A stretch of 59,908 nucleotides of DNA, the filler included, from Nemertoderma westbladi (lineage: Eukaryota; Animalia; Xenacoelomorpha), in NCBI GenBank assembly GCA_032718475.1. It is 3 parts of 3 records of this genome, joined end to end, with 100 filler letters (N's around TTAATTAATTAA, not from the genome) between each part and the next. Parts side by side here need not be neighbours in the genome. Positions count along the whole stretch, not along the records: positions 53,152 to 59,908 come from JAUCBJ010000129.1; 2 more parts are not named here. The stretch is one strand, 5' to 3'. A program made the translations under genes and the position numbers. Each line of letters begins with the position of its first letter. Within the stretch, counting starts at the first letter, position 1. Positions 1 to 59,908 of the stretch are shown piece by piece. The notes below the pieces were generated by a model that ran no database searches, had not been told where the DNA came from, and saw only the letters and a program-made list of their open reading frames with translations.

Positions 1-846
1 TACTATCTCAGGCCCGGAGATACTAAGTCCGGCCCGGAGATACAGTACTATCTCAGGCTCGGAGATAAGTCCGGCCCGGAGATACTATTTCAGGCCCGGA
101 GATACTATCTCAGGCCCGGAGATACTATCTCAGGCCCGGAGATACTATCTCAGGCCCGGAGATACTATCTCAGGCCCGGAGATATTATCTCAGGCCCAGA
201 GATACTAAGTCCGGCCCGGAGATACTATCTCAGGCCCAGAGATACTATCTCAGGCCCGGAGATACTATCTCAGGCCCGGAGATACTATCTCCGGCCCGGA
301 GATACTATCTCAGGCCCGGAGATACTATCTCAGGCCCGGAGATACTATCTCAGGCCCGGAGATACTAAGTCCGGCCCGGAGATACTATCTCAGGCCCGGA
401 GATACTATCTCAGGCCCGGAGATACTATCTCAGGCCCGGAGATACTATCTCAGGCCCGGAGATACTATCTCAGACCCGGAGATACTAAGTCCAGCCCGGA
501 GATACTATCTCAGGGCCGGACTTAGTATCTCAGGGCCTGAGATAGTATCTCCGGGCCGGACTTAGTATCTCCGGGCCTGAGATAGTATCTCCGGGCCGGA
601 CTTAGTATCTCAGGGCCTGAGATAGTATCTCCGGGCCGGACTTAGTATCTCAGGGCCTGAGATAGTATCTCCGGGCCGGTCTTAGTATCTCAGGGCCTGA
701 GATAGAATCTCAGGGCCGGACTTAGTATCTCCGGGCCTGAGATAGTATCTCCGGGCCGGACTTAGTATCTCCGGGCCTGAGATAGTATCTCCGGGCCGGA
801 CTTAGAAAAAAAAGGGGGAAACCCATGTCCCTTTAGGGGCTCCGTA
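1..846. mobile_element. Right part of a foldback non-autonomous DNA transposon built from inverted 20-bp tandem arrays (IS3EU-like terminus)
   Basis: The unit GATACTATCTCAGGCCCGGA repeats from 1 to ~512, then flips to its reverse complement (~513-805). It is followed by a unique terminus ...ATGTCCCTTTAGGGGCTCCGTA (reverse complement TACGGAGCCCC), matching the TAY..RTA termini described for IS3EU. The left end is outside the window. Confidence 0.6.
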
Positions 847-1029
847 TATATGTCAACAATTAAATTCAATTCAACTCAGATTCATATTTATTTTTCCACA
901 TTTACTCAAATCATTGCAAAAATTATAATACATGTAATGTCATGTGTAATGCCACAATCATGTCTGCTATGGGGAATCCTACATATAACTTTTAATGTTA
1001 ATGGAAGCCTACCCACTACTGATGATAAT

Positions 1030-1520
1030 CCACTAAAAAACGCTGACATCATCCAGTACCTTGGGTCATAGATAGCAGAAATTAGTAACTCAAAGGCGAA
1101 AGGCAAGGGTAGTAGCTCTATCAAAAACAGGAATCAGACCTCTCCCATCACCTGAAGGCCACTTTTATTGAACCACGACGGAGGAAAGTATCTTTATGGT
1201 ACAATGAATGGGAGAATCTTTTAGGCTCGTTAAGCCAAGGAATACCTGTTCACCACCAAGGGTGATCTTCCACAGTAAACCCTTCCACTCTGTTTCCCAA
1301 GTTGCCTTGGTTCCCATTTATCGACCACTGAAGGATGAAAGTCAGGGTTGGGCTAGGCTGCATGGTACAATACCAATTGCATCAACTACTTTACATAAAT
1401 GCAGATTGCGATTCAGTGGGCACTGTTGGAGAAATAAAGACTAGGTCATACCAGATTTACTTTTCTGGCAACCATCTCAAGGTATGCGTTCTTTTGCTCG
1501 ACCGGCTATGACATATAGAG
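1030..1520 (+). mobile_element. Degraded RTE-clade LINE 3' fragment, interrupted by a SINE-like repeat
   Basis: Remnant peptides IQYLGS, RLRFSGHCWRNKD and LLFWQP match the C-terminus of RTE ORF2 seen in better copies at 10.8 and 39.5 kb. Confidence 0.65.
1206..1360 (-). mobile_element. SINE-like dispersed repeat containing a single 60-bp satellite monomer
   Basis: Shares AATGGGAGAATCTTTTAGGCTCGTTAAGCCAAGGAAT..CCTGTTCAC..GGGTGATCTTCCACAGTAAACCCTTCCAC with 51929-52010 and with the 19.1-20.8 kb array. The minus strand carries TTTCATCC..GGTCGATAAATGGG, resembling a conserved SINE central domain. Confidence 0.55.
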
Positions 1521-2962
1521 CGACCAATTTGAAAAGGATGATAATTTATGTACTTGGGAGAAACAATATTGCGACATCCACTGAAATCTCTGGAAACCAG
1601 AAAGCTTCGAATTGTTGTAATCTTTCCTATTAAGAACCTTTCTTATTGTAATAATGAAATATAAAAATTATGTTTTATTATGATTTTTCGTAATCTTTGA
1701 GCCAATCTAAAATTGCTTTACAAATTTATTCAAACTGAAACTATTATTGTATTAAAGTTATAACATATGTAATCATTGATAATATTTATCCATATAAAGC
1801 ACGTTACATTAAAATACATAATTTAATTTATCTAATATAATTAATATAACGTTAGGTAGGCCTATAAAGTATTGCGAATATAAAACGAACAATTGAAATA
1901 AATAGATTTATTTCGCTACAATTTTATACGCGAAGGAATATGTATGCCTGTCTCTACTACACAGTATTTATATAAATATGGGCTAATCAATTTATTTAGT
2001 TAAATATTATTAGGTGACAACTTAATGAACATAAATGTATATATTTCTATATTTTATATTTACCTTTTCCATTAAGTAATACCGTCTACTAAAGCGTCCC
2101 AATTTTGCACTAGTGGTTTACCTATCAAATAAATTTTAGACGTTAGTAGTTTCTGAAACCCGGCAGTACAATTAGAGCCCGCCTCAGACAATGACACAGC
2201 AAATTGATGAATAGTTCAACAGCGTACCGGTATCTGCCAAGAGAGTTGCCCAGCCTCCGGTGTTTCGTGTTTCATGTTCACTGATAACATTACTTTGCTT
2301 TTTTTGCCTTCCTGTGATGTTTTACAATTTCAATTTTTGAATAAAGCATTTTACGCTAAAAGCAACATACAAAAATAATAAATATTGGCACAGCATTGAA
2401 TGTAATGTAATTAAATTCATGTAGCACTTTATACGATTAAAATACTAGAGGAAAATAATGATATTGAATATCATTATTTTTTATGTGATAGAAAATAATG
2501 ATAATAGTGATAATGGGGGTATTTGTAAAAAGGCTTACCTTACTACACTAGTGCAAGTATTTTTCTCCTCTTTTTTTTTTATTTGTTTAAATAATATTTC
2601 AAAAAAATACAAAGTAATAATATTTAATGCAAAGGTTATTATTTAGAAGGTTTTTGCAATTAAATGGCCTACGGCCTTTGAGAATAGCTGAATTTTGAAC
2701 GACAATATTTCACGTATTTCAAAACGAAATTCTGACATATTTACAAATCCTTGTCAATGATATCAATAACTCGCAGTTTCAAGGCTATATTCCAGCCCGC
2801 CGGTGACAGTTTACAATTCCAATCCATGCATTATGATTACTCGGTTGAAACTTTTTTTTTAGATCATGAATGGTTATAGATTAATCAAAGTAAAACTTCA
2901 TGGAAAAATGAAAACGCATAACTCGTTGTATTAAACTGCACCGTGTTGTATAATTGACGTAT

Positions 2963-3673
2963 TTATGTAGCTGTTTCACACTCCATACGTCCGTTGTTCT
3001 CCCGGTATCGTCTGCTGCTAGTCCGAAATCTTCTACTCCCACGATCTTCTCCATTGAAACGACGTTTCAACGTGCTGAGCTGCGTAAAATTCGACGAGAA
3101 ATTAGAGCCGGATCTCCGAAACCGGTGCTGGTTGCTACGGCAACCTAACGCTTTGAGGAAAGCGCTGCGGAATCTTGAACTTACGATGTTGTATAATAAG
3201 GGGTTACTCGCGCTGTTAACGTAAATCATAAAGTTGCACAACGCTTTTATGATCATGTAAGTGTCTGCTGGGACATTATCGAATGCGTGGGTGGCGTAAG
3301 TAGTGAGAACGTTTAACATCCGTCTGGGTAGCCAGCAGAGGAAGAATACAGCTGTTACGGTGCCTACCATAGCTATAACTTGACGCCGTTGACGCATGCT
3401 CCGTGCCTTTGCCGTTATAGAACGACTGTCTGCGGTGACGGAATCATCCATTAGGCGTTTAGTTATCATTATGTACAGGAAACCTAGAACAACTAAAGGG
3501 ATGGCAAAGAACGTTATCTGTAGGATGATCTTGTAGGCCGGTGAGAGGTTCGACACTGAGCACTCCTCGTAACAATAGTGGTCATTAGGAACGGATATAT
3601 GGAGTTTGATGTGGGCTTGTACGCCTGTTGGAAGAGACGTTGCTATAGCAATCATCCATACACCAACCAATAC
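2963..3673 (-). CDS. Class A peptide GPCR, ETH-receptor/PRXamide-receptor-like, last coding exon (TM4-TM7 and C-tail)
   Basis: Acceptor cacttacAG|GTATTG, phase 0. Motifs FFAIPLVVLGFLY (TM5), RQVIAMVGTVTAVFFLCWLP (TM6) and YVNSASNPLLYNIVSSRFRSAF (TM7/helix 8). TAA stop at 2963-2965. Confidence 0.93.
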   Translation of the reverse strand, partial: VLVGVWMIAIATSLPTGVQAHIKLHISVPNDHYCYEECSVSNLSPAYKIILQITFFAIPLVVLGFLYIMITKRLMDDSVTADSRSITAKARSMRQRRQVIAMVGTVTAVFFLCWLPRRMLNVLTTYATHAFDNVPADTYMIIKALCNFMIYVNSASNPLLYNIVSSRFRSAFLKALGCRSNQHRFRRSGSNFSSNFTQLSTLKRRFNGEDRGSRRFRTSSRRYRENNGRMECETAT

Positions 3674-4429
3674 CTGTAAGTGTATTAATGAATATAATAT
3701 TTTTAATATGATATAAATTTAATTAATAAATATTGGCGATATAAATGAAAATAACTATTTCTTTTACAAAAAGAAAGTACTATTTTTTTGTTCGACATTT
3801 TCATCCGCATTTTCGAGGAATAGCGATCTACTAGCGATAATCAATTGAGTTAATGATGGTTGATTCATAGTATAAATAAAACATCCTACTATCTACTATT
3901 AGCACATTCTACTATAAAAAGAGGACAAAAAAATGATTACACAACTAACTATACGTTTTAATGCTAAATTTATTAATAATCACCAAAGTAATTACTGATC
4001 TAGAATAAATAATGCGAAATCAACAGAAAAATCTTCTAGATCGTTGATTGGATAAATATTTTATTGATGCATTTTTGGAATTTTGATTGGATAATTACTG
4101 TTTTGTCCGCATATGCGGTCAAAAAATTCTTTTAAGACCGCATTTTTGCGGAAAAAAAAGAGAATTTTTAAAAGAAAAATATTTATAACATTATAGCACT
4201 GTACCTTTCGCTTCCGAATTTGTTCATTCGTTAGACCAAAATATGGGAGAAAGATTACAAATGCACACATGAATAAAAGCACCGATTAAATTCGACATTC
4301 ACTATGTTTTCTGGCCAAGGTTAAGGCCCTAAGTCTGATGACTTATTTTCAGGGTGTTCCCTCCATAACAATTAATACACCTGGTACTCATGTCAGATAT
4401 GTAATGCAATCAAAATTCCAACTAAAACA

Positions 4430-4550
4430 ACAGCTGAATACTCTCAAAAATAGAACTGTAACCTGTACCATCGACTTTTATTTATTGTTTTGATTTGAAT
4501 AACGTGCCACTCTAACCTGGTCCTTTCACTGATAATTTAACATTGAGATA
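4430..4550. mobile_element. Fragment of a dispersed MITE-like family (other copies ~14290-14440 and ~54607-54885)
   Basis: Shared TTATTGTTTTG..AATAACGTGCCACT.TAACCTG.TCCTTT block at all three loci. Confidence 0.55.
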
Positions 4551-5224
4551 ATTACCAGTTATAAAACCCGAAAATATCGAAAAATACGAAATTATCAACG
4601 AAAATATCGAAAATATAAAACTTTAAATAAAATCTCGCTTTCCAGTACGATAGGTATTATTAGAAGGCACAGTTTACATTTTTTAATTAATAAATTCCGA
4701 TAATTTCGCCCCATTTTTTACCTTGAAATTAATTTAATACCAAATACTGTATGCTGGTTGGTTGTTGGGTGTTGACCAATAATAGCGGCTTGGATGAATC
4801 AATTCAGCATCAGCTGAGATCAGTGTTCTGGTGTATCACAAGCATGGTATAGACTGGGAGGGATAAAGTTAAGGGAACTTGTCCGGTCAGAAAACCCAAA
4901 CCCAAACCAACACTGCATACGCATTACGGTGTACGGTACCTCCGCGTTACAGGTGTAGGGCCCTACTACACTGTACAGTGACTGCCAGGAAAGTGACGCG
5001 GTGGTTGTGAACAGGCTGACTGGGGAACATACCTACACAGAACTGCTGTGCAGCAGTCGCAATGCAGTAGGCCTACACTCTGACTGTATTGTCCTATTTT
5101 GAGCGCCATCTTGTGGTGTTTTGCCATCATTGGATTACCACTAAATACCAATCAGCAGAGACAGTATTTGGTATTAAATTACTTTTAGGGTCGAAAATGG
5201 GGCGAAATTATCGGATTTTAATAC

Positions 5225-7760
5225 TAATCTTCTTTATTTCAGCATATTGCAGCCATATGGTACAGTAAAAGATAGATATATATTAATATTTAGCACAGAG
5301 TATCATACTGTAGTATAGTAAAATTAAATTAGGACGTAAAATAAAATAAATTAAATTAGTAAATGGACTATCTACATAATGTTATGAAGTTACTATATAA
5401 TACTGAGACTGGGCGACACACCAAGCGAACAGTAGAGATAATTGAGTTTATAGATTTATCAACACGTCTATGCAAACTACATAGAGCATGTCTATGTATT
5501 TCAATAAGTGATTTAATACCTAGATTAACAAGCATAGCACTGGCGCTCGTTAGGCAAACCAGTTTCAACATTAAATAAAGGTAAACGAAATAAATTTCTG
5601 ACTGTTTTGTTTATGGCGGTATGCAACTTATTAAAAACAGATTTCGTATAATATATTTTAGACCAGAGAGCATTACAATAAATAGTTGAGCAATATGTAG
5701 TATAAAGAAGTAACTTGATATGATTCGAGCAATTGGCAAACTTACGTATTAACATGTTAGCCCGTCCATAAAAACGACGCGTCTGTGCACCAATATCGAG
5801 GTCATCAGAAAAATCACTTGATATAATATGTCCTAAATACTTAAAGCTCTCCACGACTTTAAGTGGTTTTCCGTCCAAGATTATCGACGCGAAATCAAAA
5901 TGTTTTCGCATCTTACTGCGCATAAAAACGCACTTTGATTTAGCACCATTAAATTTCATACCGTTAGCAGATGCAAACTTGCTACAAATGTCAATGAGCT
6001 CTTGTAGAGCAATAGGTGTAGAGGCAATGATACAGATATCATCAGCATATATTAAATGGTTAATGCACATATCGTTTAAGGAACATCCAAGTTCAGATTT
6101 ACAAAGATCAATACTTAGTTGATTAATAAACAAATTAAAAAATTTAGGGCTAAGCGGGCTACCCTGTCTGACTCCATTGGAGCATGTGAATGGTAAGGAT
6201 TTAAAACCGTTCCATAGCACGATCATGGTTTGATTTGAATACATGAAGATAATAACCCTAATAATAAAAATCGGTACTTTACGTTCAAATAATCTAGAAA
6301 ATAATTTAGAATGATCTACATTGTCGAATGCTTTGGAAGCATCTAAGAAGGATATATACAAATTAGAACCATTAATTAAGTAATAATTAGTAATCTCTTT
6401 TAGCGTATAGACACAAAGTTCAGTCCCTAGTTTGTCTTTGAAACCGAATTGGTTATCTGTTGTAGCCAGTAAGCAATCAATTCGCCTTAAAATGAACAAT
6501 TCGTATATTTTACATATTATATTTGAAACCGCAATAGGACGGTAGTTACTCTTGTCTGTAGTATCACCGGTTTTATCTTTAATAACCGGTGATATATAAG
6601 ACGATATCATACTAGGAGATAAAAAACCATGAATATTAAAACCGGTAAAAATTAATGAAAAAAGCACCATAATCCGTTTACTGGCATAAATAATATGTTC
6701 CGCGGTTAGGTTGTCAGGACCGGACGCTTTATTTCTATCCAACTTCCGAATGAGCTCAGCGATTTCGTTTGGCGAAACTACCATATCCTCGGAAAAGAGA
6801 ATCTCTTTTAAGTACACTGCCTCAGCTATCGGTGGAGGTACTGAAGGGTGCACATGCGGATCGGAATTAGGTATCGTTGGGGGCACCGTAGGGGGCACCA
6901 GCGATGGTGTGGTAACCGTCGGAGACACCGAAGGGGGCTCCGATGTCGAAGGGGGCAGCCAGGTGGGAACCGCACCCAGCGGATTCGCCCAGGTTGAGGT
7001 TGGTATCGAAGCCGAAGTGGGCGCAGACGGGGGCACTGAACCCGATGGGGGCGTCCGGGTGGGCACCGAAGTCGAGGGGGCGCCCAGGTGGGTACCGAAG
7101 CCACAGGGGGCGCCCAGGTGGGCACCGAAGCCGCAGGGGGCGCCCAGGTGGGCACCGAAGCCGCAGGGGGCGCCCAGGTGGGCACCGAAGCCGCAGGGGG
7201 CGCCGAGGTGGGAAGCGAAGTCAAGGGGGGCACCCAGGTGGGCACCGAAGCTGCAGGGGGTGTCCAGGTGGGCACCGAAGCCGCAGGGGCGCGGGCGCCG
7301 GAGTTGTTGCTGAATTAAATATAGTGCGATAATGGAGTTCCCACATGTTAGCAATGTTCTGAGTGCCAGATGCTCCACCCACCGATTGTAGTCGCTGGAG
7401 GGGACTTTATCGCGTTGTCCTTCTTGACATTTTGCCAGAACTTATAACAGTTTTTATCCAATAGGCCTTCCGCTAACTAATCGCAGCGAATTGTTTCGGA
7501 GGTACGTTTAATAAGGCGCAGCTGACGTTTAAATTGTGCCCTCGTTGAGCACATTAAGTGGAACAGTGGGCCGTTCCGGGGGCTACCGTTCGCACGCCAG
7601 TCGAGGAAACTACAGCGGGCCATGCGATGGAGGTGGCTCACCTGGTCATTCCACCCAGGAACATATGTTTGGGTTGGACTACAGGCAGGTTTCGGGATGC
7701 TAACTGGGATATTACCCGTTACTGATGAATGCAGAGCAGACACTACTCCATTATATTTAT
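5225..7760 (-). mobile_element. 5'-truncated LINE (RTE-X-like) with a nearly intact RT domain, in the GPCR intron
   Basis: ORF 5525-7378 has KASGPD, NYRPIA, QFGFK, FLDASKAFD, GVRQGSPLSP, LIYADD, FKYLG and RRFYGRANMLIRKF. The upstream piece reads PGWND..FLDW..G.PR.GPLF..M. The 3' end is CTGAAATAAAG. Frameshifts and one stop are present. Confidence 0.9.
7055..7295. repeat. GC-rich 30-bp minisatellite inside the LINE ORF
   Basis: About 8 copies of GCAGGGGGCGCCCAGGTGGGCACCGAAGCC, decaying into related GC-rich sequence down to ~6830. Confidence 0.9.
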
Positions 7761-7827
7761 AAATTAAGAAATGTAAACTGTGCCTTCTAATAATACCGAT
7801 CTCACTGGAAAGCGAGATTTTATTTAA

Positions 7828-8572
7828 GGGGGATGGGGGGGGGGGGGGGGGGGGGGGGGTACACCATTTTCGGACAACTCTTCGATTTATCACTCTCAGC
7901 GTTTCAAAATTGTTTGGTTTTGGCTAAAATTTGGCATATAAGTGCCTAAGATGCTATTCTACATGACAGGTCAGAAAAATTTTTTTTTTCGCTATTTAAT
8001 ATTAGTTAATACTAGTTAACAATAAAAAAAAACTTGGTTGCGCTTAAAACCCTAAGATTTTAACAGTTTTGAATCTAATCACATGAAAGTTTTTTATATG
8101 ATAGATCAAAGATGGGGCAACATTATCAGGCGAAATTTAGTTAATATAATTCTGCACCGCTAGGTGGCCCTGCAAATTTATGCTAATTTTTAGGTTTTTT
8201 ATAAATAGTATTAAATTTTATTAACAAAAAATTTCGAAAAGTTGTCTGATACTTTTATGCAGGGTGGCTATGTAGACACCCACAGAAAGTTTGAGACTAA
8301 TTACTCAAAAATTATAGAAGTAGTAGGGTTTTGAAGTTGACAATTTCATGAAAAAAATATTTGGAAATAATCGACCTTTCATTGTACATAGTAATAGTAA
8401 TTTCAATAGGATTCCCTAAATGGAAATTGTTATAACTTGAAAACTAAAAGAGCTATTAAATAGCGGTTTTCAGATTTGGAAACACCATTCAATGGTGCAT
8501 TATAATAGACCATAAATAAAATTTCGACATATTTTTGACCAAAATGGTGTACCCCCCCCCCCCCCCCTCCCC
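7828..8572. mobile_element. Kolobok-like MITE with TTAA TSD
   Basis: TTAA|GGGG..(G)n TACACCATTTT.GG.CAA at the left and TTGACCAAAATGGTGTA(C)nTCCCC|TTAA at the right. Removing it restores the host TIR. Confidence 0.8.
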
Positions 8573-8867
8573 TTAAAGTTTTATAATTTCGATATTTTCG
8601 CTATTAATTTCGTCTTTTTCGTTATTTTCGGGTTTTATAACTATCCCTAAAATGTCATCCTTCTTGTGGGGCTGTATCTGGAACACACGATCTATTGAGG
8701 CGGAGGCGGAGGCGGAGGCGGAGGCGGTCCGATCCACGAGAGACGGAAATTCAAGGCAACGTGCTAAACCACCACGCCGCCAATGATATTACAACAAATA
8801 TAAGTAGTGCAGTTGTTAATATAAACGGTTAAATAATAAATTATATATAACAAATACAGTAATGTAC

Positions 8868-9007
8868 CTTGACAGCCCTTCCAACGGTGCATAAGTACTG
8901 AACCTTCAATGGGTAACAAATAGCCATCCAACGCTCGAAAGCCACAACCAGCATTGTAAGAATAGAAGCTTGGGCCGTCACCAACTCCATAAAGGGAATC
9001 ATTTTAC
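8868..9007 (-). CDS. Same GPCR, penultimate exon (TM3, ERW motif, ICL2)
   Basis: Acceptor ttttccAG|GT (phase 1; xGT would complete the conserved TM3 Cys). Encodes KMIPFMELVTAQASILTMLVVAFERWMAICYPLKVQYLCTVGRAVK. Donor AAG|GTACAT is phase 0 and joins the 3673 exon in frame. Confidence 0.92.
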
Positions 9008-9672
9008 CTGGAAAAGATAGCAGCATAAATATAGATTTATATATGATTAGCTACATTTGTTATTTATGATTGACAGGTTGATTGCTGTACTTTGTAAAGC
9101 GCAATTCGTGTCTCTCTCTGCGTGAATTATTTCCGGAGTAACGATTTTGTTTGAGAAGTAATGCTCCTCCGATTCGTAGAAGGACGCTATTCCTCGATAA
9201 TGATTATTGATACATTTCATGGGATCAATTATTATGATCAATAGAATTTCCACATAAATCAACATTGTTGAAACAAACTTGACACAAAAACCGCGGGTGC
9301 TTCAGTCTTACTGGACAGGAAATTAATCATATTATATATTGTGTTTTGTAAGAACACTTGAAGCCCTTATTAACAATATTATGTATGTCTATTATGAAGG
9401 TATGTCGCCGCACAAAATTTGAATTGCATAATATGGTGTCCCATCAAATTTGAAACTGATGTTACAGTTGAGAATAACCTAATCTAAGCCTCCTATAGTC
9501 GCACTCATAGGAAAGTACCGGATGTTCCATAATGATCCCCCCCCCGGCCAGCCAAAACTGCCAGACATGCACCTTAGTGTAATATTTCATTCGAAAGAGA
9601 ATTTAATTCTGAGCTTGGATGCAAAAATTTAGGGTCCAATACAAAAGTATAAAAATTTTATAGACAATTCTT

Positions 9673-10136
9673 TAAACCAATCTTACTTTTCAATATTTGT
9701 GATTTAATCACAATTAAATAAATATATAATTTATCCAGCGTTATTCATCAGCTTTACAGCCATGTTTCCCCTTTTGCAGCACGGGGAGCTCCTCGTTTTG
9801 GTTTGAGTTCAGTTTGATTATCCCACAAAATCACGACCCACTCTAAAAGCAACATCTCTGATCCTGTCAACCATACGTTTTTCTTCAGAGTCATCGAAGA
9901 TTGCACTCGAACTTGTCATTTTAATTACTTCTGTTAGACCTAATTCAGTAAATTTACCAAAGAAACACTAATACCGGTAACTGAATACTGTAATATATTG
10001 CAATACAGCAAAAGTCAGGCAGTAATAACTGTTTAAACAGTGCTGCAACCTGCAAAGCTGATGACTAACGATGGATAAATTATTTTTTTTAAAAATTGTG
10101 ATTAAATCACAAATATTGAAGAGTAAGATAGGTTTA
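9673..10136. mobile_element. MITE with ~85-bp TIRs
   Basis: AAACC.ATCTTACT.TTCAATATTTGTGATTTAATCACAATT...TTATCCA.CGTTA.TCATCAGCTTT is mirrored at ~10052-10136. Confidence 0.8.
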
Positions 10137-10823
10137 ATATTTGTCCTGATACGAATTGTCCGGGTCCCAATTCTCCGGCTTTCTCAAATGCTTTCTTAAT
10201 AAATAAATAGAATAAATAATTTTTTTAAATAAAATTGTTTTATCTAATCAATATATGCAGACATACAACTCTACTCATCTTCACCATCTTCAAATATTGC
10301 TGGACTGCCGGCGGAGATACCTGGATGTCTAATTGCTATCCACTATCAGTTGCTGATTCTTATCTATCTGTGCATTAACTATAGCGCAATACTCAGTCAT
10401 ACATGAAGGAAATAAAATAAAGTGGAAAGAAAACTAATCGGCACAATGGGTGAACTACTACATTATGAACAAACCAGCAGAGCAAACCTGCAGTATCTGT
10501 ATTGTATTGTTTTATTTTGGCGTACAAAATCATTTACGCTTAAATAATTTCATGCGGGCAGCAGTTGAATAGAGGACTACCCAGTAGGAGAAACAGTGCA
10601 TGTGCAAAAAAAATAATGTTTTTAATAATAATTCAATAACATAATACTATCAGCGTAGAATTAGAAACCGTAACTCTCTGTTGATGTCATTCAGTGTGTT
10701 GGGTCCTGAATTCTCGTCAGACGTATGGCCAGTCCTTAGAGAGACTGGTATCTGATGCACCTGTGACTGAGATACGTATCTATTTTGAAGACGATTATGC
10801 CCGGGTATGAGTAGCGAGCCAAT

Positions 10824-13006
<2,183 letters not shown>

Positions 13007-16000
13007 CGAGTCAATTGACGAAAAAATACATAATATAACGTAAACTATATATATATATAAAGCGTAAACTAGCAATACATAAATTCCGTGATTACTATTA
13101 TCGTCTTAGCAGGACATTGATTTTGCTGTGAGGACAAGCCCTTGACGATCTTGAACTCTGACAGCGGCCTCATGGACAGATACGCATGGAGAGCAGCCAA
13201 TAACTATATCTTACAATAAGATATATAGCTACAGGGACATAAATGCTCATTTTACCTAACATCATTAAAATAGCAATGCTACAGCCAAGATTAACCCCTC
13301 CCGTGTTAGTAATGGCCGAGACCCACTTAGGGTTATTACACTGGCTTCCCAGAGCGGCAGTATAATACACCAACGACATACTAGAATATGTTCAGGCAGA
13401 GATTATTACTTGAAAAGCAAATTCGCTAGGGGCCTTAAATTGATTGGCAATCCGCAATGCTCACATGAGGCCAGAAGCTTACGGTTATACATTTTCTATT
13501 GTAACAGGGTGTGCAGATGACGACACCTTCCCCTTTATACAGTTAAATAATTCGCTGAATTCCCACGGGTCTGTGTCAAGGTCGGTATTAAATCGCTATG
13601 AACTTCATTCCCAGGGACTCGCTGTCTACATAGGCATTAGGAAAGTGAATAAATTAATTAAAAGTCCTGTGAATCTTCCACGGCTTCTCATACTGTACAG
13701 TAATTATTAATTAGTTCACGTGGGACATTTCTATTGATTATAATTATAAAACCATACGATTATAACACATTTATGGTTCAGTATCGAAATATGGCTGTTG
13801 GTAGAATCTTCATCATTATCTGTTTTGGATAAAAATTTGTTAACTTGTAATTATTGTTTAAATTTTTATTTAATTATATTTAATTTTTATAATGCAACAA
13901 TCTAATTATAAAAACAACAATAATAATTGGAAATGAAACCGTTAATCTCAATATCTATTGGGAATATCGTTTATTGGGGATCTGAAAATTAATGTTTTGA
14001 AAAAAAGGGATATTGTAGTTTCGCTCTTTGCATCCATACGAGAACCAACAGTTTTAAAATTACGTAATCTGAGTGGATTTAACATATCATATGAACAACG
14101 TGTACCATTATGTAGAAGAACGAAATATTGATTTGATATCTTCGTATTTTCATATTTGGTAGTCCTTTCCTTTTCCTATGTGATTACTTTTTTGCTAAAA
14201 GTTGCGCAACAAATTCATGTTTGGGGAAAACTGGACGCAATAAAAATTCATCCCTCTCCAGGGGAAATTCGACGCACATAACAGATAATTACTCTCAAAA
14301 ATAAAACTGTAACCTGTCCTATTGTGTTCAGCTTATTGTTTTGGTTAAAATAACGTGCCACTGTAACCTGCTCCTTTCCCTAAATTGAGAATTTAACATA
14401 GAGGCGGGAAATTAATTCACCAAGATGGGATTTGCGTCGAGTTTCAGCCCCTGCCTCGAATGCTGATAATATTGTTAAAAATGAAAGGGAGGAGCAGTTG
14501 AAGATAGCTTTTAACACAGCAAATCATATTATTTACGATTCTCGGATAGAAAGTGACCAACAATTCCGGTGGGATTTTATCCTCCACGAAATTGAAAAAT
14601 TTACCAAAGAGTGATTTTTATATTAGTTTCACATAGGAACTACGATGTATCTCATTAACTTACAGCCGTGGAAAATAATGGATTCGTAGATTTTCATTTG
14701 GTAAAATCTATGGAGTAAATTAAATTGTACCCTCGACAAATAATGTACAACTCAAGGATGATTGGTATTACTAACCGAGAGCAAACCGGCTCCTACGTGT
14801 AGATGCGGAATAGTGAGTGGTGCATGATCAGAACAGACCACACCATGTTATGGGGACTTATTCTGTAGATGGCTTACAGCCAAGAACGCCCCAGGCTAGT
14901 TCCTTTAGTAAAGGATAATTACTTTAGCTTCCTTCATATCATCCAACACCAGCTAAGTTTAAATTTTTCAGCTTATTATAAATGCAATTAAATTTTTTAA
15001 TCTACTGTACAGCTCCATCACGAACGTTGTGGACCTGCATTTCATATATATCTGTTCAAAAAGAATAATGGTTTAAATAAAAATCAACTGACGTTCAATC
15101 ATTTAAAAAATGGTTTTATAGTTTATGAGCTTACGATAATTCTTTTTATCTTTTCAAATATAGACGATATTAAATTGAAAGTAGATCACAATTAAACATT
15201 TTAGTAGTACTGTAACCTAGGTAATTTACAGTACAGTATACTTGTTTTTAAGGGTTGAAAACCTCTATAAAATTAAACATTCAGTTGATTTTTATTTAAT
15301 CCATTATTTTTGTAATATTATACTATTATATATTGGTAATATTTTTGTTTTTTAATTAATATTCTATTAATTCTGTTCATATATATTTGAAGATATTCAT
15401 TTGAATTATTTTAAGGGGAACCTCTTATAAAATAATTTTTCTAATTGTAACTTTTTAAAATGTCATATATTTTAGCGGGTATTTATTTGTTAAACCGACT
15501 CATATATATATTAATATTTAGCTGTAATTACATATATATATTATTAATCCAGCTACATTGTAATAATATTGTATGTATTAACAATTAATTGAATTCACAT
15601 AGTTGCATGACGTCAGCATGTATATTTAAACATTTAACCTCCCCAATTACACTTCTGACCTTTTTTATTTCTCACAGAGGTAGCACAGAGTAGCGTCCTA
15701 CATGCAGTTGCTAACTTTATTTAATATGAAAAACTCATTAATGATCCGACTTTGGAGTTAAAATATTCTTGATAACGGCATCGCTCGATCTTAATGATTC
15801 ATGATTGACAAGTTTTGACGAGTTAGCTTTGCTCGAGCTGAGCCCTTTCCCTTACATGGTAATTAAGCGGAGGAATATCACTCGTCCTCAGTAAGAGAAG
15901 ATGGAGGTGTTGTTGGTTTTCTATTCGCTAAGTTGGAGCAGCCGTTGTGATGTGATATGAAGAGACATGTTGAACCATTTCTTATCGCAGGATTAATCCT

Positions 16001-16311
16001 CGAAGTTCAATCATTGAACAATTGTGGAAATTTACTCTTCGGAAATTAATTAAGATATTTTGTTATTGGAATCGAACAAATAATAAGGATTATAGTGAAT
16101 TTCATAATATATGAATTCATTGCAACTACTGATAGATTACTACAACGCGAAGGCATTTCTAAGGCACTAGGATAATAACTTTATATATTAAGATTAATGG
16201 GAAACAATAAAAGGTGGAACAACCACCCTCCCCCGGATCAATATTGTTACGTCATCTTCCCATGCCTCTAATCTATATAACATGTTTGTAATATGAAAGG
16301 GGGTGGGGGGG

Positions 16312-17958
16312 TTGGAACTAAGTTCGCTTCCATTTGAACTAAGTTCTCTTCCATATGAACTAAGTTCGCCTCCATTGGAACTAAGTTCGTTTCCATAGGA
16401 ACCAAGTTCGCCTCCATTGGAACTGAGTTCGCTTCCATAGGAACTAAGTTCGCTTCCATTGGAACTAAGTTCGCTTCCATAGGAACTAAGTTCGCCTCCA
16501 TCGCTTCCATTGGAACTAAGTTCTCTTCCATAGGAACTAAGTTCGCCTCCATTGGAACTAAGTTCGCTTCCATAGGAACTAAGTTCGCTTCCATTGGAAC
16601 TAAGTTCGCTTCCATTGGAACTAAGTTCACTTCCATTGGAACTAAGTTCGCCTCCATTGGAACTAAGTTTGCTTTAATTGGAACTACGTTCACTTCCATT
16701 GGAACTAAGTTCACTTCCATTGGAACTAAGTTCGCCTCCAGTGGAACTAAATTCGCTTTTATTGGAACTAAGTTCGTTTCCATTGAAACTAAGTTCGATC
16801 CATTGAAACTAAGTTCGCTTCCTTTGGAACTTAGTTCGATTCCATTGGAACTAAGTTCGTTTCCATTGGAACTAAGTTCACTTCCTTTGGAACTAAGTTC
16901 GCTTCCATTGGAACTAAGTTCACTTCCATTGGAACTAAGTTCGCCTCCATTGGAACTAAGTTTGCTTTAATTGGAACTACGTTCACTTCCATTGGAACTA
17001 GGTTCACTTCCATTGGAACTAAGTTCGCCTCCATTGGAACTAAATTCGTTTTTGTTGGAATTAAGTTAGTTTCCATTGAAACTAAGTTCGCTTCCATTGA
17101 AACTAAGTTCGCTTCCTTTGGAACTAAGTTCGCTTCCATTGGAACTAAGTTCACTTCCATTGGAACTAAGTTCGCCTCCATTGGAACTAAGTTCGCCTAC
17201 ATTGGTATTAAGTTCGCTTCCATTGGAACTAAGTTCACTTCCATTGGAACTTAGTTCGCTTCTATTGGAACTAAGTTCGTTTCTATTGGAACTAAGTTCA
17301 CTTCCATTGGAACTAAGTTCGCCTCCATTGGAACTAAGTTCGCCTACATTGGTATTAAGTTCGCTTCCATTGGAACTAAGTTCACTTCCATTGGAACTAA
17401 GTTCGCTTCTATTGGAACTAAGTTCGTTTATATTGGAACTAAGTTCACTTCCATTGGAACTAAGTTCGCCTCCATTGGAACTAAGTTCACTTCCATTGGA
17501 ACTAAGTTCGCCTCCATTGGAACTAAGTTTGCTTAAATTGGAACTAAGTTCACTTCCATTGGAACTAAGTTCACTTCCATTGGAAATAAGTTCGCCTCCA
17601 TTGGAACTAAATTCGCTTTTATTGGAACTAAGTTAGTTTCCATTGAAACTAAGTTCGCTTCCATTGAAACTAAGTTCGCTTCCGTTGGAACTAAGTTCGC
17701 TTCCATTGGAACTAAGTTCACTTCCATTAGAACTAAGTTCGCCTCCATTGGAACTAATTTCGCCTCCATTGGTATTAAGTTCGCTTCCATTGGAACTAAG
17801 TTCACTTCCATTGGAACTAAGTTTGCTTCCATTGGAACCAAGTTCGCTTCCATTGGAACTAAGTTCACTTCCATTGGAACTAAGTTCGCTTTCATTGGAA
17901 CTAAGTTCGCTTCCATTGGAACTAAGTTCGCCTCCATTGAAACTAAGTTATCTTCCAT
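16312..17958. repeat. 21-bp minisatellite, ~78 copies
   Basis: Unit GGAACTAAGTTCGCTTCCATT with an internal dyad GAACT-A-AGTTC. It produces the MEANLVP and LELSSLP ORFs. Confidence 0.97.
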
Positions 17959-19135
17959 CGCGATACGTTGTTTTTGCTGAGTGATGCATGGATCTACCAG
18001 CGGGAGAGACAATGACTCAGTATGACAATTAACAGCCAATAGTGGCAGATAATATCCCAGGGTTTGTTGCTAAACATGCGCAGCACGAGTGCCCTGCGAG
18101 GGGTTCCTGTATGGTTTTCATTTCTTTCAGATAGACAACATACATGTCAATAAAAAGCTGCAGGTTTTTGACCTGTCCGAGTATTTATTCGCGTCTTATG
18201 TTATGCGATTTTATAACCTACATATTGTATTAATACAGTTTCGTATTTATTGTACCTGTACCAGTTGTATAATGTAATTCCAAAAGCTAGACTACTCAAG
18301 AATAATTCAAACTATATTCCAGCTGGGACAGGATTTTTGTGTTACAAGTCAAGAAAGTTAAGTAGATTATTATTCAATAAAAATGACAATATCAGTTTAT
18401 GACGTTATGGTGTTATTAAATTAATGTTAAAAGTCAGTCCATATGTTTGTTCTGTTTCATTTCCCATGCCAGTTATCCCACTGTGTCAAACACTATATCT
18501 GAAATGAACGAGAAGTCATTGTGTCTACATCTGTTTCATGTTGCCAACTTCCGCTTTGCTAGAAAATATCCGCCCCAAAATTAAAAAAAATATAGTTTTT
18601 AAACGCATGAATGGATCCTAGCAAACTGGCAATAATCGTATCAACAGATTGCAATTCGAAACGAAACACATGTCCGCAAAGGCAAAGTGGCAACGGGATG
18701 ATCGACAATTCAGAAAAACTCACCGTGAGAACTTTTGTGAAAATATGTTAGGGAATTCTTGGTAAATCAAACTCATCAAATTTTGTAAACGCTACATGAT
18801 ATATTTTGAGGAATAGCAAATGTTCCTTGATGGATATATGTTTATCTATAATTTCTTTATAATAAACGAGATATTTACACAGTATGGTATTAGGTAATCC
18901 TTTTGCTTATATCAAGCCCTGCTGGATAATTATCCTAGTACTTATTCGCTTGGCGTGTTCGGTTTCTTAATCCAAAGTTTGATGGATATGTCGCACAGTA
19001 AGTGGTTTTAAGCGTGGGGCTTTAATATTGTATGAATTTGGAGATTTTTTCAATAAATTTATTGATACTTAGAATGGCAATTGGTTAGAGAGAAAACATT
19101 TTATTCTAGATAATAAACAAATAGTATAGAATTGT

Positions 19136-20820
19136 AGAATCTTTTAGGCTCAATAACCAAAGAAATGACTGTTCCCACTATGGGTGATCTTCCACATTAA
19201 ACCCTTCTACACTGTTTCCTAAAGGAATGCCTGTTCACCACCATGGGTAATCTTCCACAGTAAACCCTTCCACTCTGTTTCCTAAAGGAATCCCTGTTCA
19301 CAACCATGGGTGATCTTCCACCTTAAACCCTTCCTCTCTGTTTCCCAAAGGAAGGCCTGTTCACCACCATGGGTGATCTTCCACAGTAAACCCTTCCACT
19401 CTGTTTCCTAAAGGAATGCCTGTTCACCACCATGGCTAATCTTCCACAGTAAACCCTTCCACTCTGTTTCCTAAAGTGATGCCTGTTCACCACCATGGGT
19501 GATCTTCCACAGTAAATCCTTCTACTGTGTTTCCTAAAGGAATGCCTGTTCACCCCCATGGGTGATCTTCCACAGTAAACCCTTCCACTCTGTTTCCTAA
19601 AGGAATGCCTGTTCACCACCATGGGTGATCTTCCACAGTAAATCCTTCCACTCTGTTTCCTAAAGGAATGCCTGTTCACCACCATGGTTGTTCTTCACCG
19701 GTAAACCCTTCCATTCTGTTTCCTAAAGGAATGCCTGTTCACCGCTATGGGTGATCTTCCACAGTAAACCCTTCCACTCTGTTTCCTAAAGGAGTGCCTG
19801 ATCACCACCATGGGTGATCTTCCACAGTAAACCCGTCCACTCTGTTTCCTAAAGGAATGCCTGTTCATCACCATGGGTGATCATCCACAGTAAACCCTTC
19901 CAATCTGTTACCTAAAGGAATGCCTGTTCACCACCATGGGTGATCTTCCACAGTAAACCCTTTCATTCTGTTACCTAAAGGAATGCCTGTTCACCGCTAG
20001 GGTTGATCTTCCACAGTAAACCCTTCCACTCTGTTTCCTAAAGGAATGCCTGTTCACAACCATGGGTGATCTTCTACAGTAAACCCGTCCACTCCGTTTC
20101 CTAAAGGAGTGCCTGTTTACCACCATGGGTGATCTTCCACAGTAAACCCTTCCCCTCTGTTTCCTAAAGGAATGCCTGTTCACCACCATGGGTGATCTTC
20201 CACAGTAAATCCTTCCAATCTGTTACCTAAAGGAATGCCTGTTCACCACCATGGGTGATCTTCCACAGTAAACCCTTTCATTCTGTTACCTAAAGGAATG
20301 CCTGTTCACCGCTAGGGTTGATCTTCCACAGTAAACCCTTCCACTCTGTTTCCTAAAGGAATGCCTGTTCACAACCATGGGTGATCTTCCACAGTAAACC
20401 CGTCCACTCCGTTTCCTAAAGGAGTGCCTGTTTACCACCATGGGTGATCTTCCACAGTAAACCCTCCACTCTGTTTCTTAAAGGAATGCCTGTTCAACGC
20501 TATGGGTGATGCTCCACAGTAAACCCTTCCACTCTGTTTCCTAAAGGAATGCCTGTTCACCACCATGGGTGATCTTCCACAGTAAACCCGTCCACTCTGT
20601 TTCCTAAAGGAGTGCCTGTTTACCACCATGGGTGATCTTCCACAGTAAACCCTTCCGCTCTGTTTCTTAAAGGAATGCCTGTTCACCGCTATGGGTGATG
20701 TTCCACAGTAAACCCTTCCACTCCGTTTCCCAAAAGAATGCCTGTTCACCGCTATGGGTGATGTTTCCCAGTGAACCCTTCCACTCTGTTTCCCAAAAGA
20801 ATGCCTGTTCACCACTATGT
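19136..20820. repeat. 60-bp minisatellite (~27 copies) amplified from a dispersed repeat
   Basis: Unit AAGGAATGCCTGTTCACCACCATGGGTGATCTTCCACAGTAAACCCTTCCACTCTGTTTCCTA, preceded by the AGAATCTTTTAGGCTC head also seen at ~1213 and ~51935. Confidence 0.95.
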
Positions 20821-23800
20821 GTAAAATACTAGTGGTAGTACCACTAGTAAAAAATGCAGTACCCTACTGTTATACCAGCACAGCCCCTACTACAGTACAG
20901 TTGATCACCCCCCCCCCCCCCCCCTCGACATGAAAAATAAAACACAATACTATAAGAACCTGTAAAGCAATACAATTATAAATAAACTTAAAATACAACT
21001 TTTAGGCACTCTTGTGATTTACCGTGCCAATTTAGCTACTTTTTTTTTTACAATTTTTTATGTGTATGAAAATAATAATAATTCATTTGCATTATATTTA
21101 AAGGACACCATAAAAAGAAATAGTGTGTGTAACAGTGTGGTTTATTCTAGATAAAACAAAACCATTGAATTATAATTTAGGTTTCATATTTACAATTAGC
21201 TAAACATTCCAGAATATATTATCAGATAAAATAGATGGTTAAGCAAGCATACCGTCCCACAATCAATTAGCCAACAATACTTTAGATATTAGGTTGTCTT
21301 ATTATTTCTACAAATTAATTAGTTTAGAATTCTAGATTTCGAAACTAGCTAATGTTCTAGAATATCTAAGTAGTAATAAAATTTAGAAGAAAATAAATAA
21401 AAATGAAAATTGATTGAAATTTTCACGAAATATTTATTTTTCGATTTACCTAAAATTTCGAAGTTTAGCTAGTAAATTCCAGCTGCATTGTATATGACCC
21501 CATGCTGGCTCACACGTGAGTTTTATTCTAGGTAAACAATGATATATGAAGGGATAGTACATTTGGCCTTATAGTTGAATATATGTATATATTACAAAAT
21601 ATCAATACAGCGGCCAGAATCAAATGCCCCTTAAGCTGCAGTAACAATGAATACATTTGTTTGACTTTCAGTTGATTATCATTTCCCAGTGGTACCGGTA
21701 TGGTATTTATTTACTACACCAGTATATACTGCAGGCAGAAATATTTGAGCTTGGGGCAAGGCTGTATGAAGCAGCAATTAGTCGGAAAGAATAGGCTTAC
21801 TGATTGCAATCCAAAATCTATTGTCAGTCATATTGATCCATTCCGTATTTATCCCATGGCATGCTCTCTTGGAAAGTTACATACATGCACTTTCACAAAA
21901 TTGTATTTAAATGTAATTTTTAGCATTCTAATTGGCTATGTCTGGAGACATATTGTTGGAACAAAAACGAGAAAGAATATTACATTTGTAGGCCTAACAT
22001 TTGCGGGTAGATTCGAGTAACATTAACTGGATTTTAACAAGGGTAAATGGGGAAAGTCAGATTTTCATAGTTTAAACTGAGGTAAAAGCTAATTCGATTT
22101 TAAACTATTTTTACATAAAATTTGATTTAAATTTAAAGAAAAAAAACCTTAAAAAAATATGCCTGTTGAGACCAAATTTATAATATCACCATCTGACAGG
22201 AACTGCAACATATATTGAATACCTAAAAATATTCATGTTCGCAAAAACACTAGTTATTATATCTGATATTATAACAGTACACGTCGCATGTTACATTGGG
22301 TAAATGATAACAAACAAACCCAAATTAAAAAAAAAACAGTTATTCTGAATGGAGAAAAGTAACTTCCATCATATTTTGTTAATCTGACTGATTTTCTTCC
22401 TCCTATATAAATTACGCTCGCTATAATTAGCGACCCATTCCCCTGCCGTGCGCTGCCTCGTCTTTGTTTCTTGTTGAACTCCTACGTTTCATGTTGCAGT
22501 AATTTGGGGAAGAAGGTCGTTACCTGTATCAGATATCTGGATCAAATTAATAGCATCTCCTCCACCCAACTCAATGTAGGTTCGGCATCTCCTTTCCTCT
22601 TATCTTAAACTCAACCTGAATTCCAAACTAACCAAGCAATAATGTTGCCTGGGATGAATTTAAGTTTAATTACAGGGAATACAGGGAATACAGTGACTTA
22701 AAGCAACTAATTGCGCAGTAAGGCAACAGGCTGAACAGATTTAATTTTTTTATTATGACGTAAACAATTAATTTTGGCATTTGTTACCCCTGTTGTTGAC
22801 GCCGAGTTAAAAGCATGACATTAGAATTGTTGCAAAAATACATAGAAGTTCAACCATTCTTATTATTTTTAATGTGCATTATGAAAATGTGCAATACAAT
22901 ATGCAATGCAATAGGGTAATATCAATAAAATTAACACTTTAATAGAGTGAATACTGATATTTTATGGTGTTTTACCTGTTGATTCAAAATCAGTAAAAAA
23001 CTTCGGAGTTAGTTGACAAATGAGATGAGCGAGTTTAAGGATTCAATTGCTAAATTCATCTTAGTTTAAATCAATGGTATTGGACTGTTAAATTTTACTA
23101 GCAGCGATTGTACCCTGATATAGGCCCATGCTTGAGCAATCGAAATTCACAACCAAAATGTAGTCTTTTAGAACATTCAGAAATAGACGATGCCATAACT
23201 ACTGAGTATTATTTGGGCACCACCCACTGTTTCTGGCATTAAACCTCAATCATCAGTATTAAATAATTACTATCCATACACCCTAATATCATGCCACTGG
23301 AGCCCTTATATTTCGCTACCATCAGTACTATTTTACTCATCAAGAGATGTTCTGTTCACTGCACATAGTGCATCACAATAATCGAGAGAAAATGAGAAAA
23401 CTTGTCACTGCTGCTTATCCAATGCATGCCCTCTTCACTTAGCAGTTGTAAAAACAAATGTTATGAAAACATATATACTGTAATTTGATTGCAGAAATAA
23501 TCCTTTCAAGGATCACACAACCCTCGAAGATATTAAATATTTGTGGACCATACAGGAAGGCATTGAATAAGTGTCTTTTATTGATTTACTTTCTCTTGTA
23601 TTTTCTTTGATAATTCCTCAATTATCTACAGAAGCTGTTTCCCCGGCTTTTTTTAGCCCATTCTGAACCCATTTTGTTTGCCACACATAAGCCTAGTAAC
23701 ATGATTTTTTAAAATCTCCAATCCAGTTGGGTATTATTTATTACATTGAATAGCTTAGCGGCATTCGATATCAGACTGATGCCAGGAAAGGACCATTAAC

Positions 23801-23935
23801 ATGTTAGGTGTCCATTCTTTGGGATAATAAATAATCAGGCTGTCCGATTTTATTGTGGTGTGATGTAATTTAATTAATTTAATATCTGCAAGAGTTGTGT
23901 GAATTAATACATCGCATTCATTATTACCTACATTA

Positions 23936-24242
23936 AGGCCCGATCACATCCAACGGAACGGTGCACCGCGCGGTGTACCGCAGAGCCAACGGTACACCGC
24001 TGACTGTGAACGACCCCACAGGTAGTTGTGCGCTAAACCGCGCGGTTTACCGCAGCGCATTTAAACAATGTTAAAACAATTAATGTAATTTCCTGTTGAA
24101 TTCACAGGCGACAGATATATAATCAGTTACCGCAACGGTACTGTTGGGTGTGAACGGGATCCGGGTAGTGTACCGCTGGCTTACTGCTCCAATACCGCCA
24201 GACTACTTTACCGCTCACGCACCGTTGGATGTGAACGGTCCT
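23936..24242. mobile_element. PIF/Harbinger-type MITE
   Basis: TIRs AGGCCCGATCACATCCAACGG / CCGTTGGATGTGAACGGTCCT with a TTA duplication on both sides. Confidence 0.8.
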
Positions 24243-25384
24243 TTAACGGCACATGCGTTATTGTTTTTGATATAAAGTTTCTTAAAAGAACAAAATATTG
24301 GGGCAGTTTCTCAAAGTGAGCATCACCATGGACGTAGTGTGCCATGTCTGTTACTATGTCAGTTACATGGAATTTTCTTCCAAGGATAAGATTGTGTACC
24401 TAGTTGTTTTTGAAGTTTTATCATACAGACAAGGTCACTGATTTGAGGAGTAGATTTGATTCGGATCCAACAATACAGCCTCATCTTCATCATTGCCTGC
24501 ACTTGATTTACTCAATCTCTACATCCATTATGATTCTTCTAGCTCTTTCCTTTGATTTGGAATAATGTGTTTGTAAGCCCAGTAGCATTATTCTGTATGA
24601 CATGACATGGACATGCCGTTGTACATGGAGATGCCGTTGTACATGGAGATGCCGTTGTACATGGACATGGACATGACATGCCATGCTATGTCACGGAGTT
24701 GGAAAAACAGAAAAACCTTAAGGGGGGGGGGGGGGGGGGGGGGGGGGGTAATAAAAGTTAACTGTAAAAGTTAATAGCCAAAACGTAAGAGATAGTCTGA
24801 TTTTTGACAAGCCTTCGAGCAGCACGATGTTTTACTTTGAATGAGGCTGGCTCTTTGAGCTAAAGATTGAATGTGGAAATAAAAATCACTCGATTAGAGT
24901 ATACATGACCTGACCTGACCTTTTGCATGTTTCTGTCATGGGCCTTGGGACAACAATATATTATTTATTTCCTTGCCACATTGACAAGGCAGATCATTTA
25001 AAGGATTTATATAATTTTATATAAATTCATATTATGAAATCTCACCAAAAATAATCAACAATAGTTTCAATTGCAGGTTGTTCCGTATTGCTTCAACTTT
25101 AGAATATAGTTTTGATCATATTTCCTCAAATATCCAATACAATGTTCTGATCGTTGTAACCTTATTTGTAGTTTCCCACCACGTTCTTAGAAAAACGAAC
25201 ACTTTTTCATAAAGTGCTACTTTATAAATAAATTTTACAAAGTGCTACTTTATGTATATTAATAATTATTGGAGTTAATATTGTAGTGGGGGAGGTGTTA
25301 ATATTGTAGTGGGGGAGGGCATGAGGATGTTAATTGCACGCAGCAATACAAGAGTTAAGTAGCAATTCCAGATCCATGTTTTGA

Positions 25385-25470
25385 ATCTAGAGCTATCGGC
25401 CTAGCTTCAGAATCTTGAGTTTACCGGTTCGATCCCACCTGACGTCAACGCCGACATTACTAAGCTACCC
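25385..25470 (+). mobile_element. Degraded tRNA-derived SINE head (related copy ~55800-55870)
   Basis: B-box-like GGTTCGATCCC followed by CCTGACGTCAACGCCGAC, shared with the 55.85 kb copy. Confidence 0.45.
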
Positions 25471-26256
25471 TCAAAGAAAATTATATTGTAAATAGTAATA
25501 CTAGTTGGAAGCACAGATCCGCTAAATAATTCGAGTAAAAAATTGGAGGGTTATTATAGTTGTATATACAGTATGTGTTTATTTATTGTATGTGTTTGTT
25601 ACAAATAAAAAAAATTTAATTGTCTAAATTAATTAAATTATTCAATATTTATCTCTATATTGAAGATAATAGTTAATGTATTTTGCCAGGCTCTGTAATA
25701 ATTAATATGTAGTATTATTCTACTACTTTATACTCTAATACTGTAGGAAGGAAGTTATTTATTTTTAAATTAATTTCTGTAACATAATAATTTTCATGAG
25801 GAGAATGAAATTTAATTAAGCGAATATTAATTCACTCAGTGGAGTGGAACTGTACCCAGCTGTGCTACTAAAAGCTTTGTTCAATCATTGAGCCTACGCC
25901 GCCCTACACAACCCTGCTACTGAGAGTAACAACAATAATAAGCGTGCATCCGAGACCATGATGTATTGAGCACATGCGGTAACAGACACAATGATAGAAT
26001 ACAATGTGTTCATTTTATTTCCCAAATCGGATTTTTAATTAATTTCAAGGGTAAGCTCGAGTTTCATTATTGTACGTTTTACAATTTATTATTTAAATGT
26101 GAACAAATGAGCGGTTCCTTGATTGCGGTTGATGCAAGGGTTATAATGAACTTAATATGTAAAGGCAGAAACACACTGGTACATTCTTTCTATGCCGAAA
26201 CGTTCCAAACCACATGCAAGCCCAACAATTTATATAAAAGACCACCAATAAAACAT

Positions 26257-26356
26257 NNNNNNNNNNNNNNNNNNNNNNNNNNNNNNNNNNNNNNNNNNNN
26301 TTAATTAATTAANNNNNNNNNNNNNNNNNNNNNNNNNNNNNNNNNNNNNNNNNNNN
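26257..26356. other. Scaffold gap (44 N + TTAATTAATTAA + 44 N)
   Basis: Synthetic all-frame stop linker, identical to the gap at 53052-53151. Confidence 0.97.
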
Positions 26357-26442
26357 TAAAAGGGGATTATTAATTACGGAATGGGACCAGAGGTCTGAGT
26401 TTGGGGTCTACCCTCGGTTCTAAAACAATCATCTTCTTACTA

Positions 26443-26483
26443 TTTCTAATATATTTCTGCCTCTAGGGCCATCGTCAGAGAAC
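26443..26483 (-). ncRNA. Minimal type I hammerhead ribozyme motif (Penelope-type)
   Basis: Minus strand TTCT-CTGACGA-TGGCCCTAGAGGCA-GAAATATATT-AGAA: CUGANGA and GAAA cores, stem I TTCT/AGAA, stem II GCC/GGC, palindromic ATATAT stem III. Confidence 0.6.
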
Positions 26484-27334
26484 ACTAAACACCGAAATGT
26501 GCACTGCTTGTCGTTATCTCAAGAAAAGGGGATTATGTTCTTCCTCACTGAGGGTTAGTGCAAATACAGGAGTTAATAATATTTAAAATTCATGCTCAAC
26601 TAATATTAATATAACTTGTCCCAGCTGCTATAACCATGATGATAATAATATACCTTCATATTAAATTATGTAAATTTTTACCTTGTGCATTTGGTTGGAG
26701 TATTTTATTAATATGAATATATTGGATTATTTTTTCAGTAACGGTAATGTTATAAGCTGTCAGCGAAGTTTTGTTAATCATAATCAGCAATGTAGTGCTA
26801 CAATTAATTATATGCATAGTTATTACAAAATAAAAGAACATTAAAATGTAATACTAATTCTCACACAATTTCTATTTGGATATACAATTCGCAGATTGTG
26901 GCAGAAAATGATCCAAAATATAAAAAAAAAATTATGTGAGGCTGAAATAGTAAGTGTTCTCAAACACCAAATGGAGTGTATATTGTATGTTTTACATGTA
27001 AAAGCAGAGCGCTGACTTAGTAATTTACTTTATATAAAGTAGCCTGAAACCTGCTCTATTCCCTAAATAGATTTGTTGATTTAGATATAATACAGTCAAT
27101 TCGGAGGAAACAATTTTCGTTAGAATAAGAAATTCAGCCTTGGGATATTAACGCCATGGGATAAGATTGTGAAAGAATGACATTTCAAGCACCATAAGGA
27201 GGATAAATTTACCGGTATGTACAGTAATCACGATGTCTACTTCCTGTAACCTATGGTGTAAGTTGTGCAGTTATAAGGCAGGGGCAATTCTATATCGTCA
27301 ACCTATTCAATTCATACTGCAGTGTACAAACTGT

Positions 27335-27505
27335 GCTTGGCGGCCTCATGGAGCGATAAGCATGGTGGACAGCCCATGAATTTCTTGAGACGCATCTTAA
27401 AGGACACTGGCCTTGAAGATGCGGATGAAATAGCAAATGTCATGGATGAGAGTGAGTTGTGGCGGTGCAATTTTGTGGACAAGCCGGCACAGCATTCTTA
27501 ATATA
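27335..27505 (+). mobile_element. RTE LINE 3' fragment
   Basis: High similarity to 10945-11122 (CATGGTGGACAGCCCATGA..AAGGACACTGGCCTTGAAGATGCGGA..CACAGCATTCTTAA). Confidence 0.85.
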
Positions 27506-27514
27506 CAGTATGTA

Positions 27515-29835
27515 TGTAGATAGATAGATTTATTTATACATTATGTAAAAACAATAACAAATACACCAAACAATGTACCGGTATAAAGGTATTGTCCAAC
27601 ATAACATATAGGATTACCCCTAAAGCTTTGCAGCTTATTTCCAAGGGGGTCCTTTATGTTACTTGACTTGGTTACAAATACAATATAAAAATTCGCTAAC
27701 CTAAAACCAATATAAAACGTAATTACACTATGTACATGTACAACTTTACCGAGAGCGTGACAATGTCAAGTTTGGGGTAAATCCATAACGGACAATACTA
27801 AACAACTAGTACCCAGTTACACCAGATCAAAATTTAGACATAGAAGGAGGAGGAGGCGAAAAGTTTATGATGTTGTTTCAATAACAAACATTTTTAAATT
27901 GCACAAACACCAACAGAAAATTATTTCAATAATTCAACATCGCGATCTTAATTTTTCACCACCTACACTTAATCACATTTTTACTCAACAAGTAGCTATC
28001 CTCTCCTTTAAGTCTATCCGTAATATAACCCCCCATGGGATATTGCCCGACCTATTAACACCCGTTTCAAATGTACACACCCATGAGACAAGATCCTCAC
28101 AATCTCAAAATGCGTTCCGTCTACGAAATTGGCTAAAAATCCAAACTCAATCTATTTACTCTCTAGCACCAGTAATTTGGAATGGTCTACCTCTTGCAGT
28201 GCGACAGTCTAGCGGATTATTACAATTTAAGTACAAATTAAATAATTTCTTAAGGGGTACTACATAACTACAACGTAAGTATCAATTTCACTTGTTTTCT
28301 ATAATTATTCCGCTAGTTATTGTTATCATTTAGTTATTATAATTTTCCCTTGTTTTCTATATTCTGATAGTTATTGTTATCATTTAGTTATTATAATTTT
28401 CACTTGTTTTCTATATTCTGCTAGTTATTGTTATTCTATGTATCAATAATAAATTTAAACATATTAATGTACGTATTATAATTAGTTTTGTCGCAAAGTA
28501 AGCTTTTTGTAGGCCCATTTTAAGAATTGTATAATGTTACTGTATGTATATTGTTTGTTTGTTTAAACTGGTGTCTGAAATAATGGGATCCTCCGTGCAG
28601 GCACCAGCCACGCAAATCTAATTCAATTATTTTAAATTCACAATGTAATTAAATACTATATTATTAATAATAATAGCTTGTTTCTATCAGTTCATATTAT
28701 TGTGTTGTGCATGCATTATTATGTCATTTAATATCAATATTTGTGTGGGAATAGTTTAATAAAAGTTAAAGTTAAACGTTAAAGTTAAATGTCCGACTCA
28801 ACGATAAAGATGTAATGTACAGAACAATTTATTATAAAACGTAATTACAGTATAAATAGTAAATAATTAATAAACTAATAACTTACTGTAAGACTATTGT
28901 ACCTATTTTTACATTGCACACCGAGGTGAGATTTAACTGCAGATTTAAAAGAATGTTGATTATCTAGGTTTTTAATTTCATTAGGCAGAGCGTTCCAATT
29001 TTTAATGCCGTTAAAAAAGAAAGTATCAGATTCAAAGGATTTACAATTCGGGAGGTATAAGTTTGAAGCACTAGCTCTGGTACTGTAAGAGTGTGTATCG
29101 CGTACTCTGTTGAATTTTTGTTTTAGGTAATTGGGATATTTGCCATTATACACTTTATGCACATGGTTAAGGCGTAGCTGCTTAACTCTACTATCTAAGT
29201 TAAGCAGTCCAGAATCAGAAAAGTCATCTGGAGTTAGGTGGTGCCTAGGTTTGTAGTCTTTAATAAATCGTACTACTTTATTCTGAGCTACTTGTAATTT
29301 ACATTTAAGCTGTTTGGTTAAGCCTTCATACCAAGAAGAGCACGCATAGTCCATGTGACACTGTATTAAAGAAGAGCAAAGTAACTTGCGGGAGTCGGTA
29401 TTTAAACTATTTTTATTTCTGTATAGAAACCTAAGCCTACTGTTAACTTTCGAGAAAATATTTTTCACTGTACTTTCTCCTGATAAGCAGTTATCCAATG
29501 TGGCGCCTAAATATTTAACTTCCTTTTTATTTTCAATCTTATGTCCATTACTAGTGACTTCAAACTTAGTTACCTTCTTTAACTTTCTTTTGGAACCAAA
29601 CAAAATACTTTCAGTCTTACCGTAGTGAATGGATAGCTTATTATCAACCAACCACTCATTACAGGATTCTAGAACTGCACTTAACTTTTGGGAAATACGG
29701 ATAGGATCTTTATGAGAGAAAATAAGAGCACTGTCGTCGGCATATAAAATGAGTTTAAAATCGGGATCTATACTACTTATCATATCATTTACATAGCATA
29801 CAAAAAGAAGAGGACCTAATATACTACCTTGCGGA
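27515..29835 (-). mobile_element. 5'-truncated L2-group (Crack/Daphne-like) LINE with an interrupted 3' UTR
   Basis: ORF 28875-~29835 has PQGSILGPLLF, LYADDS, WLVDNKLS, KTESILFG, KYLG, DYACSSWY and WNALP. The 3' end AGGACCCCCTTGGAAATAAG..AAATAAATCTATCTA lies at ~27515-27655. Confidence 0.85.
27880..28789 (+). mobile_element. CR1/L2 3' fragment inserted in the preceding LINE's 3' UTR
   Basis: Peptide VHTHETRSS..APVIWNGLPLAVRQ..FKYKL. Includes a ~44-bp triplicate at 28290-28435 and an (AAGTTA)n tail at ~28760-28789. Confidence 0.7.
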
Positions 29836-29936
29836 ATTATGTAATATACATAATGCAGCTGCAATGCAGTATGCCGATCGTAGTAGTAGTAGCAATGTAC
29901 AAACAAAACACATCAGGCCGCGCGCGCATCATACAT

Positions 29937-30578
29937 ACTACTACTAGTATCGGCATTGCAGCTGCATTTTTAAGAATGCTGTCGGCAGCCGGAGGCAGTC
30001 GGTCAGGAGATAACTGACGCCTGTGAGGCCGATTGTGTCCGGTAATTCCACTGGCCTCTAGTGGCCGGACCTCCGCATTACTAATGTAATCCATAGTGGG
30101 GGGTTGGGGGGTGCTTTTTTGCCGAGTCAGCTCTCGGGGCAAATACCACACCCCGGTTTGCCGTTCCACAGGGTGGGTGTCGCAGTGGAGTTAGATATGA
30201 GGCCCATCACCCATATCTACTCTGGCGCACATGACCCACCATTGGCTGTGCAGCTCATCTGCTGGGTCATGCCCTGTACCCCAGCTGCCAGGTGCAGGGC
30301 GCAGTGAAGTGCACTCAGAGTGGACATGAGAACACTCTACTCCTGACCAGCCATTGGTAGATCACCATCTGCCTGGCCAGGCCATATACCCCTGCAGCCA
30401 AGTATATGGGTCCTTAATCGAGGACCAACGGCGTCCTTATCCCAGAACGAAGGTGGTCCTAGTTACAGGACCAGATTTGCCCTAGTAAGAGGGTCTATGC
30501 AGCTACAGGTGGCACCTCCTTTATGCTGCATGGAGGTGGCAAGTTTTCTTGATCAATGACCTAGAATACCTGACCTGA
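29937..30578 (-). mobile_element. Internally deleted (bipartite) non-autonomous RTE: 5' UTR and ORF start fused to the 3' tail
   Basis: GC-rich leader, then ATG GAT TAC (MDYISNAEV..), joined to ACAGCATTCTTAAAAATGCAGCTGCAATGCCGATAC(TAG)n. Flanked by identical 63-bp direct repeats at 29874-29936 and 30579-30641. Confidence 0.8.
30473..30531 (-). ncRNA. HDV-like ribozyme candidate in the RTE 5' UTR
   Basis: P1 ATGCAGC/GCTGCAT, P3 TGC/GTA, possible P1.1 CT/AG, P4 CCCT/AGGG and J4/2 CAAA occur in the expected order. P2 is only ~3 bp. Confidence 0.4.
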
Positions 30579-31074
30579 CCGATCGTAGTAGTAGTAGCAA
30601 TGTACAAACAAAACACATCAGGCCGCGCGCGCATCATACATTGTTTTAGATTGAAAGAGTTCTGATAACTTTACTAAGCTAAATTGACTAACTGTTAGTA
30701 TCATAGCCAAAGTACAAAAAAAAACATAATATTCTTGATTGTCTTAAAGGATCGGTTAGATGGCAATCAGAACGTGTAACTGAGATTGTATGTTGCAGTA
30801 CTGCAGTTACAGAACCTATCATTATCCTCAGCCTATAAAATATAGGACGAAAAATAGCTTGAGGTTGTTAAATTCAAAATCTCAATCTATAGCTTAAACT
30901 AAAATATTTATGGTTTGTGTTTTTGTTGTTATTGTTTGTAAACAGCTGCGCATGCGCATATTATAATTTCTGAGTCCTATTTAAATTCGATAAATTAATA
31001 GCCAACTGTTATACTGAAAAACAAGCAAGCATGCGGCCGAATCCTGAGGCCACCGAAAGGCTCCTCTTTTTATA

Positions 31075-31205
31075 GTTGCTACGCAGGTAGGGGTGGACTC
31101 CTAGACTTAGTTTTGCTCCCAGTAACTTAACTGGTCCTCTTTTTATCGTCCCCAGTGGATGAAATGTTGAGTGGACCCTGGCCTGGCGGGGCTGAACTTA
31201 CAACC
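31075..31205 (-). mobile_element. SINE fragment with a conserved central domain
   Basis: Minus strand GTCCACTCAACATTTCATCC..GGGGACGATAAAAAGAGGACCAG, similar to the domain at 1310-1345. Confidence 0.45.
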
Positions 31206-31269
31206 AATAGAATGTAAACCAACAGAGCTACCCCGCCCTTGTTATACTGTACAATGTGCATTATATTGA

Positions 31270-31405
31270 AATAGGGTACGCATGTATTACCACTGCATTT
31301 TATTGAAATAGGGCACGCATGTATTACCACTGCGTTATATGGGCACGCATGTATTACCACTGTTTTTTAGTGAAATATGGCACGCATGTATTACCACTGC
31401 GTTAT
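31270..31405. repeat. Short tandem repeat, 4 copies
   Basis: GG(C/T)ACGCATGTATTACCACTG core repeated with 28-37 bp spacing. Confidence 0.85.
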
Positions 31406-32999
31406 GTTGTATCACTTTTTATCCATATCGGAACTGTATTTGTACTAACCTTCACTAAAGAATTCATAATGATTAGCCCAAGAGCAATGATTAAATGCAG
31501 AGTTGTTCTGTTCATATTGAAAAAAATAACCCAAAGAAAATAAATAATGTATTCAAAAAAGAATAACAGGAATATATTTATTATATTCTTAAAACTTTGT
31601 AGCAATTATATCATTGAAATTACAACATGAAGACGGTTTTATTCTTATTGTCAGTAAGGTTTCATAACTTTACCAACTTTACGGAGTATGATAGGAGGAA
31701 TGGGAGGGTGGTGCGTTAGAGTACCACGGAAACATGCATTGTATGTGTCCAATCAGGAGGTCCATTTGCCAGGCCAATTCCTTGACATGGTTAGAGATGG
31801 TGTGTGAAGGCTGTCCCCTCTGAACTCTCCATGGGATGTGTTCTGCCCCTGGCTCAAGATTATGTCTTTCCATATTTATGTTGGTAGGTTTGGCAAATTT
31901 GATATGACGGTCAATAATTTTTGTAAAATTATAATTAGTGGCATTTTTATCTTCAGTAATCGACGCAAAGCCCTTGAGGGTGTTAATCTGAGATTGGTAG
32001 GGTTAAAGGGAAATGGAAATTCGTAAGTTTATCTAGTGTTGTTATGCCCGTAAGAGGTTACCATCCTATCCTACAACAACCCTCTAGCAAAACTTCATGA
32101 CTTACCCCAAGAGAGATGACATGAACTGATCGACTGTACTATATATAGTGCAGTGCACTATGGTGCAATGCCGGTAGACCTAGAAATAAAGCCGTACTAC
32201 ATTCTCGAGTCGATTGTCCTTGAGAACCCAGCAAAGGAAATTTATTGACTGGACACCATCTGCTTAAGCCAGGTGAGGTTGCCATAGGGACAAGGTTGCG
32301 GACTAGCTGATCCTCCCAGTAATAATAGTGAATAGCTAGCCATAAGCTTTATTCCAAGGTAGGGCTGGAGGGTTTTGGCAATGAGGTGACACGGCCACCA
32401 TAATTGTATAGCTCCTAATTGATTAAATGCAAGGCATATCCAACATTGTGCACCCTGCATAATATTATATTATCTACCAGGGAACTCATGGAGAAATTTA
32501 CACATATTAACTACACATACGTATTTGCGTCCCACGGTCCTAGTTTGGAAACAAATACTTAAAGCTCTAACACCAGAATCTTACTTAACAAAAGTTATAA
32601 AAATCTCGTAGACTTACAATCTTCCAAATTAAAATATCAAGAAGTCGATCGAATAACCAATGGAAGGCCTACTTTGAGGAGACACTCTTACTGCTGGTGC
32701 ATTATAATCAGGGTGATCAGGTGACACTACCTGAAAACAAATGATCTAAGCGGAAAAAGTAAATATATCACCCTAATTTGGAAACTATCCAACATCTTAA
32801 TTTGGATATATCCATAGGGAATCAGTCAGATCTCAAACCAAGAATAAAGCGAATGAAGCTCAATATCAACAGTGATTACCGAGATCAGGAGGAAAGGGAG
32901 ATATTACAATGAATCCCACAGTATGTGGCATATTTGTTTAAATCCATTGGAATTTATGATGTACATAATAAATTATTTATGCAAAATAAAGCTTTCTCT

Positions 33000-33500
33000 T
33001 ATCTGTCTTTCCAGGGTCTGGAAGTCACAAAGAAAATGTCGGAATCTTAGGTCCGATTATTTAGAGCAGCAGTAATACCAGTACTCCTCTATGGGAGTCC
33101 CTGCTGGGCTCTAACTGTTGAAGACACCAAATATCTGGAGGGCACATTCAGGAGAATGCTACGTCGGGGTCAATACCAGTACTCCTCTATGGGAGTCCCT
33201 GCTGGGCTCTAACTGTTGAAGACACCAAATATCTGGAGGGCACATTCAGGAGAATGCTACGTCGGGGTCACTGTGTCAAGTACAATGCACACATCTCCAA
33301 CCAGACAGTATATAACATTGTAGGTGTCTCATTGGTTCCCCCAAGCTTGACACTTGAACAAAGCCGCCTCCGTTTTGCAGGATATTGCTTTCGCCATGAG
33401 GACCACCCCGTACAAGCTATTGTGCTTTGGTGACCCCATGGATAATTTGGTGACCCCAGAGAATAAGATGGGCATCCCATTAATTTCTTGAGGCGCCACT
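33000..33500 (+). mobile_element. RTE LINE 3' fragment with an exact internal 98-bp tandem duplication
   Basis: Encodes FRAAVIPVLLYGSPCWALTVEDTKYLEGTFRRMLRR; 33074-33171 is repeated at 33172-33269. Homologous to 39450-39900. Confidence 0.85.
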
Positions 33501-34644
33501 AAGTCAGCACTGCATCTCAATGTGTAGTTAGTTATCTTATCTAATATGCAATGCTATGCTGGATAGGATCATCCTTTACTTTTTAATTTCTTAGTTATAT
33601 TTCAATAATAAAAAACTCTTAAATTGAATATATACAACAAAGATATTAGTTACTTTTATTGCTACAGCACTGTATGTAACTAATTTATACCATCATTAAT
33701 AACTCAAAAAATACCCTTCTGCTTCTTTGGATAATTTAATTACTCTACTTTAAGCAACAAGGTGTTTCATTAATGATGGTTGGTGATGTTTAATGTATGA
33801 TGTAGGGTTGATGATGGAACTATTGCTTATTTATAGTAACAAGTGCAATTAAGTTATATTTTACGCATCTCAACTGCTATTGAGGGGTCTTTAAATGTGA
33901 CATGTTTTACTGAGGCGTCAGCATAGTAGATGAATTTTATTGTGTTTACTTGTCATAGTTAATGATGATAATATTTTGTTAGTCAGCAGCACAAGATTAG
34001 GCGGTGGCTGTTGCAATGTATGAAACACAAAACATAACGAACAACGAAAAAGTATGTGCACTTAAATCGGCCATGACATACTGGTAGGTAAAATTCAGCA
34101 AGGCATTCAGCCTAAGGGGATTTGATCTATATCCATAATATCAGTTCTTATCAGTATCTGGACCTCTCTGACAGGCCAGTTGAGTGGTCCATTTATTTTT
34201 CAAGCGCAGTGCGCACTATTGCCCCCCCACCCCTCATGAAAAATTGTAATGCACCTAGCATAGTATGTTTCACTTCATCCAAGTACAACACTTGGATTTC
34301 TTCATTGACTCTCATTGTATATGAATGGCTGAGTTAATGTACCTTTTTCTAATACAGGTTAATTTGTTATGTAGAATGTCTATGGAGTTCAAATAATTTA
34401 ACTCATATTAACATCTGCTAAAGGGGGGCAAAGGTGGATTGACTACTAGGTGAATGGATTGGTAGGTAAATAATGCTAAAGGAATATATATCATTTGGTG
34501 TATACTGACTATGGAGTTCGGTCACGGTCGAGTTTGTGAACGTCGTTCATCACACTGCGCAATGGTGTATCTTGGGGAATCTTTATGTAATGGAAAATAA
34601 TTGGTAGGTTAATCGGTATCTCTATTTATTTCAATATCATATAT

Positions 34645-36250
34645 TGATGCGAGTAAACTCCATGGTTTGGGTTATAACCTGATGCAGAAACAGGACAACA
34701 AGTGGAAACTGATAACTCTGTGGCAGCAGATTTCTCTCTGACCCAGAAACGAGATACGCTGAAATCGAACTCGAGGCTATAGCCATTAAATATCTATCTA
34801 TATCTGGCAGGCCTGAATCACGTTATGGTTGCAATGGACCTCTTATATAGATCTTTAATAAACACTCATTGAACCAAGTGGAGAACTCTGAAAAGCTTCA
34901 ATGCATAAAATCTGAACTCCAATCAAACTATCAGTTTACCATCGAATGGCATTGCGGTGGTAGAAATAGAATTGCTGATTGTTTATCCAGATCCCCCATT
35001 GATAATCCAGATCCAGAAGAAACCAGCGAGGAAATTTCAAACTCCATTCGTTTAGCATCTATAATCCCACAGGAAAATGCCAACAATGATATGCTAATTC
35101 AAGAGATGCAAGAACCAGCTTTACACGATGTTGAGTATAAAGAGTTACTAGATGAGATACGCTATGATTTTGGCGGAATTAATAAGACTGGAAAATTCGC
35201 TCATCCATTTAATTCACTCAAACAACATTAATCTAGTGGAATGACATCAGACATAGAGCACATGGTACAGTGGTGTAACCTGTGCTAGGAAAGGCTACCA
35301 CCCCCCCCCCCCCAAAGGAAACTATAATGTGTGACAACGAACCAACCTATCCATTCGAATATGCATCCACAGATCTCTGGTATCCATCCCATCATTATCC
35401 AATGGTGACACGAACCATCATCGAAATAGGTAACAATCAGCTGTCATTGCAAAAATGTTCAGCGACTTCGGTGTTCCAGTTAAACTTCGTACTGACGTTG
35501 GACCACCGTTCAGAGTAGGAAACTTAAAGAAATTCCTTAAACATTGGGGGGTACTGTGGTCACTGAGTTCCCCGCACTTCCCTTCGAGCAATGGGCATCG
35601 TTAAAAAAAATGCTCACAAAGATGAAAACGCCCAATGTCCAAATAGAGGAATTCTATGAGGCCATAATAGAACACCACTCTAGTAAATTTATGTTCACCA
35701 AATGAAATTATCTTCAGAAGAACCCTCCACTCTCGATTACTGGCTCATCACATGGTATCCAACGCACCGTGGCAGAAACTAGCCGATGATATAGACTCTA
35801 AACACGCCTCAATTCGCGAAAAGGCAACCGAATACTACAACTCAGATAGTCGGGACCTAAAGAAACTAAATATTGGAGATAAAGTTAGAATCCAAAATCC
35901 CAAGTCAAAACAGTGGGATCGTTTGGGAGTTGTAGTGAGCGCCGCAAAATGCCATTATCAAGTAAAACTTGATTCCGGACAAACTTGGTGGAGAAACCGT
36001 AGATTCATCCACTTATTTCATGAGGTAGTGGATTTAGACAATAATCACGAAGAAAACTATGTACCCTGCAACTCACCGGAAATACTCAGACACACCAACT
36101 GTGTTCAAAAGAAGCCAGTAAGATTTGGCGAGACTATAATCCACCATACTTAGATCCCAAGCTGTTCACGCTGGAACTTTCAAGGGGCTGTGAAAAATAT
36201 TTAACCTCATTTTGAAAGCATTTTAGTAAACCCAAAACACTTAGGGGAGT
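34645..36250 (+). mobile_element. Degraded Ty3/Gypsy pol (RNase H and integrase) ending at a polypurine tract
   Basis: Peptides DASKLHGLGY, GSRFLSDPETRYAEIELE, NRIADCLSRSP, FGVPVKLRTD.GP, SSPHFPSSNG and L..GDKVRIQ..W..WWRNRRF. PPT-like TTAGGGGAG at ~36241. Many frameshifts. Confidence 0.85.
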
Positions 36251-38359
36251 TGGTGTGTTTTGCGTAGTAGAATTTAATTTTACATCAGCTGGGGTAGTAA
36301 GGTAATATAAATATAGACTTACTGCTGTACTGCAGTATTCATGTTAGCTAGGCGCAGTATTTTAGCTAGGCCTAGACAAATATACATGGACCTGTTGTCC
36401 TTTTAATAATGACAATGGAATAGATAAAGATACCGATTAACCTACCCCTTATTTTCCATTACAAAAAGATACCCTGAGATACACCAACATTCAGTTAACC
36501 CAATTGATTTGCATCACCAATTTATCAATTTAGATTTTTATAGACAGAGTCTTGCTGAAGAGTGCACCTCTGTACCTAGCCTTCGCTTAAATACTATAAG
36601 CAGTATCATTTAGCTAATGGCAGTGGCGGTTGCTGCAAACTGACAAGATGACAATTATCACATATGAAGTAAAGAGCAGAATTCCGACATCACTGCATGT
36701 TGTTAAATCTTATATAATTTTTGTACTGTGTGTTTGCTCTAGCAATCTACCAGTTTTCCATTGGTAACATGTTTACTTACCATAGGCATATAGGGTTCCA
36801 ATGTTCTGAGTTCTGACGTCTGTTTGGGCTAGGTGGTAACTGAGTTGATGGTGCGATTAATTTAGGTCATTAGTGCAATATAGATAGGTTTGGCTAATTC
36901 CCTGTCCAGCTGACGAGGTGTCGAGGATTAGCGAGTACTGGTCCAAGACACTGAAACGCAACCATATTTTTCACAAATGAATTATTTTTGCCCTAGTCCT
37001 ACCCCTTTCACGGTGACGAAATTGTCTATATTTTATTATAGAATATAGGCTTAGCTTTCGTGCAGTTTATTACCGGTATCATGTTATTATGTTATTTTTG
37101 TTTGTTTTGTTTGTGTCCTTTGTTGACCCTAGGGGCTGAGAAGTATTTTGGGCTTAATGTCCTGATTCTATATTTTTTGTAGTTTAAGGGGTGTAAGACT
37201 GTGTGTTTACCTTTAAGTTAATATATACACCGACTGGAGTCACACTATAAACTACTGGAGTATATTAGCACCTACTATGCGCCTACTCGCCTTGCACTCT
37301 GTCTCTAATATATAATGATTATAATGCTAATGCTAATTTGTAATGAATAATGTGAATTATTGGCTGTTTTCCAAAAATATTAAAACAGGATTTTTGTGCA
37401 GAAGTGGAAAAGTCTGTGAAAGACTGTTTAGTATATATTCATTAATTCATTTAATAAAAATCTAATTAAGTTGACATAAATAAAATTGCACAAATTGCAA
37501 GGTTAATGATTCATTAATGATAAAGGGTCTAAACAAGATAGGTTAAATTCGTTACACCCAGCAATTGGTTATACGTTATTAACAATTATGTTTAAAAATC
37601 ACTAAATTAAAATCATGCATAGAAGAATTATGTAGTTGATGTGAGTTTCACCTTATACGATGTTGAAATAGGCTAGTATACGTTCTCGCTTGGTCTCAAC
37701 TGAACATGAGAACTCAGACAGTCTAAAACGAATTATTTATTAATTTGCTCTGCCAATGTCAGGGACCCCAACCCCAGGCGTGATTGTAAGTTAGTTTTGC
37801 TATACACAGAATTAAGAGATCGCATAGAGAAACTATGCAAACATTTGTTGTGGACCCCACTCCCCATGCCCAGATAATTTATATTGTGCTCTCAATCGGT
37901 TCAGCTCTCAATGAGTTCAACAAGTTCTCAATATAAATATGTAGTTCAAGTGCGATTAAGTTAAATGAATTCAGAGTATTTCAGTGCAATCAATACACTT
38001 GATAGGCATAGACTTTATCAGAAACATTGGATGGTTCCTAAATAGCACTACTTAAACAGTGCAGCAACCAATGTTGGTGAGTTTGTGAATGATACATAAT
38101 TCTGACTGTAAATATGAATTCCTGTCAACAGGTAAACGACCGGGTGTGTTCTTGATTGGATGGCCTTGTTGGTCATGTAGAAGACCTAGGATTTTGGATT
38201 CGGAGATGTGCTGAAAACCTCCATATGCAAAAGGGTAGGTTATGGTAGGCCCGGCCCACATTGTTATTGGATAGGTTAGAATGTTCATGGTAATGGTAAC
38301 ATGGAATAATAATTCCCTGCTTCTATGGTAGCTGGCTGTGCTGGTTGGACGTCGCGAGA

Positions 38360-38660
38360 TTATCCGCATCTTCAAGGCCAGTGTCCTTTAAGGGGCGTCT
38401 CAAGAAAGTCATGGGCTGTCAACAATGCTTATTTTCTCCATAGGACTGCCAAAGCACAAGATTGTGCACAGGCTGGTCCTCACGGCGAAAGCAATGTTCT
38501 GCAAAGCATAGGCAGCTTTGTTCAAGTATCAAGTTTGGGGATCCAATGAGACGCCTCCACTGTTATAATAGTGCCTGGTTGGAGATGTGCGCATTGTACT
38601 TGACACTACTGCTACTACTACGATCGGCATGCTGCATTGCAGCTGAATTATATATATATT
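38360..38660 (-). mobile_element. RTE LINE fragment plus a separate RTE 3'-tail stub
   Basis: 38360-38605 matches the 39.5-kb copy. 38605-38660 is the reverse complement of the family 3' end with (TAG)n. Confidence 0.8.
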
Positions 38661-38664
38661 TCAT

Positions 38665-39270
38665 AGACCGACAGGGATCAACAGACAAAAAGCCTCTTGA
38701 ACATTATAACATAGGAGTAGTTCAAAGAAGGGCAAAGACTTTACACAACATACTAGCGCCTTCAAAATAATGAGAATAGTAACAATAAGCCGTATACAAC
38801 AGGGGAAGCAACAACATGCACAAGATCTACATGTTTACCATGTTGGGCAATGCTACCTATGAAGAAATTCCACTCCAATGCTAGGGATACAAATAAACAG
38901 TATACTATTAGATGTAAAATGATATGTGACAGTAACAATCTTGTGTATTTAGTAATATGCCTTAAATGCAACAAACAAGGGGTTGGCTCAGCCTTGAAAT
39001 TCAAAGCTAGGATAGGAACCTATAAATCTCATCACTAACAAAAAGACACCGAGTTGTAGAATTGATGCACATTTCACCGAATTAGAAGACCATTCGTTTG
39101 CAGATTTTAGGATCACACCAATTGAAACAGTAACTTAAAGACAAAAGTAAGAAAATGGGAGGGATACTGGCAATGTCATCTGAATACTTTAGAACCATAC
39201 GGGATGAACTCAATAAATGAAGCAGTTGTTAACTCATAGGGTCTACAAGCCTTTGATCCATCTTAAAGAC
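38665..39270 (+). mobile_element. Penelope-like element, GIY-YIG endonuclease region (disrupted)
   Basis: Peptides RAKTLHNILAPS, C..C..C, CDSNNLVYLVICLKCNKQGVGS..RIGTYKSH, HF..DHS and EGYWQCHLNTLEPYGMN, with frameshifts. Confidence 0.85.
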
Positions 39271-39402
39271 TCGTACTGTAATAACTATTTACATACTTGT
39301 GTGTAAAGTAGCACTTTACAGTGTGATGATCCGAGTGGCTTTGTTACACGAACGAACGTTAGTGAGTGAGTGAAAATAAAGCTACGAGGATCAGAACACT
39401 GT

Positions 39403-39905
39403 AACTACTACTACTACTAGGATCGGCATGCTGCATTGCAGCTGCATTTTTAAGAATGCTGTGCCAGCTTGTCGACAAAATTACGCCGCCATAACTCCCT
39501 ACCACCCATGACATTTGCTAGATTATCCACATCTTCAAGGACAGTGTCCTTTAAGATGCGTCTCAAGTTAGTCATGGGCTGTCCACCATGCTTATTCACT
39601 CCATGAGGCTGCCAAAGTACAAGATTATGCACTGGCTGGTCCTCACGGCGAAAGCAATGTCCTGCAAAGCGGAGGCGATTTTGTTCTAGTGTCAAGCTTG
39701 GGGGAACCAATGAGACACCTCCAATGTTATATAGTGTCTGGTTGGAGATGTGTGCATTGTCATTGACACAATGAACCCGGCGTAGCAATCTTATGAATGT
39801 GCCATCCAGAGATTTGGTGTCCTCAGCAGTTAGAGCCCAGCATGGACTCCCCATAGAGGAGTACTGGAACTACTGATGCTCTAAATAATCGGACATTAAG
39901 TTTCT
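39403..39905 (-). mobile_element. 5'-truncated RTE LINE with a short (TAG)n tail; best-preserved 3' copy
   Basis: ORF 39450-39854 encodes GSPCWALT..LDG..RLLRRV..RLRFAGHCFRR..LVLWQP..RELWR. Tail at 39403-39420. Confidence 0.9.
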
Positions 39906-40561
39906 GACCAGTGTTTTACATAAACTGTCCATACGCACGTGAATATATATATATAATATGCATCTAAATATAATGTAATACATACATGCATGTACGTACA
40001 TGTACTGAATATATTATTGAGCTAACAATTTGTGACCATGAATACGGGAAACTCGACTTATGAAATAATCAAAAGATCTTCTTTTACATATTTGCTTGAA
40101 ATTTGCTATTAAGAAATAATATAATATCAGATTCAATCAGAAGCAATAGTGGTGTCAGTCGCGGTGAAATTCAAGCAAAAAAGCAAACAGTCGGCCGAAG
40201 CCGGAGGCGACCCGAAGGCTCCTCTTTCGTTAACGACGATTTTATGTTACGTTAATGACCAGTGACGTTTGATCCACTTAACGTACAGTGTATCCCATTA
40301 CTGAGTCATTGTAAGCGCCTACTTAATCTACTACAATTGGCGCCATACTACTCTGCATATCAGTATGAAAATAACGCCAGTTACTATTAGCACTTTCATT
40401 TTAGATTTAAATAATTTCAAGAAAACGATGAAGCACTTAGCACTAATCATAACCTGATTATTTTGTTGAATTCATTGAATTTTATTCCACAAAATTGTAA
40501 TTTTAACTGATTTATATGTAACCGACGTTTCAGGAATGACCTTTATCTTTACTAATTACAT

Positions 40562-41730
40562 GGCATTTCCGACCTGGACAATTGCAAACCGGACAATTGC
40601 GACCCATTATTTTAGAAAAATTTGCTGGGTCGCAATTGGTCCGGCCGGATACTGTATATTTATATAATTATACTCAATTTGATTACTGTTACTATATTTT
40701 AACATATGTAGGGAGAGGTTGGCCACACGTTATTCTCCATGTTATATTCTGGATTGATTTTATATTAATTGTACTAATTAATTATGCTGTTATTATTGTA
40801 GATATAGTTAATTTTCTGTAGCTATATTTTAACACAGGGAGCCTTTGACCCCAAATTATTAGCAATTTTATATTCTGGAATGCTTCAATTCAAATTTATT
40901 GTATTAACAGTTTCTCTAAACATTATCATCGCCTACTGTGCGTATATTGTTAACATTGTTCATGCATTATTTATTGTTATTGTTAAAATTATTTATTGCA
41001 TGGGAGAAAAAGTCAGCGTCAGCGAGGTTAATAACGGGTCGAGAGAATATTGAAAAAATAATGTTCGACGTTTTTTTTATCATATAATACGTAATTTTAT
41101 TCTTAAATTGGTACTTTTTGTTGCTCAATTCTAAAATATAGAACGATATAGTGTAACAAAATAACTTGAACTATATTATTTACTATATTGCTGGATATTC
41201 AGTTCCGTTTTGGAGTACGCCGCGCAGACACTAAATTTGCCATAACTTTTGAGTGCGGGCATGGATTTTGCTCGAATTACGTGCAAACTTTTTCTACGTC
41301 AATGCTCTTTGAACACATTTAACAAAATTTAAGAAATTCCACCAAAAATATTTTATTTTACTTTTTTCGCGCCGGGAAAAAAGTAAAATCAATGCAATCA
41401 TGGGTTACTTTTTTTCCCTAGGGAAAAAGTTGAACTTTTTCTCCCGATTTTGGTCTAGATTCGAGTGAAAAAGTAACAATAAGAATTAATCACATTTTAA
41501 TTCATAACTAATATATATAATAATATAATAAAATATATAATAACTAAATAATTAATTACAATTTAAGAATAAAAATTTTGATATAAATTATGTTGTATAA
41601 CTAATTATTTATGATTATAGTGATCTATTATTATTTACATTACATCGGTTTTTTATCTGGATCCGGACAATTGCGACCCATGATTTTAGAAAAATTATCC
41701 AGGTCGCAATTATCCAGGTCGCAATTCTCC
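40562..41730. mobile_element. MULE/foldback-like MITE with repeated 15-bp subterminal motifs
   Basis: GGACAATTGCGACC motifs and hairpins at 40562-40650 are mirrored at 41655-41730. Confidence 0.6.
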
Positions 41731-44234
41731 TAACTTCCAGGGATGGAAGTGAAACAAAGGCAACTTATTCTCCTTAAAATTCACCAGTGATTCAAATACA
41801 TTGGATGGATAATACAACAGAAGACTTACCTAAAAAAAGGGTGGACACCGTAATTGGTTGTATTTCTGGTATTCAGGCATACTCGTATTATCAGACATAC
41901 CACATATCCACTAACGTTTACCGCTATTTGTGTGTGCTATTTGTTAACTCATATGGATTTATTCATGATGATTAAATTAATATACGCCTTATTGCTGCAT
42001 GCACTAATCACTAAACATACTTAAATTTTTTCAATATAGTCAATTAATAAAAATTTATTCTACTGATGCATTAATTGGATTCAAAAAGTGCAGGTGAATC
42101 AACAATACTGCATTTATTTCATAAAAGATTTCCGCAATTACGTTATCGCTAAAATAGAATAACCATTAAATGTAAGCAGCAAAGGAAGGAAGGACAAGGT
42201 TTACATTAGCTCAATGTTTAATAAACTAATATATATTTATGGCAGTTAAAGGACATTTTGTTGCTCAGGTTTTCTCCACTCGATAAGCAAATATGTAACA
42301 TTTATGGTTCTCGATTTCCTCTTTCTATTGAGACATACATTAATTGACCATTGACAGGAAGATCATAATAAGTTGACTGCAGTCCAATTTACAAGCCAGC
42401 CAACTTCCAAAAGTATTGTAAGATTTCGGACTTTTTATTTAGGGCGTTTACACCCACGGGAGCTCTTTCCTGTTATCCACATACACTCTCTGTGTGCACT
42501 GAGAATGCTAATGATACATCAGTGACGGAATTAGATAACCATTGAAACGTAACAGCGGATAAGATAACGTTCTTTGATTAACTGTGATCTTTGTAGGCAA
42601 ATTCAAAGCGATTTCACCTAAGTGTGATACAACCAATGCGTACTGTATTGTATAGATACCCTCCAACACACTATACGAACATGCACTTATATCGTCCAAC
42701 TCTATGATGCATCCCTGGTCGGCCCCGCACGTAAAATGACCACAGTTCACGGTCAGCCATATAACTCTCCCAAAGTTTTGTAGATAAACAAGACTATATT
42801 GTGTCTTTTAGCAGACTATTCAGGAATGCGAATGACATATATTGATATAATATTCCTTGTATTCAATTCATAACAATTCCTGATCAAAATGTCATATTTC
42901 ATCCAATCCGTGAAATAGTATTTAATTTAATTTTATTGGCTGTACAATTGTCCATATTTGGATGAGCTCCAGGCTGAGCTAAAACAAAATCAATATAATA
43001 TAAAAAAGTAAATATCAGTTTGTGAATGATTGCCTTTGCACAAATGTTATTGGCTGCTCAAAAGCAGTAGGTTGTCATTGTACAATGACATGTGAAACAG
43101 CAGATCCCGGATAGCAATGACCGCATGCTGGAAGTTGCTTATTATTCCTACTCCTTACTTATTGTTTATCTTGTAACTATGTCAATGTCTTTAAAACTAT
43201 TTAAAGCGATTTATCTTAATAGCGATTTAAACTGATTTATCTTTAAAACTGTAATATCTATTATGCAGCTTTCCCCTAGGTCTAATTATTCTGTGACATT
43301 GATGTGTTGAGAAAAGGAAAAGGGCTCTTCAATTGACCCGCATGTGAGAAGATATTTGGACACGTGAGAAAACATTTGAACATGTGAGAATACATTAGAA
43401 GCCATTTAATGTTATCCAATAAAGCACGGTTATCTGCATACCTCTCTGTGGAGGAAATCTCTCGACATCCACCAGTATAGGAATGCATACTAATTTATTA
43501 ATTAGCATACTAATTAATTTAATAGTGGGCAATATATGACTGCTACATTGCAGTGGGTTTATATTATTCCGTATTATTTAACTAATCCATTTATAGTAAA
43601 TGAAAATTTTATATTTATTTTGAATGATGTCGATATTTATAGGTCGCCCAAACACCTTAAATATATTACTATCTTTCAAATCCGCATATTTGCGCACTTT
43701 TCTGGTTCAAGAACAAGAAATATTTATTTAAACATCTATTTAATTTACCATTGGTAAATAATTTATAATTTATTTGACCTGTTTATTTGACCCATACGCC
43801 GAGCTGTTAATTAATTAGTTTAAAATTTTCACAATAGAATAAATGGCCAAAATGACCACAACCTTTTACCAAAATGATAAATATAACAAAGAAACAACAT
43901 TGAATGTTTTGTCCACAATAAATATATAAATGTAAATTAATTATTTGTCCATTAAAACAATATTACTATATATTATATTTATATAGATCAATAAAACGTC
44001 AACGTTGTAGCTGATATATACTGCATATCAAAGGAATTATTTTATTACCATGATATTTTATGGTAGGAGCAATGATTAAGCACAACTAGTGTCCTCTCTA
44101 CCTAATTCAAGGTGAGTGGAGGAGGGGGGATGGGGGGGGGGGGGGGGGGGGGGGGTGGCATGATAATAGGAATGGCATATAAAAACCTCAAAAAAAGTAT
44201 GTTTGGCAATTAAACAACAAGACCAATTACACTT

Positions 44235-44515
44235 CAAGAACGCAGAAGTAGTAGATATCCGGCAACTACAGTCACAGACACCGAATTTGCGGATGACATC
44301 TCCCTGATCTCTAATTCGCTAGCAGATGCACAGCTTCTACTAAATAAAGTGGAGAGTGCTGCTAAGTTGGTTGGATTGCATATAAATGCTACCAAGACCG
44401 AATTCATGACCTTTAACGTTGATGGAAACTTGACAACCATTGATAATAATCAACTAAGGAAGATCGACGACTTCCAGTACCTTGGATCATGGATAGAGAG
44501 TAGCAAAAAGGACAT

Positions 44516-44563
<48 letters not shown>
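44235..44563 (+). mobile_element. RTE RT-core fragment ending directly in (TAG)15
   Basis: Encodes RRSSRYPATTVTDTEFADDISL..GLHINATKTE..DDFQYLGSWI..KKDI, then the TAG run at ~44517-44563. Confidence 0.85.
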
Positions 44564-44564
<1 letters not shown>

Positions 44565-45395
44565 CAAAATTATTCATATACATATATATATTTAAACAAT
44601 ATATATTTAAATTTAAATATAATATTTATATATATATATATATTTATATATAATATATTAAATATTTATATATATATATATTTATTTACATATTACATAT
44701 GAATACTTAAAATTATGAATATTAAGCAATAATACTTAATAATACTATGCGAAATCCATTTATATATTTATTTATATTATAATGTACATCAATATTTCCT
44801 GCTACTAGTCAGTCAGTACCTGTCTGACGTCCATTCCCAACTGACAGCTACCTTTCTTACATTATACTTACCATATTATCTACCAATAATACATGGCACA
44901 GACTAACAAAATAATTTACACATAACTAAAGACTTACAATTACAAATATTCGAATAATATTCAACATTTTTGCCATTTCGAATTACAGTTTTCAGCAATA
45001 TCTTACATATTTAGCACAATCTCAGATCACCTACACCATCTAACGAGTTAACATTGTATGGCAATTATAAAGGGGAACTTGAAAAGTTTCCTGCAAATAT
45101 AAATTATTACATTTCATCATTATCACTAATTAGGAGTAAATAAGTAATTAAAAGTAGACAGTAATTAAAATTTATCTATCAAATTAAATTGATAGAAATA
45201 AGCAATAAAAAATATATTCTTTAACAGTGATTATTCCTATAAAAAAATACGATTGTAAAAATGAAAACCAGCCAGACCCCTAAATAACTGTAGTTATTAT
45301 TTTTAATTATTTACACATTGAAAAATTGAAAAAAAAAATACAAATTTTTGGGATTTAAAATTTAAGTACAATTTCTACCGGAAAGTGAAAACCTG

Positions 45396-46311
45396 GGGCG
45401 GGCTACAAGAAGCTCCGTTAGTACTAACGGCGCCGTTAACTACAATTGTGAGCGACACGAAACCTCCATTAAATTAATGGCGGCTTTAACTAAAGGAAGC
45501 CAGCGACTCGAAGCTCCGTTACACTAACGGAGGACTCTCCGTTAAGGTATTTTACACCATGCGCCAGTAGGCACCTTTAAGGTTCCGTTAATAAATGTTT
45601 TGTATTCTACTCTACATAACTAAAAGCATTCTGAATAACTATATTTTTAGCTTTCATAGTATAGAACTTGAATTCACGTTCTGTGTGACATTCAATCATC
45701 TCCGCATTATCCAAGTCCTATTTGAGTTCTAATTAAACATTGCGGCGCATTGCAGCTGATGTGGGTGGACTTAGATGTGCAATCACGGTTATAAACACAG
45801 TTCAACTTAGTTTTCCGTCATCAGTTAGACCTTTTCAGAAATCTTAGAGATACCTAATTTTACGAACGATTGCTCAATGACCAGGTGGAAGTCGTTGGTC
45901 ATTGATAGATAGAATAGCTTTATACCCAATACTCGGGCACTCCATATGCTCTATTACAATAGTTGTTTTGATGATGTTAAATTCCCGATCTTAACATTAA
46001 TTGTGTGCGCTATTGCCTAAGCATGAAACTGTAGCGGTAGCATTTGCTGCCTTTGGTGAACATTATTTTTTAGACGGCACTCCAACAATAACATTATCGA
46101 GTTGCCTAAGCAACCACAACAACATTCACGTGTACGCAATTTTATCAACATTTGGAAAGTATCACTTTTAGTACTAACGGAACCTTAACGGTGATCTCAC
46201 TAACGGAGGCCTAAATACTCGTTCGTGTCGCCTATTATGAGTTCTCCGTTAAGTGCACTTCCGTTAAACCTCCGTTAACTTTAAATTAACGGAGCTTCGT
46301 GTCGCCCGCCC
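45396..46311. mobile_element. Harbinger-like MITE with CTG TSD
   Basis: TIRs GGGCGGGC.AC..GAAGCTCCGTTA / TAACGGAGCTTCGTGTCGCCCGCCC. CTG is duplicated at 45393-45395 and 46312-46314. Many internal CCGTTA/TAACGG dyads. Confidence 0.85.
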
Positions 46312-46520
46312 CTGGTATTTTTCACCTGGTCGATGATAAGTAAGTTGTGAACAATAAATATGTTTTTCGAAAATTTTAATTGATTTTTTCGGTTTCAGTT
46401 TTATCAGTACAGTATCAGTATATTCAATAGTCCAGTCTTCAAACCTGTAACAAAACTTGTGCTAAACCTGTAGAGAAACAGTCAATTACTGAAAGTAAGG
46501 CAACCAATCCATTACTTGTA

Positions 46521-46689
46521 TTACTGAAGTCGTAGCATTTCGAGATTACCGTCAAGATTCAGCTCCAAGCAATCCGCTAGGTAAATGAGACGAATGTGTC
46601 GTTCCATAGTGTCCAATGAAGAGTTAGTTACATAATCAACAAATTCCGACGCCGGATTTGATTCAATACTTACGATATCTATTAGATAC
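46521..46689 (-). CDS. Predicted exon of a divergent FERM-like gene (F2 lobe end)
   Basis: Acceptor tttaacAG|G, phase 2. Open frame YLIDIVSIESNPASEFVDYVTNSSLDTMERHIRLIYLADCLELNLDG. It ends at TAA 46521 or splices at GACG|GTAATC (46550). Confidence 0.65.
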
Positions 46690-47386
46690 CTGTTAAATAA
46701 TGGAAACAGTATACGTTACTGGGTTTGTTAGATACGCGGGCAATCTGATTAAGTGACAAACATAGAAGAATAAAACTAATTTAGAGCCAAGTTATCATTA
46801 TTCCCACTCCCTTCATGGTTTTATAGATATAAATGTTAGTCAAGTATACGGTATCACTATTCTAGTAATACACCCCCCCCCCCCCCCCCCCCAGATACGC
46901 TGCCCGCTTTCATTTTAGCAAGTGCTTTACTCATAAAGCAACTTCCAAAATACTCTGTTTAAGTTTGGCCAATTCAAAATTTATTATTTCAAAACTTATT
47001 TGATTTCTGATACTTTTTTTTAACAAGTAATAGTTATGTCAACTAATTACGAAAAATGAACTATTTTTGGAAAAAATTTTTTAAATGAAACTTGAAGCAT
47101 CAAGACAACGCTGTGGACTTCTAAAAACCACATGTTTGGAATCAGCACGCCATGGAGAACATTAAAAAAATTTTCCAATGTAGTCCAATTTTTAAAAAAT
47201 TAACGTTTTTTTGGAAATTTTTCCTAAAAACTGACATTTTGAGTGAAAAATAGAAAAATGTTAATTTTTTACTTCAGAAAAAAATATTGGCAAATATTTT
47301 CGTAAAAAAAAATTGTTTTCTTAGGTTTCGAAATATGGGCTACAAGATAGGATGTTTCAAATCACTAAAACAAACTTCATAATAGG

Positions 47387-47414
47387 GTATTTTGGCCACC
47401 CTTGGCCCACTGTG
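47387..47414 (-). mobile_element. Transib-like terminal repeat (solo end)
   Basis: CACAGTG + 12-bp spacer + CCAAAATAC at the end of an AT-rich MITE-like segment (~46900-47414). Confidence 0.55.
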
Positions 47415-47757
47415 CATGGAGAATGACATGTTAGCATGATCCTAACTTATACTTCGTAATACTCTCACTTGTCCCACACCTTCAGAAGCGATTAAGTTTG
47501 TGCTAATTTTACACCAGCGAATGAGCTCAACCGTTAAATAATGTTTGCACTTCATATAAGTGATGCAGGATGAACGCCTCCATGATATATGCTATTTTGT
47601 TATTTGTTGGTATAATACAGTATGTATAAATTAGATTAGAGTACCGGTATAAATTATGTAGGATGTGTGGGGGAGGGAGCAGGGAGGACTGTTATCCTCC
47701 AATATATATGTATAACCCGCAGATTTCTTAATTAATAACTAATAATATACCTCCTAC

Positions 47758-47912
47758 CTGATTGATAGGTCTTTCACTCCACGAATGATTTGGCGAATAA
47801 AGAAGACAACATTGGTCCTTGTTGTGTTATAATTAGATGCGATTCTTCCAATATCAAGTCTTATCAACGGCGAATGAAATACCTTTTTGTAAGTTTTCAA
47901 ATCTCCTAGGAA
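47758..47912 (-). CDS. Predicted exon of the divergent FERM-like gene
   Basis: ttttttAG|TTC..ATCAG|GTAGGA, 155 nt, phase 0 to 2. Open frame FLGDLKTYKKVFHSPLIRLDIGRIASNYNTTRTNVVFFIRQIIRGVKDLSI. Confidence 0.65.
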
Positions 47913-48237
47913 CTAAAAAATTTGAATAATACGAAATATGTTTTAAATTGCTTATTAATTAAAGTTGGAAGAAATAAGTTATGGATTTGAATACAACGCA
48001 GTTATATGGTTACCAAAAGACCTAAAATTAACAAAAATAGAAGTCATATATAATAGGTATATAGCATATACAGCTGTTTAATCTTGAGTAAGGTTATAAC
48101 TGATAAGTGTTACTCCAACACTATTATTGGATAACAGTTTGATATCCTCAAAATGCATGTTGAGAGTTGTACATTAATTATATTATACCTATGGAAAAGA
48201 CTTGAAAGAATAATTAATATTATATATTTTTATTTAC

Positions 48238-48354
48238 CTTTGGTAAAAATTTATATACTGGAGCAGAATGCATATCTTCATAGGTCATGTTGACTTCTGG
48301 GCATGGAATAGAAGGTGTACTATGGAGGATGACAGACTCTTCAATACCATAAAC
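48238..48354 (-). CDS. Predicted exon of the divergent FERM-like gene
   Basis: cttgcAG|GTT..AAG|GTAAAT, 117 nt, phase 0 to 0. Encodes VYGIEESVILHSTPSIPCPEVNMTYEDMHSAPVYKFLPK. Confidence 0.7.
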
Positions 48355-49608
48355 CTGCAAGAAAGATTCATCAATATGCATTGAATTTGTTAAATCTCTG
48401 AAATAACGTATTTTGAACGATTGGTGATTTTATCACCAATTTATTGTTAGGATAAAAAGATTAGGAAGACTAGGTAGATACATATTCTTCTAAGAGTAGG
48501 CTACTTAAAAGTATGGAAGGACTACTGATAACGCCACCCAAGATATGTTTTAACATTGTATATTTTAACATGCATTGCATATGTGTTGTGTATATATGTA
48601 TATATACACGTCGGCTCATTGTGACAAACCGGTACCTACAATTATGTCAGGATTGATAATATCTGCGCTATGCAGTCGAAATATACTTGTATAAATTATA
48701 CAATTATGATTGAATTTATTTATATAAAGGGGCAGGTTCCCAACTACAGCGAGTTCAATTCAGTTTCTAAGAATAACATAATTTCAATAAGCCAAATAAT
48801 TCTCGTTAAGTCCCAGTTCCCAAATAAGTCTATTATTATTTAACAATTTGTCCCGTTTGACTAAATCATATCCTGACATTATGTTATACAATTATACATT
48901 TACATATGATATGTATAAGTATACATATACAGATATGTAGGATAATAGGTTTGTGGGCCGCATGTAATAGGGCAATATTTTGAAGCAAGTTGTAACGGAC
49001 GGACACGTTATACAAACGAAGATTCACCACGAATTGAAAAACTGCTTAACCTGGATTCCAAGAATGACGAATGTAATTTATTGTAAAGATGATTTACCTA
49101 ATAAGAGTGTTGGTATGCCGTGTTATTTGCGTATTTTATTGTGTCATTATGTGTGTACGTACATGTACCTGTATATACACATCCTGTACGTAGGTCTATC
49201 TATATGATGTGATGCATGATATCACATACGTTTGATGTACTTTTATCTGAAACCTTTCTGTGATAAATTACAAGCAACAATTACCAATTTTGGTATATAA
49301 AAGTACATGTTATTTTCACACTGCATAAAATAATTCAATGAGAAAATGATAATGCAGTTTATATTTGCTTTATCGATTCGCCAAAATACGAGCGCAAATC
49401 TATTGGGAATATTTATTTGGAACATATTAAAGACTGCATTTAATAAATCCATTCATTTCAATATGAACTTAAGATACCACCAGTAGGATAATAATTACCC
49501 ATTTTTTCATTTATATCACATTCCATATTTTAAGTCTATATATTAATTTTGAGTAATTCTATGGAGTTTAAAAAATTATTTGTCAGATACCGGTATTTAA
49601 GGACTTAC

Positions 49609-49760
49609 CATTTCGTTTCTCCATTTTCTGACATGTTTTAGCGAATGTTCTACTTCTATTCTGACCCTCTCTATCAGATGATCTGTGGTGGTGTTATTGT
49701 TGACCCGAAAAGTCATGGTAGTGATAGAATCATCAGTGAGAGCAATATTTATTATAACAG
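49609..49760 (-). CDS. Predicted exon of the divergent FERM-like gene (F1 ubiquitin-like lobe)
   Basis: tttgttgcAG|CT..ATG|GTAAGT, 152 nt, phase 1 to 0. Encodes VIINIALTDDSITTMTFRVNNNTTTDHLIERVRIEVEHSLKHVRKWRNEM. Confidence 0.72.
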
Positions 49761-50257
49761 CTGCAACAAATAAAAATTAAATATTGATAGACACAATATT
49801 TTGAAAAGAAAATATAAAAGTTAACGAATCAACCCCAATTTCTGACTCCCTGCAGTGGTCTGAGTTGTTAAATAAGTGACCAAATAATAATATATAGTTA
49901 GCTTGCCTACTAGCTTGCCTACTACGATTAACAGCTAACAAACAAGTATAACCAGAAATAATTTATTTTAACTCAAACTCGACCTGGTACTAGTAAGAAT
50001 ATAATTATGGGTATATTGTTCTTATACCAAGTATTGTAGCTTCAAGTAATCAAGTAAATAGTCAGTAAAAATAGTCAGTTCAAGTAAATATCAAGTAATT
50101 TCTCTACCAATTAAACCAAAAGTGAAATGTAATTTAAAAAATTCAATTTAAAAAGACCAGAATGTTACCAGTACACAATGCAACCAGAATGTTGTCTCGG
50201 TACGGTATGCATTAACAAATCAGTATGTTAGCAGCTCACATGTGTATGTGTTTTTCT

Positions 50258-50696
50258 GATAACAGCTGCACGGTACTCTGTATATCTTATAACAGCTGCA
50301 CGGCACTCTGTATATCTTAAAACAGCTGCATGGTACTCTGTATATCTTATAACAGCTGCTTGAAACAGCTGCACGGTACTCTGTATATCTTAAAACAGCT
50401 GCATGGTACTCTGTATATCTTATAACAGCTGCATGGTACTCTGTATATCTTATACCAGCTGCACGGTACTCTGTATATCTTATAACAGCTGCATGGTATT
50501 CTGTATATCTTATAACAGCTGCATGGTACTCTGTATATCTTATAACAGCTGGACGGTACTCTGTATATCTAATAACAGTTTGACTGTACTCTGTATATCT
50601 TATAACAGCTGCATGGTACTCTGTATATCTTATAACAGCTGCATGGTACTCTGTATATCTTATAAAAGCTGCACGGTACGCTGTATATCGAATAAC
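50258..50696. repeat. 30-bp minisatellite, ~14 copies
   Basis: Unit ATAACAGCTGCATGGTACTCTGTATATCTT; source of the VIRYTEYHAA ORF. Confidence 0.95.
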
Positions 50697-51124
50697 ATTA
50701 AAATGTGAGATATACAATTCCTTATTCACCAAAAATGAGATGTGGCACCCAAATTTTGGAATTTTTTAAAAGTGTCATAAATCGGGTTGATTGATGGATG
50801 GCGATAAATTGATTAATGCACATTTAGCGATTCAGTACCATAAAACATCACCACTTATTTCGTTTTATCTAATGTTTGTAATTCCAAAATATTTTATCCA
50901 CTTCCTTGTCTTCTTAAGTGGCATGTGGATCAATTTTAATGCGTTGACTTTTCAGCCATTTTAATGAGAATCGCAGAAAACCCTGAAAACAATGTTGAAG
51001 ACAATACGTAGAACATTTTACAGGAAAATCTAACATTTTAGTTTCGTGGTACACCATAGATAGTACACCCCAAACGTTTTATCTTTTTAATGTAAATCCG
51101 GTCCAGTCGATTCAGGAGTTTTGT

Positions 51125-51285
51125 TTCTTAGGAGATTTGTTTTAAAATTTTAGGAGAATTGTTTTAAAATCTTAGGAGATTGGTTTTAAAATCTTAGGAG
51201 ATTGGTTTTAAAATCTTAGGAGATTTGTTTTAAAATCTTAGGAGATTTGATTTAAAATCTTAGGAGATTTGTTTTAAAATCTTAA
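51125..51285. repeat. 22-bp minisatellite, ~7 copies
   Basis: Unit CTTAGGAGATTTGTTTTAAAAT. Confidence 0.93.
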
Positions 51286-51641
51286 AATTTAGTGTCCCGA
51301 CGAACAACCCAAATTTTGTATAAAATTTCATTGTAAAGTTACAAAATTATTATTTTTGGGCATAATCTCACCCAATAGATAACTATTAACAAATTACCTG
51401 TGAAAATAGCATTTATTAGATGTTTAGCCATTATCTTCTGATAATAAAACTTCGAATATAATATATTTATATATTAAATATGTAAATAATAAAATAAATA
51501 TATAAATATAATATAAGAAATAAAATATAAAAATATAAATTTTATATACATAAAAAATAACTGTTAAGAAAATAATAGTTAAATATTTACAACCAATACG
51601 GATATTTTGGAGGTTCAGTTTTATTTATTTATACTACTTAC

Positions 51642-51724
51642 CTTTGCTTAGTTAGGAATTTCATCACGTTTAGGAATTGATTTTCATCACATTTGGTTTC
51701 TCTCCATTCACTCCATTGTCGTAT
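51642..51724 (-). CDS. Possible upstream exon of the FERM-like locus
   Basis: gtttAG|ATA..AAAG|GTAAGT, open IRQWSEWRETKCDENQFLNVMKFLTKQ. Its phase does not join 49760 directly. Confidence 0.4.
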
Positions 51725-51928
51725 CTAAACTATGACTTTAATTTTTGTTTCGTAATATAGTACTTCTGTATGTGCCAGTTATAATATTTAAATAGTAAGC
51801 ACACTAGGCTACCAGTATGCTAAATTTTGGCAACCACAATAATTTAACAAGGCTATTTGGAGTTTGGAATGGTAAGACCCATTAAGGCCCACTACCAATA
51901 CCAAAGGACATACAGTTACTTAGTATTA

Positions 51929-52010
51929 AATGGGAGAATCTTTTTAGGCTCGTTAAGCCAAGGAATGCCTGTTCACAACCATGGGTGATCTTCCACAGTA
52001 AACCCTTCCA
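51929..52010 (-). mobile_element. Truncated copy of the SINE-like repeat at 1206
   Basis: Near-identical to 1206-1288. Confidence 0.7.
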
Positions 52011-53051
52011 CGGTATTTAGTATTAACATTCAATAACTAAAATGAGATGAGAAGTACCGGTAGTGAGTTCTATTGTAGTTAATGTTATATAATGACAAAT
52101 TTAATGTATTTATTAAATAGAAGAAAATAGCCTCGCACGGTTGCAGAACCAAGCAACATTTGAACGTTATCAAGTTAAACTGCAGTTATTCTACAACCTT
52201 ATAGTGATTTGTTGGTACTGGAAAGAACTGGCCATTCAAGGATTCCATATATGTAACTCAATCTGAATTTCGTCGTAAAATAGCTGAGGTATGAGTGTTA
52301 AAAAGTTCCATGGTTATGCCTCTATATACACCTAACTAATTTATTCTATCTCCCGCTGTCAGAACATTACCTTGACCTTGCTCCAAAAGAGATCAGGGAT
52401 TCTTTGTCCATCTGGTATGGACGTAGTCTGGTCGTTGTTCCAGGTAGTTGTGATGGGTGGCCGCCTTTGATATAAATCATGGTTTGAATTGCAATAAAGT
52501 AGGTGGTCGGTCTACTTGTTATCCAATGACAATGAACTCCATGATGTCAGTAGTGACCTAGCTTCCTTAGCATCAGGGGGGATGCAATGTGATGCTTGTG
52601 CCCATAGTTAGAGAACATGCAGGTTTAGATAGAGAGGCTGGACTATGGTGCAATATAGTCCGAGGGGCGTACACGTACAAACCACTGACCCAGGCGTAGT
52701 TGTACGTACATTAAAGTTATAAACCTTGGCAGTGAGTGACACGTGGGACACCCCCAATGCCGAATCAGCAAAAGATGCAAAGTGTCCGAGACCGGAGTGA
52801 CCGATGCAAAGTGACCGAGTAACAAGCCAAACAAACTCGTGAGGATCTTTGATGAGCGGATTTACCACAAATGGGATTTCCCCTACAGCATGGTTATGGC
52901 TTTGGTACGCTGCCGTGTGTTCAGCTCTCTATCATTCATGGAGCATCCCGTTGCTTAAGGGTATTGAGGAAAAAGTTGTGGTTTGGGAGCTGAAGATGAA
53001 CAGGCTTGCCGTCCGAATATCGAATGAACAAAAATACATATATTAGTAGAC

Positions 53052-53151
53052 NNNNNNNNNNNNNNNNNNNNNNNNNNNNNNNNNNNNNNNNNNNNTTAAT
53101 TAATTAANNNNNNNNNNNNNNNNNNNNNNNNNNNNNNNNNNNNNNNNNNNN
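53052..53151. other. Scaffold gap (44 N + TTAATTAATTAA + 44 N)
   Basis: Synthetic linker. Confidence 0.97.
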
Positions 53152-53159
53152 TAGTAGTA

Positions 53160-53870
53160 GTATATTCTGTAAGGGGGTTTGTGTTGGGCTTATTTCTGAT
53201 TGGCCTACTTACCCTTGGTAGTTTGTAATCTCCTTTATTAGTGATTGTTTTTTCTTCAAAATACGACTGTACATTTCTTGAGATTTTCTAAAAAATACCT
53301 GTGACATTTAGTTATTAATTCCTTGCATTGATGTGTGTCTGTAACCCTTCTTATTTTCGCTTTAAGTGATAAAAAATTCGCACATAACTCTTTTTTGCGT
53401 AACTCTGCATGTTTAATTAAAATTGTTAAAACGGACTTTTCAGCAACCTCGATTGTATTCCTAAGGGATGTTTGTAAATCCTTAATTCCAGGTAAAATTC
53501 CTGGTAAATTAATATTATACTTAAATCTAATACCTCGAGGAATGACTCCATTAATTTCACAATCCTTAAGAAAATGTAATTGGTATTCACATGACTTTAA
53601 ACTCACTCCTATATTAGAAAGTTGAAAGTAGAGGGATAGTTTTCCGGAATCTGTATTGTTATAGCTAGACATTATATTCTTCCACGGCTTAGATAATATA
53701 GATTATAAATTTAGCAAGTCAAAGCCGTTGGGGTGTGGGATCCGGTTACAAAAATTAAATATATAAATATAATTGTAAGGAAACCAAGATCAACCACGTT
53801 AAATAAAAATTATAAGAAATTACACAAGCTTTCGAAATAATATAATATTTATTTTTCAAGTGATTTAAAT
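53160..53870 (-). mobile_element. Penelope-like element 5' region: pLTR-like leader with hammerhead-variant motif and ORF N-terminus
   Basis: ORF 53256-53672 has QLHFLKDC..GVIPRGI, typical of the Penelope N-terminal domain. Upstream lies CACTTGAAAA..stem..CGAAAGCTTGTG at 53822-53862. Confidence 0.7.
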
Positions 53871-54606
53871 AATTAAATAAATAAATAACTAATTCATTAC
53901 AGTTTTCATGAAATTAAGCGTCTACAGTACATTAGTCTACATAATGAGTTCTCTAATCTGGATTAAATACGTATAAGCCGAAATTATTGCAAACCGCTTC
54001 ATTTATAGTGTTGAGACCAAATGGCTTGATTATTCTTAAGGTGCACTGCCAGTATCCTTCCCTATATATATATATATCTCTATTATATATATATATACAG
54101 TACAAAGCATTTATTTAAATCTCAAAACTAACGAAAATAAGCATCTTAATACTAATACAGTAAACTTATATTTATAAATATACGTAACTAGTACCAGTAC
54201 CGGTACAATATTTAAGAAACCAATACGCACTAAAATAACCTGAATATGGTAGTAGTATTACCTTCAGTACTCTACGAGATATACATAAATATTGCATCAA
54301 AATTATAACACAAGACTAGTTAACACTGACTCAGTCATATTTTTACGTAAAACAATCTTAAAATTAATATTAACATAAAATAGAAGATTCTAACTTGAAA
54401 CGATTTAAATATATTGCCGTAATTAAATAAAATTATCAAAAGTTTATCAGCTTACATTGTGAGGTGACCCTTTATCATTACACCATTATAGAAAAATATA
54501 TGTAACATGCACCGGTATGAATGAATGTGCCGTTTATAAAATATGTAGGCAGTTAAGTTATGGGGGGTGTGAGGAACAGAGAAAGGGGGGGGGGGGGGGG
54601 GGGGGA

Positions 54607-55035
54607 CTGGACGCAAATCCCGTCTTGGCGAATTAATATCCCGCCTCAATGTTAAATTCTCAATTTAAGGAAAGGAGCACGTTCACCCGGGTGAAAATCA
54701 TTTATCACCCGGGTGAAAATCATTTATCACCCGGTGAAAAACAATTATCACCCCGATGAAAAATATTTCAATGTTTAACTATGAATTTCGTTTATTGTTT
54801 TGGTTAGAATAACATGCCACTATAACCTGATCCTTTTCCTTAATTGATTACTAACATTCGTCGAGATATTAATTCGTTAAGAGCTGAAGGGTGAATCTGG
54901 ATCAAAGTGAGCATTCAATATTATTTCTAAGGTAACTAACTAAATGCGTTCAGTGTTCTGACACAGGTTTTTCAACCGGGTGATAAATGTTTTTCACCCG
55001 GGTGATAAATGTTTTTCACCCGGGTGAAAAATAAT
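54607..55035. mobile_element. Rearranged MITE fragments with ~21-bp palindromic TCACCCGGGTGA repeats
   Basis: The 54607-54680 and 54790-54885 blocks match the 4.4/14.3 kb family in opposite orientations. TCACCCGGGTGA arrays occur at 54682-54765 and, inverted, at 54968-55030. Confidence 0.6.
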
Positions 55036-56234
55036 TTTAAAAATAGAAATAATTGTCCCCAATCAGACACCGTAGGTGTGTGTGGGTAGTGTCCGCATTT
55101 TGTGATATAGGCCTGTACGCGGGGTAGGTTATAGATGGAAATTCCAGGAATTAGTGCATACAGACTTTATAAACGGCCATATACTATTACTAGTTACTAC
55201 TATATAAATATGCATATGATATGTAATGCAATTAAACCTCACGCTATTATTATTAAAATTAAGTAATTATCGATATATTTCTGTGTGTCAAAAATAGTGA
55301 ACCTGATTTTCAATCCTGAGAATAATTATATATGTACCCTTCTTCTGGGGGCAGTACAATTTCAGGGCAGAAAATACGGATATTTAATATTTTGTCCAAG
55401 TACAGCACAGCATAGCAAGCACACTAGTATATACGGTCGGTACTTCAAGTTTTTTTTAAGTGCCAATGGAAAAGCACGAGGTAGGCCTCAACCAAATAAA
55501 CTAAATGGAAACCTAAATCAAAGTTAAGGTTTACTGTATTATTATAGAGTCTACTTAAAAAAGAATGAAAAAAAAATTAGAAAACTGACATGATGACCAA
55601 GTACAGTCAGTACAATAGGGTTGAGTATAGTGGCGGCACAGATGATTTGTATTAGTGGCATTTGGGAGGTCAACTAGGCTAACACTCAAATAACAACAGT
55701 AATAATAAGACATAAATAGGAGACATAAAACATACTTCTGTACTTGGTGGTAATACCCAGAATACCAGGTCTACCTAATACAAGAGCTGCTATCCGAACT
55801 GTTAGAGTGTCAAAGCTCCAACCTCTAAAGGTCACCAGTTCCCGTTCCCGCCTGAACGTCAATGCCGACTTGCTATGCTGTGCCTAATGAAAATTAGAAT
55901 ACCAGTATTGACAGTTAGTAAAGACATCAATACAAAAAAAAAACTCAAAGGTGTGTGTCAGGTCCGATATTTGGAGTATTCAGATTTTTTGTTTTCTTTA
56001 TGGAAAAGAAATATACATACATGAATACACACATATATAAATACTCACCCATGTTCGGCATCCCTGTTAAACTGAAAGTATATCGAGACATGTAATTTCA
56101 TCATAAGAAACACCATCACCATCAGTTGGGTCAGTATATTTGTTACAACATGCATGCATTTGATAAATCACAAGGTACCAGTACAACAATGCATGTTACT
56201 ACACTGAATTACAGAAATGGTGTTATCATTACGA

Positions 56235-57572
56235 TTACTCCATTAAGTTTGCATGTGTTGATCTTGCTTCATCAATCAGGTCTGATGGACGTCTCTCACA
56301 TATATGGCTGATACTGGCGAGAAATCCTCCTAAGTCATCAGCCTTGTTGGATGAAGATGCCAACGTTGTTTCAATGTGTCCGTTAATCATTTCTTTAACA
56401 AGATTGTAAGCGAGTGATTCCTCATATCTGTAAACTGAAAGAAAGATCATCGCATTGAAGACGACACGATGGGTTTGGAAAAGTAACCCAAATAGGCTTA
56501 TACACCTTTTGGTTATGTTGCAGCTGCTTTGGGAGGTTACAAGGGTGAGTATATCTGCAATTATCAAGCTTGCAGGTGCTAGTTCCAACTGAATTGAGTG
56601 AGTACTCACATTTGAAAAGAATAAAAGGAGGATTTTAAGGAGTAGGTACTCATTATCTGTAATTCCAAGATGATAGAAGCAGTTAACCAGGTTGAATAAA
56701 CCATTAATGATGTGCTCGATGGCAGGACGGTCTTCAGATGACAAGAGAGATAGTGCTTGAGATCGGGATAATATTAAATTAGGAGCAAATTGGAGGGTAT
56801 CAGCTGAAGAATCAAAACGAGCAGATGATGCAGCTACATTGAGAACAAACAGGTAAAGCCAGGAGGATTCAATCAGCTGACACTGTGTTCCATGGGTTAG
56901 GGAAATAAACAATGGGATGCGTTTCGCCCAATTAATAAGAAAAACAAGGTTGCAGTCAGCAAGGAGTGAGAGCGCTAGGAGAAAACCCTGACGGGAGAAA
57001 GTTGCTAAGTCATAGTTGATATCTGAATCTGATAGGGGATTCGTAAGTTCAATGTTCTGCAAATGAGCAAGGATCTGATGCGCTTCAGAAGAAATGTCCA
57101 TAATCACACTATATGGGGATTTGATGTGTTGATTATGGCTATCATCAAACCCTGAAAATTTCTGCTCAATTGGTTCTGGGAATTCATATTTTACAATAGG
57201 CCTACCAGGTTTTTTATCACTAATTCTAACTGTCTGACTGCGACCACCACGTTTTCGATCCTCTCGTACCATTTTCGTTTGCATTCCCAATTCCAAACAT
57301 TTACAGAAGCGACATGACTGACAGTTTTTCCGCGTGAATTTGTTCATAAGGCATTTGTTGCCAGAGAAACAAGAAAATTTAATGCGAAGTTGAACAGTTC
57401 TGCGAAAAAATGCTTTACATGATTCACATGTGAGGGCTCCATAATGGTGGCCAGTAGCTATATCTGCACATACCAAACAGATACGTTGAGGTTTTTCCCT
57501 GTATGGACCATTAAATATACACACTGGTTTATCACCATTACATGTGCCGTCACATTCAAAAGGCTCAGACAT
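56235..57572 (-). CDS. Intronless nuclear receptor, NR3-like (ER/ERR-related), 445 aa
   Basis: Two C4 zinc fingers (CLVCADIATGHHYGALTCESCKAFFRR..CQSCRFCKCLELGM) and CTE VREDRKRGGRS. LBD signature LADCNLVFLINWAKRIPLF..Q..LIESSW, LQFAPNLIL, and AF-2 LVKEMI. Confidence 0.93.
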   Translation of the reverse strand: MSEPFECDGTCNGDKPVCIFNGPYREKPQRICLVCADIATGHHYGALTCESCKAFFRRTVQLRIKFSCFSGNKCLMNKFTRKNCQSCRFCKCLELGMQTKMVREDRKRGGRSQTVRISDKKPGRPIVKYEFPEPIEQKFSGFDDSHNQHIKSPYSVIMDISSEAHQILAHLQNIELTNPLSDSDINYDLATFSRQGFLLALSLLADCNLVFLINWAKRIPLFISLTHGTQCQLIESSWLYLFVLNVAASSARFDSSADTLQFAPNLILSRSQALSLLSSEDRPAIEHIINGLFNLVNCFYHLGITDNEYLLLKILLLFFSNVSTHSIQLELAPASLIIADILTLVTSQSSCNITKRCISLFGLLFQTHRVVFNAMIFLSVYRYEESLAYNLVKEMINGHIETTLASSSNKADDLGGFLASISHICERRPSDLIDEARSTHANLME

Positions 57573-58017
57573 TATTATTCAATTTAGTTTTCCATTGCAT
57601 TCCATACAGGGCCTACACAGCTGCTACAGCCCTAATACCTGAATACAGTGCAGCAGTAGCAGTACGGGGTACAGCTGACCAGTAATATATAGGCCTATTT
57701 CTCTAATAATGTAGATACTTTGTCATTGCAGCATTGTGATGTAGGCAGGCCGGAGCAGGGACGTATTAAGGGGGGTGCAACAGGTGCTTTCGTTGTCAAG
57801 GTGCTGCAGGCACAATTTGCATGACAGATAACCTTATCACAAATATACAAAATGTGGTATAGTATGGCCTATAGTACACTGGTACATACTTTGCCAAGAT
57901 TCAGTTTATGGTAAACAAATTAAATTCGAGGAAATGGAAGAATCTTTTCAATTTCTGTTAGCGAATTCAATTCCGCTAACCACCCCACAAAGTTGGACAA
58001 GCAGGGCCTTTAAGCAA

Positions 58018-58536
58018 TATTGGGGAGTACGAGGTTGATTGCCAATCGACCTCGTATCACCCCAATAAACGGGGACGACAAACCCCAAAGGGCACACACA
58101 CAACGGGGGTCAGAGGTTACACCTCCGGGAGAGGGAAAGTGACAGTGGAGGGGGAGAACACTCCCAGAGAGATGGGAGGGCGAGAATTAGGTTATTAGCC
58201 AATGGGGGGCAGGCATCCGCTGAGTAATATGGCCAACCTAGAGCAGTATATTACCAGTTGTTGTTTCTCATATCATTCACTTAGTTAGTCAGTTCAGTTA
58301 GGGCAGAACGGCAACCTTTATTACCGTCCACTGCCGCCACCATCATCAACTATTTTACCGGTGTTTCATTCACTTACTTAATTCAATAACTGTGTCTATG
58401 CTTTATTCATTCACTATATTTATACATATTAATCAACAACTTCAGAACTCTCAATCCAATAGAACTCTTTTCTACACACGGCGGGGACGCGTAAATAAAA
58501 CCAACCAACCGGTCGGGATTCCCGGATCCCGTCACA
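58018..58536 (+). mobile_element. Putative 5' LTR of a BEL/Pao element
   Basis: Sharp rise in GC, CATTCACTTAGTTAGTC tract, AATAAA at ~58494, and a CGTCACA end followed by GTAATAAAAG and the gag ORF. The left boundary is uncertain. Confidence 0.55.
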
Positions 58537-58597
58537 GTAATAAAAGATCTGACGCCTGAAACTGTGACTGCCAGCCACCAGTAAAGCAAAGTTAAAG

Positions 58598-59908
58598 ATG
58601 AGCCAGGGAGGAGAGACAACAACGCCACGGACCCCGGACGATACGAACGAAACAATCCGCGAGGCCGCGACGCGGCGGTACTGACCCAGGACGCCGGAGT
58701 CGTCAACCCCGAACGATCCGGCAGCCCAAGTGGAGGGCGGTCATCTACCAGAGGAGAGAGACAAGTCGACACACGACGGCGGTCGACGTACCGATGTCGC
58801 CGGCCAGCCACAGGCTGAGGGTGATGGATGGCCCACCAGAATGGCGACGGTGGAGCCGCCGGTACAACGCCGAACACGGAGAGAGAGAGGAGATGTCAGC
58901 GACGAGGACGTCAGAGTTAGCGACCGGCTCCGACGGGCCTACAACGCAACCAGGAAGCAGCTGAGGGAAGCTAAAGGTGGGGCGAAGATAGACAAGGTGA
59001 AGCTAGAAAAGCGGCTAGGTGAGTCGAATAAACATTTTGATTATCTGGTGCGCTTTGGGCAGGGAGAACTAGCCGATGAGAGAGCGAGAGGGGTCGCTAC
59101 GGAACTGTTTGAACTGTGGGAATATAGGGGTATGGAGCCCGGCGTAGTGTACGTAGGGCCATACTTAGTCGATGCCCGGGGAATTAAGTTAGTGGGTTGG
59201 AGAGGACCGCAGGAGGGCGAATCCGAGGTTAACCCCGAGGATTCGGTCTCGTCGGTCGGCGAAAATTCCAGGAAGCGGGGGAAAGTTAGTAGGACGGGAA
59301 GGCGGCGGGAGTCCGTCGCGACCGATAAGTCTGCTACATCCTCCGCAAAAGTAAGACGGGTGCTAGAAATAGATCTGGCGTGCCAGCTCGATCTGGCGTG
59401 CCAGCTCAATCTGGTGGCGCTAGACCAAAGAGAATTAGAAAGGCAGTTGGAAGAAGGGAGTGCGTTACTAGAGAAAGAGAGAGAGAGCTGGCCAGAGAGA
59501 ATAAAGAGAGGGCCGAGAGGGTCGCGAGAGAGCTTTAAGGAGTGTGAAGAAATAGGAAGGAGGGAAAGGAAGGAGCAAGAAGAGCGTGAGGCAGCGAGAG
59601 AGGCGATAGGGGAGAGGGCTGAGAGTGAACATAAAGAGCGTGAGGCGAGAGAGGAGAATGAACGTAAAGAGCGTGGAGCGAGAGAGGAGAATGAGCGAAG
59701 AGAGCGCGAGGCGAGACGACTTGAGAGAGTTAGAGAGGGGCGGAATTGGCCGAGCAGAGTTCACGAGAGGACAGGGAGAGAGAGATAACGGGAAAACGTA
59801 TGCGGGATGACATGCACGCCCGGTTGAGGGGACTTATGCAGTACCAGGCAAAACAGAAGCGCCGACTGGAACTGGCGCAGATGGGCTGTCAGAGAGCGAG
59901 GCTGGCTC
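58598..59908 (+). mobile_element. BEL/Pao-type gag N-terminal region (disrupted), continuing past the window
   Basis: ATG at 58598 is in frame with ORF 58730-59788 across one TGA. The motif VNPEDSVSSVG..S..SSA followed by an E/R-rich coiled coil is typical of BEL gag. Confidence 0.7.

What the first reader, a model, noticed from the sequence alone, without database searches (positions are those of the whole stretch)
56235..57572. Intronless ER/ERR-like nuclear receptor with a non-canonical CESCKA P-box and a remodelled ligand pocket
Seen: a single uninterrupted 445-aa ORF containing both zinc fingers and the LBD. Known: ER has P-box CEGCKA, ERR CEACKA and 3-ketosteroid receptors CGSCKV, while CESCKA is typical of NR1J (HR96/DAF-12). 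Yet the CTE (VREDRKRGGR) and LBD (LAD..LV..INWAKR.P, FAPNL.L) here look like ER/ERR. By eye, the ERalpha E353 position is Asn (ADCNL) and the R394 position is Ser (VAASS), so the estrogen A-ring clamp appears lost. Inference: a retroposed or lineage-specific NR3 subfamily with a novel DNA-element and ligand specificity.
Basis: partly seen in the sequence, partly recalled or inferred. Interest (0 to 1): 0.8.

Follow-up and report, generated by a model that had tools for sequence, protein, structure and literature searches.

The report
Rewired single-exon steroid-receptor relative, duplicated
This animal gene encodes, in one exon, a distant relative of the estrogen receptor that has lost the three residues that grip estradiol and carries a DNA-reading helix known from lab-made weak variants, so it likely reads DNA and is switched on differently from its known relatives.

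Summary
The ORF is real (minus strand, 445 aa, both zinc fingers and a full ligand-binding domain), and E353 is Asn, R394 Ser; H524 is also lost (Phe). A two-domain tree puts it inside NR3 (97/99) on a long branch, outside the ERR clade. Its ligand domain sits best among ER-type receptors; the DNA-binding domain alone resolves nothing. Placement inside NR5A/B or beside NR1J is rejected, a stem NR5/6 placement is not. New: a second intron-free copy (about 85% identical) lies in the same runs, keeps CESCKA and diverged under purifying selection (dN/dS about 0.1 in the DNA-binding domain). E-S-A is the P-box state that, engineered into the ancestral steroid receptor, binds DNA weakly; this protein keeps an ERR/NR5-type RGGR minor-groove hook that would compensate. 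No close relative exists in the protein collections. Earlier unchecked notes suggest a xenacoelomorph worm, a fast-evolving group, which lowers the surprise. Ligand and DNA site are untested. The scan's notes showed no earlier report of it. New variant of a known kind.

The parts
56235..57572 (-). Single-exon ORF, 445 aa, NR3-type nuclear receptor (P0010)
57282..57479 (-). DNA-binding core, two C4 zinc fingers (residues 32-97)
   Evidence: Pfam zf-C4; best solved matches are ERR DBDs, E about 1e-29
57411..57428 (-). P-box CESCKA (residues 49-54); unchanged in the second copy. Arg57 replaces the Lys found in all NR3/5/6/7 rows
57327..57344 (-). KR box (residues 77-82), NKFTRK here, DKHTRK in the second copy; ER-line type is DKxRRK, ERR type T/NKRRRK
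   Evidence: PMC10484738 section 16
57240..57269 (-). T-box/A-box extension with RGGR AT-hook (residues 102-111), shared with ERR and NR5
   Evidence: role of the hook from PMC10484738 passages
56352..57110 (-). Ligand-binding domain (about residues 155-407), complete helical sandwich in the model
56949..56951 (-). Asn208 at the ERalpha E353 position
56826..56828 (-). Ser249 at the ERalpha R394 position
56442..56444 (-). Phe377 at the ERalpha H524 position; same in the second copy
   Evidence: number 524 from alignment to ER rows and PMC3886901
56382..56408 (-). Helix 12 / AF-2 (residues 389-397) with the charge-clamp Glu394 kept in both copies
56234..57504 (.). Span matched by a second, intron-free copy elsewhere (about 85% identical over 56234-57022 and 57236-57504; 213 bases of hinge replaced by 201, frame kept; likeness ends at the stop codon)

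Best explanation
This is an intact single-exon NR3 (steroid-receptor family) gene, likely a fast-evolving offshoot of the ER/SR line that lost its introns and then duplicated, and it is predicted to be an estrogen-insensitive transcription activator that binds 5'-extended AGGTCA-like half-sites. Shown: the ORF, both domains, NR3 placement, the second copy, purifying selection, the changed residues. Inferred step 1: the E-S-K-A helix grips the major groove weakly and the RGGR hook in the minor groove makes up the affinity, as in ERR and NR5, probably without the ER-type head-to-head dimer because D-box and KR box have drifted. Inferred step 2: with E353, R394 and H524 replaced the pocket cannot hydrogen-bond estradiol; since it is not plugged the mollusc way and the coactivator clamp is kept, it most likely takes an apolar, non-phenolic lipid or sterol, or needs none.
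For: NR3 97/99 with ERR 98/96 closed against it; ligand-domain tree NR3 90/95; ligand-domain placement 0.915 inside ER-type branches; group profile scores for the ligand domain ER 112, ERR 84, NR6 60, NR5B 53, NR1J 7 bits; best solved ligand domains by sequence are ERalpha/beta. The second copy has ER-like states: DKH in the KR box, Gly at 521, Asp after the helix-12 Tyr. Hand-counted differences between copies: DBD residues 34-102, 23.5 silent on 42 sites against 15.5 replacement on 165 (dN/dS about 0.10); residues 352-436, 14.5 on 55.7 against 23.5 on 199.3 (about 0.40); together p about 1e-7 against neutrality. Residues 49-63 show no replacement and four silent changes. glu-SER-ala is low-affinity in AncSR1 (PMC4500092 section 11). 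R394C alone abolishes estrogen activation of amphioxus SR (PMC2527136 passages). Mollusc plugs W415, F525, F536 are absent (Ala273, Leu378, Ala388, PMC3886901 passages). Lys217 and Glu394 of the clamp are kept.
Against: The branch is very long (2.48 changes per column) and its place inside NR3 is open: sister to ER+NR3C at only 71/44. The DBD is most like ERR (profile 114 against ER 91) and alone excludes no group. On a fixed backbone the joined domains do not reject the stem of NR5/6 (AU 0.55), and freely re-optimised constrained trees rejected none of nine placements. A column tally of the ligand domain gave 5 NR3-only against 8 other-group-only matches. No cnidarian NR3E, placozoan NR3F or xenacoelomorph sequence was in the trees. 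Positions 353 and 394 of the second copy were not seen (table cut). Pocket volume was not computed. No DNA binding, ligand or expression of the window copy was tested.
Confidence: 0.5

Rival explanations
1. It is a separate, old NR3 lineage (sister to ER+SR or to all bilaterian NR3) kept only in this animal group, so its odd residues are partly ancient rather than derived.
For: Best joined-domain placement on the fixed backbone is the NR3 stem (AU 0.85) and the free tree leaves it outside ER, ERR and NR3C. It keeps the extension shared by ERR and NR5/6/7. A small hydroxyl residue in the KR box is otherwise described for cnidarian NR3E (PMC10484738 section 16).
Against: Long branches drift to stems; the ligand domain alone prefers the inside of the ER-type clade. 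NR5B, NR7 and NR1J rows also have Thr there, so the KR likeness is weak.
Confidence: 0.2
2. It is a highly derived ERR retrocopy, a ligand-independent activator of extended half-sites.
For: DBD identity is highest to ERR (57%), solved ERR DBDs are the best DBD-only hits, the RGGR hook is ERR-like, and CESCKA is one step from CEACKA. The ERR stem is not rejected (AU 0.32).
Against: ERR is a closed clade without it (98/96; 97/96). ER-over-ERR columns in the ligand domain 7 against 1. The second copy's KR box begins DKH, not T/NKR.
Confidence: 0.15
3. It works as a decoy: it binds response elements or partners but cannot be activated, and so represses another NR3 receptor, as amphioxus ER does.
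For: R394C alone turns amphioxus SR into a competitive repressor (PMC2527136 passages); here 353, 394 and 524 are all changed.
Against: The AF-2 clamp and helix 12 are kept, and a weak P-box is a poor competitor for DNA. No target receptor is known in this genome.
Confidence: 0.1
4. The two sequences are orthologues from two look-alike species mixed in the samples, or the window copy is a relaxing duplicate on its way to silence.
For: Depths of the two copies differ between runs (about 7 against 53 in X2; 31-34 against 31-40 in X1), flanks are unalike, and run X5 holds only the second copy. At replaced DBD sites the second copy matches the ER or ERR consensus six times, the window copy three times (hand count).
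Against: Both copies occur in samples of two studies with the same difference counts (77-78, 43, 43). The window ORF is unbroken over 445 codons. Contig depth is no copy number. Either way the shared P-box and the selection signal stand.
Confidence: 0.15
5. It belongs with NR5/NR6 (or is an NR1J DNA-binding domain joined to an ER-type ligand domain).
For: CESCK and VREDR..RGGR are NR5-like; eleven helix residues equal those of DAF-12 (PMC7343802 passage); the DBD alone sits best beside the single NR1J row of the 50-row set; the NR5/6 stem is not rejected.
Against: Inside NR5A or NR5B AU 0.017, beside NR1J AU 0.036 (joined) and 0.000 (ligand domain). With nine NR1J rows the DBD goes to NR3 (80). 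HYG, RTVQ and the extension are not NR1J states, and the NR5A continuation after RGGR is absent.
Confidence: 0.07

Closest known systems
Invertebrate ER-type receptors (NR3D of molluscs, annelids, brachiopods; hemichordate ER-like)
   Same: Ligand-domain motifs and best ligand-domain placement; extension close to that of Ptychodera ER-like P0048; His524 replaced by an aromatic residue as in oyster ER.
   Different: P-box CESCKA for CEGCKA; Asn/Ser at 353/394; no mollusc pocket plugs; no introns; only 26-30% ligand-domain identity.
Estrogen-related receptors (NR3B)
   Same: Highest DBD identity (57%) and the RGGR hook that reads the 5' extension.
   Different: P-box Ser for Ala, KR box not KRRRK, outside the ERR clade, ER-like helix 12.
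AncSR1 glu-SER-ala recognition-helix variant (Anderson et al. 2015, PMC4500092; section 11 and passages read)
   Same: The same three P-box states.
   Different: That is an engineered single mutant, weak on all 16 elements; this is natural, shared by two selected copies, in a far diverged background with Lys32 changed to Arg and an RGGR hook.
Amphioxus BfER (PMC2527136, passages read)
   Same: ER-line receptor with R394 lost and, there, no estrogen response.
   Different: BfER keeps the ER P-box and introns (PMC2529310 passages) and acts as repressor; here the P-box is changed too and 353 and 524 are lost.
Macrostomum divergent NR3-like receptors (PMC8363021, passages read)
   Same: Lineage-specific receptors with atypical P-boxes in a fast-evolving worm; six were filed under NR3 by one group. 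One Macrostomum row (P0001) also lacks both clamp residues.
   Different: No close sequence likeness; their P-boxes were not seen by me, so a match to CESCKA is not excluded.
NR1J (HR96/DAF-12)
   Same: Recognition helix TCESCKAFFRR.
   Different: Everything else; likely convergence.

Membership tests
NR3 (whole subfamily) | Groups with ER, ERR and ketosteroid receptors in a two-domain tree | tested here: met
   97/99; ligand domain 90/95; DBD 80. NR5/6 stem not rejected by AU.
NR3A/NR3D (ER-type) | P-box CEGCKA | tested here: not met
   CESCKA in both copies; feature from PMC2529310 passage
NR3A/NR3D (ER-type) | Glu353 and Arg394 A-ring network | tested here: not met
   Asn208, Ser249; second copy not seen
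NR3A/NR3D (ER-type) | Nests inside the ER-type clade | tested here: inconclusive
   Ligand domain yes (0.915); joined tree outside it (83/90), ER stem not rejected (AU 0.20)
NR3A/NR3D (ER-type) | Conserved introns in DBD and ligand domain | tested here: not met
   Single ORF; feature from PMC2529310 passage
NR3B (ERR) | P-box CEACKA and KR box T/NKRRRK | tested here: not met
NR3B (ERR) | RGGR AT-hook in the extension | tested here: met
   Residues 108-111; shared with NR5, so not diagnostic
NR3B (ERR) | Nests inside the ERR clade | tested here: inconclusive
   Outside at 98/96; ERR stem AU 0.32
NR3C (ketosteroid receptors) | P-box CGSCKV, Gln at the 353 position | tested here: not met
   NR3C stem placement not rejected (AU 0.65, two long branches)
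NR5A/NR5B | P-box CESCKG and nesting inside NR5A or NR5B | tested here: not met
   Ala for Gly; AU 0.017 inside either group; feature from PMC8363021 passage
NR1J (HR96/DAF-12) | P-box CESCKA | tested here: met
NR1J (HR96/DAF-12) | Groups with NR1J | tested here: not met
   AU 0.036 joined, 0.000 ligand domain (one NR1J row); profile 6.6 bits
NR3E (cnidarian) / NR3F (placozoan) | Groups with NR3E or NR3F | not testable with these tools
   No such sequence was recognised among the hits; the defining paper is not held
Retrogene | No introns where relatives have them | tested here: met
Retrogene | Poly-A remnant and target-site duplication | tested here: inconclusive
   None found; longest shared flank word 10 bases; old retrogenes lose these
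Retrogene | Intron-bearing parent in the genome | not testable with these tools
   No genome held
Any NR3 | Measured DNA element and ligand | not testable with these tools
   Needs SELEX/EMSA and reporter assays

The most novel reading that the evidence does not exclude
A distinct NR3 subfamily from one of the earliest-branching bilaterian groups, sister to the ER and steroid receptors, that has fixed the E-S-K-A recognition helix judged an unlikely intermediate in ancestral-protein experiments, rescued by a minor-groove hook, and that answers to a non-estrogen lipid: a natural test of how background changes open closed paths in steroid-receptor evolution.
Probability: 0.2. Interest if true: 0.78.

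Novelty: new variant of a known kind. Interest (0 to 1): 0.5.

Why it matters
The steroid-receptor recognition helix is a model case of protein evolution, and the glu-SER-ala step was measured as weak and called an unlikely intermediate. A natural receptor pair that keeps it under selection lets one test directly whether the RGGR hook or the Lys-to-Arg change permits it. If the animal is a xenacoelomorph, the gene also bears on what NR3 receptors and ligands early bilaterians had; my paper searches found only a mention of an annotated acoel ERR. Against this, divergent receptors with odd P-boxes are common in fast-evolving worms.

Tried and rejected
No genome held, so no parent, paralogue or synteny search. 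Word-index searches: 9 weak hits of 6969 candidates, 2 of 873 shorter, 1 of 3 for the DBD region; longer proteins were not searched by index. HMMER over 1.84 billion representatives: 9447 hits, best 150 seen, none closer than ordinary ERR/ER or multi-finger proteins. Metagenome contigs: 0 of 119 candidates confirmed. ESM Atlas gave only generic nuclear receptors and a generic GPCR, no taxon. No RNA holder listed for the window copy; X5 does not cover it; neither is evidence on expression. Freely re-optimised constrained trees were too noisy: AU rejected none of nine placements for the DBD and for the joined domains, and only NR7 for the ligand domain; I moved to placement on 95 branches of a fixed backbone, where 45, 28 and 24 of 95 branches stayed unrejected for DBD, ligand domain and joined domains. 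The fold search ranks ER and ketosteroid domains together (Z 28.6-29.4), but the model was built on an NR3-only alignment, so it is not counted for subfamily. Rows dropped: 25 proteins with several or no regular zinc-finger motifs and 2 irregular ones left 133 of 160 for the DBD tree; 101 ligand domains passed the gap filter; 50 hand-picked rows made the joined trees. Group labels were set by P-box and extension motifs, so counts of P-boxes within groups are circular and not used; 30 rows were looked up by name and the named ones fit, except the 'NR7' label, which is recalled (sources call those rows ERR2 or RXR-like). Paper searches found no description of this gene or of an NR3 with CESCKA; most subscription papers, including the NR3E paper, are not held, and the supplement of PMC10484738, which maps NR3 motifs, could not be read. 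ESKA was not found in the main text of two library papers or one supplement.

Full report
Observation. The window is animal DNA rich in satellites and retroelement pieces. The ORF runs 57572 to 56235 on the minus strand, 445 codons, closed at both ends. It holds a C4 zinc-finger pair and a ligand-binding domain; an AlphaFold model (mean pLDDT 79.7, NR3-only alignment of 64 rows) shows both folds complete, with helix 12 in place. The P-box is CESCKA. Alignments to ER crystal chains give Asn208 for E353 and Ser249 for R394, confirmed in a 57-row alignment in which no other row has these residues and only one (a Macrostomum protein) lacks both usual ones. H524 is Phe377. So all three polar contacts to estradiol are gone (role of 353/394 from PMC2527136 passages; of 524 from PMC3886901 passages).

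A second copy. Laying contigs of four runs at 80% likeness showed a second sequence, about 85% identical, over 56234-57022 and 57236-57504, with 201 bases in place of 213 in the hinge, no gap in the ligand-domain piece and likeness ending at the stop codon. X1 and X3 are plainly DNA (a nearby repeat is about 1000 times deeper than the gene), so this copy is intron-free too. X5, from a third study, holds only the second copy in one 2955-base contig, and there the repeat is shallower than the gene; I infer that X5 is RNA, but it is on record as 'DNA?'. From the listed differences (36 of 43 in the DBD piece; the first 38 rows at the 3' end) and the window's codons I counted by hand dN/dS of about 0.10 for residues 34-102 and 0.40 for 352-436, 0.21 together (simple site counts, no transition correction). 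The P-box and helix 49-63 are unchanged, seven of eight zinc cysteines could be checked and are kept, and no stop appears in the 154 codons examined. The stretch with positions 353 and 394 was cut from the table. Whether the copy is a paralogue or the orthologue of a co-sampled species is open; its presence in samples of two studies favours a paralogue.

Relatives. None is close. Index searches gave a few weak hits; the HMMER scan's best full-length hits are ERR and ER proteins at 30-38% identity. Among the 191 proteins held, CESCKA occurs 14 times in 11 proteins, and only this one joins it to the DR..GG extension. Earlier unchecked notes on the same genome point to a nemertodermatid or acoel worm and mention an intron-bearing nuclear-receptor gene; I could not test the taxon.

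Placement. The DBD alone (133 rows, quick tree) falls in NR3 at 80, is nearest ERR by identity (57%, against 53% NR5A) and excludes no group. The ligand domain falls in NR3 at 90/95, outside ERR, and 0.915 of resampling support lies inside the ER-type clade. Joined domains under a mixture model give NR3 97/99, outside ERR (98/96) and outside the ER-type clade (83/90), sister to ER+NR3C at 71/44. On a fixed backbone, nesting in NR5A, NR5B, NR6, NR7 or beside NR1J is rejected (AU 0.012-0.036), while the stems of NR3, ER+NR3C, NR3C, ERR, ER and NR5/6 are not. The extension is an old shared feature, not an ER/ERR mark. The second copy's states (DKH in the KR box, Gly521, Asp538) lean to the ER/SR line, where DKHRRK is the common early form (PMC10484738 section 16).

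Mechanism. DNA: E-S-A are exactly the states of the AncSR1 single mutant that bound all 16 elements weakly, still preferred the ERE, and was called an unlikely intermediate (PMC4500092, section 11 and passages; agreed by PMC11105156 passages). The Lys that contacts the ERE bases in AncSR1 (bioRxiv 2025.01.28.635160 passage) is Arg here, making eleven helix residues equal to DAF-12's. The protein keeps the RGGR hook that in ERR enters the minor groove 5' of the half-site (PMC10484738 passages), and NR5 receptors pair E-S with the same hook. I infer binding to extended half-sites with the hook supplying affinity; a shifted core sequence is possible but unshown. Ligand: estradiol binding is unlikely. 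The oyster's constitutive plugs are absent, several pocket residues are smaller (E to N, R to S, M388 to V, F425 to I) and two larger (L387 to F, G521 to A), and the coactivator clamp is kept, so an apolar ligand or none is my best reading; a decoy repressor like amphioxus ER is the rival.

Known or new. It is an NR3 receptor that fails the defining motifs of ER, ERR and ketosteroid receptors. Precedents exist for each kind of change: R394 loss in amphioxus, F524 in oyster, atypical P-boxes in Macrostomum (PMC8363021 passages). The combination, its conservation in two single-exon copies and its match to a tested weak intermediate I did not find in print (ten searches listed under Tried and rejected; PMC8222990, PMC7827873 and PMC11521371 seen as passages only, the first mentioning an annotated acoel ERR). 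Verdict: new variant of a known kind, interest 0.5.

Noticed in passing
window 56733-56760: The two copies share an identical stretch where their contigs break, and silent divergence differs between DBD (about 1.0) and 3' end (about 0.3); possible gene conversion or noise.
   Followed up: no
run X2, window 55500-57900: The window copy and its flanks are about 7 deep, the second copy 51-55, unlike X1 and X3; amplification bias, mixed sample or presence/absence variation.
   Followed up: no
window 57950-58500: High-copy repeat about 400 bases upstream of the start codon, up to about 1000 times single-copy depth.
   Followed up: no
window 56050 (minus strand): A strong splice-donor-like site 185 bases after the stop codon; a 3' UTR intron is possible.
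   Followed up: no
window 2963-3655 (-): 3' part of a rhodopsin-family peptide-receptor-like GPCR (Pfam 7tm_1); Atlas gave no taxon.
   Followed up: partly
window 5525-6784 (-) and 28875-29783 (-): Reverse-transcriptase pieces of non-LTR elements.
   Followed up: no
window 11162-13006: A perfect (TAG)x615 microsatellite; further satellites of 20, 21, 63 and 30 bases at 1-800, 16312-17958, 19159-20819 and 50255-50697.
   Followed up: no
window 58685-59788 (+): A 315-367 aa charged, coiled-coil-like ORF without Pfam hit, perhaps the first ORF of a mobile element.
   Followed up: no
window 54683-54762 and 54967-55032: Two short 22-base tandem arrays built on a palindromic core.
   Followed up: no
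P0012: A stick-insect protein with three zinc-finger domains, one with CESCKA outside an NR1J context: the P-box can arise independently.
   Followed up: no
P0048: The Ptychodera ER-like protein has Gln and Lys at 353 and 394 and a GG extension, unusual among ER rows.
   Followed up: no
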